A stretch of DNA of 64,000 bases, taken from the NCBI GenBank assembly GCA_030824495.1, contig JAVBXP010000042.1, forward strand, positions 11,331 through 75,330. Reading direction: 5' to 3'. The DNA comes from a bacterium (GTDB lineage Bacteria; Pseudomonadota; Alphaproteobacteria; Caulobacterales; Caulobacteraceae). The translations under genes and the position numbers were made by a program. The notes below the pieces were generated by a model. It was not told where the DNA came from, did not search any database, and saw nothing but the letters and a program-made list of their open reading frames with translations. This document shows positions 1 to 64,000 of the stretch, piece by piece (within the stretch, counting starts at the first letter, position 1; each line of letters begins with the position of its first letter).

Positions 1-173
1 AGGCCGACGGTCTCTGACAAGGCGCCGCCCTTAGAACAGAGCCGGCTCTGGTTGGCGGGATGGGCGTCATCTCCCGTCAGCGTCAGGGTTCGCCCCTCGG
101 CGCGGGCGGACACCCCGCAACCGACCCCGCAGTAGGGGCAGGTGCTTTTCCGGGTTTCAGCGCCGCCGGTCAT
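1..173 (-). CDS. nasA: Assimilatory nitrate reductase catalytic subunit, N-terminus (runs off the left edge)
   Basis: Not in the ORF track. Reverse strand from ATG at 173 reads MTGGAETRKSTCPYCGVGCGV...HPANQSRLCSKG, the 4Fe-4S motif of molybdopterin oxidoreductases; directly follows nirD. Confidence 0.9.
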   Translation of the reverse strand, partial: MTGGAETRKSTCPYCGVGCGVSARAEGRTLTLTGDDAHPANQSRLCSKGGALSETVG

Positions 174-176
174 GGA

Positions 177-515
177 TCAGATCCGGCCGAGGAACAGGCG
201 GCCCTCGCGGACCTCCAGCGGGACGACCGGCGCGCAGCCCTTGCCGCGATCGGCGCCCATCGGCTCGCCGGTGGCCAGGTCGATGGACCAGGCGTGCAGC
301 GGGCAGGTCACGGCGTGACCGTGGACGATGCCTTGGCTGAGCGGGCCGCCTTTGTGCGGGCAGGCGTCCTTCAAGGCGAACACCTTTCCGTCGCCGGTGC
401 GGAAGATCGCCACGTCGCCGGTTGGCGTCGGCACGCGCCGGGCGCCGCGCGAGGGGATGTCCGTGATCGCGCCAACGTCGATCCAGTCGATGGGGTCCTT
501 CACGAAAGCGTTCAT
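177..515 (-). CDS. nirD: Nitrite reductase small subunit (Rieske-type)
   Basis: CPHKGGPL...CPLHAW Rieske motifs; start MNAFVKD at 515 overlaps the nirB stop (ATGA). Confidence 0.92.
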   Translation of the reverse strand: MNAFVKDPIDWIDVGAITDIPSRGARRVPTPTGDVAIFRTGDGKVFALKDACPHKGGPLSQGIVHGHAVTCPLHAWSIDLATGEPMGADRGKGCAPVVPLEVREGRLFLGRI

Positions 516-2968
516 GCGGGGGCGAACTCCATGCGACGGCTGAGCGGATTGAACTCTTCGGTGTGACGTCCGGCGACCCGCTCGGCCCAAGGGTCGACCC
601 GCGAGAACCGCTGCGAATAGGCGAAGCGGTCATGGAGCGCGCGACGGGCGGCCGGGTCCTCGACCTCGGCGCGGATGCTGTCGAGGCCGACCCGGGCCAT
701 CCACTTGTAGATCCGCTCCAGGTACCAACCCTGTTCGCGATAGGCCTGGGTGACGGCACAGATGGTCCAGATCGCCTCTTCCTCGGTGGCGACCTTGGTC
801 AGCAGTTCCGTGCCCTGGATGTGCAGGCCGGCCGCACCGCCGACATGGATCTCGTAACCGCTGTCGACGCAGATCACGCCGATGTCCTTGCAGGTCGCCT
901 CGGCGCAGTTGCGCGGGCACCCCGACACGCCGAGCTTGACCTTGGCCGGCGTCCACGAGCCCCACATGAACTTCTCGAGCCGTACGCCAAGGCCGGTGGA
1001 GTCCTGGGTCCCGAACCGGCACCAGTCCGTGCCCACGCAGGTCTTCACGGTGCGGAGGCCCTTGGCGTAGGCGTGGCCCGAGACCATGCCCGCCGCATTG
1101 AGATCGGCCCAGACGGCCGGCAGGTCATCCTTCTGAACGCCCAGCAGGTCGATCCGCTGGCCGCCGGTGACCTTCACGCTGGGGATATTGAACTTGTCGA
1201 CCACGTCGGCGATGGCGCGCAGTTCATCGGAACTGGTCATCCCGCCCCACATGCGCGGCACGACGGAGTAGGTGCCGTCCTTCTGGATGTTGGCGTGAAC
1301 CCGCTCGTTGATAAAGCGGGACTGCTTGTCGTCCTGGTAGTCGCCGGGCCAGGCGCAGATGAGGTAGTAGTTCAGGGCTGGCCTACAGCTCGCGCAGCCG
1401 TCTGGGGTGGTCCATTCGAGCGCCTGCATGACCGCGGGCATCGACTTCAGCCCTTCGGCGACGATGCGCCGCCGGGTTTCGGTATGGCCATGATGAGTGC
1501 AGCCGCACACCGGCTTGGGACCCGTCTGCGCCTGGAAGCCGTCCCCGAGCGTAAGGATCAGCAGCTTTTCGACCAGAGGGGTGCAGGAACCGCACGAGGC
1601 GGAGGCCTTGGTGACCGCCCTGACGGAGTCCAGCGTGTTGAGGCCTTGCTCGACGATGGCGCCGGTGATCGCGCCCTTGCACACGCCGTTGCAGCCACAG
1701 ACTTCGGCGCTATCAGCCAATGCCGCAACGGCCGCGCTAGGGTCCAGACCTCGAAGGCCCTCCGTCACCGATTGGCCGAAGATCAGCGTTTCGCGGATCT
1801 CCGCCACCGGGGTGTTCTGGCGCATCAGATCGAAGTACCAGGCGCCATCGGCGGCATCGCCGAACAGCACCGCGCCGGCGACCTTGCCGTCCTCGATCAC
1901 GACCCGCTTGTAGACGCCGCGCCCGGCGTCGCGGAACACGATGTCCTCGCAGCCGTCGCCGCCGGCGAACTTGCCGGCCGAAAAGACGTCGACGCCCGAG
2001 ACCTTCAGGCGCGTGGAAAGCACCGACCCCGCATAGTCGCCGGCTGTGTCGGTAAGCCCGGCGGCCAAGGCCTTGCACATCTCCCAGATCGGGGCGACCA
2101 GGCCGTAGCATTGGCCGCGATGTTCGACGCATTCGCCCACGGCCGAGATCCGCGGATCGGAGGTGCGCATCTGGTCATCGACGATCAGGCCGCGACCGAC
2201 CTCCAGCCCAGCCGCCTTGGCTAGGCTCGTATTGGGGCGAATACCCACCGCCATGACCAGCAGATCGCACGGCAGGGTGCGGCCGTCCTTGAGCTTCAGG
2301 CCGGCGACCTGGCCATTCAGGCCGACGATCTCCTCGGACACCGCCCCTAGTTCCGTCGCGACGCCCTTTGCCGCCAGCGCATCGGCGAGCAGGAAGCCGG
2401 CCGAGGCGTCGAGTTGGCGCTCCATCAGCACGTCCACCAGGTGCACCACCGTGGCGGCCATCCCCCGGCGTACGAGGCCGTAGGCCGCCTCGATGCCCAG
2501 CAGGCCGCCGCCGACCACCACCGCCCGCGCGCCCGTCTGGGCCGATGCGGCGACCATCGCCTCGACGTCGTCCAGGTCGCGGAAGGTGACGACACCCTTC
2601 AGGTCGCTGCCCGGCAGGGGCAGGCGGATGGGATCGGAGCCCGTCGCCAGGATCAACCGGTCGTAGCCGACCTCAAGCCCGCCCTCGGCCCGCACGACGC
2701 GCGCCTCGCGGTCGATGGCCTGCACCGCGCGGCCGGCATGCAGGGTGATGGCGTTGTCGCGATACCAAGCCTCGTCGTTGATCACGATGTCGGCGAAGGT
2801 CTTCTCTCCGGCCAGCACCGGCGAGAGCATGATGCGGTCGTAGTTCACCCGCGGCTCGGCGCCGAAGATGGTGATCTCGTAGCGCTCGGGATCGCGCTTC
2901 AAGACCTCTTGCACCGCGCGGCAACCGGCCATGCCGTTGCCGACGACGATCAGTCGTTCCTTGGCCAT
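512..2968 (-). CDS. nirB: NAD(P)H nitrite reductase large subunit
   Basis: Start MAKERLIVVGNGMAG at 2968 with GGAG RBS; FAD/NAD GGGLLG; BFD-like CGCNGVC and CGSC; siroheme motifs TCVG..WC and GCPRNC. Confidence 0.95.
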   Translation of the reverse strand: MAKERLIVVGNGMAGCRAVQEVLKRDPERYEITIFGAEPRVNYDRIMLSPVLAGEKTFADIVINDEAWYRDNAITLHAGRAVQAIDREARVVRAEGGLEVGYDRLILATGSDPIRLPLPGSDLKGVVTFRDLDDVEAMVAASAQTGARAVVVGGGLLGIEAAYGLVRRGMAATVVHLVDVLMERQLDASAGFLLADALAAKGVATELGAVSEEIVGLNGQVAGLKLKDGRTLPCDLLVMAVGIRPNTSLAKAAGLEVGRGLIVDDQMRTSDPRISAVGECVEHRGQCYGLVAPIWEMCKALAAGLTDTAGDYAGSVLSTRLKVSGVDVFSAGKFAGGDGCEDIVFRDAGRGVYKRVVIEDGKVAGAVLFGDAADGAWYFDLMRQNTPVAEIRETLIFGQSVTEGLRGLDPSAAVAALADSAEVCGCNGVCKGAITGAIVEQGLNTLDSVRAVTKASASCGSCTPLVEKLLILTLGDGFQAQTGPKPVCGCTHHGHTETRRRIVAEGLKSMPAVMQALEWTTPDGCASCRPALNYYLICAWPGDYQDDKQSRFINERVHANIQKDGTYSVVPRMWGGMTSSDELRAIADVVDKFNIPSVKVTGGQRIDLLGVQKDDLPAVWADLNAAGMVSGHAYAKGLRTVKTCVGTDWCRFGTQDSTGLGVRLEKFMWGSWTPAKVKLGVSGCPRNCAEATCKDIGVICVDSGYEIHVGGAAGLHIQGTELLTKVATEEEAIWTICAVTQAYREQGWYLERIYKWMARVGLDSIRAEVEDPAARRALHDRFAYSQRFSRVDPWAERVAGRHTEEFNPLSRRMEFAPA

Positions 2969-2982
2969 CAGGGTCTCTCCGA

Positions 2983-4206
2983 TCAAACGCGCGAGGGGGA
3001 GCCGGCGGCCGGCGCCGTGGCGGTCCAGGTCTTGCGCCACCGCGCCTTGACCCCGGTCAGGCAAACCAGCGCCACCAGAGCGAGGGCGGCGAAGGCCAGC
3101 AGCCCGGCCTGGTACGAACCGGTCGCCTGCTTGGCCCAGCCGAGGCTGGCCGCGAGGTAGAAGCCGCCGATCCCGCCGGTCATGCCGACCAGGCCGGTGA
3201 CGACGCCGATCTCCTTGCCGAAGCGCTGGGGCGCGAGTTGGAACACCGCGCCATTGCCGGCGCCCAGCGCCATCATGCTGAAGAGCAGGACGGAGAAGGC
3301 GAACCACACATTCGGGGCATGGAAGCTGGCGAGGGCAAGGCCGAGGGCCGCCAGGACGTAGACCACGCTGAGGGTCCGCACGCCGCCGAACCGGTCGGCC
3401 AGCGCGCCGCCCACTGGCCGCAGGAACGAGCCGCCGAAGACGCAGGCCGCCGTGAAGAAGCCGGCCGTCACCGGGGTCAGCCCGTACTCGGCGTTGAAGT
3501 AGATGGTGAGCGAGGAGGACAGGCCCACAAAGCCGCCGAAGGTCACGCTGTAGAGCAGCATCAGCCACCAGGCGTCAGGCGTCTTGAGGACGTCCAGGTA
3601 TTCAGAAAGCGCCTTGGGCGGAGGCGGGTTCGGTGCGTCCTTGGCGAAGATCAGGAAGGTCACGAAGGCCAGCATGAGCGGCAGACACGCCAGGCCGATC
3701 ACATTGTTCCAGCCGTAGGCCTGAGCCAGGCCCGGCGCGAACAAGGCCGCCAGCGCGGTGCCGGAGTTGCCGGCGCCGGCGATGCCCAGGGCCAGGCCCT
3801 GGAACTCCGGCGGATACCAGCGCGAGGCGAGCGGCAGGGCGATGGCGAACGAGGCGCCGGCTACACCTAGGACCAGGCCAAGGGCGAGGACCTTGTGATA
3901 GCTGTCGATGCCGATCAGCCAGGCGGCGGCCAGGCCGGCCAGCACGGTCAACTGGGCGATGATCCCGGTCTTCCTGGGACCGATGTGGTCCACCAGAACC
4001 CCGGCGACGAGCCGCAAAAGCGCGCCCGCCAGCACCGGCACGGCGACCATGAAGCCCTTCTGGGCGGGATCGAGATTGAAGTCCTTGGCGATCGCGACGC
4101 CCAGCGGCCCGAGGATCACCCAGACCATGAAGCTAAGGTCGAAATAGAGGAACGCGGACAGAAGGGTGGGCGTATGCCCGGCCTTCAGGAATGAGCGATT
4201 CAGCAT
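2983..4206 (-). CDS. MFS nitrate/nitrite transporter (NarK/NasA family)
   Basis: Multiple TM helices; nitrate signature GIAGAGNSG and FGGFVG; upstream of nirB. Confidence 0.9.
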   Translation of the reverse strand: MLNRSFLKAGHTPTLLSAFLYFDLSFMVWVILGPLGVAIAKDFNLDPAQKGFMVAVPVLAGALLRLVAGVLVDHIGPRKTGIIAQLTVLAGLAAAWLIGIDSYHKVLALGLVLGVAGASFAIALPLASRWYPPEFQGLALGIAGAGNSGTALAALFAPGLAQAYGWNNVIGLACLPLMLAFVTFLIFAKDAPNPPPPKALSEYLDVLKTPDAWWLMLLYSVTFGGFVGLSSSLTIYFNAEYGLTPVTAGFFTAACVFGGSFLRPVGGALADRFGGVRTLSVVYVLAALGLALASFHAPNVWFAFSVLLFSMMALGAGNGAVFQLAPQRFGKEIGVVTGLVGMTGGIGGFYLAASLGWAKQATGSYQAGLLAFAALALVALVCLTGVKARWRKTWTATAPAAGSPSRV

Positions 4207-4263
4207 CGGATGAGCCCCGTACGGATTGGACGGAAGCGGCGGCGTCGCCGAGGGTTTTGGGAG

Positions 4264-4308
4264 GGCTCTTCATCGAGCCGTTCCAAGAAGCCGCGAACGC
4301 CGTTGTCC
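4264..4308 (-). promoter_or_regulatory. ANTAR (NasT)-binding dual-hairpin leader
   Basis: On the mRNA: GGAC-AACGGC-GUUC (hexaloop with A1 and G4), 15 nt, then GGCUC-GAUGAA-GAGCC; lies between nasS/nasT and the nitrate operon. Confidence 0.7.
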
Positions 4309-4429
4309 TGGGCCTGGGACCAGCAGGCCACTCGCCGGGCCGGTCGTCATCATCCGCTGACGGAACGCCGACGCTCTTTCATGTTGCAGTGCAAAAACTA
4401 GGCGCCCGATTTTGGGCGTTGACCGCTTT

Positions 4430-5401
4430 TCAAGCTAAGCCGGCGGCGCGATCGTGCATTTCGGGGGCATAGACCGCCAAAGCTGCTGCCAGGTCCGCGT
4501 CTGCCGGAACCTGTCCCCAGCGCTGCATCTGGGCGATTAGCCACCCAGCCTGGGCAGGTTCGGGGCGCGCCACACTGTCCCGGTGAAACACCACGTGACG
4601 CAGGCCCGCAGCGATGAGGTCGGCCGGGACGCCGATATGGGCCGGCTCGGCCAGCAGCGCCGCCAGGGTCTTTCGGTTCTCTGGCGCGTCCGCCCACTCA
4701 AGGCCCCGCAGCAACGCCCGCAAAAGCGCCTGAAGCACTTCCGGATTTTCTCCCGCCCAGGCGCGGGTGGTGGCGAAGACCTTGTCCGGCGCTCTTGGCG
4801 CTATCGCCGCTGCTCGGGCGGCGACAACCCCGACCCCCGCATCGACCGCCACAGCGCTCCACGGCTCGCCTACGCAGAAACCCTCGATCACGCCGCCGGC
4901 CAACAGTTCGGCCATCCGCGGTGGAGGCGCCACCACGATGCGGACGTCCCGGTCTGGATCGAGGCCCACCTGCGCCATCCATAGCCGTAGGAGGTAGTTA
5001 TGGGTGGAGAACGGAAACACCACGCTGAAGGTCAGCGGGCTGGACTCCATCTCGCGGCGCTGAGCGACCAGCTCGGCCAGCCCAACCGCACTAGGGCCGG
5101 CGCCGAGCCCCAGACGCGTCGAAAGGGTGATGGCCGCGCCATCGGTGGCCAAGGCCAGTGGCGCGATCATCGGGGTCGCCTCGCTGCCGATCCCCAGGCT
5201 TTGCGCCAGCACCATGGGCGCCAGCATGTGGGCGCCGTCGAGCGCGCCCACCGCCACCTTATCGCGGATCGTGGCCCACGACGCCTCACGCGACAGCTCT
5301 ACATTCAGCCCCTCGTCGGCGAAGAAGCCGAGCGCCTTGGCGGCGATCAAGCCGGCGGCGTCGTCCAGCGGCATGAAGCCCAGCTTCACCAGCCCAGTCA
5401 C
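4430..5401 (-). CDS. nasS: Nitrate-sensing NrtA/CmpA-like regulator
   Basis: KLGFMPLDDAA, DGAHMLAPM, VFPFSTHNYLLR, GFCVGEPW; no signal peptide; coupled to nasT. Confidence 0.88.
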   Translation of the reverse strand: MTGLVKLGFMPLDDAAGLIAAKALGFFADEGLNVELSREASWATIRDKVAVGALDGAHMLAPMVLAQSLGIGSEATPMIAPLALATDGAAITLSTRLGLGAGPSAVGLAELVAQRREMESSPLTFSVVFPFSTHNYLLRLWMAQVGLDPDRDVRIVVAPPPRMAELLAGGVIEGFCVGEPWSAVAVDAGVGVVAARAAAIAPRAPDKVFATTRAWAGENPEVLQALLRALLRGLEWADAPENRKTLAALLAEPAHIGVPADLIAAGLRHVVFHRDSVARPEPAQAGWLIAQMQRWGQVPADADLAAALAVYAPEMHDRAAGLA

Positions 5402-5976
5402 GACGCATCTCCCTTCAGCACGCCGGCGAAGGCCAGCAGGTCGGCCGCCACCGCCCCGAGTGGGCGGCCAGTATCCATCGAGAGCTTGCGCAGCAGCTTG
5501 TAAGCGTCCTCCTCCTCCAGGCCGCGCTCCTTCATCAGCAGCGCCTTGGCGCGCTCGATGGTCTTGCGCGACGCGAGATCGGCCTTGGCCTTGTCCAGAT
5601 CCTTGCGAAGCTGGTTCATGAGCTGGAAGCGGCTCATGGCGACTTCCAGCACGCCGCGCACGCGACCTGGGGCTAGGCCATCGACAACATAGGCCGCCAC
5701 GCCCGCGCGCACCGCGGCCTCAGCCAATCCCGGTTCAGAGCGATCCACAAACATCACCACCGGTCGTGGATTGGCCAGGCTAGCGTCCCGCAGACTGTCG
5801 ATCGTGTCCCGGTCGGGGCTCTCGGTCGCGACCACGACCACGTCGGGTGCGAATGCGGCGGCTTCAGCCTCGTCATAAAAAGGCCGATGGCGCACCTCCA
5901 GCGGATCGACGCCCGCCAGGCCTTCGGCCACGAGCGCAGCTCGGGCGGAGTCAGGATCGATGACCAAGACGCGCAT
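5398..5976 (-). CDS. nasT: ANTAR-domain antiterminator
   Basis: Pseudo-receiver domain plus C-terminal ANTAR (RKTIERAKALLMKERGLEEEDAYKLLRKLSMD). Confidence 0.92.
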   Translation of the reverse strand: MRVLVIDPDSARAALVAEGLAGVDPLEVRHRPFYDEAEAAAFAPDVVVVATESPDRDTIDSLRDASLANPRPVVMFVDRSEPGLAEAAVRAGVAAYVVDGLAPGRVRGVLEVAMSRFQLMNQLRKDLDKAKADLASRKTIERAKALLMKERGLEEEDAYKLLRKLSMDTGRPLGAVAADLLAFAGVLKGDAS

Positions 5977-6063
5977 ACGGCCGGACTAGTGGGCGCCGAC
6001 GCGCCACCGCAGAATGCTTCAACGCGTTTGCCGCACAGCAACGCTTAAACGCACAATTCGCAG

Positions 6064-6633
6064 TCAGCCGGCGCCGCGATCTTGGGCGCCTTCTCTCGCG
6101 GCCATATCGGCCAGCAGGATCTCGCGTTCCTGGGGGGTGTTCGCGCCCCTCAGTCTGGCGCGCGCGTCGCTCGATGGCGCAAGCCGCGCTACGCCGGCCC
6201 GTTCCGCCAGTCGGGCCATCGGCCAATCGGCCTGGGCGTCGGATGGCAGGGCCGCGAGCGTCACGACAAGCGGAAGGTGAAGCCCCTCATAGGCGGCGCA
6301 TGACGCTGGGGAGGCGAGCAGCGGCGCGAGATCCAGCGCCGTCAGGCTCGGTGCGTCGACCGCCAACACCAGGGCGCGGTCGCATCCAGCATCGCGCAAG
6401 GCCAAGGCCCCCGCCAGCACGCCCCCCACCGGCCCGCCTAGCGGCGTCTCCTCCACGACGCGCTGCAGGCCATAGTCGGTCGATCCAACAGTGACGATGA
6501 TCGACGCGCCGACCTCCAATGCGAGATCGGCCACCCGATCCACGGCGCGGCGGCCGAGCCAGTCCATCGCCGCCTTGTCCACGCCCATGCGGCTGGAGGC
6601 TCCGCCGCTCAGGATTATCGCGCCTAGCTGCAT
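6064..6633 (-). CDS. mobA: Molybdenum cofactor guanylyltransferase
   Basis: [28 protein letters not shown]-terminal NTP motif. Confidence 0.8.
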
Positions 6634-6696
6634 GGCCGCTCCCGCGATCGATCAAACCCTCAAGCTGCGATCCAGAACGCCGCAACATTGCTAGCG

Positions 6697-7608
6697 TCAA
6701 GACGTCCCCGGGGCGCCCAAGGCCACATTGAGGAAGCGTTCGAGCGTCGGGGTAGTGTCCCCGCGCCGCCAGACGACACCGCTTTCGAGCGATGGCGCGC
6801 CCTCCTGCAAGCTCACATAGGCGACGCCCTTGCGCGCCAGGCTGCGCAGCGAGTCCGGGACAAGCGCGATGCCCATCCCGGCCGAGACCAGGCTGATGAT
6901 CGTCTGCATCTGGATGGCCTCCTGGACAATCCGGGCCTTGCCGCCGTGCGAGGCGAAATAGCCCGTCACCAGGTCGTAGAACGCCGGGGCCGAGCGCCTT
7001 GGAAAGATGATCAAGGGGGCTCCGATCACCGCCTCGGGCGCCAACTGATCTTCCGTTAGCTGCAGGCGGCCCTCCTCGATCCAGCTCTCCGGCGCAGCCA
7101 CCACCAGCGGTTCAGACACCAGGCGGCGATAGCTCAGCGGCTCTGGCAGTTCGCCGCTGGCCGGAGGGATGATGATGCCGGCGTGCCCTTGGCCGTCCAG
7201 CAGGGCGGCGATCTGCACGTCGCTGGTCGCCTCAGTCAGGGCGATCTCGACGGCCGGATAGAGGTTCGCATAGCGGCGGACCAGATCGGGCAGGATGCTG
7301 TAGTCGGCCGTGCTGACGAACGAGAGTTCCAGACGTCCGGCGTCGCCATCGCGCAGCCGCTTGGCGATGTCCGGCAGGGCAACGACTCCGGCCAGGGCGG
7401 CCCGCACGTGGACCAGCCACTGCTCGCCGAAGGGCGTCAGGGCGACGCTGCGCTTGGTGCGAACGAAGAGCGCCGCGCCCAGCTCCCGCTCCAGCGCCAG
7501 GATCGACTGGCTTAGCGGCGGCTGCGTCATGCCGAGCCTAGCCGCGGCGCGTCCAAAGTGCAGGGTTTCGGCCACCGCCTCGAAGTGCCGAAGTTGCCGG
7601 ACCTCCAT
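6697..7608 (-). CDS. ilvR: LysR-family regulator divergent from ilvD (IlvR-like)
   Basis: LysR HTH (LRHFEAVAETLHFGRAAARLGMTQPPLSQSI); ilvR-ilvD divergence is known in Caulobacter crescentus. Confidence 0.8.
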   Translation of the reverse strand: MEVRQLRHFEAVAETLHFGRAAARLGMTQPPLSQSILALERELGAALFVRTKRSVALTPFGEQWLVHVRAALAGVVALPDIAKRLRDGDAGRLELSFVSTADYSILPDLVRRYANLYPAVEIALTEATSDVQIAALLDGQGHAGIIIPPASGELPEPLSYRRLVSEPLVVAAPESWIEEGRLQLTEDQLAPEAVIGAPLIIFPRRSAPAFYDLVTGYFASHGGKARIVQEAIQMQTIISLVSAGMGIALVPDSLRSLARKGVAYVSLQEGAPSLESGVVWRRGDTTPTLERFLNVALGAPGTS

Positions 7609-7705
7609 CACTCAGACCCCAGGCGACCTAATCGAGGCACATTAATATATTTCACAGCCATTGAGCTACAGGCTATCGAAGCCCGTCATCACTTGGATAT
7701 CCGTC

Positions 7706-9553
7706 ATGCCGGTCTATCGTTCACGCACCTCCACCCATGGCCGCAACATGGCCGGCGCTCGAGGCCTGTGGCGCGCCACAGGCATGAAGGACGGCGACTT
7801 CGGCAAGCCGATCATCGCGGTCGTGAACTCCTTCACCCAGTTCGTGCCGGGGCACGTGCACCTGAAGGACCTCGGTCAGTTGGTGGCGCGCGAGATCGAA
7901 AAGGTCGGCGGCGTGGCCAAGGAGTTCAACACCATCGCGGTCGATGACGGCATCGCCATGGGCCACGACGGCATGCTCTACAGCCTGCCCTCGCGCGAGT
8001 TGATCGCCGACAGCGTCGAGTACATGGCCAACGCGCACTGCGTCGACGCCATGGTCTGCATCTCCAACTGCGACAAGATCACGCCCGGCATGCTGATGGC
8101 GTCGCTGCGCCTCAACATCCCGACGGTGTTCGTGTCCGGCGGCCCGATGGAGGCCGGCAAGGTGGTGCTGAACGGCAAGGAAGTCGCCCTGGACCTGGTC
8201 GACGCCATGGTCGCCGCCGCCGACGAGTCGATCAGCGACGCCGACGTGGCTGCCATCGAGCGCGCCGCCTGCCCCACCTGCGGTTCCTGCTCGGGCATGT
8301 TCACCGCCAACTCGATGAACTGCCTGACCGAGGCGCTGGGCCTGTCGCTGCCGGGCAATGGCTCGGTGCTGGCCACCCACGCCGACCGCGAGCGCCTGTT
8401 CCTGGAAGCCGGCCGCCTGATCGTCGACATCACCCGCCGCCACTACGAACAAGACGACGCCAGCGTGCTGCCGCGTTCGGTCGCGAGCTTCGAGGCGTTC
8501 GAGAACGCCATGAGCCTGGATATCGCCATGGGCGGCTCGACCAATACGGTGCTGCACCTGCTGGCCGCCGCGCACGAGGCCGGCGTGGACTTCACCATGG
8601 CCGATATCGACCGGCTGTCGCGTCAAGTTCCCTGCCTGTCGAAGGTCGCGCCGGCCAAGTCCGATGTTCACATGGAAGACGTCCACCGGGCCGGCGGCGT
8701 CATGGCTATCCTCGGCGAACTGGACCGCGGCGGCCTGCTGAAGACCGATCAGCCGACCGTCCACAGCCCGACCCTGTCCGACGCGCTGAATCGCTGGGAC
8801 ATCGCCCGCACCAACAGCGAAGAGGTGCAAACCTTCTTCAAGGCGGCGCCGGGCGGCGTGCCGACCCAGGTGGCCTTCAGCCAGGCCCGCCGCTGGAAGG
8901 AACTCGACCTCGACCGCGAGGGCGGCGTCATCCGTTCGGTGGAGCACGCCTTCTCCAAGGACGGCGGCTTGGCCGTGCTGAGCGGCAACCTCGCCCTTGA
9001 GGGCAGCATCGTGAAGACTGCCGGGGTCGACGAAGGCTCCCTGGTCTTCGCTGGCCCGGCGCGGGTGTTCGAAAGCCAGGACGCGGCGGTCAGCGCCATC
9101 CTCACCAACGTGGTGAAGGCGGGCGACGTGGTTGTGATCCGCTATGAGGGGCCGCGTGGCGGGCCGGGAATGCAGGAGATGCTGTATCCGACCAGCTATC
9201 TGAAATCTAAGGGCCTCGGGAAAGAGTGCGCCCTGATCACCGACGGCCGCTTCTCCGGCGGCACCTCGGGCCTGTCGATCGGCCACGTCTCGCCGGAAGC
9301 CGCCGAGGGCGGTCTGATCGCCCTGGTCGAAGACGGCGACCGGATCGAGATCGACATCCCCCGCCGGACCATGGAACTGAAGGTGCCCGACGCGGTGCTG
9401 GCTGAACGGCGCGCGGCCATGGTGGCCTTGGGCGACAAGGCCTGGAAGGCTCACGGCCGGACACGGAAGGTCTCCACGGCGCTGCGGGCCTACGCCGCCT
9501 TCACCACCAGCGCCGCGCGCGGCGCCGTTCGCGACGTCGACCAACAGCGGTAG
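7706..9553 (+). CDS. ilvD: Dihydroxy-acid dehydratase
   Basis: [70 protein letters not shown]; start moved to ATG 7706. Confidence 0.97.
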
Positions 9554-9599
9554 TTGGGAGCAGGCGGCCTCGCCCGCCTCTCCGCCTTAAGCCCAGGAA

Positions 9600-9622
9600 C
9601 GCGACCTGCAGGGCAGGTCGCG
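9600..9622 (+). terminator. GC-rich hairpin after ilvD
   Basis: CGCGACCTGC-AGG-GCAGGTCGCG 10-bp stem; no U tract. Confidence 0.45.
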
Positions 9623-9821
9623 AGCAACCACGGCGCCTCTACTGACCGCCGTCAGCATTGACACAGCATAGGTGGAGCCCGGGTCAGTTTGGCGAAGCGT
9701 TGACTGCTCTAACCCAACATCAATGAGGGACAGGGTCGAGCAGGCGCACTACGCCTGGAAGATGGCCTGAAGAACACAGCAAGAAGGATTTTCAAAAATC
9801 CCGAAACTCTGCTGTTGCAAC

Positions 9822-9845
9822 GATTAGTTTCAGATGAAACTAATC
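9822..9845. promoter_or_regulatory. Perfect AT-rich palindrome, probable operator upstream of the TonB receptor
   Basis: GATTAGTTTCA-GA-TGAAACTAATC (11-bp arms). Confidence 0.6.
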
Positions 9846-9886
9846 CCCCGCGCGCCACATTTAAGAGCGTCGCCGCGGGGGATTAC

Positions 9887-12157
9887 ATGACCAAACTTAA
9901 AACTACAAGGCAGCGCACGCGCTTGCTTGGAGCCACGGCCCTGGGCTCAGCCCTGCTGGCCGGCGGCGGGACCGCTTGGGCTCAAGAGAGCGGTCCGCAG
10001 GTTGAAGAGCTCGTCGTCACGGCGCTGAAGCGCTCGACCGTTCTTCAAGACACGCCAATCGCCATCTCCGCCGTCACCGGCGAGACCCTGGCCAAGATGG
10101 GCGTCGACAACATCAGCGACTACGCCAAGGCGGTGCCCGGCCTGACCCTGGTCGATGGCGGCCCCGGCGCGCGGCGCATCGTGATCCGCGGCATCCAGGG
10201 CGCCGGTGAAGCCCAGGTCGGCGTCTATTACGACGAAGTCCCCGTCGGCGGTTCGCCCGGCACCACCAGCGACAGCGGCGCGCGGTCGCCTGATCTGAAG
10301 ATGTTCGACGTCCAGCAGGTCGAAGTGCTGCGCGGCCCGCAAGGCACGCTGTACGGCTCCGGCTCCATGGCCGGCACAGTGCGCGTGATATTCAAGAAGC
10401 CCGTCTACGAATATGAAGGCGCGGTCGAGGGCAACATCTTCTCCACCAACGAAGGCGGCATGGGCTACGAGGCCAACGCCATGGTCAACGTGCCGTTGGT
10501 CGAGGACAAGCTGGCCGCGCGCGCGGTCCTGTTCTACCGCGAGGCCGAAGGCTATGTGGACAACACCTATCTCGGCCTGAAGAACGTCAACGACGAAACC
10601 ACCTGGGCTGGCCGACTGCTGGTTCGCTTCGAGCCGACCGAGAACCTGACCATCGATGCGGCGGCCTTCGTCCAGCGCACCGACGGAGCGTCCTCGCTGG
10701 TCAGCGTCAGGGCAGGCGACTACGTCTCGACCGCCCGCGCCGAACTGCCGCTGTTCGATGACTACAACATCTACAGCCTGACCGGCCGCTGGGACCTCGG
10801 CTGGGGCACGCTGACCGGGGTGACCTCGAAGTACTCGCGTAGCCAGCTGCAAACCACCGACGTCAGCAACTTCATCAGCAACCTGCGCAACAACCCCGCC
10901 CTCTGCGCGTCGCGCAACGGCGGCCTGCCTTGCGGCCCCGGCGAGTTCGCGACCTACAACGCCTATGTGAACACCCACACGCCCAGCACCCTGCACCAGC
11001 CGCAGGACGTCGACACCTGGACCAACGAACTTCGCCTGTCCTCGAACGGCGACGGCGCGTTGAACTGGACCGTCGGGCTGTTCTCCGAAGACCGCGACGC
11101 GTTCATCCTCAGCCAGCAGCAAGGCGTCGATCCGGCCACCGGCATCGCCTATTCGCCGGCGCGCATCTCGACTGTCCGCACCATCGACGACAGCCTGAAG
11201 CAGACTGCCGCCTTCGGTGAAGGCTCCTATGAGGTCACCGACAAGCTGACGCTGACGGCCGGCGCCCGCTACTTCAAGTATGAGAAGAAGATCGTCGGCG
11301 AGACCACCATCGGTCTCGACCTGATCGGCGCGCGCGTGACCCCGCCGACCACCGTCTCCTCCAAGGAAGACGGCTGGGTGTTCAAGTTCAACGCCTCCTA
11401 CGAGTTGAACGACGACATCATGGTCTACGCCCAGGCCGCCGAAGGCTTCCGTCCGGGCGGCGCCAACCAGGTCATCGGCCTGCCCGGCGCGTTGACCCCC
11501 TATTCGTCCGACAGCCTGGTCAACTACGAGATCGGGGCGAAGACGGCCTGGTGGAACAACCGCCTGACCCTGAACTTCGATGTCTACCAGATCGACTGGG
11601 ACAACATGCAGGTCAGCGGCCGGACGCCGAACGGCGCCTTCTCGTTCATCAGCAACGCCGGCGCCGCCCGGGTGCGCGGGGCCGAGATCGAAGCCTTCCT
11701 CAACCCGATGACCGGTTTGCAGCTTCAGGCCAACGCCAGCTTCAGCGACGCCAAGCTCGTCGAGGACCAGATCAATCCGGACGTCAACGCGCCGGGTCGT
11801 GAAGGCGACCGCATCCCGTACATCCCGAAAGCCACCGCCGGCGTGGCGGTCCAGTACACCTGGCCGCTCAGCGACACCCTGGACGGCATGGCCCGGCTCG
11901 ACGCCAACTATGTCGGCTCCAGCTATTCGGAATTCCGCCCGAACAACGCCTTCAGGCAGAAAATCCCTGACTACACCCTCGCCAATGTCCGCGTGGGCGT
12001 AGAGGCGGATGAATGGGCGGCCTATCTCTACCTCAACAACATCACCGACGAACTGGCCTACGTGCTGAAGAGCCAGAGCGCGATCAGCGCCGGAACGATC
12101 AACGGCATCACGGTGCGTCCGCGCACCGTCGGCATGAGCTTGAACAAGAAGTTCTAG
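9887..12157 (+). CDS. TonB-dependent outer-membrane receptor
   Basis: Signal peptide ending AWA-Q; TonB box (VEELVVTA); plug motif VEVLRGPQGTLYG; C-terminal RPRTVGMSLNKKF. Confidence 0.95.
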   Translation: MTKLKTTRQRTRLLGATALGSALLAGGGTAWAQESGPQVEELVVTALKRSTVLQDTPIAISAVTGETLAKMGVDNISDYAKAVPGLTLVDGGPGARRIVIRGIQGAGEAQVGVYYDEVPVGGSPGTTSDSGARSPDLKMFDVQQVEVLRGPQGTLYGSGSMAGTVRVIFKKPVYEYEGAVEGNIFSTNEGGMGYEANAMVNVPLVEDKLAARAVLFYREAEGYVDNTYLGLKNVNDETTWAGRLLVRFEPTENLTIDAAAFVQRTDGASSLVSVRAGDYVSTARAELPLFDDYNIYSLTGRWDLGWGTLTGVTSKYSRSQLQTTDVSNFISNLRNNPALCASRNGGLPCGPGEFATYNAYVNTHTPSTLHQPQDVDTWTNELRLSSNGDGALNWTVGLFSEDRDAFILSQQQGVDPATGIAYSPARISTVRTIDDSLKQTAAFGEGSYEVTDKLTLTAGARYFKYEKKIVGETTIGLDLIGARVTPPTTVSSKEDGWVFKFNASYELNDDIMVYAQAAEGFRPGGANQVIGLPGALTPYSSDSLVNYEIGAKTAWWNNRLTLNFDVYQIDWDNMQVSGRTPNGAFSFISNAGAARVRGAEIEAFLNPMTGLQLQANASFSDAKLVEDQINPDVNAPGREGDRIPYIPKATAGVAVQYTWPLSDTLDGMARLDANYVGSSYSEFRPNNAFRQKIPDYTLANVRVGVEADEWAAYLYLNNITDELAYVLKSQSAISAGTINGITVRPRTVGMSLNKKF

Positions 12158-12167
12158 TCGGCCTTCA

Positions 12168-12213
12168 CCGTTCACGCGGCGGCCTCGCCCGCCGCGTGAA
12201 CGGCTCCCTTTTT
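12168..12213 (+). terminator. Rho-independent terminator
   Basis: 15-bp stem CCGTTCACGCGGCGG/CCGCCGCGTGAACGG followed by CTCCCTTTTT. Confidence 0.75.
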
Positions 12214-12300
12214 CCACATTCTTCGACCTTCGCCTCCACCCCGGAGTGGAGCGCCCCGGCTCGCCTAGGCGCCGGCATTTCCCAGTAGGAGTCTCGTCCC

Positions 12301-13623
12301 TTGAAGATCAGCTCGCCGCTCCGCGCCGCGGCCATGGCCTCCGTTGCGGCCCTGGCCCTTGTCGCCGCACCCGCCCAGGCCAAGGACGTCGTCGTCCATG
12401 CCGGCCGGCTCATCGACGGGGTCGGCAAGCAGCCGCGGACCCAGGTCTCCATCCGCATCACCGACGACAAGATCGTCGCCGTGGAGTCCGGCTTCGTTAC
12501 GCCGGCCGGCGCCGAGGTGATCGACCTCTCGCGCGCCACCGTCATGCCGGGCTTCATCGACAGCCACACCCATATCCAGTCGCAGAAGCCCAAGGGCGAC
12601 CCGATCGCCCGCAAGCTGACCCGCACCAGCCTGGACTCGGCGCTGTCGTCCACGGTCAACGCACGCAATCTGCTGCTGGCCGGCTTCACCTCGATCCGCG
12701 ATGTCGGCGGCGGCGGCGGGGTGGACGTTGCGCTGAAGCGCGCCATCGACGGCGGCCAGATCGTCGGTCCCCGGATGTGGGTGGCGATGGAGCCGCTCGG
12801 CCCGACCGGCGGTCACTCCGACCCCACCAACGGCCTGGACCCTGATCTGGACCACCCGGGCTGGGGCCACTCGGTGGTCGATGGTCCAGATGAAGTCCGG
12901 AAGGAAGTGCGCGCCCACCAGAAGCGCGGCGCCGACCTGATCAAGATCATGCCCAGCGGCGGCGTGCTCAGCATCGGCGATGATCCGAACCACGAACTGA
13001 TGACCGCCGAAGAGGTCAAGGCGGCGGTCGAGACAGCCCATAGCCTTGGCCTCAAGGTCGCAGCCCACGCCCATGGCAAGACCGCCATCGACATGGCGGT
13101 GAAGCTGGGCGTGGACTCCATCGAGCACAGCTCGTTCGCCGACGCCGAAAGCTACAAACTGTTCAAGCAGCACGGGACCTATCTCGTCCCCACCTTGCTG
13201 GTGGCGTCGAACTCCCTCGAATTGGCCCGCACGCACCCTGAACTGATGAACCCGTCGGCCGCGGCCAAGGCGATGGTGGTGGTGCCCCAGACCCTGCGCA
13301 ACTTCGGGGAAGCCTATCGCGCCGGGGTCAAGATCGCCTTCGGCACCGACACCGCCCTGGGCGAGAACGGCAAGGAGTTCGCCCTTATGGTTAACGCCGA
13401 CATGCCGGCGATGGAGGCGATCCTCTCGGCCACCCAATCAGCGTCCGATCTGCTGGGCGCCGCCGACAAGGTGGGTTCGGTTCAGCCCGGCCGCTTCGCC
13501 GACCTCGTCGCCGTCAATGGCGATCCGCTGGCCGACATCACCGAACTGCAGCACGTCGATTTCGTGATGAAGGGCGGCGTGGTCTACAAACAGGACGGCA
13601 AGGCCACCGTCGCCTCCAACTAA
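12301..13623 (+). CDS. Secreted metal-dependent amidohydrolase (Xaa-Pro dipeptidase-like subfamily)
   Basis: Signal peptide (APAQA-K); PGFIDSHTH, IKIM, AHAHG, IEH, FGTD metal ligands; TTG start with AGGAG upstream. Confidence 0.88.
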   Translation: MKISSPLRAAAMASVAALALVAAPAQAKDVVVHAGRLIDGVGKQPRTQVSIRITDDKIVAVESGFVTPAGAEVIDLSRATVMPGFIDSHTHIQSQKPKGDPIARKLTRTSLDSALSSTVNARNLLLAGFTSIRDVGGGGGVDVALKRAIDGGQIVGPRMWVAMEPLGPTGGHSDPTNGLDPDLDHPGWGHSVVDGPDEVRKEVRAHQKRGADLIKIMPSGGVLSIGDDPNHELMTAEEVKAAVETAHSLGLKVAAHAHGKTAIDMAVKLGVDSIEHSSFADAESYKLFKQHGTYLVPTLLVASNSLELARTHPELMNPSAAAKAMVVVPQTLRNFGEAYRAGVKIAFGTDTALGENGKEFALMVNADMPAMEAILSATQSASDLLGAADKVGSVQPGRFADLVAVNGDPLADITELQHVDFVMKGGVVYKQDGKATVASN

Positions 13624-13678
13624 AGCCAGCCCGCCGGCGCAGCCTACCGCGCCGGCGGCTCTCCACATTCGAGCTGTC

Positions 13679-14458
13679 ATGAAGTCCGTCCGGATCGCCG
13701 CCGCCCAGACGCTCGAATACCGCGAAGACATCGGCGCGGCGCTCGCCGCCGCATCCGACTTCGCCGCTCAGGCCGAGGCCAAGGGCGCCTCCATGCTGGT
13801 CTTCCCAGAAGGCTTTCTCCAGGGCTACCTGACGCAAGAGGCTCCGGCCCGGCGCAACGCCCTCGACCTCGCCTCCCCTGCATTCGCGGACGTACTTGAA
13901 CGGTTTCCGAAGACCGGGCCGATGATCGTCATGGGCATGATCGAGGTGGAGAACGGGCGGCTCTACAACACCGCCGTCGTGATGCAGGGCCGCGCCCTGA
14001 TCGGCCGCTATCGCAAAGCGCACCTGCTCGGCGGCGAGCGGATATTCGATGCGGGGCGGGAAAGTCCGGTCTTCGAGGCTGACGGCCTGCGGTTCGGCGT
14101 CAACATTTGCTACGACATGAACTTTCCGGAGGCGGCGCGGCAGGTCGCCGACCTCGGCGCTTCTCTCATCGTCGGCCCAGCCAACAACATGCTGCAGCGG
14201 GAAACCGCAGAGATCTGGAAGGATCGACACAATCTGGCCCGTGGCGAACGCTGCCGCGAGACCGGCCTCTGGTTGGTTTCCGCCGACATCGTCGGGGCTC
14301 GCGATGGGAAAATCTCTTGGGGTCCGACCGCCGTCCTGAATCCTTCCGGCGAGGTCGAGGCTCAGTTGCCCCTGGAACAGCCTGGCTTGCTGGTCTTCGA
14401 TATCCCCGACCGCCTATCGGCCCCTTCGAGTTCAGTGAACACTGAGCCAAACGGCTGA
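13679..14458 (+). CDS. Carbon-nitrogen hydrolase (nitrilase superfamily)
   Basis: Catalytic triad motifs VFPE, YRKAHL, NICYD. Confidence 0.9.
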   Translation: MKSVRIAAAQTLEYREDIGAALAAASDFAAQAEAKGASMLVFPEGFLQGYLTQEAPARRNALDLASPAFADVLERFPKTGPMIVMGMIEVENGRLYNTAVVMQGRALIGRYRKAHLLGGERIFDAGRESPVFEADGLRFGVNICYDMNFPEAARQVADLGASLIVGPANNMLQRETAEIWKDRHNLARGERCRETGLWLVSADIVGARDGKISWGPTAVLNPSGEVEAQLPLEQPGLLVFDIPDRLSAPSSSVNTEPNG

Positions 14459-14693
14459 TTTTCCCGACTGCGATGCAAAATATCGGGCACGCCGATTCTC
14501 CAGGCGGCGGGCAAATACATCAACAACAGGTTCAATTCCGGTCGCGCGATTCATCAGGCGAAACCCGCGGTTTCGCCATCAATAAAAACCCGGAGACAAC
14601 TTCGACCGGTAGAATCCAGCGTCAGGCTGAATGCTTGACCATGGGCGGCAATTCAGTAACGGTAAGGAAATATTTACCTCGGCACTGAGGAAA

Positions 14694-15809
14694 ATGACCG
14701 TGCGAATAGCCGTATTTCTGATCATCAGCGCCTCTTTCTTCGCCACAACAGCGGTCCAGGCGCAGGTTACAGGCGTGGTCACCCACACCAGCGCGACCGT
14801 GGAATTCAGGCCCGGCGCCGACGGCTCGAAAACCATCCATGAAGTGTTGGGGCCGCAGATCGATGGCTCGCTTGGGAGCCGTAGTTGGGGTTCAGGCGCC
14901 AGCTTCGCCGCCACCTCCCGTGTCGAACCGAACTTCGTTGAATTCCAGAATGGCAACGCCGCCGGCGGGACCTTCAGCTACGTCGTTTCGCGGACCCTGG
15001 TGGACATCAGCTTCACCAATGACGGCCAGATGGCGGTCACGCCCAGCCTGCTCTCAACCATCACGCCGGCCGGGCTTGGGGTGTTCACGGACGCGCAATG
15101 CCTCAACAATCTCAACACCTGCTCGGCGCTGGCGCCCAACGTCGTGGACAGCCGCAACTTCCTGGACTTCAAGCCGGGCGCCGCTGAGGACATCGCCGGC
15201 GCCTCGTTCTTCTTCCGCATCACCGGCGACGGGCAGACGCTCTATGAGCTCCAAGGCAGCCTGGGCCTCGTCTACGATCCGGCCAGCAATTCCAACATCC
15301 TGGTCAGCGACCTGGATGATGCGGCGGGTGCCCTCTCCGGCTTCCGGATGGTGTCGACGCCGGGAGACCTGAACGAGTTCAGCTTCGTCTGGGACGCCAC
15401 CGACATAGATGTGGGCTTCCCTGCCGGCACATTGCTGCTGCCGGGCGAGTCCTCGACGCTTACCTACGAGACGGTTGTGCAGTCCTACTCGCGTAGTGGA
15501 TGCTTCGAGATTCAGAACGGCGCCTGCGTGCTGTCCTATTCGTCGTTCGGCGACCCGATCGGGCGCGGCGGCACGTCCCGGCCTCACCTGCGCCAAGCCT
15601 TTGCGGCCGGTCCCGGCCCAAGCGACGATATCGAGTTCGACCCCTTCCGGTTTGAGTATCCGACCTTCAAGGACGGGGTGGTATCGTTCCGGCTGCTGCC
15701 GCTTTCGGCGGTTCCCGAGCCGTCGACCTGGGCCATGATGATCGTCGGCTTCGGATTGATCGGCGCGGCGGCGAGGCGGCGTCGGCGGACGGACCCGGTG
15801 ATGGTCTAG
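14694..15809 (+). CDS. PEP-CTERM (PEPxxWA-type) sorted surface protein of unknown function
   Basis: Signal peptide MTVRIAVFLIISASFFATTAVQA; C-terminal VPEPSTWAMMIVGFGLIGAAARRRRR; GAGG RBS before ATG 14694. Confidence 0.88.
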   Translation: MTVRIAVFLIISASFFATTAVQAQVTGVVTHTSATVEFRPGADGSKTIHEVLGPQIDGSLGSRSWGSGASFAATSRVEPNFVEFQNGNAAGGTFSYVVSRTLVDISFTNDGQMAVTPSLLSTITPAGLGVFTDAQCLNNLNTCSALAPNVVDSRNFLDFKPGAAEDIAGASFFFRITGDGQTLYELQGSLGLVYDPASNSNILVSDLDDAAGALSGFRMVSTPGDLNEFSFVWDATDIDVGFPAGTLLLPGESSTLTYETVVQSYSRSGCFEIQNGACVLSYSSFGDPIGRGGTSRPHLRQAFAAGPGPSDDIEFDPFRFEYPTFKDGVVSFRLLPLSAVPEPSTWAMMIVGFGLIGAAARRRRRTDPVMV

Positions 15810-15825
15810 CGGGCGCGCCCGTCAC

Positions 15826-17712
15826 TTGGCGCCGCGATACAGCGCATTCCTGAGCTACAGCCACCGCGACAAGGCGGTGGTGGTTTGGCTGCATCACACG
15901 CTGGAAACCTATCGCGTCCCCTCCAAGCTGGTGGGCCTTGAAACCCCCCTTGGGATCACGCCGGCCAGGCTGCTGCCGCTCTTTCGCGATCGCGACGAAC
16001 TGCCGGCTTCCGATGATCTGAGCAGCGCAATCACTGCAGCGCTGGCCGCCTCGCAGTTCCTGGTGGTGATCTGTTCTCCGGCGGCGGCGGCCTCCCGGTG
16101 GGTCGATCAGGAGATCCTGTCCTTCAAGCGGATGCACGGCGAGGGCCGGATCTTCGCCTTGATCGCCAGCGGCGAGCCCTTCGCCTCGGCGTCTCCGGAG
16201 ACGGCCGATCAGGAGTGCTTCCCGCCCAGCCTGCGTTTCCGCATCGGCCCGGACGGAGAGCTATCCAACGAACCGGCCGAGCCGATCGCCGCCGACATCA
16301 GGCCCGAAGGCGACGGCAAGCGGCTGGCGAAGCTGAAGCTGGCCGCTGGCCTCCTAGGGGTCGAGCTCGACGCCCTGGTCCAGCGCGAAACCCACAGGCG
16401 CATCCGCCGTATGGCGATCATATCGTCGGCTGCGGTCGTCGGGATGATCTTCGCCGTCGGCCTGGCCTTCTACGCCAACGCCAGGCGGATAGAAGCCAAC
16501 CAGCAACGCCAAGTCGCCGAGCGAGAGTCCGCTACCGCGCGCGCCACAGCCGACTACCTGGTCGACACCTTCCGGCTATCCGAACCCTCGACGCAGAACC
16601 CCCGGACGATCACCGCGCTCTCGATCCTGGATCGAAGCGCCGAACGCGCCCGCACCGAGCTGGCCGACCAGCCCGTGGTCCTGGCCCGCCTGATCTCCAC
16701 CCTAGGGATGGCCTACAACAATCTAGGCCTGGCCAATGAGGCGCGTCAGGCGATCGAGGGTTCGGCGCCGGCGATCGCCAAGGCGGGGGCGGACGGCGCC
16801 GACGCCCAACTGACGCTGGCCGGCACCTACCTGATGCTGGGTCAACTGGACCGGGCGATGACCACGGTCGCCAAGGCGCAGGCCACGCTGGGACCAGATC
16901 CCGCCAACCGGCCGGACGTGCGGGTGAGAGCCGCCGTCACCGAGGGGATGATCCACGCCGCCGCCGGAGAAACCACAAAGGGCATCGCCGCCTTCGACCG
17001 CGCCTTGGCCGTTTACCGCACGTCGCCTGCGATCAATCCGGCCCGGTTGGCGACGGTGCTGCAGGCGCGCGGCAACCTGCTGTCGGACGACGGCCAGTTC
17101 GCCGCCGCCGAGACCTCGCTGGGCGAAGCGCTCAAGCTCAACCGAAGCACGCTGGGCGACCACCACATGGAAACCGGTCAGACCTGGTTCGCCCTGGCCC
17201 AGAACGCCTTCCTCGCCGGCGACCTGCCGCTGGCCGAGACGCGGATCGCCAACGCCCTCAAGATCGAACGCGAGGTGCTCGACCCCGACAATCCGATCAT
17301 CGCCGACGCGCTTTCGATGCAGGGCCAGATCTATCAGGCCCAGAAGCGGCTGGTGGAGGCTGAGCGGTCGCTGGAACAGGCTGTGGCGATCTACAAGAAG
17401 GCCTTCGCCGGCCCGCACTATCTGATCGGGATCGCCGAGGTCTATCTCGCCCTCGTCGAGTCCGAACGCGGCCGCACCGAAATGGCGCTGCGAATCCTCG
17501 ACGACGCCAAGCACAATTACGACGTCAGCTACGGCAGGATCCACCCCAATCACGGCGACCTGTTGGTCAACCGGGCGACCATCCTGGCCAGAGCCGGACG
17601 CCGCAACGAGGCCCGCGCCGATTGCGCCGAGGGCCTGAAAATCCTGGCCCAGACCATGGGGCCGCAAGCCAGCTACACCAGATCCATGACGGCGGTCTGT
17701 GCGCAGATCTGA
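15826..17712 (+). CDS. TIR domain - single TM - TPR repeat protein
   Basis: AFLSYSHRD...FRDRDEL...SQFLVVICSPAAAASRWVDQEI (TIR, Glu96); one TM at about aa 196-217; long TPR array (LGMAYNNLG, TWFALA, LLVNRA); TTG start. Confidence 0.88.
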   Translation: MAPRYSAFLSYSHRDKAVVVWLHHTLETYRVPSKLVGLETPLGITPARLLPLFRDRDELPASDDLSSAITAALAASQFLVVICSPAAAASRWVDQEILSFKRMHGEGRIFALIASGEPFASASPETADQECFPPSLRFRIGPDGELSNEPAEPIAADIRPEGDGKRLAKLKLAAGLLGVELDALVQRETHRRIRRMAIISSAAVVGMIFAVGLAFYANARRIEANQQRQVAERESATARATADYLVDTFRLSEPSTQNPRTITALSILDRSAERARTELADQPVVLARLISTLGMAYNNLGLANEARQAIEGSAPAIAKAGADGADAQLTLAGTYLMLGQLDRAMTTVAKAQATLGPDPANRPDVRVRAAVTEGMIHAAAGETTKGIAAFDRALAVYRTSPAINPARLATVLQARGNLLSDDGQFAAAETSLGEALKLNRSTLGDHHMETGQTWFALAQNAFLAGDLPLAETRIANALKIEREVLDPDNPIIADALSMQGQIYQAQKRLVEAERSLEQAVAIYKKAFAGPHYLIGIAEVYLALVESERGRTEMALRILDDAKHNYDVSYGRIHPNHGDLLVNRATILARAGRRNEARADCAEGLKILAQTMGPQASYTRSMTAVCAQI

Positions 17713-17723
17713 AGGGGGACATC

Positions 17724-19592
17724 ATGCCGGGCCTTGCCATGACACCGCGGATGCGCGCTGCTGGGCGGCGGCAGTCAACGGGGATGAGCAGAGACTTGGC
17801 CAGCCAGCACCCTCCACGCGTCCGGCCTGTACTGACGGTGGGTGTCACCGGTCACCGGCGGCTGACTGAGGAGTCCCTTGAACCGCTGAAGCGGTCCATC
17901 GAGATCATCCTGCGCGAACTGGCTCATGACGCACGATCGGTGGCGGCCGACCACCTCGACGTTTTTGAAACCGCTGATCCCCAGCTCACCCTGCTGTCCG
18001 GCCTCGCGATGGGGGCCGACCAGATCGGCGCCGCCGTCGCGTTGGAACAGGGCTGGAGCCTGGACGCCGTCCTGCCGTTCACGGTCGAGGAATATGCGCG
18101 CGACTTCGCCGGCGAGGCCGCCGACAACTTCGGGCGGCTGCTGGCCCAGACCCGCCATTCATGGTCGGTGCCGTCCACCCGAGAACAGGGCGATCAAGCC
18201 TACGCCCTGTCCGGACAGGTCACCGCCGCGCAGTCCGACCTGATCATCGCGGTCTGGGACGGGGATGAAGCGCGCGGGCCTGGAGGGACAGCCGAGGTCG
18301 TGGACTACGCGATCCGCCGGGGCGTGCCGGTGATCTGGTTGCCGGCCGACGGTGTTTCGGCCGCCTCCATCCTATGGGCCGGGTTCGATCATCTTTCGCC
18401 CTGCCTGCTAGACCGACATGGCGCGCCGCGGCGCCCCTGCGACGGTCCTCAGCTCCGCGAACTCGTCACGCGGCTGCTGGCGCCGCCGCCCGCCCCAGAA
18501 CAAAAGGCCAGCCTGGCGACCTATCTCGCCGAACGCCAGCACCTGTGGCGCGTGCGGCCGGAGTACCCGTTCCTGCTGATCCTCACCGGCACGCGCGCCG
18601 TGACGCGATACCAGCCGCGCGTGAGGCCCTATGCCGAGGCGGCCGAAGCTGATTGGCGCGCCTTCCGTGCGAGCGAGGCGGCCTCGGCGCCCGAGGCCCA
18701 GGCCGGCCTGGACCAGTTGCAAGACGCCTTCGGCTGGAGCGACGCCCTGGCCAACCACTATTCCCAGACCTACCGAGGCGGCCTGGTGTTCAACTATTCC
18801 GCCGCCGCCCTTTCGGTCTTGCTGGCCCTGACCGGCCTGTTGGCGCCAGGCGCCAAGGTCTGGCTGCTGTTGTCGGAACTGGCGGTGCTGGCGGCGCTGA
18901 TCGGCAACACCGCCCAAGGCACGCGCGCCAACTGGCACCGTCGCTGGCTGGACTACCGCTACCTGGCCGAACGGCTGCGCCCGTTGCGCAGCTTGCGGCT
19001 GCTGGGCGCGGCGACGCCGGGTTTCAACCTCAACCCCGCTGGCGCAGCCAAGTGGAGCGATTGGTACGCGCAAGCCCTGTGGCGCCAGCTTGGTCCGCCG
19101 GCCGCCCTGGCCAGCACCGCAGAGGTCGCCAATCTCGCCGAACAGGTGGCGCTGCACGAGCTGGACTCGCAGATCGCCTACAACCGCGCCAACGCCGAGC
19201 GCATGCATCACCTGGATCACAGCCTGCACCGAGTCGGGACGGCGCTGTTCTACGGCGCGGTGCTGGTCGGGATCGTCAGCCTGATCGGCTACACGCTCCA
19301 CATCGAGATCATCTCGTCCTGGAGCAAGATGCTGACGGTGCTGTCAGCCGGTCTGCCAACCATCGGCGCGGCCCTGTTCGGCATCCGCGGTCAGGGCGAC
19401 TTCGCCGCCGCAGCCGGTCGCTCGGAGGCCACCGCCGAACGCCTGGAGGCCCTGGCCCATCGGCTGCGCTCAAGGCCGATCGACCTGCCCATGGCCGCTC
19501 GAGCGGCCGAGGATTTCGCCGCCACCATGCTGGACGACCTGGACGAATGGCATGTCAGCTATCGGCATAGGAAACTGGCGATTCCCGCCTGA
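17724..19592 (+). CDS. SLOG (YpsA-like) domain fused to two SLATT/DUF4231-type 2TM modules
   Basis: VGVTGHR, LSGLAMGAD, LIIAVWDG, GGTAEVV..A...GVPV (SLOG); two TMs then WLDYRYLAERLR; then Q..Y, two TMs, R..L, terminal EW (SLATT); start at GGGGGA-preceded ATG 17724 (alternative 17784). Confidence 0.82.
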   Translation: MPGLAMTPRMRAAGRRQSTGMSRDLASQHPPRVRPVLTVGVTGHRRLTEESLEPLKRSIEIILRELAHDARSVAADHLDVFETADPQLTLLSGLAMGADQIGAAVALEQGWSLDAVLPFTVEEYARDFAGEAADNFGRLLAQTRHSWSVPSTREQGDQAYALSGQVTAAQSDLIIAVWDGDEARGPGGTAEVVDYAIRRGVPVIWLPADGVSAASILWAGFDHLSPCLLDRHGAPRRPCDGPQLRELVTRLLAPPPAPEQKASLATYLAERQHLWRVRPEYPFLLILTGTRAVTRYQPRVRPYAEAAEADWRAFRASEAASAPEAQAGLDQLQDAFGWSDALANHYSQTYRGGLVFNYSAAALSVLLALTGLLAPGAKVWLLLSELAVLAALIGNTAQGTRANWHRRWLDYRYLAERLRPLRSLRLLGAATPGFNLNPAGAAKWSDWYAQALWRQLGPPAALASTAEVANLAEQVALHELDSQIAYNRANAERMHHLDHSLHRVGTALFYGAVLVGIVSLIGYTLHIEIISSWSKMLTVLSAGLPTIGAALFGIRGQGDFAAAAGRSEATAERLEALAHRLRSRPIDLPMAARAAEDFAATMLDDLDEWHVSYRHRKLAIPA

Positions 19593-19610
19593 AACCAGGA
19601 CACGTCTTCG

Positions 19611-20789
19611 ATGCCTGAAGCCGCCACCGCTCCCAACGCCGAAAGCGATGTCCAGATCGGCGCGGCGCGTTTGCGCGAGCACCTGTTGAACCATGCCGAG
19701 TTGCTGTTCCGCCGCGCGCTCGCGACCGCTCCCGGTCACCCGACGGCGACGCGCCTGCTCGGGGTCACGCTCTTCAAGATGGGACGGGCCGATGAAGGCC
19801 TGACCCTGCTACGCGCCGCCACTGAGCAGGACGAGGTCCCGCCTGCGGCCTGGAGCGATCTGGCCACCGCCCTCCAACGCCAAGGCGACGCCGAAGGTGC
19901 GGCCCACGCCTACGCCCGTGCAGCCTCACAGCCCGGAGCACACACCCCCGTCGATCTCGGCTTTTCCAGCGAGCGCGCCGTCCACGAGTTCAAGGTCGTC
20001 GACTATCCCTACCGCTCGGTGGTGCGCTATGGTGCCGGTCGACCGCCGCACCGCGAGTTGGACAAACTGATTGGATCGGGCCGCGACACCTACCGGACGT
20101 TCCTGTCCGATATGGGCCAGATCCAGGAGGACTTCGCCAAGATCCCGCTCGGCGGCACATACAAGACCAGAACGCCCTTTTGGCTGAACGCCTGGTTCCC
20201 GCCGCTGGACGGCATGGTGCTGACCCAAATGCTGCGCGGGACCAACCCGGACCGCTTCGTCGAGATCGGCTCAGGGGTTTCGACCAAGTTCGCGCGCCGG
20301 GCGGTCGATCTCTACGGCCTGCGCACCAAGTTGATCTCGATCGACCCACAGCCCCGCAACGAGATCGATGTCATCTGCGACCAGGTCCTGCGCAAGCCGC
20401 TTGAGCTCTGCAATGTCGAGATGTTCGAGGATCTGAACCCCGGCGACATCCTGTTCCTGGATTCATCGCACCGGTCTTTCCAGGGCTCGGACGTCACCGT
20501 GTTTTTCATGGAGATCCTGCCGCGCCTGAAGCCTGGCGTGATCGTCCACATCCACGACATCTACCTGCCGGACGACTATGTCAGCGGCCACGTTCCGCGC
20601 ATGTGGAACGAGCAATACCTGCTGGGCGTCGCCCTGCTGTTTGGGCGGAACGCGTTCGAGATCCTCTTCCCCTGCTGGTTCGTCGGCCAGGATCCGGAAC
20701 TGTCGCACCACGCAGACGCCATGCTGCGCCAGGGACCGCTGGAAGGCCTCAACCTCTATGGGGCTTCGTTCTGGATGCGGAAAACCTAG
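19611..20789 (+). CDS. TPR-fused class I SAM-dependent methyltransferase (Methyltransf_24-like)
   Basis: N-terminal TPRs; EIGSGVST, LFLDSSH, GVIVHIHD. Confidence 0.8.
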   Translation: MPEAATAPNAESDVQIGAARLREHLLNHAELLFRRALATAPGHPTATRLLGVTLFKMGRADEGLTLLRAATEQDEVPPAAWSDLATALQRQGDAEGAAHAYARAASQPGAHTPVDLGFSSERAVHEFKVVDYPYRSVVRYGAGRPPHRELDKLIGSGRDTYRTFLSDMGQIQEDFAKIPLGGTYKTRTPFWLNAWFPPLDGMVLTQMLRGTNPDRFVEIGSGVSTKFARRAVDLYGLRTKLISIDPQPRNEIDVICDQVLRKPLELCNVEMFEDLNPGDILFLDSSHRSFQGSDVTVFFMEILPRLKPGVIVHIHDIYLPDDYVSGHVPRMWNEQYLLGVALLFGRNAFEILFPCWFVGQDPELSHHADAMLRQGPLEGLNLYGASFWMRKT

Positions 20790-20898
20790 CCGGGAATTCA
20801 GCCCACAGGATTCACCATGTAGGGTAGTATTTCGTCCACCTTTCCTGCCTTAGCGGTGCTGCTGGGGCGGTGTTGTCGCTCCGGTTCAGGAGCGCGTG

Positions 20899-22815
20899 AT
20901 GCCTATTCCTACTGCGACGATCGTCGTCGCCGATGACGCCCTGCAGATCGGCGCGACCTCGCTGGTGACCATCACCTTCTCCGAAGCGGTCTCCGGCTTC
21001 AGCAACGCCGGCCTGACCATCGAGAACGGCACGCTTTCGGCGGTCTCGTCCAGCGACGGCGGCGTCACGTGGACGGCGACCTTCACGCCGAGTTCCTCAA
21101 TTTCCGACGCCACCAACGTCATTGCGCTGGACAATTCCGGCGTGGAGGCCGCTTCCGGCGACTTTGGCGTGGGCACGACACTCTCCAACAACTACGAGAT
21201 CGACACCGTGCGTCCGACCGCGACCATCTTCGTCGCCGACGACGCCTTGGCGATCGGCCAGACCTCGACGGTGACCTTCACCTTTTCCGAGGCGGTCAAC
21301 GGCTTCACCAACGCCGACCTGGACATCGCCAACGGAACGCTCTCGAACGTGAGCAGCAGCGATGGCGGCGTCACCTGGACCGCGACCTTGACCCCGACCG
21401 CCGCGACAACCGACGCCTTGAACATCATTACGCTCGACAACACCGGCGTGGCTGACCTGGCCGGAAACGCCGGCTCCGGCACGACCGATTCTGGCAACTA
21501 TGCGATCGACACCGTGCGCCCGCACGCGACGGGCATCGCAATAAGCGACGCAACGTTGAAGGCCGGCGAAACAGCGGTGGTGACAATCACCTTCTCCGAA
21601 GCGGTGAGCGGCTTCACCAGCGCCGACCTGGCCATCGCCAACGGAACGCTCTCAGGCGTGACCAGCGGCGATGGCGGCGTCACCTGGACCGCGACACTGA
21701 CTCCGAGCGCCGGGATCTCCGACACCACCAACTTCATCACCGTGGACAATACCGGCGTGACCGACCTGGCCGGCAACGCTGGCTCGGGCACGATGAACTC
21801 CGGCAACTACGCCATCGACACTGCGCGCCCGACGGCGACCATCGTCGTGGCCGACCCGACGCTCGGCGTCGGCGAAACCTCGCTGGTGACAATTACTTTC
21901 TCCGAAGCGGTGAGCGGCTTCACCAACGCCGACCTGGACATCGCCAACGGCACGCTCTCGAACGTGAGCAGCAGCGATGGCGGCATAACCTGGACCGCGA
22001 CACTGACTCCGAGCGCCGGAATCTCCGACACCACCAACCTCGTCACCCTGGACAACACCGGCGTGGCCAACGCGGCCGGAAATGCCGGAATCGGCACGAC
22101 CGATTCGAACAGCTATGCGGTCGAGACCATTGTCGGGCCGCCTCCTGGCCCCGATCCCGAGCCGAATACCCCGACCGACGGCGATGACGTGATCACGTTG
22201 CCCTCGACGGGCGGCACGGTCTCGGCGGGTGAAGGCGCTGATAGCGTCAGCGGCGCTGTCGGCGATGATTTCATTCACGGAAACACCGGTGACGACTCCC
22301 TTGCCGGCGGCGCGGGCGACGACATCGCCCGCGGCGGCCAGGGCGCGGACTTCGTTCAAGGCAATACCGGCGATGACCTGGTGTTCGGTGACCTGGGCGA
22401 CGACACGGCAGTCGGCGGCCAGGGTTTCGACTTCGTCCAAGGCAACGCGGGGGACGACTATGTCTCCGGCGACCTCGGAAACGACACTGTCCTGGGCGGC
22501 CAGGGCGCCGACGTCGTGCTGGGCGGCGCCGGCGACGACTATGTCTCCGGCGACCTGGGCGACGACACCCTCATCGGCGGAACCGGCGCGGATCTGTTTA
22601 ATTTCTCGGGCGGGTCCGGCCACGACATCATCACCGACTTCTCGCGCGTCGAGGGCGACCAAATTCGCATCTCGCCCGGCGATGCAGCCAGCTTCTCGGC
22701 GCTGTCAATCACCAGTCAGGGCGCTGACACCCTGATCACCCTGGGCGCCCAGACCGTGCTTCTGGTCGGCGTTTCAGCCGGCTCCCTGACCGCCGCGGAC
22801 TTCGTGTTCGCCTAG
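20899..22815 (+). CDS. Ig-like repeat protein with RTX Ca-binding repeats; probable T1SS-secreted surface protein
   Basis: Four ~102-aa T/S-rich repeats (VTITFSEAVSGF...SSDGGVTWTAT), Pro linker, GGxGxD nonapeptides, C-terminal LTAADFVFA; no signal peptide. Confidence 0.85.
   Translation: MPIPTATIVVADDALQIGATSLVTITFSEAVSGFSNAGLTIENGTLSAVSSSDGGVTWTATFTPSSSISDATNVIALDNSGVEAASGDFGVGTTLSNNYEIDTVRPTATIFVADDALAIGQTSTVTFTFSEAVNGFTNADLDIANGTLSNVSSSDGGVTWTATLTPTAATTDALNIITLDNTGVADLAGNAGSGTTDSGNYAIDTVRPHATGIAISDATLKAGETAVVTITFSEAVSGFTSADLAIANGTLSGVTSGDGGVTWTATLTPSAGISDTTNFITVDNTGVTDLAGNAGSGTMNSGNYAIDTARPTATIVVADPTLGVGETSLVTITFSEAVSGFTNADLDIANGTLSNVSSSDGGITWTATLTPSAGISDTTNLVTLDNTGVANAAGNAGIGTTDSNSYAVETIVGPPPGPDPEPNTPTDGDDVITLPSTGGTVSAGEGADSVSGAVGDDFIHGNTGDDSLAGGAGDDIARGGQGADFVQGNTGDDLVFGDLGDDTAVGGQGFDFVQGNAGDDYVSGDLGNDTVLGGQGADVVLGGAGDDYVSGDLGDDTLIGGTGADLFNFSGGSGHDIITDFSRVEGDQIRISPGDAASFSALSITSQGADTLITLGAQTVLLVGVSAGSLTAADFVFA
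20908..22131 (+). repeat. Four intragenic tandem repeats, period 306/306/309 bp
   Basis: Repeat-initial Pro codons at 20908, 21214, 21520, 21829; near-identical DNA blocks such as ttctccgaagcggtgagcggcttcacca. Confidence 0.9.
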
Positions 22816-22914
22816 GAGCGATTGCCATCGATGGGGCGGCGCGGCAGGTTGCAGCCCGTCGCCTTTCAGCCGCGAGGGTGACGTGCATCACCCCGCGGCC
22901 TGGACGTCGTTCAC

Positions 22915-24189
22915 ATGTCGAGTACGCAGATCCCCCTCTCCGCGCATGACCAACTGCGAGAGGCCGCGCGCGACGCCTGGATCTACGCCCTGCCCCTGAT
23001 CGAGATCGCTATGACCCGCGCCAACCGCGGCGGGTTCGGTGGGGAGATCAACACCTTTGGCCACATGCGCGATCTGGCCGACCACAAGATGCGGGCGGTC
23101 ACCACCCCCAACAACGACACCCTCTACACCAGCGCCCAGATCGACCTCAGCGCCGGCCCCGTGACCATCACCCTGCCGGCCGCCGGCGAGCGCTACCTCT
23201 CCCTGGCGCTTATGGACGCCTACACCAACAACTTCGCAATTCTTGGAACCCGGACCACGGGTCCGGACGGCGGGACGTTCAGCCTGGTGGGGCCGAACGA
23301 GGCCGCCGAAGGCGCAAACGTGGTGCGCTCGCCGACCAATCATGTTTGGGCGCTGGCCCGCATCCTGGTCGACGGCGCGCCGGACCTGGAAGCGGCCCGC
23401 GCTATCCAGTCCGGCTTCTCACTTCAGGGCCCTGCGATCGCGCAGGCCAAGACCTATGCCCGGCGTTCGGCCCCCTGGAACGAGTACTTCGCCAGCGTCG
23501 ATGAGCTGATGGTCGCCAATCCTCCGCCGGCGACGGACCTAGCCCTGCTGCGCAAGATTGCGGCCCTGGGTCTCGGCACAGGTGATTTCTCGCCCGACCG
23601 CTTCAGCGCCGAGGAGACCGCGGCCATCGAGGCTGGCGTAGCTGAAGCGCGTATCGCGGTGCGGCGTGGGGGCGGCGGGGCGAACTGGATCGACGGCTGG
23701 TTCTACCCGCGGGCCGATCTGGGGAACTTCGGGCAGAGCTACGCCTATCGGGCCGGCGTGGCGCTGGCCGGCCTGGCGGCCCTGCCGCCGGTCGAAGCCA
23801 TGTACATGCGTGGCCGTGGGGAGCGCGGCGGGATCTATGACGGACACAAGCCCTGGCGCCTGCACTTCCCGGCCGATCAGCTGCCCGCTGTGAACAGCTT
23901 CTGGTCGCTCAGCCTCTATGAGGCCACGGCCGACGGTCAGTTCTTCTTCGCCGACAATCCGATAGGCCGCTATTCCATCGGCGATCGCACCGCTGGCCTG
24001 ACCTACAACGAGGACGGATCCCTCGACATCTGGATCGGCCACGAGCCTCCGGGCGGTGAACGGGACGCCAACTGGCTACCGGCCCCTCCGGCGCCTTTCG
24101 CCCTGTTCATGCGAGCCTATTTGCCCAAGCTCGCGATGCTGGACGGCAGTTATCGGCTGCCGCCCGTGAGGGCGCTGAGCGTCGAATAG
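22915..24189 (+). CDS. DUF1254/DUF1214 family protein
   Basis: VTTPNNDTLYTSA, FWSLSLY, DGSLDIWIG, NWLPAP..F.LFMRAYLP. Confidence 0.85.
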   Translation: MSSTQIPLSAHDQLREAARDAWIYALPLIEIAMTRANRGGFGGEINTFGHMRDLADHKMRAVTTPNNDTLYTSAQIDLSAGPVTITLPAAGERYLSLALMDAYTNNFAILGTRTTGPDGGTFSLVGPNEAAEGANVVRSPTNHVWALARILVDGAPDLEAARAIQSGFSLQGPAIAQAKTYARRSAPWNEYFASVDELMVANPPPATDLALLRKIAALGLGTGDFSPDRFSAEETAAIEAGVAEARIAVRRGGGGANWIDGWFYPRADLGNFGQSYAYRAGVALAGLAALPPVEAMYMRGRGERGGIYDGHKPWRLHFPADQLPAVNSFWSLSLYEATADGQFFFADNPIGRYSIGDRTAGLTYNEDGSLDIWIGHEPPGGERDANWLPAPPAPFALFMRAYLPKLAMLDGSYRLPPVRALSVE

Positions 24190-24597
24190 GGGTCCGAACA
24201 TCTGTCGAGCGGCCAAGCCACCGTCGGCGGCCGCCCGGAATGCGCGTTTTACGCGAGAAATGAAGCTTCATGGCGGAGGCTCGGCTCCAAGCCGCACACA
24301 ACCCTTGGGTCCGGAATCAACGCATTTTGACCGTGCCAATGCCAATTGTCGCTCAGGTTCAGCGCGTTTCAGGTCCTCACGACGCGCTTGCGGCTCGATT
24401 TCTTCAAATTGCCGAGCTTTGGGGCGCCGACTACTCCAATTCCAGCAAACATGTTCGATGAGCATGCTCGTCTATCGTGCAGCCAGCAGCTAAATGCACG
24501 CTTTCCAAAGCAAAAATATGGGACTTAACTTCCGAGAATCCAACGCGAACCCCGAAGCAATCCCTTCGGGAGGACGTTTAGGGGTGAGGAGACCAAG

Positions 24598-25017
24598 ATG
24601 TCTGCGGAGCCTTCGAACAAAACCCCCGATCCCATGGATGTGGCGCTAGGCGCCGCCGTCCGGATCCGTAGACGAACAATCGGCATGTCGCAGGAAGCGC
24701 TGGCCGAACAATGCGGCGTGAGTTTCCAGCAGATTCAGAAATACGAGAACGGAGCCAACCGGATCTCGTTTTCAAGGCTCGTCCAGATTGCAAGAGCTCT
24801 GCGATGCCGGGTTGTAGACCTGATGGACGTGCTGGACACGCCTGCTGGCGAGGGCGACGTCGATCTGCTCAGCCGAATGCGAACGCCGGGCGCCCTGGAA
24901 CTGCTCACCGCCTTCGAGCGCCTGCCGCAGGAAGCACGCTCGTCGCTGGTCAATCTGCTGCGGGTGATGACCGATCCCGACGCCGGGCAGAAGTCGCGTC
25001 AGAAGGAACTGGCCTAG
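24598..25017 (+). CDS. XRE-family HTH transcriptional regulator
   Basis: SQEALAEQCGVSFQQIQKYENGANRIS; GAGGAG RBS. Confidence 0.92.
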   Translation: MSAEPSNKTPDPMDVALGAAVRIRRRTIGMSQEALAEQCGVSFQQIQKYENGANRISFSRLVQIARALRCRVVDLMDVLDTPAGEGDVDLLSRMRTPGALELLTAFERLPQEARSSLVNLLRVMTDPDAGQKSRQKELA

Positions 25018-25080
25018 CCAGTTGGAAAGCAGGCGCCAGCCCGCGAAATGACCGACGCCCGCAGGAATTGCGCGTGAATT

Positions 25081-25284
25081 CTAGAGAGGCTTGAGATCAA
25101 CCGCGGCGATCTTGCCGCGCTCTTCTTTTTCTTCGTAGTCCAGCTTTTGACCTTCGTTGAGGCCGCGCATTCCGGCCCGTTCCACGGCGGAGATATGGAC
25201 GAATACGTCCTTGCCGCCGTCATCGGGTTGAATGAAGCCGAAGCCCTTGGTGGCGTTGAACCATTTGACGGTGCCGGTGGCCAT
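25081..25284 (-). CDS. Cold-shock protein (CspA family)
   Basis: [26 protein letters not shown]; 67 aa from ATG 25284. Confidence 0.95.
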
Positions 25285-25478
25285 AACGCTCTTGTCTCCC
25301 TGACAAGCGTTGGGCGCGCGGCGGAACCCCGCCAGGTCGCCCGGAAACAATCTCAGTCATCTGGGAAGCGGCGAGTTCGGCCCACAAATCGGCGGTCAGA
25401 ACGTGAGCAGGCCCAAGTCCGGATTGCGGGCCAAATTTTTGCACACGGCCATGCTGCACCGTCAACACGGAGCTGGGT

Positions 25479-26108
25479 TCAACTTTCCGCCAGCACCTTG
25501 TCGATCAGGGCCTTGGCGTCCTTCCCGCCCCAGTCCGCGCCGCCCGCCAACCGACCACGTTCGACGCCGTCCGCGCCGTAGATGATGGTGGTCGGCATGC
25601 CCGACGCCGTTGGCTTGAAGGCGAACGGCAGGGCCATCTTCGGGTCATGGTAGAACGCGAGCGGCGCGTGCTTGGCGATGAAGGCGCGGGCCTTGTCGGC
25701 GTCGTCGGGACGGTCGACGCTGATCGCGACGATCTCCACCGGCTTGCCCTGGTACTCGGCCGCCAGCTTGGCCAGGGTCGGCATCTCGATGACACAGGGG
25801 CCGCACCAAGTGGCCCACAGATTGACCACCGTCACCTTGCCCTTGAAGTCGGCGATACGCTTGGGCGCGCCGGTTGGATCCTGGAAGCTGTTGACCGGCG
25901 CGGGCGCGGCTTCGAGCGGCGTGACGAACTTCGCCATCTCGCCGGTGGCCAGCGACTTCAAGTTCGTTTCCCGCTGGGGGTTTATGGAAGCCTGGGCGAT
26001 GATGTAGACAATCCCGGCGACGCCAAGCACGGCGACGCCCCGGAGCGCCCACTTCAATGGGATCGCCTTGGGTTCGCCCTTGGCCTCACCACCTGATTTT
26101 TCGCTCAT
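25479..26108 (-). CDS. tlpA: TlpA-family membrane-anchored thioredoxin
   Basis: N-terminal TM; [11 protein letters not shown]; GMPTT; divergent from argH. Confidence 0.85.
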
Positions 26109-27539
26109 ATGACGCACTCTTCCTCGACTGCTTCCGGTAAGCCGGCGCAAGACCCGCAAGGCGCGGGCCAAGCCATGTGGGGCGGACGGTTCTCGTCCAA
26201 ACCAGCCGAACTGATGCAGGCGATCAACGTCTCCATCGGTTTCGACAAGCGGCTCGCGGCCCAGGATTTAGCCGGGTCTCGCGCACACGCGGCGATGTTG
26301 CTCAAGCAAGGCGTGATTACAAGCCAGGACGAGGCGGCCATCCAGGGCGGCCTCCAGGCGATCGAAGCCGAAATGGCCGCCGGAACCTTCCCGTTCCGCG
26401 ACGAATACGAAGACATCCACATGAACGTGGAGGCGCGGCTGCGCGAGCTGATCGGCCCCGCGGCCGGCCGTCTGCACACCGCCCGCTCACGCAACGACCA
26501 GGTGGCGCTGGACTTCCGCCTCTGGGTTCGTGACGCCGCCGACCGCACCATTCAGCAGATTCAGGCTTTGCAAGCGGCCCTGGTCGCCAAGGCCGAGCCG
26601 CACGCCGCGACCCTGATGCCAGGCTTCACCCACCTGCAGCCCGCACAGCCCGTGACGTTCGGTCACCACCTGATGGCCTATGTGGAAATGTTCGGCCGTG
26701 ACGCCTCGCGCTTCGCCGACGCCCGGGCCCGGATGAACGAATGCCCGCTCGGCGCCGCCGCCCTCGCCGGCTCGCCGTTCCCGATCGACCGTCACGCGAC
26801 GGCCACGGCGCTCGGCTTCGCCGCCCCCACCGCCAATTCTCTAGACAGCGTCGCCGATCGCGATTTTGCGTTGGAGAGCCTGGCGGCGGCGACCATCTGC
26901 GCCACCCACCTGTCGCGCCTGGCCGAGGAAATCGTGATCTGGATGACGCCGCAGTTCGGCTTCATCAAGCTGACCGACGCCTTCACCACCGGCTCGTCGA
27001 TCATGCCGCAGAAGAAGAACCCGGATGCGGCCGAGCTGATCCGCGCCAAGGTCGGGCGCCTGCTGGGGTCCTTCACCCAACTCACCGTGGTGATGAAGGG
27101 CCTGCCGCTGACCTATTCGAAGGACATGCAGGAGGACAAGGTCCCAACCTTCGAGGCCTTTGACGCTCTCGAACTGTCCCTGGCCGCCATGGCCGGCATG
27201 GTCGCCGATATGGAACCAGTGACCGAGCGTATGGCCGCGGCTGCGGGCGCCGGGTTCTCGACTGCGACAGATCTCGCCGACTGGCTGGTCCGCACCCTCG
27301 ACATGCCCTTCCGCGACGCCCACCATGTGACCGGCGCGGCCGTGAAGAGGGCCGAAGGCCTCGGCTGCGACCTGCCGGGCCTGCCGCTCGCCGAGTTGCA
27401 GACGATCGAACCCCGCATCACCGCGGCCGTCTACGAAGTGCTGACGCCGCAAGCCTCGGCGGCCAGCCGCAAGAGCTACGGCGGAACCTCGCCGGAACAA
27501 GTCCGCGCCCAGATCGCGCGTTGGAAGGAGAAGCTGTAA
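26109..27539 (+). CDS. argH: Argininosuccinate lyase
   Basis: [34 protein letters not shown]; start is 26109 or 26175. Confidence 0.97.
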
Positions 27540-27817
27540 TGACCCTTCGTCCGCTAGTCGCGATCGCCCTGATCGGCGCCGCCGCCCTTGCCGGCTGCGG
27601 CAAGATGGGCCCGCTGGAACGTCCCGGCCCGATGGTCGGCGCGGGCTCCGGCGTCGACGCCGGCCCCAATCCGGGCCGCACGATCCGCACGGTCGATCCG
27701 CGCAACCGCGACGATCGCCCGGCGCCGCCGCGCACCCTGCCGATCGACTCCGCCCAGAACCCAACCGCCACCGCCCCCCAAGGCGCGCTTCCGGACCCGT
27801 ACGCGAACCCCCGATGA
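27539..27817 (+). CDS. Small lipoprotein (LppL/LptM-like)
   Basis: Lipobox LAGC followed by GKMGPLERP; TAATG coupling with argH; upstream of lysA. Confidence 0.75.
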   Translation: MTLRPLVAIALIGAAALAGCGKMGPLERPGPMVGAGSGVDAGPNPGRTIRTVDPRNRDDRPAPPRTLPIDSAQNPTATAPQGALPDPYANPR

Positions 27818-29097
27818 ATCACTTTGAGCTGAAGGGGGGCGAGCTCTTCTGCGAGGGCGTAGCTCTCGCCGACATCGCGCAAGCGGTCGGCACGCCGGTC
27901 TATGTCTATTCCAGCGCCACGTTTGAGCGCCACTATACGGTCCTGCGCGATGCGTTGGTCGCCGAGGGCGTGAAGGGCGACAACGGCGGTGATCCGCTGA
28001 TCGCCTTCGCGGTAAAGGCCAACTCCAACCTCGCGGTGCTGAAGACCCTGGCCCGTCTGGGCGCGGGCGCCGACACGGTGTCGGAAGGCGAGATCCGGCG
28101 CGCGCTCGCCGCCGGCGTCCCGCCGGAAAAGATCGTGTTTTCCGGCGTCGGCAAGACCGCCGATGAGCTGGCCTTCGCCCTCAAGGCCGGCGTAGCCGAG
28201 ATCAACGTCGAGTCCGAGCCCGAGATGCGGCTGGCCAGCCAGGTCGCCCAGTCGCTGGGAACCCGCGCCACCATCGCCATCCGCGTGAACCCCGATGTCT
28301 CGGCCGGCGGCCACGCCAAGATCGCCACCGGCAAGGAAGACAACAAGTTTGGCGTCTCGTTCTCCGAGGCTGAACGCCTGTACGCCAACGCCGCCAACGA
28401 CGCGGGACTGAACCCAGTCGGCGTCACCTGCCACATCGGCAGCCAGATCACTGACCTGGCCCCCATGGCGGCGGCCTTCACCAAGATGCGCGGCCTGGTC
28501 GAGCGCCTTCGCGGCGAGGGGCTATCGGTTCAGCGCCTCGATCTCGGCGGCGGCCTGGGCGTGCCCTATTTCAACCAGCCGGCGCCGCCCTCGCCCGCCG
28601 ACTACGCCCGCATGATCGCCAAGACCATGAACGGCCTGGACATCGCTTACGCCTTCGAGCCCGGCCGGATGATCGCGGCCAACGCCGGCGTCCTGCTTTC
28701 GCGGGTGCAGCACATTCACGAGCGGCCCGGCGGTCGCAAGTTTGTCGTGCTGGACGCGGCCATGAACGACCTGATCCGCCCGGCCATGTACGACGCCTAT
28801 CATGAGATCGCCCCGCTGAAGCCGCGCGCCGGGGATCCCGTGGTCTATGACGTGGTCGGCCCGATCTGCGAGACCGGCGACACCTTCACCCGAGAACGCG
28901 CCCTGGCGCCGCTGGAAGCCGGAGATCTGATCGCCTTCATGAGCGCCGGCGCCTACGGCGCGGTGATGTCCAGCGAGTACAACAGCCGCCTGCTGGTCCC
29001 AGAGGTGCTGGTGAAGGGCGATGACTACGCCGTGGTCCGCCCGCGTCCGACCTACGAGGAAATGCTGGCCAAGGAAGCGTTCGCGCCCTGGCTATGA
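27814..29097 (+). CDS. lysA: Diaminopimelate decarboxylase
   Basis: FAVKANSN (PLP Lys), HIGSQI, LDLGGG, EPGR, GPICETGD. Confidence 0.97.
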   Translation: MNHFELKGGELFCEGVALADIAQAVGTPVYVYSSATFERHYTVLRDALVAEGVKGDNGGDPLIAFAVKANSNLAVLKTLARLGAGADTVSEGEIRRALAAGVPPEKIVFSGVGKTADELAFALKAGVAEINVESEPEMRLASQVAQSLGTRATIAIRVNPDVSAGGHAKIATGKEDNKFGVSFSEAERLYANAANDAGLNPVGVTCHIGSQITDLAPMAAAFTKMRGLVERLRGEGLSVQRLDLGGGLGVPYFNQPAPPSPADYARMIAKTMNGLDIAYAFEPGRMIAANAGVLLSRVQHIHERPGGRKFVVLDAAMNDLIRPAMYDAYHEIAPLKPRAGDPVVYDVVGPICETGDTFTRERALAPLEAGDLIAFMSAGAYGAVMSSEYNSRLLVPEVLVKGDDYAVVRPRPTYEEMLAKEAFAPWL

Positions 29098-29161
29098 AGT
29101 CGTCCGCCCTGGAGCGTTCTTCCTAAACTCTTCTTGCACACTAGCTGGGCCATAGTCAGGC

Positions 29162-30922
29162 GTGGCAGCGGAGACGACAAGAGTGCAAGGCTTACAGGGC
29201 TTTCAGGGTTTGACGTGGGGCGAGATGCTCGACGACGGGCTACCCGGTTCGACCCTGGAAGTCAGCAAACGCAGCTGGCGCAACCGGTTGTTCGGGGTCG
29301 GCCTGGCCGCCGTCCTGTTGCTGATGGGCTTTGGAATTCCCGCCGCCTGCGCCTGGATCCTAGCCAATATCGCGCTTGAAGGGTCGCTCTTCTTCGCGCG
29401 TGCACGATATGCGCGCATGGGCCGACGGCCGCCGATCGTTGAACGCCTCGCGCCGATCCTCGGCTTTAGCGCCGTATGGTCGACCATGGCCAGCGTCTGC
29501 TTGTTCTACGGCGATCCGCCGCTGCAGATCGCCGGCTTGGTCATCCTGCTCGCCCTTTTGATAGCGTCGCTCAAATATGCCGCCTTAAGCTGGGCGGGCT
29601 TCGTATTCCTGGCGCCGGCGCCGTTCGTGGCCCTGACGCTTGCGCCCGTCATGCTCACCGACTTCCGCGGGTGGGAGCTGGCTCTGCTGCTCCTGGCCCT
29701 GCTGGGTCTGGGCGCGGTGATCGCCAATGTCGCCCACACGATCCGGCGCAACGCCCGAGCCTTGGAGGCCGCGCGCGCCCACGCTTTGGACGCCAGCCGT
29801 TCGAAGTCCGCCTTCCTGGCGATGATGAGCCACGAACTGCGCACGCCGATGAACGGCGTGCTGGGCATGGCGCACGCCCTGGCGGCCACCAAGCTCACCC
29901 CTCAACAGGCCGGCTATCTGGATATGATCGTCCAGTCAGGCGACGGCCTGATGGCGGTGTTGAACGACATCCTCGACCTTTCGAAGATCGAGGCCGGCAA
30001 GCTGGAGCTCGAGGCTGTCAGCTTCGATGTCGACAAGCTGGGTCGCCAGATATTCCTGATGTGGAGCGAAACCGCACGGCTGAAAGGCCTGGAGCTCGTG
30101 CTGGAGATCGATCCCGCCACGCCTGCGTGGTTGGCCGGCGATCCTGTGCGCGTCCGCCAGATCCTGCTCAACCTGATCTCCAACGCCTTGAAGTTCACCG
30201 AGCAAGGCGAGGTCACCGTCCGGATCGCGCCGCTCACCCCGCGTGGGATCGAAATCCTGGTGACCGACACCGGCATCGGCATGCGCCAGGATCAACAGGA
30301 CAAGCTGTTCCAAGCCTTTTCCCAGGCCGAGGCCTCCACCACGCGCCGCTTCGGCGGCACGGGCCTTGGTCTCTCGATCTGCCGCCAATTGGCGGAGATG
30401 ATGGACGGCGACATCTCGGTCACCAGTGAGCCAGGCTCCGGCACGACCTTCCGGGTCGCCCTGCCCCTGCCCACCGGCCAGGCTCCGGCCGAGGCGGAAA
30501 TCCAAAACGAGATTGTCAGCCTCGAAGGTCGCGAAATTCTCGTGGTCGACGACAACAAGGTCAATCAGGCGGTCGCCAAGGCGATCCTGGAAGCCGCCGG
30601 CGCCGTGGTCACCCTGGCCGACGACGGATTGGACGGGCTGGAGAAGCTTCGCGCCGGCAACTTCGGCGTGGTGCTGATGGATGTCCACATGCCCCGCATG
30701 GACGGCATCGAGGCGCTGGGCCGCATCCGCGCTGGAGAGGCTGGCCGCTTCGACATTCCAGTGATCGCCCTGACCGCCGACGCCATGTCCGGCGAGGGCG
30801 AGCGCCTGCTGAGCCTGGGCTTCGACGAGGCTCACCCCAAGCCGATCCAGCCGGCCGAGCTGCTGTATGCGGTGGGCGCCTGGTGCCATCACGCCGAAAC
30901 GCCGGCTCGGCTGTCAGCCTAG
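29162..30922 (+). CDS. Membrane hybrid histidine kinase (HisKA-HATPase-REC)
   Basis: About 5-6 TMs; MSHELRTP, NLISNALKFT, DTGIG, GGTGLGL; receiver LMDVHMP. Confidence 0.93.
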   Translation: MAAETTRVQGLQGFQGLTWGEMLDDGLPGSTLEVSKRSWRNRLFGVGLAAVLLLMGFGIPAACAWILANIALEGSLFFARARYARMGRRPPIVERLAPILGFSAVWSTMASVCLFYGDPPLQIAGLVILLALLIASLKYAALSWAGFVFLAPAPFVALTLAPVMLTDFRGWELALLLLALLGLGAVIANVAHTIRRNARALEAARAHALDASRSKSAFLAMMSHELRTPMNGVLGMAHALAATKLTPQQAGYLDMIVQSGDGLMAVLNDILDLSKIEAGKLELEAVSFDVDKLGRQIFLMWSETARLKGLELVLEIDPATPAWLAGDPVRVRQILLNLISNALKFTEQGEVTVRIAPLTPRGIEILVTDTGIGMRQDQQDKLFQAFSQAEASTTRRFGGTGLGLSICRQLAEMMDGDISVTSEPGSGTTFRVALPLPTGQAPAEAEIQNEIVSLEGREILVVDDNKVNQAVAKAILEAAGAVVTLADDGLDGLEKLRAGNFGVVLMDVHMPRMDGIEALGRIRAGEAGRFDIPVIALTADAMSGEGERLLSLGFDEAHPKPIQPAELLYAVGAWCHHAETPARLSA

Positions 30923-31458
30923 TCGAGCGCGCCGATATAGGGCAGACCGCGCAACGCTCCGGCGGCGTCCATTCCATAGCCCACCAGGAACCGGGCCGGC
31001 GCCTGCCAGGCGACAAAATCGGGCACGATGGCCCGCGGCGTCGGCCAGGGCTTGGATGCAAACACGGCGGTCAGGGCGCGGCTCGCCCCGGCGTCACGCA
31101 CCAGGCGCTGCGCCTCCGACAGCGACAGGCCGGTGTCGATCACGTCGTCGATGATCAGGGCCGTGCGGCCAGCCAGGGGGCGTTGCAGGTCGGCGCGCAC
31201 CTCGCAGCGGCCAAGACTCGCGCGCTCGTCGCCATAAGAGGCTAGCCAGAGCGCATCGAAGCGGACATGACGACCGGCCCTCGACAGCGCCCGGGTCAGG
31301 TCGGATGCGAACCACAGCCCGCCGGTCAGCAGGCAGACGGCGACCGTGTCGTCGTCGATGCGCGGGGCGATCTCGCGGGCCAGGGCCTCGACCCGCGCGG
31401 CGACCTCGGCTTCCGAGAGCAGCACGACGGGTTCACGGTTGATGGGGGTTTCAGTCAT
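30919..31458 (-). CDS. hpt: Hypoxanthine-guanine phosphoribosyltransferase
   Basis: LLSEAEV, LIIDDVIDTGLSL, FLVGYGMD; start MTETP at 31458. Confidence 0.85.
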   Translation of the reverse strand: MTETPINREPVVLLSEAEVAARVEALAREIAPRIDDDTVAVCLLTGGLWFASDLTRALSRAGRHVRFDALWLASYGDERASLGRCEVRADLQRPLAGRTALIIDDVIDTGLSLSEAQRLVRDAGASRALTAVFASKPWPTPRAIVPDFVAWQAPARFLVGYGMDAAGALRGLPYIGALD

Positions 31459-32314
31459 GCGAAGACTGGGCGTCCGGCGTGCCGGCCGCGAGCGGCTGGG
31501 CTTCGACTGGCGCCGGGGTCGGCGCGCTGGTGGCTGGCCGCAGAGTGGGCGCGACGGTCTGGCCGTGCGGCGCGGACTCCGACGGCCGAGCCTTGGGGTT
31601 CCCCGGCTCATGCGGCGCGAAGGCCACCTCAAGCTCACGCGCGGTGGCCGGGGGATCAAGCAGGGCGATGGCGAAGTGACGGGTCTCGCCCGATGGGATC
31701 TTGGCGTCGGCGGGCCGCGCGATCTTGGTGGCCACGACCTTGCCGTCGGCGTTGAGCAGGCTGATGCGCAGGGCGGGCGACACCACCGACTTGTCCTCGA
31801 TATTGCGGATCATGCCGGACACGGCGAGCGCGGCGTGGCCTTCCTGAAGCGCAGGCTCGAAACGCACGCCCTCGATCACCAGGCCTAGGCTGTTCACCGG
31901 CAAGCCGACGCCCGCATAGGCGCTGGCCGTCCGCGGCCACAGCCGCACGACATCGACCCGGAAGATGATGGCGATCGCGATCAGCACGGCGAGCACCCCG
32001 GCCATGCCGGCCCAGATCACCCCGGCCGTGGCCGCCTCCCGCACCCGGCGATCGGTGTCAGCCTTGGCGCGGAAGACCTTGGGCAGGGCCTCCCCGGGCA
32101 GTTCTCTGATCGGCCGCTCGTCCAGGCCCGCGGCCGCGACGTCGGACGCAAACTCTCCCACCGGCTCCGGCGTGGGAAACTCAAGGGGGGGCAATTCTGG
32201 AGTCGCGGTCCAGCGCGCACCACAGTTGACGCACTTCACAGCGCGGCCTTCCGTGGGGATCTTGGAATCATCCACGAAATAGCTGGTGGCGCACTCTGGA
32301 CAGGTCAGTATCAT
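31451..32314 (-). CDS. MJ0042-type zinc-ribbon / DUF3426 membrane protein
   Basis: MILTCPEC...VKCVNC, one TM, C-terminal beta domain. Confidence 0.85.
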   Translation of the reverse strand: MILTCPECATSYFVDDSKIPTEGRAVKCVNCGARWTATPELPPLEFPTPEPVGEFASDVAAAGLDERPIRELPGEALPKVFRAKADTDRRVREAATAGVIWAGMAGVLAVLIAIAIIFRVDVVRLWPRTASAYAGVGLPVNSLGLVIEGVRFEPALQEGHAALAVSGMIRNIEDKSVVSPALRISLLNADGKVVATKIARPADAKIPSGETRHFAIALLDPPATARELEVAFAPHEPGNPKARPSESAPHGQTVAPTLRPATSAPTPAPVEAQPLAAGTPDAQSSHD

Positions 32315-32370
32315 GACGGCCGAATCGGACGCTCCAGCAACCTCATCCGAGGTCGCCGATTTCGGCCCCC

Positions 32371-33087
32371 ATGTCCAGAAACCCGAACGCCACAGGCGCC
32401 CCTGACGCCGACCCCGCCGTTGTCCGCTTCGATGATGTTTCGATGCGCTATGGTCGTGCCCCTGAGACTCTGAAGGATCTGACCTTCACTCTCGCGCCTG
32501 GGTCTTTCCACTTCGTGACCGGAGCGTCAGGCGCAGGCAAAACCTCGCTGCTGAAACTGCTGTTCCTGGCCGCGAAGCCCTCCAAGGGATTGATGCACCT
32601 GTTCGGCCAGGACGTCTCCACTGTCGCGCGCGAGGACCAGCCGTTCCTTCGCCGCCGGATTGGGGTGGTCTATCAGGAGTTCAAGCTGCTGGAGCACATG
32701 TCGGCGTTCGACAACACCGCCCTGCCCCTGCGGATCGAAGGACGAAAGCCGGACAGCTACCGCAACGACGTGGCCGAACTGCTGGCCTGGGTCGGGCTGA
32801 AGCATCGAATGCACGCCATGCCGGCCACTTTGGCGGGCGGCGAGAAACAGCGCCTGGCCATCGCCCGCGCCGTGGTGAACCGCCCTGAAATCCTGCTCGC
32901 GGACGAGCCCACCGGCAATGTCGATCCGGAGATGGGGCTGCGCATCCTGAAGCTGTTCGTCGAATTGAACCGGCTGGGCACCACCGTTCTGTTCGCAACC
33001 CACGACGAGGACTTGGTGGCCCGATCGGGGATGCCGGTCCTGCACCTCGAAAACGGCCGTCTGACCGCCCACGGGGCGCGGCCATGA
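32371..33087 (+). CDS. ftsE: Cell division ATP-binding protein
   Basis: GASGAGKT, LAGGEKQR, LLADEPTGN; upstream of ftsX. Confidence 0.93.
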   Translation: MSRNPNATGAPDADPAVVRFDDVSMRYGRAPETLKDLTFTLAPGSFHFVTGASGAGKTSLLKLLFLAAKPSKGLMHLFGQDVSTVAREDQPFLRRRIGVVYQEFKLLEHMSAFDNTALPLRIEGRKPDSYRNDVAELLAWVGLKHRMHAMPATLAGGEKQRLAIARAVVNRPEILLADEPTGNVDPEMGLRILKLFVELNRLGTTVLFATHDEDLVARSGMPVLHLENGRLTAHGARP

Positions 33088-33971
33088 GCGATTTCGATAT
33101 CGGCCGCTGGCGCCCCGCCCCGTTTTTGCCAGAGGCCGACTCCCGCGATGGATCGCTGACCTTCGTGGTGGCGACGCTATGTTTTCTCGCCTGCCTCACC
33201 CTGATCGCGGTGCTGGCGACCAATCGCGCGGCGCGCGACTGGACCAGTCAGCTCGACGGGCAAGCGACCATCATCGTGCGCCCCAAGGCCAACGAAACGC
33301 CCGATGGCGCGGCGGCGCGCGCAGCCGAAACCTTGGCCGGGGTGCCAGGCGTGGCCGAGGCCAGGGCCCTGGAAAAGGAAAAGGCCGAGGCCCTGATCGC
33401 GCCATGGCTGGGCGACGCCGACCTTTCTGATCTGCCGGTGCCGCGGCTTGTCGCCGTTCAACTGACCAAGACCGCCCCGGCGGACGCCATCGCTCTCGAC
33501 CGCGCGCTCAAGGCCCAGGGCTTGGACGCTGTCGTCGACGACCACTCGGTATGGATGGCCGACATTCAGCACGCCGCCCAGGTGGCCCGATGGGTCGGCA
33601 TGGCGGTGTTCGGCCTGATCGCGACGGCGGCGGCGGCCGTTGTCGCCTTCGCCACCCGCGCGGGCCTCGCTGCCCGGCGAGAGGTGGTCGAGGTCCTGCA
33701 TCTCTCCGGGGCGGAAGACGGCTTCATCGCCGGCCTGTTCCAATTGCGGTTTGCGAAGATGGCGGCGATCGCGGGCTTGTTCGGCGCCGGCGCGGCGGCG
33801 ATCATGGGGGCCATTCTACGCTTGGCGGGGGGAGGCCAAGGTTTGACGCCCGTACTGCCGATCACCTGGCTCGACTTGCTGGCCGTGCTGCCTGCGCCAT
33901 TGGCCGCCGGGGCGGTGGCCGCGCTCGCCGCACGGCTGACCGCCCAAGCCATGATCCGGGACCTCGCATGA
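33084..33971 (+). CDS. ftsX: Cell division permease
   Basis: Four TMs; VEVLHLSGA; coupled to ftsE. Confidence 0.9.
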   Translation: MSDFDIGRWRPAPFLPEADSRDGSLTFVVATLCFLACLTLIAVLATNRAARDWTSQLDGQATIIVRPKANETPDGAAARAAETLAGVPGVAEARALEKEKAEALIAPWLGDADLSDLPVPRLVAVQLTKTAPADAIALDRALKAQGLDAVVDDHSVWMADIQHAAQVARWVGMAVFGLIATAAAAVVAFATRAGLAARREVVEVLHLSGAEDGFIAGLFQLRFAKMAAIAGLFGAGAAAIMGAILRLAGGGQGLTPVLPITWLDLLAVLPAPLAAGAVAALAARLTAQAMIRDLA

Positions 33972-34603
33972 GGGGACTGATCGCTTTACTGGTGGTTGCG
34001 GCGATCTGGGCGTCGGGCCTGCTGGCCTTCGCCGCCCGGGTCGATCGCTCGACCCCGGCGCCAGAGCCCCAAGCCGCCGACGGCATCGTCGCCCTGACCG
34101 GCGCGGGCTCCAACGCCCGGATCGGCGCGGCCATGGAGCTGCTGGAAGACGGCAAGGCCCAGCGCATGCTGGTCTCCGGCGTCAACCGCGAGGCCTCGCG
34201 CGAAGACATCCGCACTGTCAGCCGCGCTGTGCGCCGGCTCTACGACTGCTGCGTGGACCTGGGCTTCGACGCAGCCAACACCGTCGGCAATGCGCGCGAG
34301 ACCCAGGAGTGGGCCCGCGCCATGGGCTTCGACAGCCTGATCGTGGTCACCGCCGACTATCACATGCCGCGCGCCATGCTGGAGTTGCGCGGCGCGATGC
34401 CGAACGTCGAATTGACCCCCTATCCCGTCATCACTCCAGTCCTGAAGGCCAATCGCTGGTGGCGCACCAGCGGCGGCGCGCGGTTGATGGTGATGGAGTA
34501 TAGCAAGTACCTGGCGATCCTTGGCCGGGAAGCCGTCCTTGGGCTAGGACCGCGCGCCGACGCCGAAACGCCCACGCCCGCGACCGGGCCGAAGAAAGGC
34601 TGA
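33968..34603 (+). CDS. YdcF/DUF218 family protein
   Basis: IVALTG, NTVGNA, VVTADYHMPRA; ATGA overlap with ftsX. Confidence 0.85.
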   Translation: MRGLIALLVVAAIWASGLLAFAARVDRSTPAPEPQAADGIVALTGAGSNARIGAAMELLEDGKAQRMLVSGVNREASREDIRTVSRAVRRLYDCCVDLGFDAANTVGNARETQEWARAMGFDSLIVVTADYHMPRAMLELRGAMPNVELTPYPVITPVLKANRWWRTSGGARLMVMEYSKYLAILGREAVLGLGPRADAETPTPATGPKKG

Positions 34604-34608
34604 ACTGC

Positions 34609-35316
34609 TTGATCGCCCTCCGCTCCATCCTGTTCGTGGCCTTGTTCTACGTGTGGTCGGTCATCGTCGCGGTCGGTCTCTCGCCGTTCCTGCTCGGGCC
34701 GCGATCCTGGGCCATGGAGCTGATGCGCGTCTGGGCGCGCGGCATCATCTGGTTGTTGCGCGTGGTCTGCGACGTGAAGGTCGAAGTTCGCGGCAAGGAG
34801 CACATGCCGAAAGGCGCGGCCCTGGTGGCCCCCAAGCATCACTGCATGTTCGATGTCTTCGCGCAGTTCGCTTTTCTGCCGGACGCCTGCTTCGTTATGA
34901 AGAAGGAGCTCACCTGGATCCCGTTCTTCAGCTGGTGGGGCATGCGGGCCAAGATGATCGTCGTGGACCGCGCCGGACATTCGACGGCGCTGCGCAAGCT
35001 GATCCGCGATTCCAAGGAACGCTTCGCCGAGAACCGGCAGTTGCTGATTTTCCCGGAGGGCACACGCTCAGTGCCAGGCGCACCGGCCGACTATAAGCCC
35101 GGCATCGCGGCGCTCTACCGCGAGATCGACGTCCCGGTGCATCCGGTGGCGACGAACGCCGGCGTCCACTGGCCCAAGCATGGCTTCATGCGCAAGCCGG
35201 GCACCATCGTCTTCGAGTATCTCGAGCCCATCGCTCCGGGCCTGAAGCGGGCGGAGTTCATGCGCCTGCTGCAGGATCGCATCGAAACGGCGTCCACCAA
35301 GCTGCTGACGCTCTAG
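34609..35316 (+). CDS. plsC: 1-acyl-sn-glycerol-3-phosphate acyltransferase
   Basis: HxxxxD-type KHHCMFD, IFPEGTRS. Confidence 0.85.
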   Translation: MIALRSILFVALFYVWSVIVAVGLSPFLLGPRSWAMELMRVWARGIIWLLRVVCDVKVEVRGKEHMPKGAALVAPKHHCMFDVFAQFAFLPDACFVMKKELTWIPFFSWWGMRAKMIVVDRAGHSTALRKLIRDSKERFAENRQLLIFPEGTRSVPGAPADYKPGIAALYREIDVPVHPVATNAGVHWPKHGFMRKPGTIVFEYLEPIAPGLKRAEFMRLLQDRIETASTKLLTL

Positions 35317-35329
35317 CGCCGGCAGGGTG

Positions 35330-35869
35330 CTATTTGGCGACCAGTTCCAGCGCCTCGACCATGGCCAGCAACTTCTCCATGGCGTGATCGCGCACGCTCT
35401 CCTGGCGCAGGTGCATGATAAGGTCGCGCAGGTACTCGACATTGCGGCCCGACAGGCCGGTGGCGCCGGCGATCAGCTCGGCCTGCCGCTCCAGCGATAG
35501 CGCACCGGCCCATTGCGGGTGGTGGGTGTCGGACAGGAAGACCAGGGTCTGGATCCGGCGACCATCGGCGAGCCGCACAAAGGCGCTAGCCTCGACATAG
35601 GTCTCAGTGGGCTGTTCGCGCTCGCGCAGATATGCGTAGACTTCCGGCCAGAGTTCCTCGGAAACGCGATAGGCCGCCCCGCGCACGGAGCCGCCCGGAG
35701 CCAGGCCGAGGACAAGCCCGGGACGTTCATAGGTGCCGCGATGGTGCACGGAATAGATGCAGAAGGCGCGACGCCGCCCGTGTAAGGTGGCCGCCTGACG
35801 CTCGAGGAATTCAAACCCCGGCCGCCACATCAGCGACCCATAACCGAAAACCCAACGCTCAACAGACAT
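35330..35869 (-). CDS. chaC: ChaC-family gamma-glutamylcyclotransferase
   Basis: WVFGYGSLMWRPGF, HRGT..RPGLV, YLRERE. Confidence 0.88.
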   Translation of the reverse strand: MSVERWVFGYGSLMWRPGFEFLERQAATLHGRRRAFCIYSVHHRGTYERPGLVLGLAPGGSVRGAAYRVSEELWPEVYAYLREREQPTETYVEASAFVRLADGRRIQTLVFLSDTHHPQWAGALSLERQAELIAGATGLSGRNVEYLRDLIMHLRQESVRDHAMEKLLAMVEALELVAK

Positions 35870-36935
35870 GGCCCGCCGCACCAAAACCGATCCGCCAGCC
35901 TCCCCTGTGCCCGATACGGCGAGCCCTCGCAAACGCCGACGGTGGGGTTTGTACATTCCGTTCATCATCGCCCTCGTGGCGGTGGTCGCCTGGACGGGCG
36001 TCTGGATTTACGCCCACGCTGAGGCCGGCCGGCAGATCGAGGCCGGCGCCGAGCGACTGCGCGCCGCCGGGTATCAGGTCTCGTGGACCCAGCGGCGGAT
36101 CACCGGCTACCCCTTCCGGCTCAACATCACGCTGACCAATCCGACCATCCGCGAGCCCTCGGGCTGGGGCCTGGCCGCCCCGCGCCTGGAGACCCAGGCC
36201 TATCTGCACGGTCTGGACACCTGGGTGATCGCGGCGCCGGTCGGTCTGACCTTCACCCGTCCGCGCGGCGGGGCGGTGAACGTCACCGGCGACATCATCC
36301 ACGCCAGCATCTCCGAAGTGAACACGGCCCTGCCGAACTTCTCCTTCGAAGGCACGAAGCTCGCCTTTGCCCCGGCGGCCGGCGCCAATCCCTTTGCGCT
36401 GACCGCCGCCGACAAGGTGCAGATGCATCTGCGTCGCGGGCCCGACGATCAGGCCGCGGTGATGCTGAAGGTCGACAACGGCAAGGCCCAGCTATCGGGC
36501 CTCTTCGCGCGAATGGCTGGCGACAAGCCGATCTCGATCATCCTGGACTCCATGCTCTCGAACATCAGCGCCATGAAGGGCGATAGCTGGCCGCAGATGG
36601 TCCGCAACTGGGTGGCGGCTGGCGGCCGCATGACGGTCCGCGAGGCCGGCGTCACCGCTGGCGACGTGATGATCGGATCGAACAGCGGCATCCTCAGCGT
36701 CGCGCGCGACGGGCGCCTGAGCGGGCGACTGGACGTCAATCTGCGCGAAGCCCCCAAGGCGATCGGCGCCATGGTCGACACCGGCCTGATCCGACAGCAA
36801 GCCGCTTCGGCCGCCGCCATTGTCGCCGCCGCTCGCCAAGGGTCGGGCGCCACCGCCCAGGCCAACATCAACTTCGAGGCGGGCCAGACCACGCTTGGTC
36901 CGGTCGCCATCGGACCGGCGCCGGAAGTCTACTAG
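35868..36935 (+). CDS. DUF2125 family protein
   Basis: N-terminal TM followed by GYPFRL motif; start uncertain (35868 or GTG 35907). Confidence 0.75.
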   Translation: MARRTKTDPPASPVPDTASPRKRRRWGLYIPFIIALVAVVAWTGVWIYAHAEAGRQIEAGAERLRAAGYQVSWTQRRITGYPFRLNITLTNPTIREPSGWGLAAPRLETQAYLHGLDTWVIAAPVGLTFTRPRGGAVNVTGDIIHASISEVNTALPNFSFEGTKLAFAPAAGANPFALTAADKVQMHLRRGPDDQAAVMLKVDNGKAQLSGLFARMAGDKPISIILDSMLSNISAMKGDSWPQMVRNWVAAGGRMTVREAGVTAGDVMIGSNSGILSVARDGRLSGRLDVNLREAPKAIGAMVDTGLIRQQAASAAAIVAAARQGSGATAQANINFEAGQTTLGPVAIGPAPEVY

Positions 36936-38182
36936 CCGAACGGCCGGTCGATTGAAGTCGGCGGGGTCGAGAACCATCGAGGCCCCGTCGGCGTCATGTA
37001 CAGACAGTCCTCGAGACGCACGCCGAACTGCCCGGGCAGGTAGAGGCCAGGTTCATTCGACAGGCACATGCCGGGCGCCAGCCTGGTCTTCTCGCCATGG
37101 ACGAAATTGACCGGCTCGTGGCCGTCCAGGCCGATGCCGTGGCCGGTGCGGTGCGACAGCCCCGGCAATTTGTAGCGCGGACCGTAGCCTAAGCTCTCGT
37201 AGTAGGCCCGCACCGCGTCATCGACCGCGCCGGCCGGAACGCCGACCTGGGCCGCCTCGAAGGCGACCTGCTGACCGCGAGCCACCTGGTTCCAGACCTT
37301 GCGCTGCGCAGCGCTCGGCTCGCCATAGACGAAGGTCCGCGAGACGTCGGATTGGTAGCCTTCGACATTGCAGCCGCAATCCATCAGCACGACCTCGCCG
37401 TCGCGCACCGCTTGCGGCTTTTCCGAACCATGCGGATAGGCGGCGGCCTCGCCGAGCAGGATGAGCTCGAATTCCGGCTGGCCGCCCAGCGCCACCGTCG
37501 CTCGCTTTACGATCGCCCCGATGTCGGCCGGGGTCATGCCGCGCTCGATCCGGGTGTGAGCGTAGCGATAGGCAGCCACGGTGATGTCGGTCGCGGTCTG
37601 CATCAGCGCGATCTCGGCCGGCGACTTGATCATCCTGCAGCCGCGCACGACGTCGGCGCCTGAGACAATCCGCGCCTCCGGCAACAACCGGGCGACGCCG
37701 TCGCTAACGAAGAAGCGTACGGTCTCCTCGATGCCAATCGAGCCGTGCGCGAGTTTCTCCTCCTTCAGCCACCCGGCGATGAGCGCGGCGGGATTCTCGT
37801 CCTCCTGCCAGACCCGGACCTCGGCGGGGATGGCGAGGGTTTCGCGGACCGAAGGCTCCTCGAAGTGCGGCGTGACGATCAGCGCCTCGCCGGTCACCGA
37901 AATAACCGCCGCGGTCACCCGCTCGCTCCGCCACCACCGGACGCCGGTGAAATAGGTGAGCGAGGCGCCCGGCTCGATGATGAGCGCCGACACGCCGCTC
38001 TCCTTCATCAGACGCTGCGCCTTGGCGATCCGCGCCAACCGCTCGGCCGGGCTGATCGGAACAACCCCGCCCGTCATCTTCGTCAAGCCATCCGGTTGCG
38101 CGGCAGCGATCCCGCCTGCCGCGAGCGCCAGCCCGGCGCCGCCGGCCAGAGCCAGAAATGACCTTCGATCCGCCTTCAGCAT
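36932..38182 (-). CDS. M24 (Xaa-Pro) peptidase with Tat signal
   Basis: DRRSFL Tat motif; DCG...YQSD, HRTGHGIG, NEPG, RLED. Confidence 0.9.
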   Translation of the reverse strand: MLKADRRSFLALAGGAGLALAAGGIAAAQPDGLTKMTGGVVPISPAERLARIAKAQRLMKESGVSALIIEPGASLTYFTGVRWWRSERVTAAVISVTGEALIVTPHFEEPSVRETLAIPAEVRVWQEDENPAALIAGWLKEEKLAHGSIGIEETVRFFVSDGVARLLPEARIVSGADVVRGCRMIKSPAEIALMQTATDITVAAYRYAHTRIERGMTPADIGAIVKRATVALGGQPEFELILLGEAAAYPHGSEKPQAVRDGEVVLMDCGCNVEGYQSDVSRTFVYGEPSAAQRKVWNQVARGQQVAFEAAQVGVPAGAVDDAVRAYYESLGYGPRYKLPGLSHRTGHGIGLDGHEPVNFVHGEKTRLAPGMCLSNEPGLYLPGQFGVRLEDCLYMTPTGPRWFSTPPTSIDRPFG

Positions 38183-38370
38183 CGCCCCGCCCTCGTCCTT
38201 CCCAATTGCTCGCATGGGGCGGAATGTGCGTCCAGCGGGCCGCACGGGCGCAAGCGTGCGCGGGCAGACGACACAAGCGGTTTCTTGTGCAACTTTCTTG
38301 CGGCGACAGCGCCTATTGCGCCCTTCGCCGCAATGACCTAAGCGCCAAACCTTCGTTTTCGGGGGACAAA

Positions 38371-39177
38371 ATGGCTGAGGCTGATCCCAAGACCGCCGCA
38401 CCGAGCCTGGACGCCGTCCGGACCCGTATCGACGCGATCGACGCTCAGCTTCTGACGCTTGTCGACGAACGCGCCGGCCTCGCCATCCAGGTCGCGGCCG
38501 CCAAGGCCGCCGCCGGCGACGGCGCCAAGTTCGCCCTGCGCCCGGGCCGCGAGGCCCAGGTGGTCCGCGCCTTGCTCGACAAGCCTCGCAACGCCGCCCG
38601 TCCCAGCCTGGTCGTCCGGATCTGGCGCGAGCTGATCGGCGACAGCCTCTCGCGCCAAGGCGCCTTCCATCTCACCGTCTTCGGCGGCCGCGATCCCGGC
38701 CGAGCGGTCGAAGGCGCACGCCTGCGCTTCGGCGCCGCCCCGTCCCTGCGCCAGGTCGCTCGGGCGGAGGACGCCCTGGCGGCTGCCAAGACGCCCGGCG
38801 GAGTCGCCATCCTGGCCCTGGCCTCCGACACGCCCTGGTGGGGCCGTCTGCTGGCCGAACCGAAGCTGAAGGTATTCGCCGCCCTCCCCTGCCTCGCCGC
38901 CTGGGGTCCGCTCTCGGCGCTGGCCGTGGCCGACGTCGATGTCGAACCGACCGGCTCCGACCTGACCTACTGGGTCACCGACGCCGGTGGTTCCCCGCGG
39001 TCCATCGAGGAGGCCCTGAGCCGCGATGGCGTCGCCGGCGACCTGATCGCCGAAGCCGGCGGACTGAAGCTGTTCGCACTGCTCGGCTTCTACCAGGCCG
39101 ATGACGAACGCCTGGCCCGCGCGCCGGGCCGCCTCAGCGGCGTCATCGGGGCTGCGCCGGCACAGCTGGACGTGTAA
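38371..39177 (+). CDS. Chorismate mutase with C-terminal extension
   Basis: LDAVRTRIDAIDAQLLTLVDERA, LRPGREA; precedes hisC-tyrA. Confidence 0.85.
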   Translation: MAEADPKTAAPSLDAVRTRIDAIDAQLLTLVDERAGLAIQVAAAKAAAGDGAKFALRPGREAQVVRALLDKPRNAARPSLVVRIWRELIGDSLSRQGAFHLTVFGGRDPGRAVEGARLRFGAAPSLRQVARAEDALAAAKTPGGVAILALASDTPWWGRLLAEPKLKVFAALPCLAAWGPLSALAVADVDVEPTGSDLTYWVTDAGGSPRSIEEALSRDGVAGDLIAEAGGLKLFALLGFYQADDERLARAPGRLSGVIGAAPAQLDV

Positions 39178-39219
39178 GGACAGGCGTCCTCCCCGTCACG
39201 ACCGGCCCGTTTTCCGCCC

Positions 39220-40350
39220 ATGTCCGATATCGTTCTCGATCGCGCCGCTGCTCCCCGTCCGACGCCCAAGCCGGGCATCATGGACATCGCCCCCTATGTG
39301 CCGGGCAAGTCCAAGATCGACGGCGTCGAGCATCCGCTGAAGCTGTCGGCCAACGAGAACATTCTCGGCTCCAGCCCAGCAGCCCGCGAAGCCTTCTCGA
39401 CCGCCTTCGACCAGCTGCAGATGTACCCCGACGGCCGCACCACCGCCCTGCGCGAGGCGCTGGCGGCGAAGTACGGCCTGGAGCCGGAGCGCCTGCTGTT
39501 CGGGTGCGGATCTGACGAGATTTTCCAGCTGCTCAATCAGACCTTCCTCGAGCCGGGCGACAACATCGTCCAGGGCGAGTTCGGCTTTGGCGCCTACGCC
39601 ATCGGCGCTCGGGCTTGCCAGGCGGAAGTCCGAATGGCGCGCGAGCCGAACTACCGCGTCGATGTTGATGAACTGCTGAAACTGATCGACGCCCGCACCC
39701 GCATCGTCTTCGTCGCCAATCCGGCCAACCCGACCGGCACCTGGAATTCGGCGGAAGAGATCCGGCGGCTGCACGCAGCCCTGCCGCCCAGCGTGGTGCT
39801 CTGCCTGGACGGCGCCTATGCCGAGTTCTGCCACGACCCGGCCTATGAAGACGGCATGTCGATGGTGCGCGAATTCGACAATGTCGTGGTCACCCGCACC
39901 TTCTCCAAGCTGCACGGCCTGGCCGCCCTGCGCGTCGGCTGGGCCTATATGCCCGAGGAGATGGCGGACGCCATCGACCGCATTCGCCTGCCCTTCAACG
40001 TCAATATCCCGGCCCAGCTCGCCGCCGTCGCCGCCCTGGCCGACGACGAATTCCAAGAGCGCTCGCTCGCCCTCGTCGATCAGTGGCGGCCGTGGCTGAC
40101 CCAGCAACTGGGGGGCCTGGGCCTTGAACCGCTGCCGTCGGCGGCCAATTTCGTGCTGGTCGGCTTCCCGACCGCGCCGGGCAAGACCGCGCGGGAGGCT
40201 GACGCTTTCCTGAGCGCGCGCGGCCTGATCGTCCGCTACGTGGCCGGCTATGGCCTGCCCAATCACCTGCGCATCACCATCGGCCTGGAAGAGCACAACC
40301 GGGCTATCGTTGAGGCGCTGCAAGACTTCATGAAGGGCGAACCGGCGTGA
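39220..40350 (+). CDS. hisC: Histidinol-phosphate aminotransferase
   Basis: KLSANEN, ANPANPTG, DGAYAEF, RTFSKLHGLAALRVGW. Confidence 0.95.
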   Translation: MSDIVLDRAAAPRPTPKPGIMDIAPYVPGKSKIDGVEHPLKLSANENILGSSPAAREAFSTAFDQLQMYPDGRTTALREALAAKYGLEPERLLFGCGSDEIFQLLNQTFLEPGDNIVQGEFGFGAYAIGARACQAEVRMAREPNYRVDVDELLKLIDARTRIVFVANPANPTGTWNSAEEIRRLHAALPPSVVLCLDGAYAEFCHDPAYEDGMSMVREFDNVVVTRTFSKLHGLAALRVGWAYMPEEMADAIDRIRLPFNVNIPAQLAAVAALADDEFQERSLALVDQWRPWLTQQLGGLGLEPLPSAANFVLVGFPTAPGKTAREADAFLSARGLIVRYVAGYGLPNHLRITIGLEEHNRAIVEALQDFMKGEPA

Positions 40351-41276
40351 GCGTGATCTATCCTCGGATGGCGGTGATCGGCTGCGGGCTGATCGGCTCC
40401 TCCGTGATCCGGGCGGCGCGGGAAGCCGGCGTGGTCGGCGTTGTCGCCGTCGCCGACGCCAGCGAGGCGCACCGCAACCGCATCGTCGAACTCGGCTACG
40501 CCGATGAAGTGACGGCCGACATCGCGCAGGCCGTGAAGGACGCCGACCTCGTCGTGCTGGCCGTGCCCGTGCTGGCTATGGGCGAGGCCGCCAAGGCCGC
40601 CGCCGCGGCTCTGAAGCCAGGCGCCACCGTGACCGACGTCGGCTCGGTGAAGGGCTCGGTCGCCGACGCCCTGGCCGCCGCCCTGCCCGACAGCGTGTTC
40701 GTCATTCCCGGCCACCCAATCGCCGGCACCGAGCACTCAGGCCCCGACGCTGGCCTGGCCGAGCTGTTCCAGAACCGCTGGGTGATCCTCACGCCCCAGG
40801 CCAGGACCGACGAGCCCTATGTCAAGGCGGTGGGCCGGCTGTCGGAATTCTGGCGGGCGCTGGGCGCCAATGTCGACCAGATGGACGACCGCCACCACGA
40901 CCTGGTGTTGGCTGTCACCAGCCACCTGCCCCACCTGATCGCCTACAACATCGTCGGCACCGCCGCCGACATGGAGGAGGTCACCCAGGCCGAGGTGATG
41001 AAGTACTCCGCCGGCGGCTTCCGCGACTTCACCCGCATCGCCGCGTCGGACCCGACCATGTGGCGCGACGTCTTCGTCGCCAACAAGGACGCCGTGCTGG
41101 AAATCCTCGGTCGCTTCACCGAGGACCTGCAGGCGCTGTCGCGCGCCATCCGCTGGGGCGAGGCCGACAAGCTGCACGACCTCTTTACCCGCACCCGCGA
41201 AATCCGCCGCGGCATTATCGCCGCCGGCCAGGAAAGCGCCGAGCCGAACTTCGGCCGTGATCGCGGCAAGCATTAA
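40347..41276 (+). CDS. tyrA: Prephenate/arogenate (cyclohexadienyl) dehydrogenase
   Basis: GCGLIGSS, DVGSVK, GHPIAGTE, SHLPH, GGFRDFTRIAASDP. Confidence 0.92.
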   Translation: MSVIYPRMAVIGCGLIGSSVIRAAREAGVVGVVAVADASEAHRNRIVELGYADEVTADIAQAVKDADLVVLAVPVLAMGEAAKAAAAALKPGATVTDVGSVKGSVADALAAALPDSVFVIPGHPIAGTEHSGPDAGLAELFQNRWVILTPQARTDEPYVKAVGRLSEFWRALGANVDQMDDRHHDLVLAVTSHLPHLIAYNIVGTAADMEEVTQAEVMKYSAGGFRDFTRIAASDPTMWRDVFVANKDAVLEILGRFTEDLQALSRAIRWGEADKLHDLFTRTREIRRGIIAAGQESAEPNFGRDRGKH

Positions 41277-41283
41277 GCCAAAG

Positions 41284-41420
41284 GTGTCATCCCGGTTTGC
41301 GAAGCAAGACCGGGACCCATGAACACCCGATAGATCCCGCTATGGCGAGACCTCGCCTCCTGCCGCCAAAGCGGCGCGAATGGGTCCCGGACAAGCGCTT
41401 CGCGCTTTCAGGGATGACAC
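41284..41420. repeat. Palindromic REP/MITE-like element (GTCATCC...GGATGAC family)
   Basis: TIR GTGTCATCCC/GGGATGACAC; inner IR CCGGGACCCAT/ATGGGTCCCGG; GAA and TTC triloop hairpins; between convergent genes. Confidence 0.85.
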
Positions 41421-41424
41421 GCCG

Positions 41425-43455
41425 CTAAGCCGCCGGCCGCTCGCGCTTGACGATCTCTTCGGCCAGCCGCCCTGGGATTTCCGCCATGTGGTCGAACTGA
41501 GCTGTGAAGTCGCCCAGACCCTGGGTCAGGCCGCGCAGCTCGGCGATCAGGTGCTGGCGCTCCGACCTTGGCAGGCAGACCTCGATGTCGTCCCAGCCGC
41601 TCCAGCCCTCGCGCGGCTGGAAGCCGAGGATCTGGCCACGCCGCGCCGACACCGCCTGGGTGATCTTCGACGTCGAGGCCTGGGGCGCATGGATGGTCAG
41701 CTTCTCGATCGGCTCCAGCAGATAGGGCGCGCAGGCCCGCAGGCCGTCGCTCATGGCCAACCTGCCGGCCGCCCGGAAGCTCATCTCCGAGGAATCCACG
41801 CTGTGATAGGAGCCGTCGGTCAGCACCACCTCCACGTCGGTCACGGGGAAGCCCAGCGGCCCTCGCTCCAGCGCGTCCCGCACCCCTTGTTCGACCGAAG
41901 GGATCCATTGGCGCGGCACCACCCCGCCGGTGATCTTTTGCGAAAAGGCGAACCCTTCGCCGCGGGCGCGCGGCTTGATCTCGATCACCACGTCGCCGAA
42001 CTGTCCGTGGCCGCCGGTCTGCTTCTTGTGGCGCCCGCGCTGGGTGACCGGCTTGCGCACGGACTCCTTGTAGGAGACCTTCGGCGGCTCGGTCATCGCC
42101 TCCAGCCCGAAGCGTCGGCGCAGCCGCTCCACCGTGACCTGAAGATGGGCCTCCCCGCGACCCGATATCAGCGTCTCCTGGGTTTCGGGATCGAGGGTGA
42201 CCTCCAGCGCCTGGTCCTCCTCGGCCAACTTGGCCAGAGCCGCTGACAGCCGCACGTCGTCCTTGCGATCCTTGGCGGCGATCGACATCGCATAAAGCGT
42301 CGGGGCGCGGACGACCGGCATGGCGCAGCGGCGTGGCTTGCCGTCCATCGACAGCACCTGACCGGCCACCGCCGTCTCCAGCTTGGCGATCCCGATCACG
42401 TCGCCCGGCTGGGCCTTGTCGATCTTTCGGGTGCTGAGCCCCGAGACCGCCAGCAATCCCCCAGCGCGGGTCCTCTCGCCGGTCTCGGCGGTCAGTTCCT
42501 GGCCGTCGGTCAACTCGCCGCCCATGACCCGCGCATAGGCGACCTTGCCCGCCTGCCCGGCGAACGAGGTCTTGAAGACATAGCTGCACGGACCATCGAG
42601 CTCCATCCGTCCAGCGGCGACCAAGACGTCGGGCGTTTCGTGCCGCAGCGCTTTCAGCAGCCGCCGAACGCCGAAGCCGTTCAGGGCCGAGCCGAAGAAC
42701 ACCGGCACGATCAGGCCGCCGTGGAAGTCGGCCACGAGGTCGGCGAACACCGTATCGCGGCTCGGATTGAGGTCCGAGAGCAATTGCTCCATCAGGTCGT
42801 CGTCGAAGTCGGCCAACTGCTCGAGCATATGGAAGCGCGCATCGGCCTCCTGCGCCGCCAGATCGCCCACCAGATCGATCTGCTGCGAGGCCTGGCCCGG
42901 CCGATAGACGAAGGCCCGCTCCAGGGCGAGGTCTACGAACCCAGTGACCTTATCCTGCTCGACCAATGGGATCTGGCGCGCCACGAGCGGGGCGGTGGAG
43001 GCCTGCGCCAGGGTCGCCATGAACTCGTCAAGGCCGCCGCGCGCCTGGTCGATCCGGTTGACAAAGACCGCATGCGGCACGCCGCGGTCTTCCAGCGCTT
43101 TCAGGATCGGCTGCAGCAGTCCGGCGCGAACCGGATTGGGATCGGCCACCACCACAGCCAAATCCACAGCGGGCAGCACATAGTCCTCCGCGCCCGCAAA
43201 CTCCGGCGAGCCCGGACAGTCGATCACGGCGTAGCGGTCGCCCATGAACTCGAAGCCGGCGATGTTCAACTCGGTCGACTGTCCACGCTGGCGCGCCTCC
43301 GGGCTGGCGTCACCGACGCTGGTCGCGCCGACCTCGCCCTGACGCAGGATCGCGCCGCTGGCGAAGAGCATGGCTTCTAGAAGGGTTGTCTTGCCGGCTC
43401 CCGGCGCCCCCACAAGGGCGATGGCGCGTGTCGAGCCGGAACCTGGTCTGCCCAT
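41425..43455 (-). CDS. Elongation factor G-like paralog (EF-G2 type)
   Basis: GAPGAGKT, DCPG, NRID; GEAHL, KKQTGGHGQFGDV, YLLEP; GGGAGG RBS before ATG 43455. Confidence 0.9.
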   Translation of the reverse strand: MGRPGSGSTRAIALVGAPGAGKTTLLEAMLFASGAILRQGEVGATSVGDASPEARQRGQSTELNIAGFEFMGDRYAVIDCPGSPEFAGAEDYVLPAVDLAVVVADPNPVRAGLLQPILKALEDRGVPHAVFVNRIDQARGGLDEFMATLAQASTAPLVARQIPLVEQDKVTGFVDLALERAFVYRPGQASQQIDLVGDLAAQEADARFHMLEQLADFDDDLMEQLLSDLNPSRDTVFADLVADFHGGLIVPVFFGSALNGFGVRRLLKALRHETPDVLVAAGRMELDGPCSYVFKTSFAGQAGKVAYARVMGGELTDGQELTAETGERTRAGGLLAVSGLSTRKIDKAQPGDVIGIAKLETAVAGQVLSMDGKPRRCAMPVVRAPTLYAMSIAAKDRKDDVRLSAALAKLAEEDQALEVTLDPETQETLISGRGEAHLQVTVERLRRRFGLEAMTEPPKVSYKESVRKPVTQRGRHKKQTGGHGQFGDVVIEIKPRARGEGFAFSQKITGGVVPRQWIPSVEQGVRDALERGPLGFPVTDVEVVLTDGSYHSVDSSEMSFRAAGRLAMSDGLRACAPYLLEPIEKLTIHAPQASTSKITQAVSARRGQILGFQPREGWSGWDDIEVCLPRSERQHLIAELRGLTQGLGDFTAQFDHMAEIPGRLAEEIVKRERPAA

Positions 43456-43629
43456 GGTCCGTCCTCCCAAGTCCAGGCGCCCGCCTTGGGGACGGGCGCA
43501 GAAACCCCGACTTCCTTATGCTTCCACCCGCGCTGGCCCCGATGCAAGTCAAGGAGACGCGAGCCGTGGCCACCGGCGCCGAACCACCCCACATTGCGCG
43601 TCCCTCTTCGGAGCCTCACAGGAACGATC

Positions 43630-43962
43630 ATGAACGGTTACGCGTGGCTGGGCCTCGCCATTGTCGCCGAGGTGATCGCCACCACCGCGCTCAAGGCCTC
43701 CGACAGTTTCTCCAAACTAAGCCCCTCGCTGATCACCATCGCGGGTTACGGCTTCGCCTTCTGGTGCCTGTCCCACTCGATGAAGACCGTACCGGTCGGC
43801 GTCGGCTACGCGATCTGGTCGGGGGTCGGCATCGTGCTGATCACCGCTATCGCCTGGGTGCTGTTCAAGCAGAAGCTCGATCTTCCGGCGATGATCGGCA
43901 TGGGCATGATCCTGGCCGGGGTCGTGGTGATCAACGTCTTCTCGAAAAGCGCGGGGCACTAG
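43630..43962 (+). CDS. SMR-family multidrug efflux protein (EmrE/QacE-like)
   Basis: 110 aa, four TMs, AIVAEVIATTALK (Glu14), GYAIWSG. Confidence 0.92.
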   Translation: MNGYAWLGLAIVAEVIATTALKASDSFSKLSPSLITIAGYGFAFWCLSHSMKTVPVGVGYAIWSGVGIVLITAIAWVLFKQKLDLPAMIGMGMILAGVVVINVFSKSAGH

Positions 43963-43968
43963 CCCTTG

Positions 43969-44084
43969 CTCGTCATCCTCCGGTCAGCCGCAGGCTGATC
44001 CGGGGGACCCAAGCGGGCTCACCACATTCTGGAAATCAGCTTGGGTCCCCCGGATCGTCTTGCAGACGACTGGAGGATGACGAG
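43969..44084. repeat. Palindromic REP/MITE-like element (CGTC-tagged)
   Basis: 13-bp TIR CTCGTCATCCTCC/GGAGGATGACGAG; inner IR TCCGGGGGACCCAAGC/GCTTGGGTCCCCCGGA; GCA and TGC triloop hairpins. Confidence 0.88.
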
Positions 44085-46873
44085 GTTTGGAGGAACTCCG
44101 TCACCGCCTCGATCACCTCGACCAGACCCAGGCGATCGACCCGCACGCCTTCCGGCAGGCTGGAGAACAGCCGCGTCGGGGCGGCGGCATCCAGCATCAC
44201 GAACACGCCCTTGTCGTCGGCGCGGCGGATCAGGCGGCCGAACGCCTGGCTGATCCGGGCGCGGGCGACGCTGTCATCGTAGCCCTTGCCCCCGAACCGG
44301 GTGCGGCGGGCCTTGTGCAGGATATCGGGCCGCGGCCAGGGCACGCGGTCGAAGGCCAAAAGCCGCAGCGAGCGACCGGGCACATCGACCCCGTCACGCA
44401 CCGCGTCGGTGCCAAGCAGGCAGGAATCTTCCTCGGCACGGAAGATATCGACCAAGGCGCCGACCTCCAGCGGATCGACATGCTGGGCGTAGAGCGCCAG
44501 CCCCTTGTCGGCGAGCGGGGCGGCGATGCGTTCATGCACCGCACGCAGCCGGCGAATGGCGGTGAAGAGGCCCAGCCCACCGCCGCCGGCCGCCAGGAAC
44601 AACTCACGCATCGCCGCGGCCACCTGCCGGGGATCGTCGCGCCCGACATCGGTGACCACATAGGCCCGCGCATTGTTCGCGTAGTCGAAGGGCGAGGCGA
44701 GCTTCAGGGTCTTGGGTCGGTCGGGCAGCCGCGCGGCGCCCGTACGCATCTCGGCCAGGGCGAAGGGGTCGTCCAAGGTGGCGTCGGACAGAGTCGCGCT
44801 GGTGACCAGCACCCCATGGGCGGGGGCGATGACGGCGTTGGTCAGCGGCTCGGTCGGATCGACCCAGTGACGGCGGCTGGCGGCGTCCACCACCCGGCCG
44901 TAGAGGAAGGTGGCGTCGAACCAATCGACGAAGTCGGGATCGTCCTCGGCGTCTTCGTCAATCGCGCGCAGCATCGAGCGCCAGGCCGGAAGCTGCATGC
45001 GGCAGCGGCGGTCCAGGCCACGCAGCGCGCCCTCGATCCGCCCCCGGTCGCTGGTGACGATCTGGGCGGCTTCCTCGTCCAGCAGGTCTTCGAGATGGCG
45101 CGCCAGGGCCAGCAGCGGCGCCTCGATCTTGGCCAGGGCGGCCGCCGCTTCGCGAGCGGTTGCGCGAACCCGGTCGAGCGCCGGCCGCGCCGCGCACTCC
45201 ATGCCGACGTCCGACGGGGCGGCGCGCGCGCGAAGCTGCTCGATCACCGCCACCAGGAACAGCTCGATCGGCCCGATCGGATTCACCTCGCCGTTCGGCG
45301 GGGCGATACGCCCAGACCAGCCCTCGCCCGGCAGGGCGGCGGCGGCGTGCAGCGCGTCAGTCAGGGCGGCGCGCGCCTCCTCGCGATCGCCCAGCATGTC
45401 CATCAGCCGCGCCTCGAGCCCCCGGCCCCGGCGGCCACGGCCCTCCGGCCCGCGCATCCAGCGGCGTAGTTCAGCGGTCTCCTGCCCCGACAGCGCGGCG
45501 GAGAAGGCCGCATCGGCGGCGTCGAAGAGATGGTGGCCTTCGTCAAAGACGATGCGCTTGAGTTGGGTGGTTTCGCCGTCGCCCTTGGAACCGCGCGCCG
45601 CGCGGGCGCCATCGAAGGCGGCCTGGGTGAGCACCAGGGCGTGATTGGCGATCACGATGTCGGCCTTGCGCGAACCCCGGATCGCCTTTTCCACGAAGCA
45701 GGTTCGGTAGTGCGAGCAGCCGGCGTGGATGCACTCGCCGCGCCGATCGACCAGGTTCGCCGCGCTGGCCTGGCCGGCCGCCGGGACCGCGAACAGGGTG
45801 GGCAGCCAGGCCGGGAAGTCGCCGCCGGTCATGTCGCCGTCGCGGGTTGCGCGCACCCATCGCGCCGCCAGGCCCATGCCGATCAGGTCCGCCCCGCCAA
45901 GCTGTGCGGTGTTGGCCATGTCCTGGAAGTTCAGCAGGCAGAGGTAGTTCTCGCGCCCCTTGCGGACCACCGCCTTGCGCGCCCGGACCTTGGGGTCGGG
46001 ATAGATCGAATGGCTCTCGCGCTCGATCTGGCGCTGCAGGGCGCGGGTATAGGTCGAGATCCACACTGAGGGGCCATTGGCCTCCGCCCACAGTGAGGCT
46101 GGGGCCAGATAGCCGAGGGTCTTGCCGACCCCGGTGCCCGCCTCGGCCAACATCATGCGCGGCTCGCCCTCACGCTCGCGCGGCTGGAAGGCGTAGGCGG
46201 CTTCGGCGGCGTACTCGGCCTGGGCCGGACGGCTCTCGTCCAGCCCGGAGCGTTGCAGCAACTCGGCCAGCCGTTTGGCGGCGTCCTCGCCGGCGATGGG
46301 GGTGGAGGTGGCTTCGCCCGGCGGCGCCTGATCCTCCCACTCCATGACCCTGGTCCACACGTCCAGGCCCGAGGTCCGGAACTGATTACCGACCGGACCG
46401 GAGCGCAGGGCCGCCACGATGGGCGGGCCCCAGGCCCAACCGACCCGCATAAGGGTCTCGGCGATGGCCAGGGCTTCCTCACGGCTGGGTTCGGGGGTCG
46501 CGGCCACCTCGGCCAGCAGAACACGCGCAGCCTCGCGCAGGGTCTGCGCCTGGGCCGGCGCGCCCTTGGGCTCAGGTAGTCCGAGCGCCAGGGCCAGCCC
46601 CGCCGCCGACGGCGCGCAGAACCGCGCCGGCCGCACGAAAGCGAACAGCTCCATGGCGTCGAACAGCCCAGACGCGCGAGCCGGCGCATAGAGGCCCAGG
46701 CGTTTGGCGGTCATCGAGGCGTGGGCGACCAGGACCGGACCGCGCTCGAACAACTCCCGCGCATCGGGCGCCCGCACCGCCTGGGTTCCGCCGCCATCGG
46801 CGACGGCGGCGCGCGGTCCCGGCAGCACCACGAGCGCCGGGGCGAGATCAAGACTCAGGGTGGGTGCGTTCAC
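44036..46873 (-). CDS. dinG: DinG/YoaA-family ATP-dependent helicase
   Basis: EAGTGVGKT, KGRENYLC, Fe-S cysteines (ECIHAGCSHYRTC), DEGHH, SATL, QAFGRLIR; LexA box upstream. Confidence 0.85.
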   Translation of the reverse strand: MNAPTLSLDLAPALVVLPGPRAAVADGGGTQAVRAPDARELFERGPVLVAHASMTAKRLGLYAPARASGLFDAMELFAFVRPARFCAPSAAGLALALGLPEPKGAPAQAQTLREAARVLLAEVAATPEPSREEALAIAETLMRVGWAWGPPIVAALRSGPVGNQFRTSGLDVWTRVMEWEDQAPPGEATSTPIAGEDAAKRLAELLQRSGLDESRPAQAEYAAEAAYAFQPREREGEPRMMLAEAGTGVGKTLGYLAPASLWAEANGPSVWISTYTRALQRQIERESHSIYPDPKVRARKAVVRKGRENYLCLLNFQDMANTAQLGGADLIGMGLAARWVRATRDGDMTGGDFPAWLPTLFAVPAAGQASAANLVDRRGECIHAGCSHYRTCFVEKAIRGSRKADIVIANHALVLTQAAFDGARAARGSKGDGETTQLKRIVFDEGHHLFDAADAAFSAALSGQETAELRRWMRGPEGRGRRGRGLEARLMDMLGDREEARAALTDALHAAAALPGEGWSGRIAPPNGEVNPIGPIELFLVAVIEQLRARAAPSDVGMECAARPALDRVRATAREAAAALAKIEAPLLALARHLEDLLDEEAAQIVTSDRGRIEGALRGLDRRCRMQLPAWRSMLRAIDEDAEDDPDFVDWFDATFLYGRVVDAASRRHWVDPTEPLTNAVIAPAHGVLVTSATLSDATLDDPFALAEMRTGAARLPDRPKTLKLASPFDYANNARAYVVTDVGRDDPRQVAAAMRELFLAAGGGGLGLFTAIRRLRAVHERIAAPLADKGLALYAQHVDPLEVGALVDIFRAEEDSCLLGTDAVRDGVDVPGRSLRLLAFDRVPWPRPDILHKARRTRFGGKGYDDSVARARISQAFGRLIRRADDKGVFVMLDAAAPTRLFSSLPEGVRVDRLGLVEVIEAVTEFLQTSSSSSRLQDDPGDPS

Positions 46874-46900
46874 CCCTGACGACTACCCGGTTTCGCCCAG

Positions 46901-46915
46901 AAACGGAACGAGAAC
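46901..46915 (-). promoter_or_regulatory. LexA (SOS) box upstream of dinG
   Basis: GTTC-TCGTTCC-GTTT, one mismatch from the alphaproteobacterial GTTC-N7-GTTC consensus. Confidence 0.75.
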
Positions 46916-46949
46916 GATCAGCTCGAGAAGCCCTTTCACTCCTTCAAGC

Positions 46950-46978
46950 TTGACCGAAACATAAAGGGAACATAACGT
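46950..46978 (+). promoter_or_regulatory. Sigma70-type promoter with a LexA box in the spacer
   Basis: TTGACC-17 nt-TAACGT, with AAAC-ATAAAGG-GAAC at 46957-46971. Confidence 0.7.
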
Positions 46979-47005
46979 TCTTTACACGTTTAGAGGGTGG
47001 ATCAC

Positions 47006-47650
47006 ATGGGATACGCGCACGATTGGGTTTCGGTCGCGGGACTGAACAAGGACGAGGTGCTCTCCCGACTTGGTGTCACCGATCACGGCGAGCCGCTAGA
47101 CTATCCGAGGCGCGGCGACCTGGTGTGGGCGCTCACGCCCCAGGGTCGGGTGGTCATCGTCACCGACTACGGCGAGCTGTCGCTTGATCGTATTGCTGAA
47201 CTGTCCAAGGGCGCCTCACTGGTCGCGGCCAGGGCCGAAGGCAACGACTGCACGAGCAGCGTCTGGGGCTATGAAGACGGCCGACAAGTCTGGTCGGTCG
47301 CCACCGAAGACGAGACCGAGCGCCTCTACGACGAGAAGGTCGAGGAGGGCCTCGTCGTACAAGGCGATCCACCGAGCGAATTCGTCGTCATCCGGGACCG
47401 CTATCTCGCGGAGCGCGATGCAGAGGACGAGGATTCCGAGGACTCCCTGATCATGGCCCCCTTGGAACTCGCAGAAGCCCTTGGTGGCTGGCAGCCCGAG
47501 GGCGAGGTCGGCCAGGACCTGCAGTTCTTTGGGGTTGCGCGCAGCTTCACCAGCGCGCCGGCTGTGAGCGAAAAGAAAAAGCCGCCCCTGGCCCTGGGCC
47601 TTCTGATCATGGCTCTCGTCATCGCCGCAGCTCTGACTTGGGTTTTATAG
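47006..47650 (+). CDS. Hypothetical acidic protein with C-terminal TM anchor (paralog 1)
   Basis: GAGGG RBS; clear homology to the next gene; hydrophobic C-terminus preceded by KKK. Confidence 0.8.
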   Translation: MGYAHDWVSVAGLNKDEVLSRLGVTDHGEPLDYPRRGDLVWALTPQGRVVIVTDYGELSLDRIAELSKGASLVAARAEGNDCTSSVWGYEDGRQVWSVATEDETERLYDEKVEEGLVVQGDPPSEFVVIRDRYLAERDAEDEDSEDSLIMAPLELAEALGGWQPEGEVGQDLQFFGVARSFTSAPAVSEKKKPPLALGLLIMALVIAAALTWVL

Positions 47651-47723
47651 CGACCTCAACGACAGCCATGGTCTCGACAGTGAAGCTGCCGCGGCGGCCT
47701 TGCACGCCAAAGGGGGTGGAAAG

Positions 47724-48359
47724 ATGGGTTACGCGCTCGACTGGGTTTCGGTCTCCGGCCTCACCAAGGACGAAGTGCTCTCGCGCCTGGGCCTCATCGA
47801 TACAGGGGAGGCTATCGACTATCTTAGCCGTGGCGGCTTCATGTGGGCGATGACGCCAGATGGCCGCACGGTCGTGGCGACTGAGCAGTACGGTTGGCTC
47901 ACGCCCGAACGGTTGTCGCAGTTGTCGGAGGGCGCCTCCTTGGTGGCGGCGCGCGCAGAAGACAACGACTGTACAAGCGCCGCGTGGGGCTACAGGGGCG
48001 GCCAGCAAGTGTGGTCGGTGACACACGACAACCCGGAGGAATATGGCGTGATCGGCGGTCTCGAGCTGGACGGCGACGTGCCGGCCGAGCTGGCGACCAT
48101 TCGCGCTCGACTCGAGGCCGAGCGAAGTGCGTCGGACGATGAGCGGGTCGACTACATCTTCGATGTTCCGAATGAACTGGTGGCCACTCTCGGCGGCTGG
48201 GCCCCAGAGAGCGCCATCGACGGAGATTTGCAGTTCTTCAAGGTGATCAAGCCTCACTTGCCCGGGGATCGGGCGCCGCTCGGGGGGAAGGGCAAGATCT
48301 GGATCGGACTTCTCATCCTCCTTCTGGCCGTTGGAGCCTATAGAATCTGGACCGGTTGA
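47724..48359 (+). CDS. Hypothetical acidic protein with C-terminal TM anchor (paralog 2)
   Basis: MGYALDWVSVSGLTKDEVLSRLG versus MGYAHDWVSVAGLNKDEVLSRLG; shared GASLVAARAE.NDCTS..WGY. Confidence 0.8.
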   Translation: MGYALDWVSVSGLTKDEVLSRLGLIDTGEAIDYLSRGGFMWAMTPDGRTVVATEQYGWLTPERLSQLSEGASLVAARAEDNDCTSAAWGYRGGQQVWSVTHDNPEEYGVIGGLELDGDVPAELATIRARLEAERSASDDERVDYIFDVPNELVATLGGWAPESAIDGDLQFFKVIKPHLPGDRAPLGGKGKIWIGLLILLLAVGAYRIWTG

Positions 48360-48403
48360 TTGGCCAAGGGCGCCCAACCCAGCCGCAACAAGCACCTTGC
48401 CTG

Positions 48404-48418
48404 AAACGGAACGGGAAC
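48404..48418 (+). promoter_or_regulatory. LexA (SOS) box upstream of the Lhr-type helicase
   Basis: AAAC-GGAACGG-GAAC directly after a TTGCCT -35-like hexamer; nearly identical to the dinG box. Confidence 0.75.
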
Positions 48419-48431
48419 ATCATATGGGGTG

Positions 48432-51032
48432 ATGGCCGACGCCGCGGTCCCGCCGCCCGATCTCTTGCCCGAAAAGTTCGCCGCCTGGTTCGAGAGCCGG
48501 GGCTGGAGCGCGCGCGCGCACCAGTTGGAGATGATCGCCAAGGCTAGAGAGGGCCGCGACGCTCTGCTGATCGCGCCGACCGGCGGCGGCAAGACCTTGG
48601 CCGGCTTCCTGCCGAGCCTGATCGACTTGGCCCAGCAGCCGCCGTCCAACACGCCGCAGGGCATCCACACCCTCTACATCTCGCCGTTGAAGGCGCTGGC
48701 GGTGGACGTCGAGCGCAACCTGATGGCGCCGATCCTTCAGATGGGCCTGCCGATCGTCGCCGAGAGCCGGACCGGCGACACCGGTCAGGCGCGGCGCGCG
48801 CGCCAACGGGTCAAGCCGCCGGACATCCTGCTGACCACGCCCGAGCAACTGGCGCTGTTCTGTGCCTGGGAGGGCGCGCGGCTCTATTTCGAAAATCTCT
48901 CCTGCGTCATCCTCGACGAGATCCACACCCTGCATTCGACCAAGCGCGGCGATCTGCTGGCGCTCGACCTTGCGCGGCTGCAGCAGTTCGCGCCGAACCT
49001 GCGGCGGGTCGGGCTGTCAGCGACGGTGGACGATCCCGACGTGATCCGGCGTTGGCTGGCGTATGGAAAAGTGCCCGATCCAGATCCTCCCCTTCTGGGG
49101 GAGGGGGACCACGAAGTGGTGGATGGGGCCGCCGCCGCACGGGGGGCGAACTCCCCCTCAGTCGGCTTCGCCGACAGCTCCCTCAGCGTGGGAGCATCTA
49201 AGGCCATCTACGAAACCGTCGACCTCGTGCGCGGTCCGGCCGGAGCCCAGCCGATCGTCGACATGCTGCTGTCAGAAGGCCGGGTGCCGTGGGCGGGCCA
49301 CACGGCCAAACACGCCATGCAGGAGGTCTACGACACCATCAAGCAGGCCCGGACCGCTCTGGTGTTCGTCAACACCCGCTTCCAGGCTGAGTTCGCGTTT
49401 CAGGAACTGTGGCGTCTCAACGACGACAACCTTCCCATCGCCCTGCACCACGGCAGCCTGGCCGCCGAGCAGCGTCGCAAGGTCGAGGCGGCGATGGCGC
49501 GCGGCGAACTCAGGGCCGTGGTCTGCACCTCCACGCTCGACCTCGGCATCGACTGGGGCGACGTCGATCTGGTCATCCAACTGGCGTCGCCCAAGGGCGC
49601 ATCGCGGATGGTCCAGCGGATCGGCCGCGCCAACCACCGGCTGGACGAGCCCAGCCGCGCCCTGTTCGTGCCCGCCAACCGCTTCGAGATGCTGGAATGC
49701 CAGGCGGCCCGGGAGGCCATAGCCGAGAACCGTTTCGACGGCGAACCTACTCGGATCGGCGCGCTCGACGTCCTGGCCCAGCACGTGATGGGCTGCGCCT
49801 GCTCCGAGCCGTTCGATCTGCTGGCGCTCTATGACGAGGTGCGTTCGGCCGGCCCCTATCGCGACCTGATCTGGGAGGACTTCGAGCAGGTCGTCGATTT
49901 CGTGTCGACCGGCGGCTACGCGCTCAAGACCTATGACCGCTTCCGCCGGATCGTGGTGGGCCAGGACGGCTTATGGCGTGTGCGCAACGCCGAGACCGCC
50001 CAGCGCCACCGGCTGAACGTGGGCGCCATCGTCTCGCCCGCCGTGCTCACGGTGCGCATCGCCATGGGCAAGGCGCGGCGCGGCGGCCGCAAGATCGGCG
50101 AGGTCGAGGAGGGCATGCTGGAGATGCTCGACCCCGGCGACACCTTCGTGTTCGCAGGCCAGGTCTGGGCGCTGGTCGGCGTCACCGGCACCGAGGTGCT
50201 CGTCAGCCCGGCGACCAATCGCGATCCGAAAATGCCGTCCTGGGGCGGGTCGAAATTCGCGCTTTCGACCTTCCTGGCGGGGCGGGTCCGGGAGCTGATG
50301 TACGACCAGGAGCACTGGAAGGTGCTGCCGGCCGATGTCCGAGAGTGGCTGGAAGTCCAGCGCGACCACTCGCTGATCCCGCCGGCCGACGACCTGCTGC
50401 TGGAAACTTTTCCGCGCGGCAAGCGTCACTTCATGGTGGTCTATCCGTTCGAAGGGCGGCTCGCCCACACCACCTTGGCCATGCTGCTCACGAGGCGGCT
50501 GGAGCGGATGGGGGCCGCGCCGCTGGGTTTTGTCTGCAACGACTATGCGATGGCTATCTGGGCCCTGAAGCCAATGGATGGGCTCGATTTCGACGAACTC
50601 TTCGCTCAGGACATGCTGGGCGATGATCTCGAATCCTGGCTGGCGGAAAGCTTTATGATGAAGCGCGCCTTCAAGGGCTGCGCGATCATCTCCGGCCTCA
50701 TCGAGCGACGCTTCCCCGGGCATGAGAAGACCGGGCGGCAAGTGACCTTTTCAACGGACCTGATCTACGACGTGCTGCGCCGACACCAACCCGACCACCT
50801 GCTGCTGCGCTGCGCACGCGAAGACGCTGCGACCGGCCTGATCGACGTCGCCCGCCTGGGCTTGCTGCTCGAGCGCATCCAGGGGCGCATCCGCCATTCG
50901 CCGCTAGAGCACCTTTCGCCGTTCTCGGTGCCGATCCTGCTGGAGATCGGCAAGGAGCGCTCGCCCGGCCAGGCCGGCGAGATGATCCTGGCCGAGGCGG
51001 AGGAAGATCTGATCGCCGAGGCCCTGTCTTGA
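48432..51032 (+). CDS. Ligase-associated DNA damage response DEXH helicase (Lhr family)
   Basis: APTGGGKT, TTPE, DEIH, GLSAT, HHGSL, STLDLGID, QRIGRA; carries a 39-aa repeat-derived insert. Confidence 0.92.
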   Translation: MADAAVPPPDLLPEKFAAWFESRGWSARAHQLEMIAKAREGRDALLIAPTGGGKTLAGFLPSLIDLAQQPPSNTPQGIHTLYISPLKALAVDVERNLMAPILQMGLPIVAESRTGDTGQARRARQRVKPPDILLTTPEQLALFCAWEGARLYFENLSCVILDEIHTLHSTKRGDLLALDLARLQQFAPNLRRVGLSATVDDPDVIRRWLAYGKVPDPDPPLLGEGDHEVVDGAAAARGANSPSVGFADSSLSVGASKAIYETVDLVRGPAGAQPIVDMLLSEGRVPWAGHTAKHAMQEVYDTIKQARTALVFVNTRFQAEFAFQELWRLNDDNLPIALHHGSLAAEQRRKVEAAMARGELRAVVCTSTLDLGIDWGDVDLVIQLASPKGASRMVQRIGRANHRLDEPSRALFVPANRFEMLECQAAREAIAENRFDGEPTRIGALDVLAQHVMGCACSEPFDLLALYDEVRSAGPYRDLIWEDFEQVVDFVSTGGYALKTYDRFRRIVVGQDGLWRVRNAETAQRHRLNVGAIVSPAVLTVRIAMGKARRGGRKIGEVEEGMLEMLDPGDTFVFAGQVWALVGVTGTEVLVSPATNRDPKMPSWGGSKFALSTFLAGRVRELMYDQEHWKVLPADVREWLEVQRDHSLIPPADDLLLETFPRGKRHFMVVYPFEGRLAHTTLAMLLTRRLERMGAAPLGFVCNDYAMAIWALKPMDGLDFDELFAQDMLGDDLESWLAESFMMKRAFKGCAIISGLIERRFPGHEKTGRQVTFSTDLIYDVLRRHQPDHLLLRCAREDAATGLIDVARLGLLLERIQGRIRHSPLEHLSPFSVPILLEIGKERSPGQAGEMILAEAEEDLIAEALS
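49082..49199. repeat. Palindromic repeat element inserted in frame in the Lhr-type helicase
   Basis: TIR AGATCCTCCC/GGGAGCATCT (9/10); four internal hairpins; 117 bp (49083-49199) = 39 codons with no stop. Confidence 0.85.
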
Positions 51033-51760
51033 GCGCCCTGGCCTCCCCCTCCCCCGCCTACGCCTTCGCGGCCAGCCCCTGCGGAGGCTTGCGCACCCGC
51101 CTGAACGGCGCGGCCGTGACCCTACGCGCCAGCGGCGCGCTGTGGCTGGAGGAACAGCGAACACTAGTGGTCGCCGACCTGCATTTAGAGAAGGGCTCGG
51201 CCTACGCCATGCGCGGCCAGATGCTGCCGCCCTACGACACCCGCGAGACACTGCGGCGGCTGCAGGCCGAGGTGATGGCGACCCTGCCCGACGCCGTGGT
51301 TTTGCTGGGCGACACCTTCCATGACCGCAAATCGGAGGATCGCCTGGCCCGCGACGACGCCCACACGCTGCGATCCCTCGCCGGCGCGACACGGCTGATC
51401 TGGGTGATCGGCAACCATGACGCCGATGGGCCGCGCGCCCTGCCGGGAGATGTCGCCGACGAGCTTTCGGTCGCCGGCCTGACCTTGCGCCACGAGCCTG
51501 TCGAGGGGCTGCAGATCGGCGAGGTCGCCGGACACTTGCACCCCTGCGCCCGCGTCGTCGCCTCGCGCGGCAGCGTCCGGCGGCGGTGCTTCGTGACCGA
51601 TGGTTCGCGGATGGTGGTGCCGGCCTTCGGCGCCTATGCTGGTGGCCTGAACATCAGGGACGCGGCCTTCGACGGCCTGTTCTCCCAGCCGCCGCTATGC
51701 GGAGCGCTGGGCGCCGACCGGGTCCACGCCGTCGGCTGGCGATCGGTGGCGGGCGACTAA
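51029..51760 (+). CDS. pdeM: Ligase-associated DNA damage response metallophosphoesterase/endonuclease
   Basis: ADLHLEKGS, PPYDTRETL, LGDTFH, GNHD, GHLHP, PAFG; coupled to the helicase. Confidence 0.88.
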   Translation: MSALASPSPAYAFAASPCGGLRTRLNGAAVTLRASGALWLEEQRTLVVADLHLEKGSAYAMRGQMLPPYDTRETLRRLQAEVMATLPDAVVLLGDTFHDRKSEDRLARDDAHTLRSLAGATRLIWVIGNHDADGPRALPGDVADELSVAGLTLRHEPVEGLQIGEVAGHLHPCARVVASRGSVRRRCFVTDGSRMVVPAFGAYAGGLNIRDAAFDGLFSQPPLCGALGADRVHAVGWRSVAGD

Positions 51761-51762
51761 CC

Positions 51763-52236
51763 CTACATCCTCAGGGCCTGCTCCAAGGCCAGCGCCAGGG
51801 AGATGCAAGCGCCCAGGGTCAGGGTGGTCATCAACCGCGGATAGCGCGCCGGAACGTCGGGCGCGGCGTGATCGTAGAGCCACTGCAGGATGAAGGCGGC
51901 CATGAAGCCGCAGAGCAGCCAGGCGGTGTCTATTGAGCCGCGCGCGAAGACCAGCGCCCAGGCCGCGGCGGGCGAGACGATCGACATCGCCAACCTTGTC
52001 CAGCGTGGCGTGGCGCGGGCGCTTTCGAGGCCCCAGCGGATACCGCCCAGAAAGCCCAGCACCACCGCCGACCATGTCAGCAACACTGTCAGCGCCGGCC
52101 CGGTCACGTCCACCGGACCAAACACATAGGCCACGGCGGAAACTGGAAACGGCGCCATGCACAGCAGCGCGATGACCCAGAGCGCCGTCGGCGCGGAGGC
52201 TTCGGCATGAACTTCGGTGTTGGTGTGCATGTCCAA
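51763..52236 (-). CDS. DUF3429 family membrane protein
   Basis: Four TMs; FLGGIRWG motif. Confidence 0.75.
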   Translation of the reverse strand: MDMHTNTEVHAEASAPTALWVIALLCMAPFPVSAVAYVFGPVDVTGPALTVLLTWSAVVLGFLGGIRWGLESARATPRWTRLAMSIVSPAAAWALVFARGSIDTAWLLCGFMAAFILQWLYDHAAPDVPARYPRLMTTLTLGACISLALALEQALRM

Positions 52237-52240
52237 GCGG

Positions 52241-53005
52241 TCAGTTCCTCCGGAAGGCGACCGAGGCGGCCCAGCCAGCGGCGAGCGCGATCGCTACCGA
52301 GACCAAGCCGTAGGACCATGGCCTGTTGTGGGCGAAGAGGTAAAGCGCCCGCTCGATCCCGGCCTTTTCCACGGTCAGGCCGCGCATGCGCCGCGACACC
52401 GGCTGGCCGTTCTGGAAGAGGAATATCTCGGCGGTATAGACCCCGATGGGCGCGGCGGTCGGCAGATCGATCTCGGCCTTGAAGAGACCACGGTCGACGA
52501 AGGTCACACCCTGTTCGTCGGCGGCGTAGAGACCGCTCTGCTCCTTCAAGCGCACCACGGCGCGGCGCCAATCCAGATAATCCTGGCCCAGCCGGCTGAC
52601 GACCACGTCGCGCACGCCGTAGCGGGTCTCCGTCCGCTCTTCGAGCGGCGCGTTGATCGCCAGATGATCGACGCCGGCGCCGAGCCGTCGCAGGGTGCCA
52701 AAGCTGGCGATCTCGCCCAGCGGCCGGGTCGAGGCGGCCATGTAGAAGCCGGGCGCACCCTCGAACACCACGGGCCGGGAGTTGACCCAAACGCCGGCCA
52801 CGCGGGTCTTGCGCGCCATGCGTAGCGGCGCGTCCGGCCCCCGCACGATCACCACGACGTCGCTGGGCTGGGCGGTCGGATCGAACACCGCCCCGTAAAG
52901 CACGATGCGCGCACCGCGGAAGCTCGACGTCACCCGCACATTGGTGGTGGTCAGGGCGGCCGAGACTGCGGCGGGCGGCGTTTCCGGCGGGGCGGCGTAG
53001 GGCAT
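52241..53005 (-). CDS. TIGR02186-family membrane protein
   Basis: SSFRGARIVLYGA, K.RVAGVWVN, C-terminal TM; follows a TauE gene as in other alphaproteobacteria. Confidence 0.8.
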   Translation of the reverse strand: MPYAAPPETPPAAVSAALTTTNVRVTSSFRGARIVLYGAVFDPTAQPSDVVVIVRGPDAPLRMARKTRVAGVWVNSRPVVFEGAPGFYMAASTRPLGEIASFGTLRRLGAGVDHLAINAPLEERTETRYGVRDVVVSRLGQDYLDWRRAVVRLKEQSGLYAADEQGVTFVDRGLFKAEIDLPTAAPIGVYTAEIFLFQNGQPVSRRMRGLTVEKAGIERALYLFAHNRPWSYGLVSVAIALAAGWAASVAFRRN

Positions 53006-53925
53006 CAGCCGTTCCCCGCCATCAGCACGAACGGCTCATCGGGTGTGAAGAACAGGCCCAGGCCCATCCGCAGGCCGACAGCCAGCACGATCAGAGCCAG
53101 CAGCGCCCGCAATTCCTCGGCCCGGAAGCGCGAGGAGGCCCGCGCCCCGACCTGAGCGCCAAGAACTCCGCCGATCAGCAGCAAGGTGGCCAGCACCACA
53201 TCGACCGTCTGGTTGCGGCCGGCCTGCAGCACACTGGTCAGCGAGGTGGTGATGATGATCTGGAACAGGCTGGTGCCGACCACCACGCCCGCCGGCATGC
53301 GCAGGATATAGACCATCGCCGGCACCAGCACGAAGCCGCCGCCGACCCCCATGATCGCCGACAGTATGCCGACGAATACGCCCAGTACGATCGGCGGAAT
53401 GACGCTGATGTAGAGGCGCGAGCGGGGAAACCGCATCTTGAACGGCAGGCCATAGAGCCAGGGCGGACGCCGGTCCTTGCGCCGCTTGGGCGGATCGCCG
53501 CGCCTCTGGCGCAGGATCGAGGTCAGGGACTCGCTCAGCATCAAGGCGCCGATGACGCCTAGGAAGATCAGATAGGAGAGCGACACCACGAGGTCGGCTT
53601 GGCCGAGCAGACGCAGCCAACGGAAGATCTCGACCCCGATGAACGAGCCGACCGCGCCACCTGCGGCCAGAACGCCCCCCATCCGGAAGTCGACCGCCTT
53701 GCGGCGGGTGTAGGAGATCACGCCCGAGGTCGAGGACGCGGCGACGTGGTTGGCCTCGCTGGCCACCGCCACCACCGGGGGAATGCCCAGGAAGATCAGC
53801 ACCGGCGTCATCAGGAAGCCGCCGCCGATGCCGAACAGGCCCGAGATGAACCCCACCGCCGCGCCAAGCGCGATCAGTATGGGGGCGTTCACCGACACCT
53901 CGGCTATGGGCAGATAGATGTCCAA
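53005..53925 (-). CDS. Sulfite exporter TauE/SafE family protein
   Basis: MDIYLPIAE, GLFGIGGG, GVGGGFVLVP, VGTSLFQI. Confidence 0.9.
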   Translation of the reverse strand: MDIYLPIAEVSVNAPILIALGAAVGFISGLFGIGGGFLMTPVLIFLGIPPVVAVASEANHVAASSTSGVISYTRRKAVDFRMGGVLAAGGAVGSFIGVEIFRWLRLLGQADLVVSLSYLIFLGVIGALMLSESLTSILRQRRGDPPKRRKDRRPPWLYGLPFKMRFPRSRLYISVIPPIVLGVFVGILSAIMGVGGGFVLVPAMVYILRMPAGVVVGTSLFQIIITTSLTSVLQAGRNQTVDVVLATLLLIGGVLGAQVGARASSRFRAEELRALLALIVLAVGLRMGLGLFFTPDEPFVLMAGNG

Positions 53926-53948
53926 GAGCGCCCCTTACTCGGCGCGCG

Positions 53949-56900
53949 TCACCGCGTGAAGACCTGCAGCCGGGAAACCGTGGTCTGATCTAGGCTGCCG
54001 TTCGCCACCAGGCCCTGTTCGCGCTGATAAGCGGCGACGGCCATGGTCAGGGCCGGCGACGACACGCCGTCCATCGGACCTTGGTAGAAACCGAGCCGCG
54101 ACAGAACCCGCTGGGCGGTCACCACGGCGGCGGCCGGAGCGACCGCCGTCTCAATGCCGGACGCCGAGCGGTTGGCCGGGGTCGGTCGGAAACCCTGCGC
54201 CGCGCGCTCCGACACGCTGCGCGCCTCGGGCGAGAGGCCGGCCCGGACCCGGGCGGCGCTCTTGCGGGCTTCTTCATCGCCGGCGCGGGCCGCGACCAGG
54301 TACCACTTGTAGGCTTCGGCCGCGTTCTGAGGCTCGCCCAGACCCTGCTCATAGAGGGCGCCGAGATTGTACTGGCTGTCGACCAAACCCAGATCCGCGG
54401 CGCGGCGGAACCACTGACCGGCCATGACGGCGTTCTTCGGGCCGCCCTTGCCCTCGATCAAGGCGATGCCGAGATTATGCATCGCATGCCGGTTGCCGCC
54501 CTGGGCCGCGCGTTCGGTCCAGCGACGCGCCTCGGCCAGGTTCTTGGCGAGGCCTGCTTCGCCGTTCTCATAGAGTTTGGCCAGATAGAACTGAGCCGGC
54601 GAGTGGCCGAGATTGGCGGCCTTGCGAAGGTTTTCCAGCCCGCCCGGGGCCTTGGTTTCGATGGCGCGGACAGCGTCGGTATAGAGGGTCGCGAGCTCGG
54701 CGGACTCGGTCGCCGCCACCGGCGGGCGCACCGTGCCCATTGGCTGTGGCGTGATGGCGATGGCGGCCAGCGGCGTGGTGTCGGCCTCGCCGGTCGAGAT
54801 CTCGCCTGCCTTGTCGCTTTCGAACACGGCCAGGGCGTCGGCGACGCGCTGCGGCGGCGCGCCATGCGGCTCGCTGTCGGCGACGAAGTAGCTGGCTGCG
54901 CCCAGGCTGAGGAACGCCGCGCCGCCGGCCACCAGCAAGGCGGTCTGCAACGTGCCGCCGGCCGCGCGCTTGGGGCGCATGCCGAAGCTGGAGAACAGCG
55001 AAGGCGCCGCGGGCTTGTGCAGCTTCTCGACCTTCGCGCCGAGCTTCTTGGAGTCTCCGCTGGAAGCCGCGCGCGCCGCGGCGCGAGCTTGCTCGATCAC
55101 TTCACGGGTCGTGAGCGGCCGTTCCGGCTCCGGCTCGACCGCCAGGTCCTGCAGTTCAGCGTCCGGCGGCGCGAGATCGAAGGCCGCCGCATTGAGTTCG
55201 GCTGCCTCGACAACCGCTTCGGCGTCGGGCTGGGCGGTGGTCTCAGCGCCCTCCGCGACCGGTTGCGCTGCCTCGGGCTCGGGTTGAGGCTCTAGCTCCG
55301 GCTCAGCTTCCGCCACCGGCGCTTCAAGCGCGAGTTCTTCAACCTGATCGCTCGGCGCGGCGGCGGTGAAGCCGTCGGCGGCTTCGAAGTCCTCGGCGTC
55401 GAACGGCACGGTCTCGGTCGTATCTGGGAACGCAGCGGCGACCGGCGCCTCAGGCTCGTCAGCGCCGGAGACGGCAGGTGCGACCTGCGGCTCAGCGCTC
55501 GCCTCGGCGGCGGCGAAGGCCTGCAAGGCCAGAGGGTCGGCTGCCGGTTCGGCCGGACCCAGATCGCGCACCGGGTCGGGCGTGAAAGGCGAGAGCGGCT
55601 CGTCGCGCACCAGGCGAGGAGCTGGCGCAACGGCCAGGGCCTGTTCGGAAAGACGGCGCTGAGATTCAGCGAGGCTGCGATCGACCTTTTCGCGCGCCTC
55701 GTCGAGCAGGCGCGCGGTGCGTTCCTCGCTCTGGCGAATGCGCTCGACCAGATCCTCGGACGAACGCTCCTGGCGCTGGCTCAGCCGCTCGCTGACCTGA
55801 GCGACCTGTTCGCCGACATCATCGATTGCCTGGGCCGCGCGGCGTTCGGAGCTGCCGATCCGTTCGGTCAGGCGCTCGGTGATCTTGGCGATTTCCGAGC
55901 CGAGCTTTTCCAGCGCTTCGGCATGGGCGCCTTCAGAGCGGCCAAACCGGGCTTCCATCGCCTCAGCGATGCGGGCGACTTCGCCGCCGACCTGTTCGAT
56001 GGCGTCGGCGCTGCGGTTTTCGGCGTCCTGAACCCTGCGGTTCAGGGTGTCGGCCATGGTCAGGACCTCGCGGCCCATCTTTTCGATGGCCTCGCTCGAC
56101 ACCTGTTCGGCGGCCCGCGCGGCCATTTCGCCGAGCTGCTGCTCCATGCGGCTGAACCGGCCGTCAGCAGCGGCCTGCATCTTCTCGGCGATTTCCTCGC
56201 GGACGAGGTCGACACGCTGCGAGAGCGTGGCGGCCAGGTCTTCCAGGCGACGGTCGATGCTGGCGGCGCCGCCGCGATCAACGGCGTCCACGCGCTCGTC
56301 GAGGTGGGCGAACGCCTGGCCCAGACTGACGAACGCATCGGCGGTGCGCGCCTCGGCGTCGCTGAGCCGCGCATCGACGCGGGTGACCACTTCCTCGATC
56401 AGGGCGACCGCGGCTTCGTCGTCTTGTGCGCCGATCTCCTGAAGACGCAGCTCCATCGCGGCGAGGGTGTCGCGGGTCCTGCCTTCGCCCTCGTGCAGGT
56501 GATGGGCGATCTTGCCAAGCGCGGCCTCCAGCGAACGCAGCGCCTCAGCTGATCGCGGACCAGCGGCCTCGGACTCGACCCGCCGCAGGCGTTCGGCCAG
56601 GCGCGAGTTCTCGGCCCTCGCCTCCTGCATCGCGCCTTCGAAACGGGCGGCGACGGCGACATGTTCGCGTTCGGCGGCCTCGATGCGGGCCATGGCTTGA
56701 CGCATAACCACTTCGGCGGCGATGGCGGCGGGGGTCTTGCGGATGCCTTCCTGCTCGACGCCGCCGTTCAGGCGATCAAGAGCGACCGCCACGCGCTCGG
56801 CGTCGGCGGTCGGCGCTTCGGCGCTCTCGACCAGTCGCGGCGTGAATTGCGGGCGTTCCGGGCGCTCGGCCCGTTCGTCGAAATAGGTTTGAGACGTGAT

Positions 56901-57041
56901 CTCTTCGGGACCCTCGTCCTCGAGGATCACGCGATTGAGCCATTCTCCGAGTGTCATGCCGGAGCGGCGGGCTAGGCCCTTGGCGACTTCCCTCGCCTTA
57001 GGATCGATCCCCTTGACACTCCAGGGCGCCCCCGACGTCAT
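53949..57041 (-). CDS. podJ: Polar organelle development protein PodJ
   Basis: PWSVKGIDPKAREVAK..ARRSGMTLGEWLN; coiled coils, acidic linker, TM, Sel1 repeats, C-terminal PG-binding domain. Confidence 0.92.
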   Translation of the reverse strand: MTSGAPWSVKGIDPKAREVAKGLARRSGMTLGEWLNRVILEDEGPEEITSQTYFDERAERPERPQFTPRLVESAEAPTADAERVAVALDRLNGGVEQEGIRKTPAAIAAEVVMRQAMARIEAAEREHVAVAARFEGAMQEARAENSRLAERLRRVESEAAGPRSAEALRSLEAALGKIAHHLHEGEGRTRDTLAAMELRLQEIGAQDDEAAVALIEEVVTRVDARLSDAEARTADAFVSLGQAFAHLDERVDAVDRGGAASIDRRLEDLAATLSQRVDLVREEIAEKMQAAADGRFSRMEQQLGEMAARAAEQVSSEAIEKMGREVLTMADTLNRRVQDAENRSADAIEQVGGEVARIAEAMEARFGRSEGAHAEALEKLGSEIAKITERLTERIGSSERRAAQAIDDVGEQVAQVSERLSQRQERSSEDLVERIRQSEERTARLLDEAREKVDRSLAESQRRLSEQALAVAPAPRLVRDEPLSPFTPDPVRDLGPAEPAADPLALQAFAAAEASAEPQVAPAVSGADEPEAPVAAAFPDTTETVPFDAEDFEAADGFTAAAPSDQVEELALEAPVAEAEPELEPQPEPEAAQPVAEGAETTAQPDAEAVVEAAELNAAAFDLAPPDAELQDLAVEPEPERPLTTREVIEQARAAARAASSGDSKKLGAKVEKLHKPAAPSLFSSFGMRPKRAAGGTLQTALLVAGGAAFLSLGAASYFVADSEPHGAPPQRVADALAVFESDKAGEISTGEADTTPLAAIAITPQPMGTVRPPVAATESAELATLYTDAVRAIETKAPGGLENLRKAANLGHSPAQFYLAKLYENGEAGLAKNLAEARRWTERAAQGGNRHAMHNLGIALIEGKGGPKNAVMAGQWFRRAADLGLVDSQYNLGALYEQGLGEPQNAAEAYKWYLVAARAGDEEARKSAARVRAGLSPEARSVSERAAQGFRPTPANRSASGIETAVAPAAAVVTAQRVLSRLGFYQGPMDGVSSPALTMAVAAYQREQGLVANGSLDQTTVSRLQVFTR

Positions 57042-57092
57042 TCGAATCGTTCTCCCAGCCCAATTGTGACGCTAACACCGATCCGTGGTATG

Positions 57093-57107
57093 TAAACGGA
57101 TCCTTAA
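57093..57107. promoter_or_regulatory. Near-consensus CtrA box upstream of podJ
   Basis: TAAA-CGGATCC-TTAA versus TTAA-N7-TTAA; GANTC site at 57044-57048. Confidence 0.6.
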
Positions 57108-57178
57108 CACTAGATATTGCGCCCAGGGCGAAAGCCTGTGGATTACCGTGTGTAGAGTGAGAACAAGACGAAATTCGG

Positions 57179-57193
57179 TTAATGCCGAGTTAA
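57179..57193. promoter_or_regulatory. Perfect CtrA box
   Basis: TTAA-TGCCGAG-TTAA plus a TTAAC half site at 57196-57200. Confidence 0.8.
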
Positions 57194-57249
57194 GGTTAAC
57201 GCCATCCCGCCTTTACCCGCCCCCATAGCCTGAGGTAGGCGGGGCGGGA

Positions 57250-57453
57250 ATGGACCTCAACCTGACCCTGGCGCTTTGCGCCGTGCTGCTGATTGTCGCA
57301 GCCTTCGCCGGCTGGCGGGGGTCGAAGCCCCCGAATGTCATCAAGGGCCCCAGGATGATGCCCTGGCGCTTCATCATGGTCACGGCGGCCGCCTTCGCGA
57401 TGTTCCTGATCGTCCACATCGTGAACCTGCTGGGCGTTAAGACCGGGCGCTGA
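57250..57453 (+). CDS. Small two-TM membrane protein (67 aa)
   Basis: Two hydrophobic helices around a basic Pro/Gly loop (RGSKPPNVIKGPRMMPWR); fills the gap between podJ and the MprF-like gene. Confidence 0.7.
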   Translation: MDLNLTLALCAVLLIVAAFAGWRGSKPPNVIKGPRMMPWRFIMVTAAAFAMFLIVHIVNLLGVKTGR

Positions 57454-57456
57454 GCC

Positions 57457-59097
57457 TCAGCCCTTCGGGCGCTTAGCAAGACCCGAGACCCCGCCCGACG
57501 TCAGCAGCCCCATATCGGCCAGGATCAACGGGATCGCCCACTTGTGGGGCGCTGCGATGTAGCGCGGCCGCCAGACCGGATCGTACTTGCCCTTGTAGGC
57601 CCGCACGCCCTGGAAATTATAGACCTCCTCGCCCCGCTCGAAGATCAGCGCGCCGACGCGCGACAGCACGGGGGCCAGCGGCCGGTCCTCAAGGCCCGAC
57701 AGCGGGGCCATGCCGAACTCGATGGCCTGGTAGTTCTCGCGACGTCCCCACTCGATCAACTCGACGAACAGGTAATCCATGATGCGCCGAGGCCCCTCCT
57801 CGATGTAGCGCATCAGGTCCATGGAGAAGGCGCTCTTGCAGGCCGTGGTCCAGAGGGTGGCGAAGGCGATGATCTTGCCCTCGAACCGCACGATCGCGAC
57901 CGGGAACTCCGCTACGTAAGATGGGTAGAAGCCGCCCATCGAAAAGCTCTTGTCGCCGCCGGCATGGTGCACCAGCCACGCATCGGAGATCGCCTGGATC
58001 TGCGGCATGATCTCATGCACGCGCTCGGGCGGGTACACCTCGAAGGAAGCGCCCGCCTCGCCGGCCTGACGCCAGGCGCGCCGCAGGTTTCCGCGCTTGG
58101 TGCCCTCGATGCTGAAGGTGTCCAGCGCCACCGCGGCGCTCTCCCCCACCTTGTGGATGGCGAAGCCCAGCTCGACCACATCGGGCAGGTGCTCGGCGTC
58201 CAGACCGTAGAAGCCAGGGCGCGCGGCATGGGCGTCCGCCAATTCCCGGAACCGCCACATCAGGTCCATGCGCTCGTCCGCGCGGCCGACCGGCGCGCCG
58301 AGCGAGATCCAAGAACGCCCCCTCACACCGAACATTAGGAAGCTCTCGCCCGACGCCGAGAACAGGAACCGCTTGTCGCCCAGCAGGGCCAGGTTGGAGC
58401 CCGGCTCGGCGTCCTCGGCCTTGGCCAGGATCGCCCGCACGCGCTCAAGCTCGGGATCGTCCTCGCCCACCACCCGCGGCGTGGCGGCCGAGGCGAGCAT
58501 CCGCCAGACGCCAAACGCGAACAGCAGGATCGCCGCGCCGACCCAGGCGCGAATGGCGCGCGCGGCGTCGTCGTCGGCCATCACCCGCCAGAACGGCTGG
58601 TCTCCATAGTCTGCATGCTGGAACGACCAGAGACCCAGCAGCCCAGCGCCGAACACCACGGCGAAGGCCGACACCAGCCAGCCGGGCGTCACCTCCATCT
58701 GCGACAGGCGCGCCTTGCGCGGGAACGCGCCTCGCAGCGGGATCAAGACGACTGCGAACAACGCCAGCGTCGCGGCCTCCTCCCAGGCGAAGGCCTTCAA
58801 CAGCGCCAGCGGGCTGGCGATCAGCAGGGTGGCGACACTCGCCGCCCACGCCCCATCCAGCCGCGCACGCAGGCCGAAGGCGAGGAGAACCAGGATCAGG
58901 CCAAGGATGCTGGACAGGAAGTGACTGATCTCGATCAGCACGACCGGCGTGACTTCATATATGCGCAGGAAGCGGTCGGGGATGGTCGGGGTGGCCCCGG
59001 AGGCCAGCAGCATGATCCCCGCAAACAGCGCGAGAATGGCCGCCACAGTTGGCGCGACGGCGAACAGCGCCGGTTTAACTTCCCGCCAGAATTTCAT
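57457..59097 (-). CDS. MprF-like aminoacyl-phosphatidylglycerol synthase lacking the N-terminal flippase domain
   Basis: SGATP...EISH TM region; LALLGDK, DLMR, GMAPLSG, YNFQGVRAYKGKY.P.W.PRY; only 546 aa. Confidence 0.85.
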   Translation of the reverse strand: MKFWREVKPALFAVAPTVAAILALFAGIMLLASGATPTIPDRFLRIYEVTPVVLIEISHFLSSILGLILVLLAFGLRARLDGAWAASVATLLIASPLALLKAFAWEEAATLALFAVVLIPLRGAFPRKARLSQMEVTPGWLVSAFAVVFGAGLLGLWSFQHADYGDQPFWRVMADDDAARAIRAWVGAAILLFAFGVWRMLASAATPRVVGEDDPELERVRAILAKAEDAEPGSNLALLGDKRFLFSASGESFLMFGVRGRSWISLGAPVGRADERMDLMWRFRELADAHAARPGFYGLDAEHLPDVVELGFAIHKVGESAAVALDTFSIEGTKRGNLRRAWRQAGEAGASFEVYPPERVHEIMPQIQAISDAWLVHHAGGDKSFSMGGFYPSYVAEFPVAIVRFEGKIIAFATLWTTACKSAFSMDLMRYIEEGPRRIMDYLFVELIEWGRRENYQAIEFGMAPLSGLEDRPLAPVLSRVGALIFERGEEVYNFQGVRAYKGKYDPVWRPRYIAAPHKWAIPLILADMGLLTSGGVSGLAKRPKG

Positions 59098-59259
59098 TCG
59101 CCCGCCAAAAGCCGTCCTAGGTAGCCGACATATAGCCTGATTTGGCGTCTACGCAGCGCGCTACCACCACGTCAAACAACCGTTTCGTTTCCCTTGCTCT
59201 TGAGGCGCCCGACGCTAATGTGGCCGGCGTAAAAGCAGATCCGATCACGGGAGGATTCC

Positions 59260-60483
59260 ATGGCCGATTTCGGCGCCGGCGAACTCGACGCGTTCCGCGC
59301 CGAAGTTAAGGCCTGGCTGGAAGCCAACTATCCGGCGGAACTCCGCGACCCCAAGGTCAAGAGCGACCCCGAAGCCATGTGGGGTGGTCGCGCCTTCGCC
59401 GGCTCCAATGACCCGCAGATCGTGTGGATGCGCAAGATGGCGCAGAAGGGCTGGACCGCCCCGACCTGGCCCAAGGAATACGGCGGCGGAGGACTGACGC
59501 CGCAGCAGGCGCGCGTGCTGGACCAGGAACTGGCCGCCGGCCGCTATCACGCGCCGCTGGCCTCGTTCGGGATCTGGATGCTGGGCCCGGTGCTGCTTGA
59601 ATACGCGACCGAGGCGCAAAAGAAAGAATACCTGCCCAAGATCATCAATGGCGAAATCCGCTGGTGCCAGGGCTATTCGGAACCCGGCGCTGGCTCCGAT
59701 CTCGCCTCGCTTCAAACCAAATGCGAAGACAAAGGCGATCACTGGCTGATTAACGGCCAGAAGATCTGGACCTCCTACGCCGACAAGGCCGACTGGTGCT
59801 TCTGTCTGGTCCGCACCGACACGACCAAGAAGCACGAAGGCATCTCGTTCGTGCTTATCGACATGTCGAAGCCGGGTGTGGAAACCCGACCCATTCAGCT
59901 GATCTCCGGCGAGAGCCCGTTCTGCGAGACCTTCTTCACCGACGTCCAGCTTCCTAAGGACGCCCTGGTCGGCAAGGTCAACGGCGGTTGGGAAATCGCC
60001 AAGCGGCTGCTGCAGTATGAGCGCCAGAACATCTCAGGCGGCTTTGGCGGCGGCGGCGGGGCCGGCGGCGCGGCCGGCGACCTGGGCTCCATCGCCAAGA
60101 CCTATGCGGGCGTCGACGAAGCTGGTCGCGTGGCCGACCACGACCTGCGCCAGCGGGTCACCCAGAACAAGATGAACTTCCAGGCGCTTGGCCAGACGAT
60201 CGCCCGCACCGCCGCCGAGGCGAGGGCCTCGAACGGTCCGAGCGCGGCGACCTCGATCATCAAGTACGCCGCCGCCTCCTTTGCTCAGGAGCGGTCTGAA
60301 CTGATGGTGGAGGCCATGGGCCACCAGGGCCTCGGCTGGGATGGCGAAGGTTACGCGCCCGGCGAGCTGCTGGCGGTCCGCGGCTGGCTGCGATCCAAGG
60401 GCAATTCCATCGAGGGCGGCACCTCGGAAATCAACATCAACGTGGTCTCCAAGCGCGTGCTCGGCCTGCCAGACCCCAAGTAA
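59260..60483 (+). CDS. Acyl-CoA dehydrogenase (copy 1)
   Basis: WCQGYSEPGAGSDLASL, NGQKIWTS, SIEGGTSEI. Confidence 0.95.
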   Translation: MADFGAGELDAFRAEVKAWLEANYPAELRDPKVKSDPEAMWGGRAFAGSNDPQIVWMRKMAQKGWTAPTWPKEYGGGGLTPQQARVLDQELAAGRYHAPLASFGIWMLGPVLLEYATEAQKKEYLPKIINGEIRWCQGYSEPGAGSDLASLQTKCEDKGDHWLINGQKIWTSYADKADWCFCLVRTDTTKKHEGISFVLIDMSKPGVETRPIQLISGESPFCETFFTDVQLPKDALVGKVNGGWEIAKRLLQYERQNISGGFGGGGGAGGAAGDLGSIAKTYAGVDEAGRVADHDLRQRVTQNKMNFQALGQTIARTAAEARASNGPSAATSIIKYAAASFAQERSELMVEAMGHQGLGWDGEGYAPGELLAVRGWLRSKGNSIEGGTSEININVVSKRVLGLPDPK

Positions 60484-60491
60484 CCGTGATG

Positions 60492-60527
60492 GGCGCCACG
60501 CTATTACGAGCGGCGCCTTTTGTTTTT
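60492..60527 (+). terminator. Rho-independent terminator between ACAD copies 1 and 2
   Basis: GGCGCC(A)CGC...GCGGCGCC followed by TTTTGTTTTT. Confidence 0.65.
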
Positions 60528-60556
60528 GATCGACGACATTTCTAGAGGCGAATTTC

Positions 60557-61765
60557 ATGGCTGATTTTGGCGGCGACATCGAAACCTTCCGCGGCGAAGC
60601 CAAGGCGTGGCTGGAAGCCAACTTCCCCAAGGCCTTGCAGGCCGACCCGGCCGCGCAACTCGCGGCTATGGGCGGCGGCAAAGAAAGCGCCGACGCCAAG
60701 GCTTGGCGCGAAGCTGTCGGAGCCAAGGGCTGGGGCACTCCGACCTGGCCGGCAGAGTACGGCGGCGGCGGCCTGAGCCGCCAGCAAGCCCGCGTGCTGC
60801 AAGAGGAAATGGCCAAGATCGGGGCCCGCAACCCGATCGGCGGCATGGGCGTGATGATGTTCGGCCCGACCCTGATCGAGTACGGCACTGAGGAACTGAA
60901 GCGCCAACATCTGCCGGGGATCATCACCGGCTCGGTGCGCTGGTGCCAAGGCTATTCCGAGCCCGGCTCGGGCTCGGACCTCGCCTCGCTGCAGACCCGC
61001 GCCGAGGACAAGGGTGACCACTACCTGGTCAACGGTTCAAAGATCTGGACGTCCGGCGCCAACACGGCCGACTGGTGTTTCTGCCTGGTGCGTACCGACA
61101 CCAGCAAGAAGCATGAGGGCATCAGCTTCCTGCTGATCGACATGAAGTCGCCCGGCGTCGAGGTTCGGCCGATCTTGCTGATCAACGGCACCTCGCCGTT
61201 CTGCGAAACCTTCTTCACCGACGTCACCGTCCCGAAGAACCAGCTGTTCGGCCCGCTGAACGGCGGCTGGACGGTCGCCAAGCGGCTGCTGCAATTCGAG
61301 CGCGACAACATCTCGGCCGGCCTTGGCGGCGGCTCGATCGGCGCGCCGGTCACGGCCCTGACCGTCAAGCAGGCGGCCAAGGACTATGTGGGCCTAAGCG
61401 ATGACGGCCGACTGGCCGACAGCGACTTCCGCCGCCGGGTGACCGAACACCTGATGGAGGTCCAGGCCTTCCAGCAGACGGTGCGCCGCGCCGCCGACGA
61501 GGCGAAGGCCGGCAACGGACCTTCGGCTGCGACCTCGATCATGAAGTACGCCGGCGCCAAGGTGGCGATGGATCGCAACGAACTGATCGTCGAAGCGCTC
61601 GGCTCGGCCGGCCTCGGCTGGACCGGCGAGGGCTACGCGGCTCCCGAACTAGCCGCGGTGCGCACATGGCTGCGCTCCAAGGGCAACTCGATCGAGGGCG
61701 GCACCTCGGAGATCAACCTCAACGTCGTTTCCAAGCGCGTGCTTGGCCTGCCTGACCCCAAGTGA
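60557..61765 (+). CDS. Acyl-CoA dehydrogenase (copy 2)
   Basis: WCQGYSEPGSGSDLASL, SIEGGTSEI. Confidence 0.95.
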   Translation: MADFGGDIETFRGEAKAWLEANFPKALQADPAAQLAAMGGGKESADAKAWREAVGAKGWGTPTWPAEYGGGGLSRQQARVLQEEMAKIGARNPIGGMGVMMFGPTLIEYGTEELKRQHLPGIITGSVRWCQGYSEPGSGSDLASLQTRAEDKGDHYLVNGSKIWTSGANTADWCFCLVRTDTSKKHEGISFLLIDMKSPGVEVRPILLINGTSPFCETFFTDVTVPKNQLFGPLNGGWTVAKRLLQFERDNISAGLGGGSIGAPVTALTVKQAAKDYVGLSDDGRLADSDFRRRVTEHLMEVQAFQQTVRRAADEAKAGNGPSAATSIMKYAGAKVAMDRNELIVEALGSAGLGWTGEGYAAPELAAVRTWLRSKGNSIEGGTSEINLNVVSKRVLGLPDPK

Positions 61766-61841
61766 TTTTTCACCCCCTCCCGGTGGAGAGGGGGACATGC
61801 TACAATATTACTAACATAATGAATAATTAGGGAGATTTTTC

Positions 61842-63053
61842 ATGGCTGATTTTGGCGGCGCAGATTTGGAAGGCTTCCGCACTCAGGCTCGAGAGTGGCT
61901 TGAGGCGAATTTCCCCAAGTCCCTGGGCAAGGATGTCGAGGGACAGCAAGCGGCTTTGATGAGCCCTGAAAAGCCCACCGGCGACATGGCGGTCTGGAAA
62001 GAGCGCATGGGCGCCAAGGGATGGGGAACGCCTACTTGGCCGGCGGCCTATGGCGGCGGCGGCCTCTCTCCCGCCGAAGCCCGCGTGCTGGCGCAGGAAA
62101 TGGCCGCCATCGGCGCGGTGAACCCGATCGGCGGCATGGGCATCGGCATGTTCGGCCCGACCCTGCTGGAATACGGGACCGAGGAACAGAAGAAGAAGTA
62201 TATCCCCGACATCGTCACCGGCAAAACCCGGTGGTGCCAAGGCTTCAGTGAGCCGGGCGCGGGTTCGGACCTTGCTTCCCTGCAGACCAAGGCAGAAGAC
62301 AAGGGCGACTACTGGCTCGTCAACGGCTCGAAGATCTGGACCAGCGGCGGCCAGTACGCCGACATGATCTTCTGCCTGGTCCGCACCGACTTCACCAAGA
62401 AGCATGAAGGCATCTCCTTTGTTGTCTTCGAGATGCATCAGCCTGGGGTCGAGGTTCGGCCGATCAAGCTGATCGCCGGCAACTCGCCGTTCTGCGAAAC
62501 CTTCTTCACCGACGTGAAGGTGCCGAAGGAAAACCTGGTCGGCCCACTGAACGGCGGCTGGACCGTGGCCAAGCGCCTGCTGCAGCATGAGCGCTCGGGC
62601 ATGAACGGCAGCCGCGGCGCCGCCGGCGCCCGCCCTGACGCCCTGGGCGTCGTCGCCAAGAAATATGTCGGCGCCGACGAACAAGGCCGGCTGGCCGACA
62701 GCGACCTGCGCACCCGCATCGTCATGAACGAGATCGACCAGCGCGCCCTGCAGCAGACGGTTCGCCGCGCGGCGCTGGAAGCCAAGGGCAATTCGGGCCC
62801 TTCGGCGGCGACCTCGATCATGAAGAACGCCAACATGAAGGTCGCGCAGGACCGCGCCGAGCTGACCCTCGAATTCATGGGCCACCAGGGCCTGGGCTGG
62901 GACGGCGCCGAGTTCACCGAGGAAGAGCGCACCGCGGTCCGCTCCTGGCTCTCGGGCAAGGCCGGCTCGATCTATGGCGGCTCGAACGAAGTACAGAACA
63001 ACATCATCTCGAAGCGGATCCTGGGACTCCCAGACCTGACCCAGAGTCACTAG
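61842..63053 (+). CDS. Acyl-CoA dehydrogenase (copy 3)
   Basis: WCQGFSEPGAGSDLASL, SIYGGSNEVQ. Confidence 0.95.
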   Translation: MADFGGADLEGFRTQAREWLEANFPKSLGKDVEGQQAALMSPEKPTGDMAVWKERMGAKGWGTPTWPAAYGGGGLSPAEARVLAQEMAAIGAVNPIGGMGIGMFGPTLLEYGTEEQKKKYIPDIVTGKTRWCQGFSEPGAGSDLASLQTKAEDKGDYWLVNGSKIWTSGGQYADMIFCLVRTDFTKKHEGISFVVFEMHQPGVEVRPIKLIAGNSPFCETFFTDVKVPKENLVGPLNGGWTVAKRLLQHERSGMNGSRGAAGARPDALGVVAKKYVGADEQGRLADSDLRTRIVMNEIDQRALQQTVRRAALEAKGNSGPSAATSIMKNANMKVAQDRAELTLEFMGHQGLGWDGAEFTEEERTAVRSWLSGKAGSIYGGSNEVQNNIISKRILGLPDLTQSH

Positions 63054-63152
63054 AGTGACGCCAACACTCGGTCGCGCGAGCCAATTAGGCTGCGCGGCCG
63101 GGGATGTGCATAACGACTTTCAGACGACCTGATTTTTAAGGAGACGATTTAA

Positions 63153-64000
63153 ATGGCTGATTTTGGCGGCGGCGATCTCGACGCCTTCCGCGCGGAAGCG
63201 CGGAGCTGGATCGAGGCGAACTTCCCGCCCGCCCTGAAGGGCAAGGCGAATCCGATGATGCGCGAAGAGCGCAGCAAGCCCAACGCCGACCAGGAAACCT
63301 GGCGCAAGGCGATGGGCGAGAAGGGGTGGGGCGTCCCGACCTGGCCGGCGGCCTATGGCGGCGGCGGTCTGTCCCCGGCCCAGGGCCGAGTGATCCAGCA
63401 AGAGCTGGGCCGCGCGGGCGCCTATAACCCCATCGGCGGCATGGGCGTGATGATGTTCGGCCCGACCCTGCTGGAGTACGGCACGGAAGAGCAGAAGCAA
63501 GAGCACATCCCGCCGATCGTTCGTGGCGATCTGCAATGGTGCCAAGGTTTCAGCGAGCCGGGCGCAGGTTCCGACCTCGCCGCCCTGCAGTGCAAGGCTG
63601 AAGACAAGGGCGACCATTACCTGGTCAACGGCCAGAAGATCTGGACCAGCGGCGCCCAATACGCTGACTGGTGCTTCTGCCTGGTCCGCACCGACACCTC
63701 CAAGAAGCATGAAGGCATTTCCTTCGTGCTCTTCACCATGCATCAGCCGGGCGTCGAAGTTCGCCCGATCCCGCTGATCGCCGGCAACTCGCCCTTCTGC
63801 GAAACCTTCCTGACCGACGCTCGCGCGGAAAAGAAGGATCTGGTCGGCCCGCTGAACGGCGGCTGGACCATCGCCAAGCGTCTGCTGCAACACGAACGTT
63901 CGGGCCTGTCGGGCGCGGGCGGCGGCGGATACGGCGGCGCCAAGCCGCTGCCGAAGCTGGCCAAGGACTATGTGGGCGTCGATGAAGCCGGCAAGCTGGC
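63153..64000 (+). CDS. Acyl-CoA dehydrogenase (copy 4, runs off the right edge)
   Basis: Not in the ORF track. AAGGAG RBS, ATG 63153 MADFGGGDLDAFRAEAR..., WCQGFSEPGAGSDLAAL, LLQHERSG. Confidence 0.93.
   Translation, partial: MADFGGGDLDAFRAEARSWIEANFPPALKGKANPMMREERSKPNADQETWRKAMGEKGWGVPTWPAAYGGGGLSPAQGRVIQQELGRAGAYNPIGGMGVMMFGPTLLEYGTEEQKQEHIPPIVRGDLQWCQGFSEPGAGSDLAALQCKAEDKGDHYLVNGQKIWTSGAQYADWCFCLVRTDTSKKHEGISFVLFTMHQPGVEVRPIPLIAGNSPFCETFLTDARAEKKDLVGPLNGGWTIAKRLLQHERSGLSGAGGGGYGGAKPLPKLAKDYVGVDEAGKL

Follow-up and report, generated by a model that had tools for sequence, protein, structure and literature searches.

The window analysed here, a 64,000-nucleotide stretch of DNA from a member of the Caulobacteraceae, includes four plus-strand genes with operon-like spacing (gaps of 16, 11 and 18 nt across 14694..20789). 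The genes encode: (i) an exported protein with a C-terminal sorting signal, (ii) a protein with a TIR domain, a single transmembrane (TM) helix and a TPR array, (iii) a membrane protein with predicted SLOG and SLATT parts, and (iv) a TPR-methyltransferase (Table 1). A scan of 14300-21100 detects nothing that resembles a promoter; sites that resemble terminators are confined to the minus strand and are no more frequent than expected by chance. The TPR-methyltransferase gene was considered as a system component and rejected, as no homologue is noted in 83 loci related to this one; a gene of this type also follows the SLOG-SLATT gene in a 79%-identical relative (L095). The linkage is limited to close relatives, and the gene is, thus, probably outside the core system.

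Table 1. Genes and protein features of the TIR-TM-TPR locus (positions in the window)
Feature	Position	Strand	Basis
Exported partner, ~371 aa, Sec-type signal peptide, PEPxxWA-CTERM	14694..15809	+	Pfam, NCBIfam
TIR-TM-TPR protein, 628 aa	15826..17712	+	ORF, Pfam, AF2, family alignment
TIR domain, residues 1-177, predicted cytoplasmic	15826..16356	+	TIR_2, ThsB_TIR, AF2
Glu96 codon	16111-16113	+	Invariant in alignment
Single TM helix, residues 196-216	16411..16473	+	Kyte-Doolittle, Hessa scale
Charged stalk helix and juxtamembrane (JM) module, residues 217-310	16474..16755	+	Common to kinase-TM-TPR proteins
TPR array, residues 264-627, predicted periplasmic	16615..17706	+	Pfam, AF2
TPR-capping cysteine Cys600	17623-17625	+	Alignment
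TPR-capping cysteine Cys625	17698-17700	+	Alignment
Predicted SLOG (YpsA/DprA-like)-SLATT membrane protein	17724..19592	+	NCBIfam, AF2 and Foldseek
TPR and Methyltransf_24 protein	19611..20789	+	Pfam; 18-nt gap

The TIR-TM-TPR gene starts with TTG, and the MAPRYSAF... N-terminus of its product is common to full-length homologues (628 aa). Pfam assigns TIR_2 to residues 8-113 (6e-11; score 43.3, cut-off 28), ThsB_TIR to the same domain (4.4e-8), and four TPR_12 repeats (1.1e-26) with other TPR models to residues ~320-620. In the AF2 model (mean pLDDT 87), residues 5-177 form alternating strands and helices (pLDDT ~85-94) that fit the alpha/beta fold of TIR domains, residues 181-250 form one long helix, and residues 264-627 form the TPR helices. 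A first-pass annotation of the sequence had read the protein as a TIR with one TM helix, TPRs and no signal peptide; the Pfam, hydropathy and AF2 results all agree with this architecture. Foldseek with the full model matches generic TPR proteins only, the closest being the TPRs of LGN/Pins and kinesin light chain, and is uninformative about a ligand. The gene has no paralogues in its own genome, where tblastn with the TIR, JM or TPR part returns the gene itself only.

All 34 homologues aligned (30-82% identity) retain Glu96, and this residue corresponds to the glutamate of the W-x-x-x-E-L motif in two TIR structures, AtTIR (3jrn, 'SWCLDEL') and PdTIR (3h16, 'WPQKEL'). Because this residue is invariant and of the catalytic type, the TIR domain looks like an enzyme rather than an adaptor and is predicted to cleave NAD.

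The sole hydrophobic segment of the protein is MAIISSAAVVGMIFAVGLAFYA (residues 196-217), a run of 22 uncharged hydrophobic residues with a Kyte-Doolittle 19-mer mean of 2.3 and a Hessa sum of -0.41 kcal/mol. The hydropathy scan of all 628 residues finds neither a second TM-like segment nor an N-terminal signal-like segment. In the family alignment the TM is the least conserved part in sequence, yet it is always hydrophobic; almost every homologue scanned, the kinase and nSTAND1 relatives among them, has a TM at the corresponding position. The distribution of Lys and Arg residues around the helix favors an N-in orientation in close homologues (112:0), representatives (27:0) and kinases (25:2); the C-terminal flank of the TM also carries about three Lys/Arg, which counts against this orientation. 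In 107 of 117 close homologues, the region after the TM has no cysteines other than a C-x24-C pair, exactly two post-TM cysteines are noted in 18 of 28 representatives, and the pair is also present in TIR-nSTAND1-TM-TPR relatives. AF2 positions the two residues, Cys600 and Cys625, in neighbouring antiparallel helices.

Kinase domains need cytoplasmic ATP, and TIR domains need cytoplasmic NAD+. These requirements, together with the lack of a signal peptide, favor an inside N-terminus, and the near-invariant C-x24-C pair, as the only post-TM cysteines, argues for a periplasmic TPR that may be stabilised by a C600-C625 disulfide. Based on four indirect lines, namely the Lys/Arg bias, the Cys pair, the kinase-type chassis and the nearby gene for an exported protein, the protein is most likely a type II single-pass inner-membrane protein with a cytoplasmic TIR and a periplasmic TPR. 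The same orientation had been proposed on first reading, and the Lys/Arg bias, the Cys pair and the exported neighbours lend it support. A helix that does not span the membrane, or spans it in reverse, would instead leave TIR and TPR in one compartment, with the TPR as a cytoplasmic sensor of the STAND/Avs type. TPR_12/TPR_10 arrays are typical of cytoplasmic STAND sensors, nSTAND1 proteins share the same TPR, and AF2 confidence is lower across residues 190-260. This arrangement is nevertheless very improbable, as it conflicts with the length and uncharged, hydrophobic character of the helix (kept in nearly all homologues), with the strong positive-inside bias, with the conserved Cys pair found only after the TM, and with the presence, at 68 of the 83 related loci, of an exported-protein gene no more than 6 kb away.

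The membrane and TPR regions are shared well beyond the TIR proteins. An exhaustive search with residues 192-628, the C-terminal-only comparison that the first-pass annotation had called for, returns TIR-TM-TPR proteins and also many longer ones (850-1200 aa) in which the alignment begins at the TM. Pfam analysis of a sample of these longer matches identifies Pkinase in five (P0166, P0175, P0201, P0227 and P0230), nSTAND1 (defined in Kaur et al., eLife 2021, PMC8195603) in two and TIR-nSTAND1 in two. Residues 217-310 alone, which comprise the stalk and JM with no TM and little TPR, match 43 of 43 kinase/nSTAND1-TM-TPR proteins tested, directly after the TM helix, with 36-51% identity and E values down to 7e-22. 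Within this region, ATADYLVDTFRLSEP... is part of the JM module (residues 251-305), which is among the two most conserved stretches of the family alignment. The idea in the earlier reading, that the post-TM region resembles that of kinase-TM-TPR proteins and that a TIR stands in place of the kinase, is upheld by these matches: the 628-aa protein has TIR_2 and no Pkinase match in Pfam, while Pkinase heads are present on five of the sampled proteins.

By homology, the TM-stalk-JM-TPR region is a chassis that in other bacteria carries a Ser/Thr kinase or an nSTAND1 NTPase as its head instead of the TIR. The Ser/Thr kinase-TM-TPR proteins are homologous to the TIR-TM-TPR proteins in the TM, stalk, JM module and TPR_12/TPR_10 array, but differ in having a kinase as the head and, in most cases, no C-x24-C cap. 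The TIR-nSTAND1-TM-TPR and nSTAND1-TM-TPR proteins have the same TM-JM-TPR chassis, and the TIR-nSTAND1 forms share the C-x24-C pair. Unlike these NTPase-containing forms, the TIR-TM-TPR protein joins its TIR to the membrane helix with no intervening NTPase switch.

The gene upstream of the TIR gene, with AGGA 5 nt ahead of its ATG at 14694, encodes a protein with the signal peptide MTVRIAVFLIISASFFATTAVQAQ and a C-terminus that matches PEP-CTERM (2.5e-9, Pfam) and PEPxxWA-CTERM (1.4e-14; 53.6 bits, cut-off 35, NCBIfam). No other known domain is found in this partner. An exosortase is encoded in the same genome (PF09721, 209.6 bits, contig C77). With signal peptide, sorting signal and exosortase all three present, the partner is, on its sequence features, PEP-CTERM/exosortase cargo. 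Homologues of the PEP-CTERM partner adjoin the TIR gene in 42 of the 83 loci. Across these loci, the exported neighbours fall into three families that are unrelated to one another, and a signal peptide is present in most. Where partner and receptor are compared in the same loci, the partner retains ~30-35% identity vs. 60-62% for the receptor.

The gene downstream of the TIR gene is preceded by a GGGGGA ribosome-binding site. A sequence profile of its family finds nothing meaningful among PDB sequences; assignment of the N-terminal domain required an AF2 model (pLDDT 84.9) and Foldseek. The nearest structure is YpsA (2nx2; E 7e-5, TMt 0.66), followed by DprA (4ljr, 3e-3), ShosA (8zva) and the SLOG domain of ThsA (7uxs, prob 0.87). 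The GHR, GxD and GG motifs of this domain are invariant, and the Thr of GGT is nearly so. On the predicted structure, the N-terminal domain is a member of the SLOG superfamily and YpsA/DprA-like. SLATT_1 is matched at 1.5e-7, below the NCBIfam cut-off, which counts against the SLATT assignment; the model is matched, likewise below cut-offs, in 8 of 17 family members.

SLOG-type neighbours, counted by direct tblastn, occur at 45 of the 83 loci, in varied order and orientation and in two classes of bacteria; based on this recurrence, the TIR is proposed to make a signal that the SLOG protein senses. The neighbours are of two types: SLOG-SLATT homologues, encoded no more than 6 kb from the TIR gene at 26 loci, and TPR-S-SLOG-cyclase proteins, at 19. 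A comparison by hhalign (94.6%, E 6.6e-8) shows homology between the SLOG domain of the former and the middle domain of the latter, which suggests one SLOG sensor with two outputs, SLATT or cyclase. Five of the cyclase genes were flagged for internal TGA codons, which at the two loci examined are the genes' own stop codons. In whole-genome searches of a family sample of 151 genomes, the 16 carriers of TPR-S-SLOG-X all have the TIR head, with the genes adjacent, and TPR-S-SLOG-X is absent from all 126 sampled genomes that lack this head. SLOG-SLATT genes are present in 21 of the same 126 genomes and, thus, are not exclusive to the TIR head, which counts against the proposed pairing.

A further 38 of the 83 loci have no SLOG neighbour within 6 kb, and the locus of the relative L096 consists of the partner and TIR genes only. 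Such loci count against a signal-to-sensor pair and would suit a self-contained abortive-infection NADase, in which the TPR triggers the TIR to deplete NAD+ and the SLOG proteins are unrelated neighbours; many bacterial TIRs are indeed NAD+-depleting effectors (PMC11350192). This alternative is improbable, however, as SLOG neighbours recur in differing order and orientation in two classes of bacteria, the TPR-S-SLOG-X genes co-occur with and adjoin the TIR head in every carrier, and three genomes with no SLOG gene in the 6-kb flank encode one elsewhere.

The TIR-TM-TPR family is found in at least 592 species genomes of Alpha- and Gammaproteobacteria, where it is patchy and chromosomal. The TIR head is present in 25 of the 151 genomes of the family sample and in 2 of 10 in the genus. 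A phage collection has no match to the family, and a plasmid collection has a single, head-only match on a 1.8-Mb replicon, with none on mobilisable plasmids. PADLOC detects no known defence system at the locus, only weak domain matches (SAVED_TIR 6e-6, ShosA 2e-3), and its Thoeris models have no significant match. The surrounding genes are metabolic and form no defence island. The results with the phage and plasmid collections, with PADLOC and for the surrounding genes all count against the favored explanation.

The chromosomal location, the lack of PADLOC systems and the metabolic neighbourhood are in keeping with a housekeeping pathway, in which the receptor would monitor the export, sorting or load of the PEP-CTERM surface protein (exosortase/EPS). 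A TIR-made messenger would then tune the physiology of the surface or biofilm, either by way of ion flux (SLATT) or by synthesis of cNMP (cyclase). An exosortase-sorted partner in a genome with exosortase, and a cyclase output that is a relay and not a killer, fit the same explanation. By contrast, the patchy distribution, a partner that diverges much faster than the receptor, the swapping in of three unrelated partner families, and the anti-phage function of the TIR and SLATT or TIR and SLOG pairs characterised so far are not as expected of housekeeping. The housekeeping explanation is, thus, considered rather unlikely, though less so than the NADase one, and a role against phage or other attack is rated as more likely.

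The explanation favored here, with somewhat better than even confidence, is that the protein is a receptor-type TIR signal synthase that acts as the producer of a Thoeris-like producer/effector pair and is triggered from the envelope. From linkage alone, the TPR would bind or monitor the co-encoded exported protein, which in this case is sorted to the surface by its PEP-CTERM signal. If this partner is disturbed in the envelope, the packing of the receptor may change and the TIR domains may come together; this step assumes that, like known TIR enzymes, the protein builds its active sites from more than one protomer. Phage entry or contact-dependent attack, suggested in the first-pass annotation, may be the trigger. 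Once assembled, the TIR would convert NAD+ to an ADP-ribose-derived messenger, and binding of the messenger by the YpsA-like SLOG of the neighbour may cause the SLATT part to open or assemble in the membrane. In relatives, the messenger may switch on a cyclase instead of SLATT. The YpsA-like SLOG clade has been implicated in sensing variants of cADPR (PMC9503650).

Thoeris type VII, which consists of the TIR protein ThsB and the SLATT effector ThsH and uses canonical cADPR (bioRxiv 10.64898/2025.12.03.692087), is similar in that a TIR with a catalytic-type Glu adjoins a predicted membrane SLATT protein; this likeness, known from genes alone, does not extend to the fusion of SLOG to SLATT in the effector described here. 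In type I (TIR and the SIR2-SLOG protein ThsA), the SLOG fold of ThsA binds 3'cADPR, and the YpsA/DprA-like SLOG domain of the present effector has this fold too. As in Thoeris, the TIR gene is operonic with a candidate SLATT/signal-binding effector (11-nt gap here; such pairs at the 26 SLOG-SLATT loci). The TIR is not, however, of the soluble cytoplasmic ThsB type, and instead has a TM anchor, a ~410-residue TPR ectodomain and a conserved exported partner. To our knowledge, no characterised ThsB has a membrane anchor, and the TIR signalling systems of bacteria that have been characterised (Thoeris types I-XI and CBASS-like relatives) all detect infection in the cytoplasm. No paper describing the TIR-TM-TPR family was found in the literature, and the locus looks like an outside-in TIR signalling pathway of bacteria that is undescribed so far.

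The protein had been called Toll-like in the first-pass annotation. This description holds for the layout, as animal Toll-like receptors also combine an ectodomain of solenoid repeats with a single TM helix and a TIR in the cytoplasm. It does not hold for the parts: Toll-like receptors are type I proteins with LRRs and a C-terminal TIR, whereas the bacterial protein is predicted to be type II, with TPRs, an N-terminal TIR that looks enzymatic rather than adaptor-like, and no signal peptide. Common descent of the whole receptor is unsupported. A broader proposal, plausible but held with less than even confidence, is that a widespread outside-in pathway exists in which: (i) a periplasmic TPR watches a fast-evolving exported bait or co-receptor, and (ii) the membrane TIR synthase produces an ADP-ribose-derived messenger in the cytoplasm for SLOG-gated outputs, either a SLATT pore or a cyclase that sets off a second messenger cascade. 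Such a pathway would be the first Thoeris-type system to sense at the envelope instead of within the cell, and a functional, convergent counterpart of Toll-like receptors on a chassis that can take kinase and STAND heads as well.

How events at an ectodomain activate a TIR across the membrane is the central question for Toll-like receptors, and the bacterial receptor, if it functions as proposed, would provide a tractable model of this step. NAD-derived messenger signalling could then start at the cell surface, before or at genome entry. If the receptor is used instead in housekeeping surveillance of the surface, bacteria would be seen for the first time to employ TIR-made messengers outside immunity. 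The modularity of these proteins points to a receptor toolkit worth mapping, which includes the TM-TPR chassis with TIR, kinase or nSTAND1 heads, the TIR-TM head with varied ectodomains, and the SLOG sensor with SLATT or cyclase output. A beta-repeat ectodomain in the relative L088 appeared YD/RHS-like by eye; it has no Pfam match and is not used as evidence. The TIR-linker-TM head is joined to other C-terminal domains in relatives.

The TIR-TM-TPR protein is encoded by a real ORF, and its architecture is confirmed, with (i) an N-terminal TIR_2 domain (residues 8-113, 6e-11) that also matches ThsB_TIR, (ii) a sole strongly hydrophobic segment, MAIISSAAVVGMIFAVGLAFYA (residues 196-217), and (iii) several TPR models at residues ~320-620 (TPR_12, 1.1e-26, TPR_10 and TPR_MalT; Pfam). 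The hydrophobic segment has a Kyte-Doolittle 19-mer mean of 2.3 and a summed Hessa scale value of -0.41 kcal/mol, compared to +2.0 for the runner-up, a TIR beta-strand. No signal-like segment is found at the N-terminus. An AlphaFold2 model, for which 34 homologues were the input (mean pLDDT 87), has a TIR domain (1-177), a single continuous helix (181-250) in which the TM segment and a charged stalk both lie, and a run of TPR helices (264-627). In Foldseek, the TPR part matches TPRs that bind peptides, among them those of LGN/Pins and kinesin light chain.

Genes of the TIR-TM-TPR neighbourhood in the window
Feature	Coordinates	Strand	Product
Exported partner	14694-15809		PEPxxWA-CTERM protein
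TIR-TM-TPR	15826-17712	+	628 aa
SLOG-SLATT	17724-19592		SLOG-SLATT protein
TPR-methyltransferase	19611-20789		TPR + Methyltransf_24 protein
Large repeat protein	20896-22815		tandem ~100-aa repeats, then glycine/aspartate-rich repeats

An exhaustive HMMER search of residues 192-628 against 1.84 billion representatives yields 42,994 matches (E<=1e-3). The best 150 of these include three kinds of protein whose alignment starts at the TM helix: TIR proteins of 600-680 aa, proteins of 850-1200 aa in which the matched stretch begins near residue 350-450, and a few longer proteins. The N-terminal domains of nine sampled matches, all with TPRs, are Pkinase (five), nSTAND1 (two) and TIR plus nSTAND1 (two; Pfam), and a hydrophobic segment lies at the aligned position in all nine and in nearly all other matches that run from the TM onward. 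As a control for generic TPR similarity, residues 217-310 were searched alone, without the TM and nearly without the TPRs. This stretch matches 43 of 43 kinase and nSTAND1 proteins (36-51% identity, E 4e-5 to 7e-22), starting a few residues from the TM helix in every one. Thus, the TM, stalk, juxtamembrane module and TPRs constitute a homologous chassis on which the cytoplasmic heads are exchangeable. The proposal of the first-pass annotation, that a TIR is here placed on a receptor chassis usually bearing a Ser/Thr kinase, is borne out. Among the matches of 1200-4000 aa (e.g., P0174, P0177, P0231 and P0264) are giant TPR_12-type proteins aligned to the TPR array, many with a lone hydrophobic segment in the first 40 residues that could be a signal anchor.

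The TIR head is found on other C-terminal domains as well. In 151 genomes of the source's own family-level taxon, most matches span residues 3-232 only (TIR, linker and TM; ~50% identity), and these heads are joined to different C-terminal domains in the relatives. Seven loci from relatives in this taxon have such ~50% identical heads; one alternative C-terminus is a distinct array of helical repeats whose juxtamembrane motif reads AExLIEFMxGDLRxxLEPxGxLDxLD, and another (locus L088) is an array of ~40-residue beta-type repeats, YD-like by eye, with zero matches to Pfam.

The TIR is predicted to be cytoplasmic and the TPR array periplasmic, a reading of the first-pass annotation that several lines support by inference. 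In line with the positive-inside rule, the 15 residues flanking the TM hold more Lys and Arg on the N-side than on the C-side in 112 out of 117 close homologues (the reverse in 0/117), and the same is true of 27/27 representatives and, by 25 versus 2, of the kinase relatives; the C-flank of the TM helix also holds ~3 such residues. Kinase and TIR heads require ATP and NAD+, respectively, and thus a cytoplasmic location. Of the close homologues, 107/117 have exactly two cysteines after the TM, as do 18/28 representatives, with C-x24-C spacing wherever positions are listed, and the pair is present in both TIR-nSTAND1-TM-TPR proteins. In the AlphaFold2 model, the cysteines sit in the final two antiparallel helices (593-610 and 616-627), roughly equidistant from the connecting loop, as expected if a disulfide capped the array within an oxidising compartment; a C-terminal disulfide of the TPR array is likewise predicted. 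Exported proteins are conserved neighbours of the TIR-TM-TPR genes and are counted as a further line on topology.

Direct tblastn of 83 distinct loci (flanks up to 6 kb) finds an exported partner of any family at 68 loci, in the form of a ~370-aa PEP-CTERM protein as in the window (42), a ~1000-aa NHL-repeat protein (17) or a ~805-aa protein without known domain (9). A SLOG-type protein of any kind is noted at 45 loci, including the SLOG-SLATT type of the window (26) and a TPR-S + SLOG + adenylate/guanylate cyclase protein (19); partner and SLOG-type protein occur together at 41 loci and neither occurs at 11, five of them short contigs. The NHL-repeat and cyclase assignments are backed by Pfam. 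In each of the three partner families, most members begin with a basic n-region, hydrophobic core and AxA-type site. The window partner scores above the NCBIfam cut-off for a PEPxxWA-CTERM signal, and an exosortase is encoded in the source genome. The partner gene precedes the TIR-TM-TPR gene in Caulobacterales and follows it in Sphingomonadales, and SLOG-SLATT is upstream, downstream or divergent; this variable gene order argues for a linkage that is functional rather than inherited.

Four co-directional window genes are separated by gaps of 16, 11 and 18 nt. The order partner, TIR, SLOG-SLATT and TPR-methyltransferase is retained at L095 (a 79% relative), and partner and TIR only are present at L096 (a 71% relative). 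The TPR-Methyltransf_24 gene is kept at L095 (79% identical) and absent from more distant loci. Some Phenylobacterium loci (L009, L011 and L030) have two tandem PEP-CTERM partner paralogues preceding the TIR-TM-TPR gene. The glycine/aspartate-rich repeats of the large repeat protein resemble hemolysin-type calcium-binding repeats by eye, its DNA repeats generate long minus-strand shadow ORFs, and its syntenic counterpart at L095 (1045 aa) is annotated with two Big_12 domains and HemolysinCabind.

The TIR domain looks enzymatic from its conserved residues. Across 34 aligned family members (30-82% identity), S10, Y11, D15, F53, D55, S90 and E96 are invariant. The E96 context, SRWVDQEI, aligns with SSWCLDEL of AtTIR (3jrn) and WPQKEL of PdTIR (3h16) in HMMER alignments, and the aligned Glu position is the one that the catalytic glutamate occupies in TIR NADases.

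The SLOG-SLATT protein of the window matches SLATT_1 below cut-off (1.5e-7); among 17 family members, eight match SLATT_1 and five SLATT_3. Its AlphaFold2 model (pLDDT 84.9, pTM 0.86) shows a Rossmann-like domain at the N-terminus, with YpsA (2nx2, E 7e-5, TM 0.66), DprA and ShosA as best PDB neighbours and the ThsA SLOG domain with bound 3'cADPR (7uxs) as a weaker one. This SLOG domain and the middle domain of the TPR-S-cyclase protein are homologous (hhalign 94.6%, E 6.6e-8), and the two proteins thus share a single sensor module with two outputs. The cyclase protein (~590 aa) is encoded convergent to, or right after, the TIR-TM-TPR gene, an arrangement suggesting that a TIR messenger feeds into a cNMP cascade at these loci. 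TPR-S + SLOG relatives with another C-terminal output also adjoin TIR-TM genes in the family sample. The TPR-S-SLOG-X gene is found in 16/151 genomes, all among the 25 TIR-head carriers and adjoining the TIR-head gene in 16/16, and in 0/126 genomes without the head. SLOG-SLATT is broader (29/151 genomes, just 6-8 of these with a TIR head). A recheck of five genomes without a SLOG neighbour in the ORF-based survey finds an adjacent cyclase gene in two, SLOG-SLATT apparently on another contig in two and a SLOG-only protein in one. As related genomes are non-independent, all of these counts are purely descriptive.

The TIR-TM-TPR protein is most likely a TIR signal synthase of the receptor type. 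Its periplasmic TPR array, capped by a disulfide, would monitor the co-encoded exported protein, probably by binding it, the cytoplasmic TIR would produce an NAD-derived messenger, and SLOG-bearing proteins (the SLATT form in the window) would carry out the response. SLATT has been predicted by Aravind's group to be a membrane effector gated by an ADPr derivative, with cADPR variants as the predicted ligands of the YpsA-like SLOG clade (PMC9503650, PMC7159879). Thoeris type VII pairs TIR with SLATT and signals by canonical cADPR, and type VIII pairs TIR with a TPR-bearing CMP hydrolase (bioRxiv 10.64898/2025.12.03.692087). The system is Thoeris-like in its proposed TIR-SLOG/SLATT signalling but differs in that the producer is transmembrane and presumably envelope-facing. 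According to a survey of TIR systems in E. coli, TLR-type TM and repeat features seem missing in bacterial TIR systems (PMC11350192). Within the literature library that could be searched, no paper contains both 'TIR domain' and 'PEP-CTERM', a pairing that subscription papers and supplements (e.g., Burroughs et al. 2015) may mention.

Full-length matches to the protein fall into more than 1,363 clusters (90% identity). Among species-representative genomes, at least 592 from the Alpha- and Gammaproteobacteria encode a relative, including Caulobacterales, Sphingomonadales, Steroidobacteraceae, Woeseiaceae and Haliea. A physiological signalling role may suit the metabolic neighbourhood of the gene in the window and the cyclase outputs of related loci; however, the distribution is patchy (TIR head in 25/151 genomes of the family sample and 2/10 in the genus), and the partners are swappable between loci and evolve faster than the receptor (e.g., 29-35% versus 60-62% identity, L005-L030). 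This distribution and such partners lean towards a role in conflict or defence.
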